A DNA stretch of 62,957 nucleotides, filler included, from Collodictyon triciliatum (taxonomy: Eukaryota): the NCBI GenBank assembly GCA_043381765.1. It is 4 parts of 4 records of this genome, joined end to end, with 100 filler letters (N's around TTAATTAATTAA, not from the genome) between each part and the next. Parts side by side here need not be neighbours in the genome. Positions count along the whole stretch, not along the records: positions 16,664 to 45,743 come from JBHJMP010000968.1; 3 more parts are not named here. One strand, 5' to 3'. The position numbers were made by a program, and so were the translations under genes. The notes under the pieces are model-generated. The model had not been told where the DNA came from and did no database searches. It saw only the letters and a program-made list of their open reading frames with translations. Below, piece by piece: positions 1 through 62,957 of this stretch (position 1 is its first letter; each line of letters starts with the position of its first letter).

Positions 1-93
1 ATATAATAGAAATGAGCGACTTGCAAATTGAAAAGCTTCCATTCTTTTTATTTAGTCTTCATAATGGCATTCATCCCGTAAATATTCTTCAAC

Positions 94-9138
<9,045 letters not shown>

Positions 9139-10077
9139 GTTTTAAATATTCCTATTCCTTTGTATGTGTCGCATAAAATTGATCAAATTCGTCGGTTATA
9201 CTGCGAGTCTGATTATCAAACGAGAAAATGACGGATATCAAGCTATTCTTTTTTCATAGAAAACTATTATATGAATCATATCGATTCATATTTTTGGAAG
9301 CTTTAAAAGGTTATCATGGTATTATTGTCCCTTGCTTGCTAAAAGCTTATTATTATCAAGTTTGAATATATTTTTTTTTCATTTTACTCTTTCTAATCAA
9401 AAAAGCGGTGCATAAATACATAGATGGTTCCCTCGGCATACGGTAAATTCCGTGCATATTTCTCATTTTGATGCATAAATAAAACTTTATGATTTTGCTG
9501 TTCTTATCACTACTTGTATGTATTACTCATGCATCATTCAAACATAAATTGTTCTATTAATACTAGATAATTCACATATGAAAAAGAATTTTGATGTCTC
9601 TGAATCTATACGTGCTGAATTAGTACTTTTCTCGGTCAAGGTTGATATCTGTAAAAGCAATTCAAGATTGGGCAAATGTTTCAAAAATATGATAATTATG
9701 AACATTCTCTCAGAATACCATATTCATTATAGAAGTAGAATTATAAAACCGACGTGAATATATTACGGCGAATTAGAGTTTGAATATCAAAATACCTCAC
9801 CATCACAACTCACGTTTGCCAGATTTTATCTGCTCACCATTGATCGAATTTCTGTGCGCTTTCCACGAGTGTTAGAAAAAGACAACATATTATCATAGAA
9901 TTTGATTCTTTACAAAGTTTCTGGTCTTATTTGAAAAATAGTAATAATACCCATATAGATATGAACTTGCATTTTTTTAATCAAAACAAATATCAATCCT
10001 GACCTCATATTATTACCTTGGATTGTATGTCAAGATTGTTAGAGGGCAAGATACATAGATAATTTCGTATTTGCTCT

Positions 10078-10608
10078 CTATTTAGAGCCCTTGTGAGAGA
10101 GGCTTCTTGATTGAATGGAGGAAATGAGCTGGGATTTTAGTTCTTCCTCCCATTTAAATAGCTCAGTTTGTGAAGGTTTGCGGTGACCTTTCCCATGAAT
10201 CTGCTTTATTTTGCGTTTTTCTTGTCTCAGGAGAGAGTGAAAGGGAAGGCGAACCCTGACATGCTGATATCCAAATTATTTTTTTAATGGATTGGGAGGT
10301 TCTGATGCCAAAAACTTCACCAGCACATCATTTATCAAGACCCTTTTTTAAGCTACATAGTTAGCGACGATCGATGAGAATATTACTTGGCAGGTCTCTT
10401 CAATGTCGCCCTTGGTGAAGCCAGGGGCAATATCGCTTTAAATAGCAGCGTAATGAAGTTGGTTTCTTTAACTGCTGCGAAAAATGGTAGCCAAGTATTT
10501 CGATAGCTCTCGCCTCAGTATAGCTTCGGCATCTTTTTTGCGCAGAATAGCTACTGTGTAGCTATGAGGCTGATCGATCGCTGGATGATAGTAGTCTGAT
10601 CGTGGCAT
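10078..10608 (-). pseudogene. Possible decayed intronless ORF (about 177 codons, four in-frame TAA stops, no frameshift)
   Basis: Manual translation: MPRSDYYHPAIDQPHSYTVAILRKKDAEAILRRELSKYLATIFRSS*RNQLHYAAI*SDIAPG...SHKGSK*. No recognisable domain. Confidence 0.3.
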
Positions 10609-11294
10609 TTGACTCGTTTCAGGACTTGGACAAATTATATCTTTTCATGTTTGCGGGCGTAGTAGGCCTGGGGCAGCTCAGGCCAACCTCGAAGGCTGAC
10701 ATTTGAGGTGGGTCTTCACAGGCTCTGTGCCTGGGCGTTCTTTGATCTGAGGGTCAGTGTGTGGCTGAAGAGCATCAGTCGAGCGGAGGACTCGACTCTC
10801 GTGCGTCCAACTGTGTTTGTCTTAAGCTGGCGCTCTCGATCTTGGGTGTTGTTCCATCAAAGAAAATGATCGTGAAAATGAAAATGAATATCATATGGTG
10901 AATGGTATGGAATATCACTTTTGAGCACCCACAAGACAACCCATGGCGATCTGAGGTCTTTGTGCGCATCATTGTTCTGCAGAAGTTGGGCGGAGTTCAT
11001 TTTTAAAGCTGGTCTACTTTATCTTCTCAACCGGTGCGAGCGGATACCAGATATATCAAAAAGATAGTCCCTGCTTCAGATGACAGCTGACATGACAGGT
11101 TCTTCTGGAAAGGAACTGTTGCTTTCATTCCTCAAACCAAGGTTCACTCGTTGGGATGTTTCCCTTGGGCTTTCTGTTTTGCGCCGACCAGACAAACGCC
11201 TTTTCATTCCAAGCAAAAAAAAAAAAAAAAATACCAACACAAAGAGCCAAACTCTGCCAGCAGCTGACATCCTCGCAACCGACAGGAAACCATC

Positions 11295-11681
11295 ATGCGC
11301 AGAGAAAGTCCAGTCATTGAGGAGACCATCATTGTGCTTTCTCCGCATCCGCCCGCGTCAGCGCCTCGCTCAAACACGCCAAAGCAGCGTCGCCCAAAGA
11401 ACTCCCTTCGACCTGCGTCTACTTCCGCGCCTCCGAAAACAGCAGCACCAATCACCGGGATCCTAAGCCCTGCGCGCGATCAGCCGATTCCTCTGCTGCG
11501 ACTGCCCCACGAGACACTCCAAGAAGGCGTGTTTGTTTCCAAAAGACTTGCGTTTGAGCAGCCCGAGCCGTTCTCTGTTAATGGAGGAGATGAGGTTCGC
11601 TATGTGTTCCGATTTTATCTTACATATCAGTCTCTCTTTTTTCTTTTCTTCACTTTCCACGCGTTTGTATTTGTGACACTT

Positions 11682-11714
<33 letters not shown>

Positions 11715-14700
11715 TCGGGCTACGTTTTGCAGAGTCATACTTGAATTCATTAGTTTATGTCGGAATTATTATTTTGATAAACCAATAGACGGATCGAGCT
11801 TCAACTCTTAGTGCAATTACACAGAGAGCAAACCAACAGGTTCGGCCTTCATAACATTTGGTTGTTCTTGTTTTTTTATATTATTATTTATATTTCATCT
11901 CCAAAATCATCTAATCCTCGATTTTTTTTAATCTTTTTACATCTTTTATGCTCTCATTAGCATAAGTGAAATAGTATTATCCTTTCTCCCATTTGTTTTT
12001 TTCTTCATATTCAAGTCGCAGAAAGTTATTCAGTTCACGATTAATCATGACCTTGAAGGCCAGATATATTTTTTCATCTCTGGATTTTGTTGAGCAAAAA
12101 GAGAGACGAACGAGGGAAAGATCCGATTCTGAAATGCAGGAATCCAAAGAGGAGAAGCAGGCCGCATTCGACAAAGAAATGACTGAGATGAACAACCTTC
12201 TCGGTCAGTTTTCTGGGTCCTCTAAACTTCGATTAATCACAGTCATAAGGAATAAAAAAAAATGCCACATTGTTGTAATAGTCGACTCATCATCTCACCC
12301 ATTCTTTGTCTTTCTATTCCAGAGAAATTCAAGAAATTAGAAGCGATGACCATGCCTCCAACACCACAGGAAGTCATCGAAAAGATGGAAAATAAAGGTC
12401 TTATATCCCCCAATCACTACGAAATGTAATCTATGTAACTGGCCGAAATGCAAAATAAAACAGCTACTTTAGAAAACTAAAATGATAATTATCACACATA
12501 CAAATACACGTTTCGTGGAGGAACTATAGATGATAAGAGGATAGAGAAATGTGTTACAGATGCAAACTATTTGAAGTCGACCAAAGCGTTTGTAAGAGAA
12601 TTCTACCCTTAAATATTTGATTATGTTTACTTACAGTTTCATCCCAAGCATCACTATTTCATACTGTATGCTCTAAGGCCGACTAAATCCGTAATGACCC
12701 CATAGGAGAACAAAGCTGTTGGCAAGCTCCCTGACAAAGGTTACGAGAAGGTATTCGACAAAATAGCTCGACTGAAAGCGAATCCGCATGAGTATTTTGA
12801 GTTCACCAGAAAAATAGGTTTGTAAAAAACTAATTTTTTTATTCCTAGATTGACTGATTTACATCAATCCTTTTTTTTAAAAAAAAAATCTTGTGAATAC
12901 TAAAGACTTGTTTATATTCAGATGAAATTTTGATAAAGAAGCAAGAAAAACAATATAAGATTGACTTACATGAACAAGCTCTACCATACAGAGTTCGGTT
13001 AGAAAAGAAGGTCAGGCTTTTTTTCACGGAAAACCAATCATTTATCGATCAATAATCATATATCCTTCCCTATGTAAGGTTAGTTAGCATTAATGCCATC
13101 GGCATATATCTAAATATCAAATTTAAAGAGAAGAGAACGTGCTGAAAAAATGCAGAAGATTAGGGAAGAGGTATTTGTAGATATTTTGCCTTAAAAAACA
13201 CCAACTGAGTCACTTTTTTCTACACACATTTGGCACTGTGCCCATAAACCTTGCAATTTTAAAAGGAAGAAGAGAGAATACGAATTCAAATCGAGACAAA
13301 ACGCCGAGAAGATAGTCAGCGAAAATGGGCATGGATTGCAACCCTCGGGTGCCGACATTACATATTCTCACAAGTTTTGAAGGTGCCACTCCATCCATTC
13401 CCTTATTTTTTAGTGCTATGCTTGCTTGTTTACATATCATTTTGAGTATGGACAAGATACAACGGCAACATTTTTATTATAAGAAACCTTAAGAATACTG
13501 GAAATATGGTACAGTTTTCGCGGGATTACCGACTTCGATACGGTGTCGAAACGCAAGCGGCAGTTTTGGTGCAGCGAGCTTACAGAAAATATGCTGCTCT
13601 CAAGAAGGAGCGGAAGAAAAAATGGGCAAAGCTTGTTTTACAAAGGTTTGTATTCGTTTATTTATTTTGTCATTTTTTTTTTGATTTTTTCGATTTTTTC
13701 GAAACCATAAAATTGTCAAAATGGAAAAAAAAATTTTGTTTCCATCGACGTAATATATTTTTTTTCTTTATTTAATGTTTTATTGGGAAATATATTTGTA
13801 TGAAGTGCACTGATTCGATATGGAGAGAAAAGAAGAGAAGAGAAAAGGCACAAGGCAGTCGACCACATAGGTTATATTTATTCTTCATCTGAGATGTTCA
13901 CCACAAAACTCGATGATTAAGTGTCACCATAGGAAATTTTGAGCGTCTGTATTTGTTGGACTATGACTTTTGAATATTTTCATGGATGCTGAACCTTTTG
14001 GATTTTTCTTTCTCAACAAAACTAAGCTAATAACACGCTCCTGCCTTTCTAGTGGCATTCCTAAGGGACACAGACCAACTGAATGTTTTGGCGAAGGCAG
14101 TTCGAAAGTACAAGTTTGCAGGTTGATTCATCACGATTGTTTTATTTAAGGACTATTTATGTATCCTTTAATTTGGTGCTGTGATAAAAAAAAATTGGGC
14201 AGTATTGACGATACAGAGGTTCTGGAGAAAGTACTATCCAATATCACGGGCACAATGCGAGCTTTTGTCTCTATTTTATCAATCAGTCGAAAAGTAAAAG
14301 AAGCACCAAAAAAAAATAATTACTTTTATCGCTATGTCGTACATATATTCTCTGAATCCATAATGTAGGATTCCATGACATCTTATCTGTTTGTTTCTCC
14401 TGGTAATTCTCACGCATGTTTTTATTCTTTTCCCTATTGATACCAGTGTTTACATCCGCTCTTTTAAGGAGCAACTTAAAGAACGGTCGAAGAAACAATT
14501 AGTAAGTGTTTTGTGCATTAATATCGGCAATATGCATTAAGTATTTGCCATTGTCTTTCGCCCTTTACATTTCATAACCATTTTGTGGAAATGCACTATC
14601 TCTGCTTGTCATAATTTATTTTTTTTAAACAAACGCAGGATTATGACCGACCCATCTTTATCCGATCCAGCTCCTCTAAAAAAAGCAAATCATCCAGCTC

Positions 14701-16234
14701 GTGAGTTTTTTCTAGGTCTCAAGAATCAAAATGAAAATTACTGACATAGCATTTACGTATAAATCGACAAAATAAAAAAACTATTTGGATTACGTATCCT
14801 TCTTTTAAAATACAATATCTACCATAGAAGAGAGCACACTCATATTCCAAGAACAAGCAGGTAGCACTTTTATCTTTTCCTCCGAATTATGGGTCGAAAT
14901 GATTAAAATAATTAGGAAAATACAGTCCCTTTTTTTTCTTTTTCTTTTTTTTAAAGAATTAAGCTGGTATAGAAAAGTTCGCACTGCTCTCGTCAAAGTC
15001 ATTCTCCGCAAAAGAAAAATGCAATTTGTGAATGTAAGATAGTGTACATTTTCAAACCATAACTCTCCAAATTATTGAAGCCAGATGAAAATAAAAATGA
15101 ATATGAAGCTGCTATCTAACTTTTTTTTTTTTTTTGTTATGTAAACCGCACGCTTCCATCCATCCATCTTAGCTCGTGGCTGCCTATTCACATCAGTTCC
15201 ACGATTATTTGGTAATTTTCCATAAGGATGTGGTTGAGCTACTTGTTCGATGCGTATTTCTTCTTGACCAAATTGTTTTGCCCATTCAACAATGTCCTCC
15301 TGAAACATCTACACAAAGAAAAAACTCTCGACCGCCCGTTCGAAGGCTTTGCTGCGGGCCTCCATGTTGGGGGGCTCATTAAAGCTTGCACATGTTATTC
15401 AGGAGCCAGTAAGTAGTTCTGATTTTGATAAATAGTTATAAAAAGGGGGGAAAATAAAAGAGAAATGGAAATGCGATGAATTTTAAACAAGATCTTTCAT
15501 GTAACCATTCTACCAAAGAAGCCAATAGTTGTGGTTAGAATCAGTAACAAAGGAGATAAGATACTGAGTTCTGTGATTGAAAGAGTGCAAATCATTCGGC
15601 CTTGACTCACAAACCATTTTCACAACCCAAAGGAATCTTTGCTCCCGGCCGCCCCCATTCGCCCTATCTTCAAAGTCCTTCCAACCACCCTTGAAATATA
15701 TCCGGTTGTTGAGAAAGGCAAGCGAATATACAATGTCAGAGCAATCTATTAGTTTGTTGCCTCTTCTCTCCGCTTTCTGTTTGCCTTGCACCTCGGTTTT
15801 ACAAGGATATTCACTCCCATCTCTGACACTTCAGCCCTGCGCGATGCTTTCCAAGAATACAACCTGACCAGCATCCAACCGATCAACTTCAACGAGTTCA
15901 CGCTGCCCCAATTTCACCAAATCCAGGCAGAGTCGCAAAAATCAGATGCAGACTCCCAGGTTCGTATTCCATCAGAAGATACTAATCACAGAAAGGGAAA
16001 AAAGCTCTTGTTACCAACCCACAGGCCTTTCATTGTCTCGGCATGTCTGTTTTATCAAGTGATTTTGGGTTGAGAGAAAATTAAAATAATGGCTTCTTTT
16101 GAAGAAATAAAGGTGTATGCGCATAGAGGATATTGATGTTTCTTCTTTTTTTTTTCTTGTCTTCTTCGACACAGAACTCGTCCAGGAGAGAATCTCGCGT
16201 TTCACAGACTCACCAACCACTGACTGGGCCTTGA
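11295..16234 (+). CDS. Multi-exon hypothetical protein with an IQ calmodulin-binding-like motif and coiled-coil segments
   Basis: Series of short exons bounded by GT/AG; motif ETQAAVLVQRAYRKYAALKK; Pro/Ser-rich N-terminus. Both ends approximate. Confidence 0.45.
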
Positions 16235-16563
16235 ATTGTTGTGTGCGAGGGTTCTCCTATCCGTGTCATCATTTGCTTTTCATTCAGAAGCTATGACTTT
16301 GCTGGAAAAGCAGAGTCGGAATCAAAGAAAAAAAAAGGTGCCTGTTATTATTATGTAAATTTATAACAATAAAAATAAGAAACAAATGAAGAGGGAAATG
16401 CAAGCGCCAATGATAGTGCGAATCAGTTAATGCTGAACACGAAGGCATGATATCGAACAGCAATTCATATCATAAAAGGTGGGATAGAAATGTAAACTAC
16501 TGCTCAAACTCTACCATCCGACTTTGACACAAATATGTATTTGTGGACAACGGACAAATCCGT

Positions 16564-16663
16564 NNNNNNNNNNNNNNNNNNNNNNNNNNNNNNNNNNNNN
16601 NNNNNNNTTAATTAATTAANNNNNNNNNNNNNNNNNNNNNNNNNNNNNNNNNNNNNNNNNNNN
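16564..16663. other. Artificial contig-join linker (N44-TTAATTAATTAA-N44)
   Basis: 100-nt N spacer containing an all-frame stop 12-mer; occurs three times identically in the window. Confidence 0.97.
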
Positions 16664-16778
16664 GATATGAGGGGGTCAGTCCCACTGGCGATGTCATAGG
16701 CCTTGGGCTCATCATGCCATTTTCGACGCTTACAAACCTGCCATTTAGTGATCGAGTTGTTGGTTTCCTACCAGACAT
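16664..16778 (-). CDS. 5' fragment of an island ORF (MSGRKPTTRSLNGRFVSVENGMMSPRPMTSPVGLTPSY...), truncated by the contig end
   Basis: AAAAATG start, open to the contig edge, divergent from ORF 16810 across 31 bp. Confidence 0.5.
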
Positions 16779-16809
16779 TTTTATCTAATTAATTGCTATA
16801 TTAGAAATA

Positions 16810-17040
16810 ATGGGAAACAAACTACAAAAAGACGCATCGTTCAAACACGTGGGGGCTCAACCCAAGCCTGTAAATATGTCCAAATCACCTTTTATCACAA
16901 AGCCAAACTTTGGCTACCAAGAAGACGACTATGCACAGAAAAAATTAAACACGCCAGACAAGGTGCACGGTCATTTTATGAAACTTCGTATTGACGATCA
17001 GACCAGAGCCATGCTGCACAGAAAAAGCATTCGCAAATAA
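16810..17040 (+). CDS. Small basic hypothetical protein (76 aa), possible N-myristoylation (MGNKLQK)
   Basis: AATAATG start; stop lies 7 bp from the convergent stop of the SET-Ulp1 gene. Confidence 0.55.
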   Translation: MGNKLQKDASFKHVGAQPKPVNMSKSPFITKPNFGYQEDDYAQKKLNTPDKVHGHFMKLRIDDQTRAMLHRKSIRK

Positions 17041-17047
17041 ATAAAAA

Positions 17048-19399
17048 TTAAGCATATTCATGTTGGAAATCCCAACACTCTTCAATTTCCTGTCTTCTTT
17101 CAGCAAATGAATCGTCTGTATCTGAATCCTTACCTGTAAAGTACCCTCTACCTGCACCAATAAAAGGCAGACCCCAATAAATTTTTCTTTGTAACAAACA
17201 CCATAAAATCAATTTTCTAGCTTCAGCTGATGTTGCTTTTTTACCGTCCATTGGATAATATTTTTTTGGATCAAAATTCAACGCGGCCGAGTAAGCATTC
17301 AGCATGACGTTGACACCGCATTCTGAACAATTATTCTGTTTGTTCAAAGAAAAATGCATATCAATTATTTGATATTTGGAAACAAAACGAGCTACATCAT
17401 CGCTGTTTTGTACAGCCCTGCAAATTTCTGTATTAAAAAACTCCAATAACCTTTTCAGTGCTACGTGATTGTATTGTTTTCTGTTTTCCAAATTAACTCT
17501 TTCCATGTTGTCATAATATCTCAATTGTCCGTGCTCGTTGTCAATCACAAACAATGTCCAGTGATTGCCGTTTACATGACACGGAATAAACACCTTATCA
17601 TATTGAAATATATCTACATTTAGCGTAATATTGTGCAACATTTCAGGCTTGAAATTGCCATTGTCGTCCTGTGCCCTTGATAATAAATAATAAAATGCAG
17701 TGTTAAAAGTGTAACACATAGGATAATAATGATTAGTTTGCGATTCAGGCGAGTAACTTTTTTGACAAATTAAAATCAAAAATGCTGTAATCACATTTCC
17801 ATCAATCCATTTATGATTAACTAGCGTGTTTGCATCTTCGTATGTTAAAGCCACATTGACTCGATCATAATTGTACGTTAATACAGGTGGATCTCCTGAT
17901 CCTGCATTTTGTCTCCATAATTTCATTCTATCTTTTATATACTTATCATTTGAAGATATCCATGGAGTAATTATTGAAAATTTATCGCCCTCAGCTCGTC
18001 TATCCACAAATGTATTAATATAATTCATATGATACAATCTATTTTTCGATGTTACTGAATCTGGATCGTCTGTAATCAAATGTTTTACCTTGTCCATATT
18101 ATCAATCATCAATCCAGGGCGATATATTTCTTCCAAATACAATCTTTTTTCTTCTTCAAAATCCATGCCTCTGTCTACATGGACATCTTCATCTCCATCA
18201 TCGCCAATTTCCACTACGTCTTCGTCACTATCTGGTAAAATATTTGCGTTATTATTACTTATTTCCATCGCGTCTTCATATTCATCGCTCGATGACGTTA
18301 CTTCGTAAATTTTTGGCTTTGTTGGTTTTTTGGGCGAACTGTCAAAACTCTTTGATTTTCTTGAATGTGATGACATTGAACTGTTGTTTGATTTTGCACT
18401 TCCCAATGAATAATTCATGTTTTGATCGTCAATATAATCGTCTCTGGGGTTGTAGTGAGGCACATTGTAACCCAGTGGGAAAGGTATAGTCGCATAAGGG
18501 TCGTGATCTGAATCGTCACTAGAAGACGAGATTTCATGAATACTTTGAGTTGATGCATTTGGATTACTATTACTGTGCGATCCAATCGATGATCGCCGAG
18601 AAGGCGGATTTTGACTCATGGATCCAAACGAATCTATACTATCGTCCATCGTTAGGTCCACAGTTTGTGGCTTTTTTCGGGGCCGTCTGTCGCCTGGTCT
18701 CACGTCTGCCTGATGTTCGTATTGTCCACGTGGCATGGTGTTTTTCATTTGCTCTTTTACCGCCACTCTTGTACCAAAATTTCCGCGTTTACTTCCTTGG
18801 GGCTTAAAATCAGCCATAATTTCTACTGGTTTTTTTTTGCTGGCGTAAATATTTTTGTCTGCCACCACATAAGCTGCTTTTGGATTGTTCATTTTTGACG
18901 AAACCGCAAAATGTGCATTTTCGTGAGACCCTTTTGAATGATGTACGTATCGGCCCGCATCGGTGTCTGTTCTTCTTGCATCGATAAATTTTCCATTTGG
19001 CAATTTTGTCAAATATTTGCCTTGACCGTGATCATAACGCTGGTCTTTCTGTTCTTTAGTCAAAATCTCACCAGTAAATGGCGCAATTACTTCTCCCTCC
19101 TTGACATCTTCGGTGACATAAAGGCCTTTCGGATCGTGTCCTTGCACGTGGCTTTCTTTCACACGCAATCCGTACTGTTCACGCATATGCACCCAACAAA
19201 ATGGATAAGTTGCCACGCATTTTTGGCCACATCGTCTGCCGTCTTTATTGACGGCCTTGCAGCTGTTTCCTTTTTTTGGCTCTAGAGGCTGTCTACTGTC
19301 ATTAATGTTGGTAGCTTTTTGAGACGGGTATTGCAGATCAAACAGCGCTTTGTTGTGATGCTGTGGTCTTTTTTTTAATTTGTTATACACTGACAACAT
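17048..19399 (-). CDS. C3H Zn-finger, SET domain, disordered linker, Ulp1/SENP (peptidase C48) fusion protein
   Basis: CKAVNKDGRRCGQKCVATYPFCWVH; SET motifs KGLYVTEDVKEGEVIAPFTGEIL, IDA, GRYVHHS, EIMADF; C48 motifs WIDGNVITAFL, FNTAFY, DKVFIPCHVNGNHWTLFVID, RYYDNM, QNNCSECGV (H-D-C triad and oxyanion Q). Intronless, 783 aa. Confidence 0.85.
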   Translation of the reverse strand: MLSVYNKLKKRPQHHNKALFDLQYPSQKATNINDSRQPLEPKKGNSCKAVNKDGRRCGQKCVATYPFCWVHMREQYGLRVKESHVQGHDPKGLYVTEDVKEGEVIAPFTGEILTKEQKDQRYDHGQGKYLTKLPNGKFIDARRTDTDAGRYVHHSKGSHENAHFAVSSKMNNPKAAYVVADKNIYASKKKPVEIMADFKPQGSKRGNFGTRVAVKEQMKNTMPRGQYEHQADVRPGDRRPRKKPQTVDLTMDDSIDSFGSMSQNPPSRRSSIGSHSNSNPNASTQSIHEISSSSDDSDHDPYATIPFPLGYNVPHYNPRDDYIDDQNMNYSLGSAKSNNSSMSSHSRKSKSFDSSPKKPTKPKIYEVTSSSDEYEDAMEISNNNANILPDSDEDVVEIGDDGDEDVHVDRGMDFEEEKRLYLEEIYRPGLMIDNMDKVKHLITDDPDSVTSKNRLYHMNYINTFVDRRAEGDKFSIITPWISSNDKYIKDRMKLWRQNAGSGDPPVLTYNYDRVNVALTYEDANTLVNHKWIDGNVITAFLILICQKSYSPESQTNHYYPMCYTFNTAFYYLLSRAQDDNGNFKPEMLHNITLNVDIFQYDKVFIPCHVNGNHWTLFVIDNEHGQLRYYDNMERVNLENRKQYNHVALKRLLEFFNTEICRAVQNSDDVARFVSKYQIIDMHFSLNKQNNCSECGVNVMLNAYSAALNFDPKKYYPMDGKKATSAEARKLILWCLLQRKIYWGLPFIGAGRGYFTGKDSDTDDSFAERRQEIEECWDFQHEYA

Positions 19400-19455
19400 T
19401 TTTATTATATGTCTAGATTTTTATTTATATTGTTTGTTTATTAACTAAAATTGCA

Positions 19456-20436
19456 TTATTCAAAACCTTGCACATAAGTTCCCGGCGGCGCGGGTGGCGG
19501 TCGTGGTGCTGGTCCAAATGAACTTGGTGTTTCTAAATATACCGAATCAGCAGCTCCAAATGATCCACTTCTATTTCCTCTAGTTGCATTTGCTCTTGCT
19601 CGACTCATACTTAAATCTGTTTGGTATGGACGTAATATACTATTTTCTTTAGCCGAAATGTTTTGCACTTTCTCTTGTGAAAGTCCTCCAGTCAATATTG
19701 GTGCAGTGTTTCGTCCTTGCATCATTTCTTTGAAGGTTGTTAGATTGATATTTCCTCCTGTAAGCGCTGCGAAATTAGAATGATTCAATGGATCTGTTGC
19801 ACCAGCTAATTGCTGTGCCGGTTTGATGTAATCATCAAACAATCTGGGCGCAAACATTCCCTTGACGTATTGACGATCTCTCAACTCTTGGTCTTGTTGT
19901 GTAGGCTGCATAAAGTTTGTATTATACAAAGCTGGTTCTATGCGTCCTGTAGCTATAGCATATGCCGTCAACACATCTTCCTGGTTTCTTATGCCCATCA
20001 GATTCATCCTTGCAATTTTTTTCTGAAAATCAAGCGACTCGTCAATAGCTTTCACTCTCCGGTCAAACCATCCAGGATTAATTTCGCGCGACAATTTAAG
20101 TTGCGCTGGGTCACGGTGATCAAAAATCGTGGCATACCAGGCATCAAAATTGCGCATTTCCTGTTGTTTTGCCTTATCATACAAATAATCAACTGTTCCC
20201 TCGTCAAGATTTCTCTGACCCCATGTATCTTGATCCAAAGATAACTTTAACGCCATTTTCGATTCTTTGTCAATGTCGCGATTGTCTTCGAATTTCGCCG
20301 GATAATACGCATCCTGAGCTCTCAACTGTACAGTTTCTAGTTCATTTGGATCAATATGGCCAAGAGTCTGGACGGGTGCGGACCCTTCCACCTCTTTTCG
20401 GCTCATTTGACTTCCCAAAGATTTATGCGAATTCAT
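19456..20436 (-). CDS. Hypothetical island protein (about 326 aa, helical core)
   Basis: Long intronless ORF; first ATG at 20436 (MNSHKSLG) in an AATAATAATG context. Confidence 0.75.
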   Translation of the reverse strand: MNSHKSLGSQMSRKEVEGSAPVQTLGHIDPNELETVQLRAQDAYYPAKFEDNRDIDKESKMALKLSLDQDTWGQRNLDEGTVDYLYDKAKQQEMRNFDAWYATIFDHRDPAQLKLSREINPGWFDRRVKAIDESLDFQKKIARMNLMGIRNQEDVLTAYAIATGRIEPALYNTNFMQPTQQDQELRDRQYVKGMFAPRLFDDYIKPAQQLAGATDPLNHSNFAALTGGNINLTTFKEMMQGRNTAPILTGGLSQEKVQNISAKENSILRPYQTDLSMSRARANATRGNRSGSFGAADSVYLETPSSFGPAPRPPPAPPGTYVQGFE

Positions 20437-20512
20437 TATTATTAGCTTAATTAACAAAAAATTAGAAATTTTATGCTATACCCCGTTGGCACTGGCCCTC
20501 CTGTCCGCTCCA

Positions 20513-20555
20513 CCCTAACCCTCGCCGAGCCCTAGCCCTCAAACCCTACCCTAAC
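20513..20555. repeat. Degenerate telomere-like (CCCTAA) tract
   Basis: CCCTAA CCCTCG CCGAG CCCTAG CCCTCAAA CCCTA CCCTAA. Confidence 0.6.
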
Positions 20556-20997
20556 GGCTATTTGCCTCGGCCCTCACATTCATACTATTTTGAGTGCCCC
20601 TAAATAACAAAGATAGCTCATACACTAACCAAACAGTGCCCATAGTGAGCTCGCCAGCAATACCAGCGCCTCCCTTATTTATTGGCACACCGAAGGAATG
20701 ATTGTAGGGCACAAGAAAGTTGTAATCGTCCTCCGTTCAAATGTCTAACCCTCACGCAATCGAATGCGATTTCATGCAAAATGTATTCGACAAGCAACAC
20801 CACAGACTCGAAATGTTGTCGCACAGGGCTCTTGGTTCAAAGTAACACGCATCCAAAAGGAAGCTCTCTTGAAACGAGCTTTTAGATCTCTTTTGAGTAC
20901 AAGCTCATCGATCACAAAAAAATCTTATTCGCACAGAAGGAAATCTGATTATTGCGCCATCATAGAAAGCAGACTAGACACGAGCACAGCTAAGATA

Positions 20998-43914: not shown

Positions 43915-45039
43915 TCGTCTGTGCTGCTGGCGGTCTCCTTCGGTGGCGTTCCTTTCCCTCTCTTTCTCTGTGTGTAAGCGCGTGTGCTTTGGAGCGAGTG
44001 TTAGTGATCGTGCGCATGGCGGGCCGGGGCAGGATTCTCTCTATTGTATTTGGTCTGCCTCACGTCCACGCCACACAAGTAGCAGCACAACTTGGTGCTG
44101 TGATGTCGAGACATTGTCGCGCGTTATTGATAAGGTCGGGCTGAGCTTCTGCGTGACGTGCGGAATTTCATTTGCTTTGGACTTCCGAACGAGGCCTTAT
44201 GTATTATCGCGACAGGCCTCGCCGAATGATGGATAGACATGATTGTGAGAAGGTCGTTGGTTGGGTTGGTTTGATTCGGTACAAATATATATATTTTTTA
44301 GACTTGTGTGGTGGTTTTATCGAACTTACATGGAAATTATATATTTCTGTCTAATTCTAATGAAGGTTCAATTCAAAATCGATATCACAGGGAATCTTCA
44401 CTGAATAGTCCATCAAAGTTCTTCTATAAAGTCAAGAAAAGTTTTTATTAGCCCTCTCCCTTAAAGATGAAACTTGACGGCGCGCGTCTGTACTTGCTAC
44501 TTGGGGTTGTTATGCGACTACTTTGATGAGGCTTTTGCGTGCGGATGGTGAACACGTGCCATTCCCTTTGCTTGCTAGCCACGGCCTTAGCATTGGGCAC
44601 ACAGAAGCATCGCACCCCAAGAAGATGGGCTCTGCCTGGGTAAAGTCACTCTTCCCTGGATACAACATCATTACAAAGGTGTGCTCCCAAAAGTCTAGCC
44701 CTATCATCTAGGCTCATCGCCAGCCTCGATTTCAAGAGTTGTGGGAATACTAATTTCTTCCACCAGGCTGGCATCAAGAAATGCACGGCTATAATATTTT
44801 AATGAAGCTTATCTGCGCACAATGAGTGAAAAGAAAAATAAAGGCACCTTGCCAATCGATTGGATGTGCAGCTCCTAGTTTGTCTCTGGAAACTTTACAA
44901 CGCTTGAAATCACCTTCGATAATCGCAAGCTTTGAGGGCTTCTTCATATCGCCTTCTTTATCTAGGCTTTCATCGTTCTCTTTCCAGCGTTTTTAATTCA
45001 AAGCCCAACAAGCTAAATCGTTAAAAAAAAAAAAAAAAA

Positions 45040-45743
45040 AGCGAGATAGGTGCGCGTGTTAGAGAGCAAACGAGAGTAAGTATGAGAAGACACTACCACG
45101 GAGAGGCCAGCACTGGAAAGAAATCAGTGATGGCGAGTTGGTCAGGTGGGCGGCCCAACTGGTTGATTGGTTGCGTGGGAAGCAGGGGGTTGGATGTGCT
45201 GTGGGAGATATCGCACGACACATTCCCACATCTTTCTTTGCTTGCGGTCAGAGTAGCGAAGAATGCGAGCGTGTTTCAGCAGACTGTTCAAGAAGCTGTA
45301 TTGCACGAGGCTCTCAAGCCTGGCTACATTGATTTTTCGTTCGGGTGAATCATTGGAGCGAGAGAATGCGCGCACACTCCATAAGGACTACAGCATATGT
45401 CCCCTTGTGACTGTCCAGAGTATTCTAGAGTCGTGGGTCATTTGGTATTGTGGGCCAAACATGATGTCAGACACGCTGAGACGGCTGGGAGCATAATCAA
45501 GCTCAGAGAGCATCTTGTGGGTAGACTCTGTCACTTTTTGAGCAAGGGAGCACTTCACAAATGTGTGTTGGATAGAGTCATCTCCACTACAGCACACGGT
45601 GCATTCTGGAGAGGTAGTTGCTGCATGGACTACACGCGCACTTTTCCACAGCTCTCTGTTGGAGATATTGAGAAGTAGGGCGCGGTGTTTCGGGAGTAGC
45701 TGAGGTATACGGGCTTGCTTCCAGCTTTTGACTATCGGCGGGT
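45040..45743 (-). mobile_element. 3' fragment of an L1/Tx1-like non-LTR retrotransposon ORF2 (zf-RVT), inactivated and cut by the contig end
   Basis: CTVCCSGDDSIQHTFVKCSLAQKV (CxxC..HxFxxC) followed by ILW..(stop)SLW; contains an in-frame stop and a frame change. Confidence 0.65.
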
Positions 45744-45843
45744 NNNNNNNNNNNNNNNNNNNNNNNNNNNNNNNNNNNNNNNNNNNNTTAATTAATTAAN
45801 NNNNNNNNNNNNNNNNNNNNNNNNNNNNNNNNNNNNNNNNNNN
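45744..45843. other. Artificial contig-join linker
   Basis: N-TTAATTAATTAA-N spacer. Confidence 0.97.
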
Positions 45844-45853
45844 CACACACACA

Positions 45854-45928
<75 letters not shown>
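45844..45928. repeat. (CA)n microsatellite at the contig edge
   Basis: Directly visible. Confidence 0.95.
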
Positions 45929-45930
<2 letters not shown>

Positions 45931-47370
45931 ACAGTGATATTGTCGATGGACTCTTGAATAAGGGATAAGCTTTCAAACAATGAGGCCAGATGCTTCAGAT
46001 TTGCGCCTTTGGTTTCGAGATCATCCAGTTTCTTGCTGACTTGGTCCATCTCGATGTAGGCTGCTGCCTCTCCAATTGAAGATTTGAACATAGTGCTACT
46101 CTTAAATTTTGTTTCAAACTCCTTGACCTATGAAGATTGTTATGGTTTAAGTTTACAGTTTGAATAATTCAGTAAACAACGTTCTTTGAATACGCACATT
46201 GAATCAACATCTTGGGGTGAGTAAAGGATTGGTTCCGAATTACTGAAGTGAAATGATTGAAACGTTACGATGGTATTGAATGCTCCAATATCTTCCCGGA
46301 TATCCTGCTTTGCTTTTTCTTGGGATGGCCGCATGTTTTTGACCGCCTCGACGGCTTTTCTCTTCACCCCAGCCCAACTCTAATTATTTCGTCGAGAATT
46401 GTAAGAACGGATTCCAGAGACACTCATTTGAAATACCAAGAGTGCAAAAGGCATTAGATAACCGTGATATTACAATATCTGATGATGTAATATGTATATG
46501 GGATGCTTTACCTTTCCTAGCTCCGTTATTTCTTCCCCTACTTTACCCATATTTTCTTCTCCATGCGCCTCCATAAAGGTTACTATTAAGGATTTACCAA
46601 GAAAAATTTAAACAAATAAGAACCCCTATTCATCCTTGTGGCAACATGTGAATATATCGAAAGCAATTACAAATGAGTCCAAAATATTCTTGAATGAGTA
46701 CCAGATTCACGGAGACTTGCTAATCCCACTTCGACTTTCTCTTTCACCCTACGAGCCTCATCGATGAGACCTAGGCAAATTTTAATGACGGATTACTGTT
46801 TCTCTGTTTCGTCATTATTAAAATATATATTTGTCAGCTCAACAACTGAGTAACATGCAAATAGTGATAGAATTAATACCCATTTTCCTAAGAAGTGTAT
46901 TAAGATCATCAGATCGGCTTTGTGGGTCAAGCTGTTTGTCGATTTCTTGAATTTTTTGCTTGATGAAGGCAACTTTGGCTGGTACTGTAGTCCGCATTAT
47001 CGGGATGAATGAAGCCTATCGCAATCGAGATTAGTGTGGAAGTGTGGTATTGAGATATCATAAAAGCGATGCAGATATGTTAATTTCACATATAACACAG
47101 TTTGGTTTTCATGTGGTATTGTGTGAATCAGATATGTGTATAGACTTGCTTTGATGAAATGGTAGGGGTAAAGGGGGATGGAGAATCAAAACAAATAGCT
47201 TACCACAGGCGATTCTCCTGATTGTTTTGAGGCTAGATTGTCCTTGTCTACGACAGCTAAGTAATCAACAGTGTATTAGCGTATTGGGCTTCTAGCTGGC
47301 TTTTGTGAAAAACATTAACAAAAACATATAGCCTCAACATGGAGACTCAGGAAGAAAATGGCTATTTTTT

Positions 47371-47411
<41 letters not shown>

Positions 47412-50400
47412 AAAGGCACCATTAATAGCATAAGGGCTTCCTCTGATAGGATTTCCGTCAAGAAGAATATTGACAAGGAATTTTCCAGTTGCCTTGGGTG
47501 TATAAGATATCACGTATGTGCCATTTAACATGTCTGTAAACTATATGTCAGCGAAGTCAATGGTTAGAAGTTAGAGACCATTGCATGATTATGAAAGGGG
47601 GGGGGGGGGGGGGGGGGAACGAGATAATCTTGATGAGTCATGTGATGGTGCTGGACAAGCTGAATATAAAAATGAATGACTTCAAGAAACACGATTATTA
47701 TGGTCTGGGAAATATGGAAATCAAGATTACTTGTGTCACAGCCGCCTCTAAACCCATTATTTCAATTTTGAAAGGGTCACCTCCAGACCGACGACTAGCG
47801 CCAGTGTAATCCTTCGCAAATATCACAATGGAGACAGGTATTCCGACCACGACTTCGTCCAGCAGGCCAGGGCCGTATGCAAGACAGTTGGAAGCTTTTG
47901 TATCCACTAAAAAAAAAAATTATGAAATAATATAATATGGTTAGGATTTAACCCTGAATCGAATGAAAGGAAAAAATAATATGATTAGGATTGATTCGAT
48001 AAGAATCTGCGATGCTTCATAGGGCTCCCAGGATTTTAAGGTTGTTATCATCAAAGGACCATGCGAGAGAAATATATGTGAAAACTTACGAAACAGTATG
48101 TATTTGCGTCGGCTGACTGAATATCTGCCGCCACCAAGGGAGATTCGAACAAAGAGAGATGCTTCCCTGGAAAACTGATGAAAGGACGGAGTAGTGATGG
48201 ATAGCTCGTAGCTAGAAACCACCTTTCCCGTAGTGCTGACGGAATGATTTCCGTCAGTGAAGCGGACCTAATGAAAAAAGAATTAGATTTTCTTAGGCAT
48301 ATAAATGTATTTTGAAGCGGAAATAAGTATACCGCACTGTATAACAAAATGAATTGATTGACTTCGAAAGTCAAGAAAAGAATGAGCCCGTGTGGCAATA
48401 TCAGCGCCACTCACTTTTGCTTCCTCAAACCAAATAATGTGATAAGGTATCTTTTCAAGAAACAAACCTCGATTTCGTTTGTAGTGATGAATCCTTCTCC
48501 GTGAACTTTGACTGCAGCGTTACCAAACTGCGGCCCCAGTGCAGGGTCAATCTTGGATATGTCTATTCATGAGCATAAGAAGATTTTTGAGTTTCAAAAG
48601 CATCATTTCCGAACGCATTTAACGAATGGAGCAATTAAGTCCCAAAATTTGAGGACATACGATACGTAGGCCCTACGATGTCGCCTATAGGACAAAATAA
48701 ATAAATGAGTGAATAATAGGCCTATGTACACAGGGGTATCATTTATATATAAAAAGCAATTCAAATATAAATTTTGATTGTCGTTCGCCCGAGGAAAGAG
48801 GTAAAAAATTCAACTCAAATCTTTGATTCGAATAAAGTGGGGGGAAATTCAATTCGGATATATATATCATGTTCGCTAGATAGCTTGGCCACGGAATGGT
48901 ATGAGTTTTTAATTAGTCCAAACCTATGTCCATGCAGTATAAGTCGTTCAGGAACTGGTTCCCCCATCCTCCGAAGAGAATAAGAGATGTTTTGCCCTCG
49001 TCATAGACTAGCCCACATTGTGACCTTCGAAGCGGAGTATCACCTTCGATTTCGATCTTGGACCACGACATGATATCTATAAAATTTCCCATGAACATGA
49101 TGAGAGAGCAAGGAAGAGATACCAATTACAATACTGGGCAGACGTCTTTGCGAATTTATTACTTGTATTGAAAATGGTGCGATGAATTGATTAGAATGGA
49201 ACTAACCAGTATCAAAGCAAAATATGTCATTTGAGAATTTGGTGGTGGACTGAGTTTGTCCACCGAATAAGAAAATCTTTGAGAATCCTCCACTTGGGGT
49301 GACTACGCAGGCTGACATGGCAAGGTATTCGGGGAGATGATAGTTTTCTTCAACTGTCTGCCAATGAAGCTTGTCTGTGATTTGGATAATTAGTCGGAAT
49401 AAACATGAAAAGAAAGCATATCTTCTATTCGCCGTGTTTGGGAGGATATAAGGTAAGGATGCGCCAAAAGGATGGCAAATATGGGAAGCATTAATAACAT
49501 ATTCGACTAGAAAGCAAACATAGGTCGAGGACGGCAACTGTTCTCATGACTGTATAATTATTTGTAATTCCTCCAATAATAAAGAGCTGATGTCCTATAA
49601 GAACGGCGGAATGGCCAAAGCGGGCTCCCGGAGAATTTCCTGAGCAAGGCGGTCGGGTCCATTCCGATGTTTCTGGGGAGGTGTTCAATGAGGGGGATGA
49701 GTTTTGTAAAGTTAGAGTATAATCAAGAACGTGAGATAAGGAGAAAACTTAAGTAGTTCGGCTCCATCTGGGGATGGTCTGTGATGATGATGATGATGAT
49801 GGAGACCATTTTTATCGTATTGTATGGAAGTAGTAAGAGTTCTTACCGAAATCAAATATCCACAAATCGTCGTACGGTGTCGTGTTCTGAGCATATCCAC
49901 CAAAGACGTAGAGTTTGCGCTTGAAAAGAGTAGCAGAGTGACGTGCTCTGGGTGGTGGTACTTGCTCTTTAATTTCAGGCACAATCCAAGTCGACGTCTC
50001 TGGTGATAGTTATATAATTGCGCGCCAAAAGTGAGGAATGAGTTATATTAACCATCGCAAACAAGTTGAAACTGGTAGATTTCATATTGGTTTTGACCAC
50101 TTTGTAACTTCAAGTATGGGTGAATCTTAATTGTCGTACCAGTATCACAAATGAAGATATCACTCCAGACATAAAGTCTTTGTTTGCATATTTGCCCGCC
50201 AAATATAACAAGTTTGGATGAGTCAAGAATGGTGGCGCTGTGGCAGCACCGTTTCGACGGGGCTTCTCCTTTCATCGGAAACTCTTTCCATGAGAATGTC
50301 ACTACGGACGCAAGAAAAATTAAATTAAATTAAACGAGACATATAATATGGAGCTGTAATGACAGTAGGTAGAGGACACTATTATCAAAAAAAAAAATCT

Positions 50401-51034
50401 ATTTTAAAGAAAAAGAAACACGGATATAGTAGAATTGTTTCTAGATGGTTTATCAATGGATTTTTTTTATTCATCCTTTCAATTAAGTGCAACAGTTTAT
50501 CGAAGGATAACAAAAGGTAACTAGTATAAATAAGACCTTGAAATAGTAAGATGAAAAATACGCTGTCCATAGAAAGTATGACTGATAAGGGTATTGTTTG
50601 CACAACGAACCTGGATCGAGCGTGAAGACGTCATTGTGATAGCCTTCATTCGAGCAGCCTCCAAAGAGAACAAACTTGCCGTTGGGCATCGCAGTGAAGG
50701 ATATCCCCAGGCGTCGAGACGGGCCGTTCGGTGGAGGCGCAGGAGAGACGCCAGAACGGAGTGTTTGAGTTAGCGAATTCGCTGTTGCGCGGTTTTCGTC
50801 ACTCTTTGTTAGTTGGACCCACTTCATCTTGGGAGCCCATCCCATGTCCTGCAGATCGAGCTTCCTGCGGTCATTTGCGATTAATTGACAATAAATCGAT
50901 ATGGAAGCAGACTTTGCTATGGTTTCGAAACGACAAGATTTGATCTGTAGTAGAGTAACAAACTTGGCAGGTGGCAATGGTGGTGGTTGGTTAGGGTCCT
51001 TTGCATCCTTCCCTCCTCGTGGACCGTGGGACAT
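45931..51034 (-). CDS. 5' part of a kelch-type flagellar outer-arm dynein heavy chain (Chlamydomonas alpha-HC/ODA11-like): kelch, IPT, filamin repeat, helical tail; motor domain lies beyond the contig end
   Basis: Kelch repeats ending SLILFGGWGNQFLNDL..IVGP; IDPALGPQFG; ITTPSF..VRISLGG; TKASNCLAYGPGLL..AKDYTGASRRSGGDPFK; NGTYVISYTP..PIRGSPY. Order and motifs parallel the alpha-HC N-terminus as I recall it. Confidence 0.78.
47932..47992 (+). mobile_element. Short retroposed insert (27 bp) with 17-bp TSD (1 mismatch)
   Basis: ATAATATG(G/A)TTAGGATT at 47932-47948 and 47976-47992 flanking TAACCCTGAATCGAATGAAAGGAAAAA. Confidence 0.72.
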
Positions 51035-51496
51035 CCTTCAACGCTTTTGGTTATTGAGAAAGTCCTGCGATGAAACATGGTATCAATGAGCGCGGTGTTG
51101 AAAAAATAGTTGCGTTGCAGAGATGTAAAGGAGGTCATGATTACCGGTGGATATATTGATTTCAACAAAAACAATAACAATAACAATAAACAGACATTTT
51201 TGAGCAGTTGATCAGAGGAAACTACTTTATTTCCACACAAAGTATCGGGACTGTTTATGGCATACTTATACATAACTAAAGAACTGCCGGTATACTTACG
51301 AGAAGAGATGATCCTTTGCCTCAAGGAAGAACGATGTAGTGATCGGTTGACTTTAGTGTTTGTGTGCTATCCAAATCGATCAGGCTCTGCTTCTTGTCTA
51401 TGATACGCAGTTTCGTTTGGATAGATGGTGGATGCAATGAAATTAGCAGTTCGAATCAAAGAGGTAAAGAAATGGTTGGATGAGTGGTTCGTAACA

Positions 51497-51604
51497 ACAA
51501 CAAAACAAAACAAAACAAAACAAAACAAAACAAAACAAAACAAAACAAAACAAAACAAAACAAAACAAAACAAAACAAAACAAAACAAAACAAAACAAAA
51601 CAAA
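51497..51604. repeat. (CAAAA)n microsatellite
   Basis: Directly visible. Confidence 0.95.
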
Positions 51605-51921
51605 GAAATAGACATTCTAAGAGCTTCAAGGTCGACTTCTGGACCAAGAAAAATATGGAAGGGTTTGAAACTCACTTATTAGATTTTTGATGCTTTTCTT
51701 CGTCTGTCTTGAGCAGGGATGGAAAAGAATCAATCCAAGAGAGTCCTGCTTTGCGGTGCGGTTTCTAGTTAGAACATACAGTAAGTCAGTTCGAGAATCT
51801 CTGAGCAGTTCTCTGTCAGAAGAAATGTATATAAAGGGGGGTTATGCAGTTCCGCAATACAGACCCAAATACTGCAAACAGTCTCTCTCTCTCTCCCTCT
51901 CTCCCAAAATGCAAGAGTACC

Positions 51922-51974
51922 AACATTTTCAAGAAACTCTTTGAATCGAATAAAGGAAAACATTTTCAAGAAAC
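51922..51974 (+). mobile_element. Shortest (21 bp) retroposed insert with 16-bp TSD
   Basis: AACATTTTCAAGAAAC at 51922-51937 and 51959-51974 flanking TCTTTGAATCGAATAAAGGAA. Confidence 0.82.
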
Positions 51975-52921
51975 AAATTGAGCCAAATGAATGGGGGAAT
52001 TCAGTCGGTTTCAACAAACTTCATAAAACAAAGAAAAGATGTCACAGAAGAAAAGAAAAAAACCATAAAAGCGATCAAAAAGTTTTGTGTTTTTTTTTCA
52101 GGTTTTTTTTCTGACTTTAACTAAACCCCACGCAAAAGGCACAAAGACGCTGCCTCCCACCAACCCACAACAAGACGACAACAAGACAGCCATTTTATCG
52201 ACCGCTTCCGCGAGAAACATAAGGCCGCTCACTCAGGCTCTCATTTCGGCCACATGCAATAATGCCCAAACGAATCAGTTTCCTTCAGCGCGACTCACTC
52301 GGGCTCCTGTCCTCACTCGGGCGAAAAGGATCAAAAGAATCCCAGCCAGATTTGATTACTTGCGTGATGCGCGAAGCTGCTGTGATTTCCTTCAAGGCCG
52401 TAACCGTCATGTAACGGAATCGCGCGGCCTTCTTGGCTTTCAAACAGTTTGAATCAGGCCAAAAATTCGATGAATGAACCTTATTCTGTAAAAATCTATT
52501 GAAATATATTCGACACAATTTATACAAACAAGTTAAGATGGAAATTTGCATATGCGGAATTTAAATATTATGAGCCGAATGAATTTATTCTATTCATACA
52601 CTGTCCTGCGAAAGTACTTCACAGTGCATTCATATACAAATCTCATCTCTTTGAACTATCACACAGCACATTGATAAGAGTATTGGCACCAAAGATTCGT
52701 TATTGCATCACAATATGCTTTCGCACCCAGCACTCGCTCCCACGTTTCTGCCCTTCGATCGCCCGCCCAGCCAGACAGTATCCGCCTTTTTCCTGCCGGA
52801 CTTCAAACCCGCGAGGCAGACTTTCCCTTTTCTCTCTTCTCTGGCCGCGCGGCCGAAAGGAAGCAACAAGAAGCAAGACAAAGCAGCAAGAAACTCAGAC
52901 CTTCTCCGCCTCAGCCACTCC

Positions 52922-53101
52922 ATGGCCGACAGTGGGCGATACTACTACGCAAGTGCGGCCCCCTCTGCAAATCAGGGTTCAAGCAGCGTCCTCCTGACAG
53001 GCAGCGCGTCCGCCATTCCCGCGGCCCCGTATGCTTCAGCGTCAAACCTCTCTACGCCGCGCATGTCTCAGCCTGCTTATGCGGCATATCAATCGGGGCA
53101 G
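52922..53101 (+). CDS. Probable first exon of an unknown gene (Ala/Ser/Tyr-rich), truncated by the contig end
   Basis: MADSGRYYYASAAPSANQG..YQSGQ followed by a CAG|GTTTGA donor; GC-rich like other first exons here. Confidence 0.45.
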
Positions 53102-53113
53102 GTTTGAGCCAGG

Positions 53114-53240
53114 GAACAAAGAAACAAAGAAACAAAGAAACAAAGAAACAAAGAAACAAAGAAACAAAGAAACAAAGAAACAAAGAAACAAAGAAACAAA
53201 GAAACAAAGAAACAAAGAAACAAAGAAACAAAGAAACGAA
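53114..53240. repeat. (GAAACAAA)n octamer repeat
   Basis: Directly visible. Confidence 0.95.
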
Positions 53241-53280
53241 GAAGCAAAGAAAAACAAAAAAGAAAAGAAAAGAAAAAGAA

Positions 53281-53380
53281 NNNNNNNNNNNNNNNNNNNN
53301 NNNNNNNNNNNNNNNNNNNNNNNNTTAATTAATTAANNNNNNNNNNNNNNNNNNNNNNNNNNNNNNNNNNNNNNNNNNNN
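53281..53380. other. Artificial contig-join linker
   Basis: N-TTAATTAATTAA-N spacer. Confidence 0.97.
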
Positions 53381-53538
53381 CAATAAACCGGATTCCATCT
53401 CGCTTTCGTTCAAATTCACCAATATCATACAGATAGAGGGCGAGAAGAAAAAAGGAGGTGAAGAAAAATAAAAAAGTAGCAAATGCCACATGATATGAGC
53501 TCCATGAACTATTTGTCAAATAATGATGACTGCTGTTA

Positions 53539-53644
53539 GTTTTGTTTTGTTTTGNNNNGTTTTGTTTTGTTTTGTTTTGTTTTGTTTTGTTTTGTTTTGT
53601 TTTGTTTTGTTTTGTTTTGTTTTGTTTTGTTTTGTTTTGTTTTG
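53539..53644. repeat. (TTTTG)n microsatellite
   Basis: Directly visible. Confidence 0.95.
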
Positions 53645-55013
53645 AGGGGGCAAGGGTGATGGCGATTATCAAATTCTGGTTGCCATGTAGACCGTGTGAT
53701 TCTTATCCCCGAATACTCTTTGAAACAACCCAAGGGTGCCTCCAACTCACAGACCAACGCACACGCAATTCGCCTCTTTTTAAGCACTCTCGACCATTTC
53801 GGAGGCTGGCTATTTATACATCCGACCAGTCCTTTGCTTCGTTTTTGTGGCTTGAACGTCCGTTACGTCGAAAGTCGGATAATCCGGATTGGGACAAATG
53901 CAGGACAGAAAAAGGTGTATGTGGCTCGCAAAGGAGTTACAGACCAGATACCTATATAAATTATACAATTATATACAAATAATGATAATTAGCTTGTAAA
54001 TAGTTTAATATAGCTCTTTATATCATAATTTAAATATTTTTATATAATTTCCATAAATATAAAGTAAATGCGGATTTTACCATCAGATATATAATTGCTT
54101 TGATAATAAACTATGTTGATCATTGTATACTAAAACTAGGTATTAAAAATATTTATATATATATATTATAGTTATTATCGAAAGTATCAAAGTTCTGGCG
54201 GGTTTGTCTTAATCAAATATATGTATTGAATATTCCTTGGGTTTACCATAAATGGGCTGTGTTTTGCACAATCTGTCATCGCAAACCAAAAAGCCATTTA
54301 AATACCCGCCTGGTTAATCCCATTTCCCACTGGCAAAGCGGTTCGCAGGAATCAAAACCAAGACTAAAAGCAGAAAAAAAAAAAAAGTTGAATAATGAAC
54401 CAAGTAATACCAACGCGCCCGATGGCCAAAGAGCACTTTCGACAGTAACTTGAAGGGTGAATCAGATGTTCAAGTGACATAAACCTTCAATATGTTGTCA
54501 TTTCCTCTTCTCTGCTCTTTCCTCTCGTGTTGCAAGAAATGTGCCCATACACACCAGTACAACTTGAGCTCTCACCACACAGACACAATAGTCTTTGATT
54601 CATTTAGTTTTATACTGTTTTCCTGAATCTCTTATTTTTCTTTCTCATTTTATTCTTATTTTTATTTGTTCCTTTTTTATTTTTATTCAAATAAATGTGC
54701 ACAAACTCTTGGGACCCACCCACCGCATTAACATGGTGCCGGTTTTTACCACCTCATTACTCGTCTTCATTTGCAGCCACTTGTTCAAGAAAATGAAAAA
54801 AAAAAATCAACAAAAACAAAAGTTCTCAAACATATTAGAGACTCTTTGCTACCTATTCGTGCGTTATTTCCAAGAAAGAGATCAAGAAAATAAATAAAGC
54901 AAAAGCAAAAGAAAGAACTTAAAATCAGAATAAAAAATGTCCAAAAAATAAGAAGCAAAAACCACATATCTTTCTGAAGGCAGTTTCCGCTCACAAATCA
55001 TAGGGACTTCAAC

Positions 55014-58000
55014 ATGGCCTGGACTTCTAACCGAGTTTCCACTGCACGCCGCTGGGGCGCAAGCTGTTCTGTCGCAGAGAACACAAAAGCTTTTCTGTTT
55101 GGGGGTGTTGATGACAGTGACAGTGCTACAAACGATCTTCAAGCCTTGGAGACAAGTGAATTTGCAAAACTTCTAAATCAATNNNNNNNNNNNNNNNNNN
55201 NNNNNNNNNNNNNNNNNNNNNNNNNNNNNNNNNNNNNNNNNNNNNNNNNNNNNNNNNNNNNNNNNNNNNNNNNNNNNNNNNNNNNNNNNNNNNNNNNNNN
55301 NNNNNNNNNNNNNNNNNNNNNNNNNNNNNNNNNNNNNNNNNNNNNNNNNNNNNNNNNNNNNNNNNNNNNNNNNNNNNNNNNNNNNNNNNNNNNNNNNNNN
55401 NNNNNNNNNNNNNNNNNNNNNNNNNNNNNNNNNNNNNNNNNNNNNNNNNNNNNNNNNNNNNNNNNNNNNNNNNNNNNNNNNNNNNNNNNNNNNNNNNNNN
55501 NNNNNNNNNNNNNNNNNNNNNNNNNNNNNNNNNNNNNNNNNNNNNNNNNNNNNNNNNNNNNNNNNNNNNNNNNNNNNNNNNNNNNNNNNNNNNNNNNNNN
55601 NNNNNNNNNNNNNNNNNNNNNNNNNNNNNNNNNNNNNNNNNNNNNNNNNNNNNNNNNNNNNNNNNNNNNNNNNNNNNNNNNNNNNNNNNNNNNNNNNNNN
55701 NNNNNNNNNNNNNNNNNNNNNNNNNNNNNNNNNNNNNNNNNNNNNNNNNNNNNNNNNNNNNNNNNNNNNNNNNNNNNNNNNNNNNNNNNNNAGCTGGACT
55801 GATGGGGTCTTCCATTGTGAAAACTGCGGGAACTCCTCCGCCTCCCCGCTTCGGTCACACCAGTGAAGTTGCACAGGGAAAGATGGTTATCTATGGTGGC
55901 CAGACGAAGGTTAAGATGAATTCCATGCTGAGCCAACCATGCCTGACGTTTTAATACCTTCGAATCTTTCTTCACCAGCCCCGGTCTTAATACCTAGCTG
56001 AGAAATCAAACGATAATTTCTTTTAGGATGATTAAGATTCTCTCTTTATGTTTGAACTAACCACCAAATTATTTAGGACACTTATTCTGGTGAAACATTC
56101 TTTCTCAACATATCTACCAAAGCGTGGAGTAAACCCCGTATTTCTGGGACTGAGCCACAACCTCGCTCGAAGTATGGTACTATTTAGAATGCAATCACAA
56201 GGATGGCCTCGTTTCTTCTTATTTTATTAATAACAATAACAATAATAATTGATATTCCGAAACGGAATATTGGTCTTAGATACTATTCTCTTTTAAGAAT
56301 ATGAATATATTTTTCAATTCAGGTTTCTTTGTACACTTCCCCAATATATACTCCCCTATACCATTCTATACTTGACCAAGAATCAATCATTGTATTCTCT
56401 TAACTCATGTCATATCTAGTTCTAATTCAAAATTTTTAGGCATTCTGCATCTACAATCCCTGGAACACATACTATCGTCATATTTGGTGGAGAATACTTT
56501 ACAAAGTACCACAATGATGTGGCCAAACTTGATGCTAGTACGTCATTGCACCTATACATAATCCAGTCTCCCCAGTTATCTATGAACTTTATCTTCTATG
56601 TCCTTTTATTTGAGTGTCATTAATACAAAACCTTGAATCAGAGTTTTATCATAAACATCATTTTAATTGAGTATATGTATTAATTACAATTATGCAATTT
56701 TCCTTTTCTTTCTCCCATGTATATCAGGGTCTGTCTATTTCACATGTGCTTATAATTCAATAATTTTTTTATCATAAAATCATCAGCTGATTTTCAAAAT
56801 TGAACAAACAACAGATACACCAAAGTGGATTCCAGTAGAGGTCAAAGGAACCATCCCAGCTCCGCGCTGTGGACACACAGCCGTGTTTTCTGCTGATAAA
56901 CAACTCTATGTCTATGGAGGCCGTGATGCGTCTGAATTCTTCGGAGACCTGTTTACTTTTAACCCTGGTTTGTTCAAGTTCCCTTTTTGAACATCATCTC
57001 CAGATAAGCGTTTCGTATTTTATCGTTTTCAAATTATCTCAGAATTTCAGAATTTTATTTCAATAATTGATAAAAAAGACAAAAAAAGACAAAAAAAGAC
57101 AAAAAAAGACAAAAAAAGACAAAAAAGAAAAAGAGGGAGAGAAAGAAAAGAAAATGAGGTGCTTGCCGTCCCTCTGCATTGGCCTTTTCCCTTTACTTTC
57201 TTCTCTTCTCATACTGTGTATAATCATTAGGGTCTGTATCTTGCATTCACTCTTACTACGACAATAGATACGGACACATGGGCCCAACTGCAGACATCCG
57301 GAAGTGCTCCTCCCGCACTGGCAGGTCACTCGGCTGTTTTTTATGACCGAAAAATGTTTGTGTTTGGAGGTGAAAACAAGGATGGATACAACAGCAGCCT
57401 ATACGTCCTTGACCCTTGTAAGTCTCTGTCACACGCAAAAATCTTTTCCCAATCCACCATCTTCATATATGCCTCTCACCCACCATTTTATTTCTTTTTT
57501 TTTTTCATATACGATCATACTGCATAGCTTCTCTGGTCTGGTCTGAATGGCAAATATCTGGTGCGGCTCCCGCTGCTCGTGCCTGGTTTGGTGGGTGCGT
57601 TATCGGTGTTCGTTTCCACATTCTTGGAGGCAATGGTGAAGGCAAATTCGGAGACCATTCGATCGACCTGGGTAAGACCTCTGCCATTCTTCTACGCCAT
57701 ATACATACATCCATGTAGCTTATGTATTTAAGGGAACCCATGTTTATGGTGTTGCAGTCAAAGCTGCCAACGAGATCGACCTGAAGCCCATCCAAGGGAG
57801 TGGAGTCACAACCCGTCCACCCTCCATCTCAGCGGGAACTGCAGCGAAGATTATGGCGCAAGGTGCATCAACCCCAAAGGACGAGGCCAAGGGTGGCTTC
57901 AGTGCAGCCATCGCCCAAGCGTCTGGGATATCAGAGAAAGAAGGAGAGCTTGCGAAGGAAGTTGATGTGTTGAAGGCCGAACTGAAAAGACTCACAGAAA

Positions 58001-61000
58001 ATATTCAGGTAATTTACTGTCATACAATGAAAGACAATATATATATATATCCAACCATTCTTTATGGGTTTTGTTTTATAAATAGAAACCCTTTGAAGGA
58101 AGCCAAGTCGTGAATTCACTCCATTTTCGGTTTTCCGGCAATTATCCATAACCAATATCACATTTATTAGGATAAGGCTAGCTTGGAGGCAAATCTTCTC
58201 TCGGAAAAGGAGAACACAGCTAAACTAGCTGCCAAGATACAAGAACTGGAAAGCGTATGGATTATTTCTCTATTCACATATCAGGCTCTTCCTTCTGATT
58301 ATGCAATCTATTTATTCTTCCTTTTAATTTGTACAAAATGAGATGTTTTATTCCCAGTTATGTGATACAGCTTTGATGTTATTCCATTTGAATCAAAATG
58401 ATGCGAAGCAATAAGACCAAAAAGAGGTACATGATAATACTATTATAATGTTTCTTCTCTTATATCCAATCAGGTTGTTGCAGAAAAATCATCACAGTTG
58501 ACTGCCTCCTCAGCATCCAACTATACAGAGGTACATCGTTATATTAACTCCTCCAAGCAGCATATTCAGATACTTCTCTCACTCAAGGAAAATGTCGTCT
58601 AAGTCTCAAAATTAATTAATTAGTTTCCTTTCTTTTGCTCCAAAGTAATTTTCTTGACGGAAGGAAAAAAATAAGTAAAAGGAACACATTCCTATGATTC
58701 ATAGGTCACACAGTTAAAGGTTCAAGTCGATACCTTGCAGGCAAAAATCGCCGAGCTTGAAAAATCATCCGATGGGAAGTCAAATGTATGAACATAATTC
58801 AACGACGAAACGCAACCAAAAGAATCCTTACTTTATTTGTCCGAATAGGAGACCTCAGCTCTGGTGGGAGAAAAATCCATGTTGGAAGCGCGAACTGCTG
58901 AACTCGAAAAGGTCTGTTAGAATTTTGTTAAGATATCGCTTCAATGTTTCGATGTAAGAGTATAAGGAAATGCAAATATATAAATCATATTAAGTAATAT
59001 TTTCTCCGAAATTTAAAAAAACAATAATAATTTAGACAATCGCCGAGCAGAAGCAGAACATTGATGACCTTTCATCGAAACTGAGTGTAAGAAAATTTCC
59101 CCCTCCTTATTTGATTCAAAGAGAGTAATAAATAAATAAATAAACATTAAAAGTCAAATGTAATTTGATTTTTTTTTTAATATTTCAAATAGATACGTAC
59201 TTGGATAATCGACCATTCAACACCACTAATACTCTCCTCATGCAATATTACATATTTCCCCCAAATGTGTTCGTGCTCGATAGGGCTCCTATTCTACTGT
59301 GGAAAGCCTTCAAGCTGAAAACAAGAAACTGAATGCAAGTGTATCTGAACAAAACAGCAAAGTGGATGAACTTCAGAAGGTAAGTTTTCACAATATTTCC
59401 CACAAAAAAAAAGAAGAATGAACACATATAAATATTGAGGGGGTAATTGAAGTTTGTATCCCTTGCACTATAAATTAGTGAAGAAGAGAGTATAACCCCC
59501 AAAAAATCTGGTTGAGGCGGTTAAAATTTAATATTATACTAAATAACTGGTTTCAAATATCTTCCCTTTAGAAGCTGGACCAAGAAAGAGCACAAAGTGC
59601 AGCTTTCGGGAAAGAACAGGAGACACTGCTTCGCCAATCTATCAAGTAAATAAGTTCCTTTTAATTGAGGAATATTCATTTCATTATATTTCTTAATTTT
59701 GTGCTTGTTCACACATCTGCCATTACGGGTGTTTATATTTGGCAATTTTGTGATTTAAGAAGAGGTGAACATTGAAAGTTCATTACAAAGATTATTCTCA
59801 AACTGTTTTTGTTCACTATTTTTTTTTTTTTTTTGGGGAAAAGAGAGCTTGAAGGGAAAATCGAAAAGCTCGCACAAGATTTGAAATCCAACACGGCTGA
59901 GCTTGAAAAGGAAAGGGAGAAATCAGGAAAGAACGAACAGTCTTTGAAAGCAGCGTTGGAGGAATCTTCATCCAAGGATGCATCCAATACCTTGAAAATA
60001 CAAGCCCTTGAAAATGTGCAAATATATATTCATTCCCATCACATTTTTATTGAATAATCATTCATATCGTAATATCATGTATCTGAAACCACGAAAACAA
60101 AACAAAACCGCCGTGTACCTTTAGTGTTATATCACTACCCACCAATATGAATCATATATGTATTGTGAAACGTACAGGCCGTTGCTGAAAAGGAAAAAGA
60201 ACTCCGGGACACGAAAACATCGCACGAGTCTATCCAAAAAGAAGTTGCTGCATCTAGCCAGGTACTTTCGATACAGAAGAGATAGCCTGACAACATTAAT
60301 TTTGGCTATTCTTATTTTCTATTTCACACTGCCATTTGCTTACCTCGAATGATGAACCAACATCTCAAGGCACAGTTAGACTTTGTCTCCAAATTATCTA
60401 CTCTTGTCGAAGAAAACAAAGTAAGAATGCACGAAAAACATAGGAAAAATTATAACTTGTACATTCAATGGTAGCATTCAACTCTTACAATTTTAAGAAC
60501 TAAAATATCAAATCGCATATTCGTTCCCTCTAGGCTGTTCAGAGCCAACTGAGTGTTTTAGAGAGCGAAAAGACCTCTCTTGCCAACAAGGTGTCATCTC
60601 TCACGAAATCTCTGGAAGACGCACAAAAGGTAGTAATGTGTTATACAAATTCAACTCTTGTCAAAATTTGCTCGGTAAGAGTAATCCACTCACTAGATAT
60701 TCCCTCTTTCATGCTTATTAATTTAGAGTTTTACCAAACCAACCTTAATCTAACCCTACACATTTTTTTTTTTTTGATGCCCAAACAGAGGCTCCAGGAA
60801 GAGGTTGACCGTCAATCGAGTTCTGGAAAGGAGGCCGAGATATCCTTTAGAAAAACAATCAGGTGATTCTTGACCTGGTTTCGCTGTAACGACATATTTC
60901 TTTCTATCAAAACCAAACAACATTCGTGTATGTATCAATATAATATGACACTATTCCCGATGATTTCATTCAACAGTGACCTAGAGGCAAATATTGCTGG

Positions 61001-62856
61001 TAAGGCCAAAGAGCTTGATGCTAAAGTAGAGGAAGTAGCCAAAGTGTCTGCTGCTCTTAAAACTGCCGAGGAGAATCTTTCACAGCAAAAGAAGGACTCT
61101 GAATCATCATTATCTGAAGCAAAAGCCAGGATTGAAGCTCTCGAAAAGGTTTCTCTTTCTTCCCAGATAGTAATTTATACTTTGTCGTAGCATAAATTTT
61201 TTTTACTCGGGGGGTAGTTGTTCTCCAGTATCCTTTTTTGCTGGAAGGATTCAAGACGCTGATTATTTTCTCAAGGCCTCTGTGAATTTCAACGGGACAG
61301 TGTTCTCTATGAGAATTTTTTATATAGTTACTAATCCATTCATTCATGGGCTGTATTACTCTTAACTGTATGTAAAGTCTGCATCCGAATCAGTATCGCA
61401 AGCAAAATCCCTACAAGAAAAACTGCAGGAAATCTCCAAGGTTGTTGCTCAAATTTAATGTGACCCGAATTTTATCTTTGGACTATTTCTTTATAAAAAA
61501 ATGCCATATAATTCCTAACGCATAGTAGAAGTTGGAATAGCTTAAAAATTTTGTAACAAGGTCTCTGAGGTCCAAGCAGCAGATCTGGCAAAGAGCCGAC
61601 AAGAAAACGATTCTCTGAAAGCGCAGCTGGCAGCCTTGCAAGCGGTTGTTGATTTGTCTAGCTAGAACCTTCCCTGATTTTGCCACTCAAATAATGTTTT
61701 TTTTTTCGCATTATTCTTTCTCAAATATACACTATTCATTCTTCAGGAGTTAAGTTCTTCCAAGAATGAAAACACAACCGCAATCAAGAAACTCGAAGAA
61801 TCATTGGCCAATGCGAAAACCCTTGAAGAGAAAATTGCTAGTGAAACCAAAGCCCGTGAGCTGCAGGCTAAGAGTGCAGATCAGGTATGTCATTTGATCG
61901 ACTTGTAAATAAATGTGAGCATAGTCTAATTCCTTGTTCATATATATCTTATTCGGTTTAGGGGACGCAACAAATTTTGAAAGAAAAGGATGAGGTGATA
62001 TCTAAACTTCAAAAGGTAACCGTGCATATAGACAGTTATGGGTTTTTTCGAAGCACTTTTGCAAAGTGCAATGTATAGATTTTTTAATTTACCTTTTTCT
62101 CACACAAAAAACCGGAAATTGCTTGGATGAATGTAAAAGTTGCTTTTTTCATCGTTTGTTAAATTTGAATAAAAATAAAATATCAGGAATTGGCTGATGT
62201 CAAATCATCCTTGGAGAAAAGTGTAGAATCCTCAAAGACTGATACTGAAAATGTATGATATAAAAATACAAAACTATTATTGTAATTTTGCAGAATTCTC
62301 ATATTTTGGAGAACCATAGAGCAACTTATTAATGAAGTGCTTTATATTTTATCTATTTTTTTACAGCGATTGAAAGCCTTGGAGGCTGCCCAAGCTGATG
62401 TCAAGAGGGTTATACAATTAATAAATTCTCCAATTGAAATTATAGACGTCTCAACAATTTTATTATAATTATTGTAACGGGTGGTTTTTTTTTATTGTTG
62501 CAGGCAAATGAGTCACTTGCCAAAATCGAGAAGGATTTGGAAACTGTATACATAGACCCATTTTACAAATAATACATTATTTTACCAATATTTTGCATAT
62601 ATTTTACATATACATTTAACCTATTAACCAACTATAATATTGCTTGATTTCAAGGTTAATAAAGAAAATCAGAAATACAAAGCCGAACTTGAAAAGGTTT
62701 GCATCATTTCTCCTCTATTTCTGTTTTGCTCAATATTCATTTGTATTGAGGTGATTAGGAAGGCTTAATGTAATATGAAGAAACTCTGAAAAAAAATCAT
62801 ATCCGATTTTATAGATTGAATCATCCAGCAAAGATGCATCCGCCGGTGCTGTTCAG
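55014..62856 (+). CDS. Kelch-repeat plus long coiled-coil protein (Kel1/Tea1-like architecture), many short exons, 3'-incomplete
   Basis: AFLFGGVDDSDSATNDL; PPPRFGHT..IYGG; PAPRCGHTA..YVYGG; PPARAWFG-like repeat; followed by more than 20 small heptad-rich exons (ELEGKIEKLAQDLKSNTAELEKE). Confidence 0.75.
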
Positions 62857-62957
62857 GTTCTACTACCAAACACCTCGCTGCCCCCCCCCCCCCCCCCCCC
62901 CCTCCCTCCCCCCCCTCCTCCCCCCCCCCTTCCCCCCACGCGTTCTGTATGTATCTT

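Follow-up and report, generated by a model that had tools for sequence, protein, structure and literature searches.

The window analysed here, the whole 62,957-nucleotide stretch of Collodictyon triciliatum DNA, carries on its minus strand an open reading frame (17048..19399) that runs from ATG to TAA over 783 codons with no internal stop and occurs once in the window (tblastn). It is a real, intact, single-exon eukaryotic gene. The leader of its product, P0001, matches that of the closest homologue, P0002, from the first residues, and the start codon is thereby supported. An initial annotation of this DNA had described a single polypeptide combining a zinc finger, a SET domain and an intact C48 protease, a layout that the unbroken frame, the Pfam matches and the structural models bear out. 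The features of the locus are as follows:

17048..19399, minus strand: whole open reading frame of P0001, 783 amino acids plus stop, with zinc ribbon, SET, linker and C48 protease
19268..19399, minus strand: N-terminal leader (residues 1-44), in which conservation with P0002 starts at the very first residues
19172..19267, minus strand: zinc ribbon (residues 45-76) with Cys47, Cys57, Cys61, Cys68 and His71, DUF5763-like below the Pfam cut-off
18800..19171, minus strand: SET fold (residues 77-200), placed by Pfam, model, Foldseek and column counts
18155..18799, minus strand: disordered acidic linker (residues 201-415), rich in Ser, Asp, Asn and Pro, placed by composition and motif scan
17870..18154, minus strand: helical extension before the protease core (residues 416-510), placed by model secondary structure and conserved in P0002
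17180..17869, minus strand: C48 (Ulp1/SENP) catalytic core (residues 511-740) with Trp531, His613, Trp614, Asp630, Gln688 and Cys694
17051..17179, minus strand: C-terminal tail (residues 741-783), conserved in P0002 alone, of low pLDDT
19400..19455, minus strand: AT-rich spacer of 56 bases with AATAAA-like and TATAAATA-like words, read directly
19456..20436, minus strand: upstream neighbour gene, 326 amino acids from the second ATG

The SET domain is recognised by Pfam (PF00856) at 34.8 bits against a cut-off of 22.4 (E 2.4e-8; residues 92-186). The model of the SET module reaches a pLDDT of 83.5, falling below 50 beyond residue ~200, and its best solved match in Foldseek is LegAS4 (8swi_A, E 1.4e-8), followed by MLL, EZH2 and SETD8, all four with E values of 1e-8 to 1e-7. 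The zinc ribbon is modelled with a pLDDT of 90-96 over most of its length (model residues 11-40) and 76 in its first block, and Pfam DUF5763 scores 14.8 bits on it, below the cut-off of 26.3. Of its zinc ligands, Cys47 recurs in 113 of 120 related modules, Cys57 in 115, Cys68 in 120 and His71 in 119. Against the profile of the zinc-ribbon-SET family, which was built from alignment A2 and includes P0001 as one row, the protein scores 172.8 bits over profile positions 6-166 of 171; with this near full-length match and a Cys...Cys...Cys-x2-His ribbon directly N-terminal of the SET, P0001 belongs to that family. The family profile in turn aligns with MLL3 (3.5e-16) and EZH2 (8.1e-16) with the motifs in register, the family Asn falling on the Asn of the MLL3 NHS and the family Tyr on the last Tyr of the ELxxDY-type motif.

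In the C-terminal half, Peptidase_C48 (PF02902) is found at 47.8 bits against a cut-off of 20.7 (E 2.1e-12; residues 543-714). The protease model (pLDDT 76.7) has the clan CE fold and is closest to SENP1 (2ckg_A, E 9.6e-15, TM 0.84 on target). The extension that precedes the core is modelled at low to medium pLDDT. The catalytic triad had been described as intact on the basis of the motifs NHWTL (612-616), YYDN (628-631) and ECGV (693-696), and comparison with 36 relatives upholds this: P0001 keeps the triad His613-Asp630-Cys694, the oxyanion Gln688 and the Trp pair Trp614 and Trp531, in columns where the 36 other C48 domains present His (36/36), Trp (36/36), Asp (33/36) and, in all 33 non-gap rows, Gln and Cys. 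Ulp1 and SENP1-SENP2 (MEROPS C48, clan CE) thus have in common with P0001 the fold, the triad, the oxyanion Gln and both Trp residues of the Gly-Gly tunnel. In Foldseek, SENP1/2 and Ulp1 outrank NEDP1 (7.8e-8) and the bacterial CE-clan enzymes, and a sequence search returns SENP1 at 3.8e-8 with no NEDP1 entry reaching E 1.

This ranking bears on the possibility that the protease, in the manner of viral maturation proteases, targets not SUMO but NEDD8, ubiquitin or a Gly-Gly site of a partner protein. CE-clan substrates vary, and NEDP1, XopD, NopD and OtDUB all match the protease model. Furthermore, the C48 domains of the fusion proteins, with their long branches, fall outside a supported group of 24 canonical Ulp1/SENP-like hits (80/84), and P0001 differs from canonical Ulp1/SENP in this as well as in the C-terminal tail that it has in common with P0002 only. 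A conceivable partner is the product of the upstream neighbour, which contains Thr-Gly-Gly at the place where three short homologues end; its family is conserved and matches neither a Pfam entry nor a solved structure. This Gly-Gly is absent from P0153, however, and a 48%-identical relative of the neighbour in L002, a 6.6-kb contig crowded with intronless orphan open reading frames, has no SET-protease gene beside it. Since P0153 lacks Thr-Gly-Gly and the pairing is absent in L002, the neighbour as a candidate protease substrate is a lead only. Self-cleavage of P0001 was discarded, as the protein contains no Gly-Gly. With SENP1/2 and Ulp1 the best matches by sequence and fold, at least six orders of magnitude ahead of NEDP1, a target other than SUMO is considered very unlikely.

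The SET signature had been noted as altered, reading RYVHHS (150-155) and EIMADF (193-198), and column counts confirm the alteration and take it further. Four near-invariant cofactor or catalytic positions were scored, namely those of Asp89, Phe108, His153 and Phe198. P0001 carries His153 where 110 of 120 other modules have Asn, Phe198 where 107 have Tyr, Phe108 at the position of the second channel Tyr (117 of 120) and Asp89 at that of the first Gly of the Gly-x-Gly turn (104 of 120). All four scored positions are therefore changed, and to these is added Lys199 after the catalytic Tyr position, where Gly stands in 102 of the 120; the Tyr-Trp pair that comes next is also absent. All four canonical residues are present in 86 of 121 modules and none of the four in a single one, that of P0001, which thus lacks the Gly-x-Gly, NHS Asn and ELxxDY Tyr that mark SET lysine methyltransferases. 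Because P0001 alone of the 121 modules departs at all four positions, its SET probably serves for binding rather than catalysis, and the earlier suggestion of a SET acting as a reader is favoured over methyl transfer. In this loss of residues it resembles inactive PR/SET domains.

The rival view, an active two-enzyme protein in which the SET methylates, Phe alters the product state, His153 stands in for Asn and methylation and deSUMOylation are coupled on one target, can draw on a SET fold retained at high model confidence and on Gly92, Gly110, Tyr129, Asn161 and Glu193, all still present. It also gains from other family members, since P0007, P0080 and P0084 join SET domains with all four canonical residues to the protease. 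In SET enzymes, replacement of Tyr by Phe can shift the product state without abolishing activity, so some residual methyl transfer by P0001 is possible; among the Foldseek matches are the SET8 mutants Y245F and Y334F, which according to their entry titles were crystallised with substrate and cofactor product. The replacement of all four near-invariant positions, unique among the 121 modules, the missing Gly and the missing Tyr-Trp pair speak against it, as does P0002, in which the Asn and the first Gly are already gone. This state of P0002 points to stepwise decay of the SET, and an active methyltransferase in P0001 is regarded as improbable.

Whether the gene as a whole is maintained can be judged from a wild relative. 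A DNA contig from a freshwater metagenome spans 17335-19771 in three pieces, between which lie a diverged stretch of 91 bases and a replaced stretch of 128 bases, and it is ~94-96% identical over the SET-protease gene. Within the gene a single indel is listed; it is 9 bases long and so leaves the reading frame of the wild relative undisturbed. Codon counts, which rest on the 34 listed of 221 differences, give 7 synonymous and 4 non-synonymous codons for residues 509-612 in the catalytic core and 4 synonymous and 14 non-synonymous codons for residues 395-491, and the linker is the fastest-changing region of P0001 in this comparison. Sequence comparison thus indicates that the gene is being maintained in nature. 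Decay or loss of function would account for the lost SET residues and the fast-changing linker, yet the 783-codon frame is unbroken, all protease residues are retained, the protein aligns collinearly with P0002 at 39% identity overall, and in the wild relative the one listed indel is in frame and the changes in the catalytic core are mostly synonymous; decay is accordingly judged highly improbable. Contigs from RNA libraries of a close relative cover 17623-18134, 19573-19950 and 16700-17037, which includes part of the protease half and none of the SET half, and for these DNA carry-over is possible.

Within the linker lie a basic patch, RRPRKKP (237-243), and, embedded in a run of acidic residues, the hydrophobic core VVEI (395-398). 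Similar cores are found in P0002 and P0061, and three of seven fusion proteins pass a strict scan for such a SUMO-interacting motif. VVEI was nevertheless rejected as a candidate: in the ~95% identical wild relative, as built from the listed differences only, a substitution of the first Val and an insertion of three residues break the core, and VVEI therefore lends no support to SUMO binding.

The initial annotation named no other protein that combines SET and C48, and in this respect it needs correction. Among the best 150 matches taken from a search space of 1.84 billion representative proteins, six have a SET followed by a C48 domain (P0002, P0007, P0034, P0061, P0080 and P0084). P0002, on record with both Pfam families, is a full-length collinear homologue whose halves are 51% and 36% identical to those of P0001 (39% overall), and P0001, with both domains in the same order, falls into the same family. 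The fusion is, as far as these matches indicate, rare but not unique and constitutes a small family. In a tree of the SET domains the fusion proteins occupy four places on a weak backbone, a single clade not being rejected by the AU test (p 0.219), and in a tree of the C48 domains, from which three short rows were dropped, they cluster on long branches (as low in 1 of 500 shuffles). Full-text literature searches found no paper describing a natural SET-Ulp1 protein. The papers that these searches returned for Ulp1 with SET were mostly on chromatin or methyltransferases and mention Ulp1 only once or twice, and no title or abstract among those listed reports such a fusion.

Outside the fusions, the zinc-ribbon-SET module by itself makes up many small proteins of 150-200 amino acids and is fused once to DOT1; the nearest relatives of residues 45-200 have the same Cys/His pattern, with 27-37% identity to the 23 that were aligned. 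Chlorovirus vSET had been put forward as an analogy, and this proves weak. The nearest relatives are the zinc-ribbon-SET family, which is also found on LTR retrotransposons. No vSET appears among the 42 Foldseek matches listed (to rank 50, near-duplicate chains left out) or the best 60 profile matches, and as far as these matches go P0001 is not of the chlorovirus vSET type. Additional searches returned little: a scan of metagenome contigs with alignment A5 gave no match and one with A7 a single locus, a scan of prokaryotic genomes with P0004 gave none, and the ESM Atlas had no usable match for P0001 and, for the upstream neighbour, scores of at most 0.80. Short relatives of the SET part were also sought with a word index and none came up, which reflects a limit of sensitivity, because exhaustive search gave more than 100 relatives.

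The genomic setting has to be weighed together with these relatives. Three or four intronless open reading frames, the SET-protease gene among them, lie close together with spacers of 8, 56 and 328 bases. The surroundings are those of a host genome, with intron-split genes for Vps26, RPL9, ARID, Pre-SET/SET and Kelch proteins in the same window; an RPL9 exon scores about as well against vertebrate ribosomes as against those of Dictyostelium. Rather than to the host, the SET-protease gene could belong to a mobile element or to a large DNA virus that has become endogenous, and serve that element, for example, by lifting SUMO-dependent silencing. Among 42 hits scanned with Pfam, 5 Copia and 5 Ty3/chromodomain polyproteins carry the zinc-ribbon-SET module, the retrotransposon-borne copies form a supported clade of 14 (SH-aLRT 97), and the best viral structural match of the SET module is FirrV-1-G2 of a phaeovirus (E 1.5e-11, TM 0.74 on query), other giant-virus SET proteins matching at the level of the fold only. 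Ulp1 domains are frequent transposon cargo (PMC2836005), and the tight spacing, with its 56-base AT-rich spacer, and the relative of the neighbour on the contig of packed intronless orphan frames fit the same picture. Since retrotransposons and a phaeovirus hold SET relatives and the intronless frames are packed, a selfish or virus-derived origin, with a function outside that of the host, is possible. The locus itself argues otherwise. No LTR, TIR or notable flanking repeat surrounds the gene, and a Pfam scan of the four longest open reading frames and 82 stop-to-stop frames of at least 100 amino acids without N found no transposase, reverse transcriptase, integrase or capsid gene within reach; with one copy, counted in the window only, the hallmarks of a transposable element are missing. 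In addition, GC3 is host-like at 0.33 (host range 0.25-0.67), the relative of the neighbour in L002 has no adjoining SET-protease gene, and pattern scans of IMG/VR with P0001 and alignments A3, A5, A6 and A7 gave only one weak C48 match (L001). Scans of the window for Rfam families and for tRNAs were blank. A gene serving a mobile element or virus is consequently judged unlikely.

SUMO is a central switch of heterochromatin and of transposon silencing, and what directs a SUMO protease to its targets is usually a short motif or an unstructured region. From the frame, the folds, the residue states and the family relationships we infer a function, a nuclear location, docking on chromatin and a SUMO substrate for P0001, in which a pseudo-methyltransferase SET that docks on chromatin and a SUMO-type protease would make up a chromatin-tethered deSUMOylase, a reading given about an even chance of being correct. 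P0001 would be a probably nuclear protein of 783 residues with a Cys3-His zinc ribbon packing onto the SET fold in its N-terminal half. The SET, which has lost the residues for holding S-adenosyl-methionine and lining the lysine channel, would still dock on a partner that presents a lysine, the likeliest being a histone tail or a nucleosome. The acidic, fast-evolving and disordered linker (~200 residues) would tie it to the Ulp1/SENP1-type cysteine protease, which may remove SUMO, or possibly but less likely another ubiquitin-like modifier, from proteins near the docking site. As other family members retain a canonical SET, the ancestor was probably a two-enzyme protein of which the lineage of P0001 would have kept the protease activity only. 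A wider view is that zinc-ribbon-SET modules are a portable chromatin tool of genomic parasites and SET-Ulp1 proteins counter-silencing effectors that sit on histone tails and strip SUMO from the machinery of heterochromatin, P0001 being a domesticated or resident copy in which docking has outlived the methyltransferase; this is offered as a doubtful, speculative extension.

Compared with known systems, P0001 resembles the SENPs in that its non-catalytic N-terminal region would, by analogy, provide targeting. It differs from SENP and Ulp proteins in that this region is a zinc ribbon plus SET, an arrangement not found in the literature searched. With the minimal SET methyltransferases (MLL/SET1, EZH2, SETD8 and Legionella LegAS4/RomA) it has the same fold, but it has an N-terminal zinc ribbon in place of a Cys-rich post-SET, and its NHS Asn, invariant Tyr, second channel Tyr and first Gly are replaced. 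Its zinc-ribbon-SET relatives, unlike P0001, are single-domain proteins or lie within retroelement Pol, and they retain the canonical residues in 86 of 121 cases. FirrV-1-G2, of Feldmannia irregularis virus a, matches over the whole zinc-ribbon-SET module at 26% identity, but at 229 amino acids it is too short for an added C48 domain. Fusions of SET with transposons have been reported in general terms, Ulp1 going unmentioned in the available part of that report (10.1101/2021.11.30.470311). The transposases of Ginger1 and Mutator carry Ulp1, and one Ginger1 family also has a PHD reader (PMC2836005). In Ginger1 and in Mutator/KI-MULE elements a C48 domain is joined to a chromatin- or DNA-directed module as in P0001, which differs in having no transposase, TIR or multi-copy signal in the window and in its partner, a SET and not an integrase or PHD. 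SETMAR likewise fuses a SET to a module associated with mobile elements, but the sources describe a mariner transposase partner, an active SET and a primate-specific distribution (PMC9062482, PMC8327481), and the sequence context is unrelated.

A family that joins SET to a protease would directly link recognition of histone tails to removal of SUMO, and it appears to include a natural member, P0001, with a catalytically silent SET. The canonical P0080 and P0084 against the eroded P0001 provide a natural comparison for the contribution of the SET. The SET subfamily is common to retrotransposons, a latent algal virus and cellular-looking genes, which is relevant to the ways in which mobile elements acquire chromatin enzymes or pass them on.

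The minus-strand gene at 17048-19399 is a single open frame of 783 codons, running from ATG to TAA, and tblastn places one copy only within the window; a weak match of the query at 24379-24492 is an ordinary cellular SET gene. The arrangement described in the initial annotation, a zinc finger, a SET domain and a C48 (Ulp1/SENP-type) protease in one polypeptide, is borne out by this frame, with SET and C48 both above their Pfam cut-offs:

Residues 45-60: DUF5763, a small zinc-ribbon family (Pfam match below threshold)
Residues 92-186: SET (Pfam, 34.8 bits; curated cut-off 22.4)
Residues 543-714: Peptidase_C48 (Pfam, 47.8 bits; curated cut-off 20.7)

The two halves are joined by a linker of ~200 residues in which Ser, Asp, Pro and Asn are abundant. 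In comparisons of sequence with solved structures, the N-terminal half (residues 90-190) matches Legionella SET enzymes (E 6e-7) and the C-terminal half (residues 515-739) matches SENP1 (E 3.8e-8). Each half was also modelled separately with an alignment of relatives. For the protease part (residues 416-783, pLDDT 76.7), the best match is again SENP1 (E 9.6e-15, TM 0.84 on target), which it resembles in both sequence and predicted fold, followed by SENP2, Ulp1, SENP3 and SENP5, with NEDP1 and bacterial CE-clan enzymes lower down. The zinc-ribbon-SET module (residues 40-215, pLDDT 83.5) is disordered past about residue 200 in its model, and its top solved matches are LegAS4, then MLL1-4, EZH2 and SETD8. 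Among predicted viral structures, the top match is the phaeovirus protein FirrV-1-G2 (E 1.5e-11, TM 0.74 on query), which spans both ribbon and SET, while other giant-virus SET proteins match the module at a TM of about 0.5.

The two active sites are in different states. The family SET profile is in register with MLL3 and EZH2 in a profile alignment, and the near-invariant Asn and Tyr of the family therefore correspond to the Asn of NHS and the final Tyr of the ELxxDY-type motif.

Conserved positions in the window protein, with counts over 36 other C48 domains among the search matches or 120 other zinc-ribbon-SET modules
His613: C48 catalytic column; His in 36/36
Trp614: C48 catalytic column; Trp in 36/36
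Asp630: C48 catalytic column; Asp in 33/36
Gln688: C48 catalytic column; Gln in 33/33 non-gap rows
Cys694: C48 catalytic column; Cys in 33/33 non-gap rows
Asp89 (with an extra Pro): first Gly of Gly-x-Gly; Gly in 104/120
Phe108: second channel Tyr; Tyr in 117/120
His153: Asn of NHS; Asn in 110/120
Phe198: invariant Tyr; Tyr in 107/120
Lys199: Gly following the catalytic Tyr; Gly in 102/120

The window protease carries the consensus residue in every catalytic column, so that the triad reported as intact (His613, Asp630, Cys694) agrees with the other C48 domains; by these columns and its model, the protease is complete and SENP1-like. The non-canonical SET motifs noticed earlier, RYVHHS (150-155) and EIMADF (193-198), are likewise present, and the alteration goes further than had been described, extending to Phe108, Asp89, Lys199 and the missing Tyr-Trp pair after Lys199. 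All four canonical SET residues are present in 86 of 121 modules and one is absent in 26; two are absent in 8, of which 5 span 91-149 residues, so that gaps could account for some of the misses. The window protein alone lacks all four (1/121). The zinc ligands Cys47, Cys57, Cys68 and His71 are those kept in 113 to 120 of the 120 modules. Residue identities and the model together indicate a SET domain that retains its fold and has probably lost its catalytic chemistry.

A word-index search returned a single relative, P0002, a protein of 846 aa whose database record carries both Pfam families. This nearest homologue is collinear with the window protein from the first residues through the C-terminal tail (identity 51% in the N-terminal part, 248 residues, and 36% in the C-terminal part, 382 residues), and its SET has Gln for the NHS Asn and lacks the first Gly, with both Tyr kept. 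An exhaustive search of 1.84 billion representative proteins gave 1496 matches at E<=0.001, of which 74 reach 1e-10 and P0002 alone reaches 1e-30. Among the best 150 of these 1496, 120 align to the SET part and 35 to the protease part, and six (P0002, P0007, P0034, P0061, P0080 and P0084) have SET and C48 in the same order, which makes the architecture rare yet a family. The initial annotation is upheld as to an intact protease and an eroded SET, and its interpretation is supported in part; the pairing is not unique to this protein. In P0007, P0080 and P0084, the SET residues are fully canonical. Most of the remaining SET matches stand alone, as proteins of 150-200 residues that also have this zinc ribbon. 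A Pfam scan of 42 of the best 150 (fusion candidates, some top matches and most SET matches of roughly 250 residues or more) detected the module within LTR-retroelement polyproteins in 10 of the 42. Five are of Copia type, with SET lying between integrase and reverse transcriptase (P0042, P0062, P0071, P0081, P0128), and five of Ty3/chromodomain type, with SET either following the chromodomain or placed between RNase H and integrase (P0043, P0074, P0086, P0110, P0116). In one further scanned match, P0005, the module is fused to a DOT1-type methyltransferase. Pattern scans of IMG/VR, JGI metagenome contigs and prokaryotic genomes yielded no sequence relatives except one weak C48 match in IMG/VR.

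In a tree of 104 full-length zinc-ribbon-SET modules, the retroelement copies group together as a supported 14-member clade (SH-aLRT 97) and the window protein is sister to P0002 (support 100). The backbone is unsupported, with the other fusion proteins spread over three further positions on it, and a single clade of all seven fusion proteins is not rejected by the AU test (p 0.219). A tree of C48 cores (34 rows, with three short ones dropped) places the seven outside a group of 24 canonical-looking proteases (80/84); their clustering exceeds that of shuffled labels (as low in 1/500), but their branches are long.

Freshwater metagenome runs contain contigs with an about 94-96% identical relative of the gene. 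One DNA contig aligns to 17335-19771 as three pieces, separated by a diverged stretch of 91 bases and a replaced one of 128 bases, and therefore takes in both domains and also the beginning of the upstream gene; among the listed differences, the sole indel within the gene is 9 bases long and falls in the linker. Of 221 differences in all, 34 listed ones inside the frame were compared by codon: in the catalytic core, 7 codons differ synonymously and 4 non-synonymously, and for residues 395-491 the counts are 4 and 14. The acidic-flanked hydrophobic core at 395-398, considered as a SUMO-interacting motif, is not conserved in the wild relative and was given no weight.

The window protein would most likely act as a chromatin-tethered SUMO-type protease, in which the SET fold could dock onto a lysine-bearing tail and the basic patch at 237-243 may be a nuclear signal. 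Transposases carrying Ulp1 offer a design precedent, and one Ginger1 family also has a PHD reader (PMC2836005). SET-transposon fusions are mentioned in general terms in another report (10.1101/2021.11.30.470311). Full-text literature searches found no paper describing a natural SET-Ulp1 protein. The fusion joins two well-established domains; in the window member the SET is unusual in having probably been inactivated naturally.

On its 14.4-kb contig, the gene is tightly packed with its neighbours (the first three entries below); the further entries concern the wider window:

16810-17040, plus strand: convergent ORF of 76 codons, starting Met-Gly-Asn and ending 8 bases from the SET-protease stop
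19456-20436, minus strand: upstream neighbour, 326 aa, ending 56 bases upstream of the gene across an AT-rich spacer
20764-21477, plus strand: PHO80-type cyclin without introns (Pfam Cyclin, E 1.7e-6); it diverges from the upstream neighbour, and 328 bases separate the two starts
22750-23214, minus strand: ARID exon, cellular and intron-split
24250-24955, minus strand: Pre-SET and SET exons, cellular and intron-split, like the ARID exon within a chromatin-gene stretch at 22750-26283 (minus strand)
16564-16663, 45744-45843 and 53281-53380: contig joins (44 N, 12 bases, 44 N)

No long repeats, terminal or inverted, were found flanking the gene, and its GC3 of 0.33 lies inside the host range. Intron-split genes in the window include Vps26, RPL9, ARID, Pre-SET/SET, Kelch and RRM, alongside a long WD40 gene. 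The upstream neighbour has no Pfam or solved-structure match and belongs to a conserved family, in which nine other proteins share between 86 and 36% identity with it. Its 48%-identical relative lies at 2811-3749 of a 6.6-kb metagenome contig, within which no SET-protease gene stands beside it; that contig consists of densely packed intronless orphan ORFs. Three short homologues end at Gly-Phe-Leu(-Gly), aligned to Thr-Gly-Gly-Leu of the window's 326-aa protein, and for this reason the longer forms may have a removable tail. The convergent ORF is covered by wild-relative DNA and RNA-library contigs. The window, a draft scaffold of eukaryotic nuclear DNA, carries assembly gaps, and about 400 bases separate the SET-protease gene from one contig join. 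The 12 bases of the first join are an all-frame stop word, and the other two joins have the same spacing; these joins are assembly linkers rather than biology. The cyclin has a GC3 of 0.51, against 0.33 in the two genes beside it.
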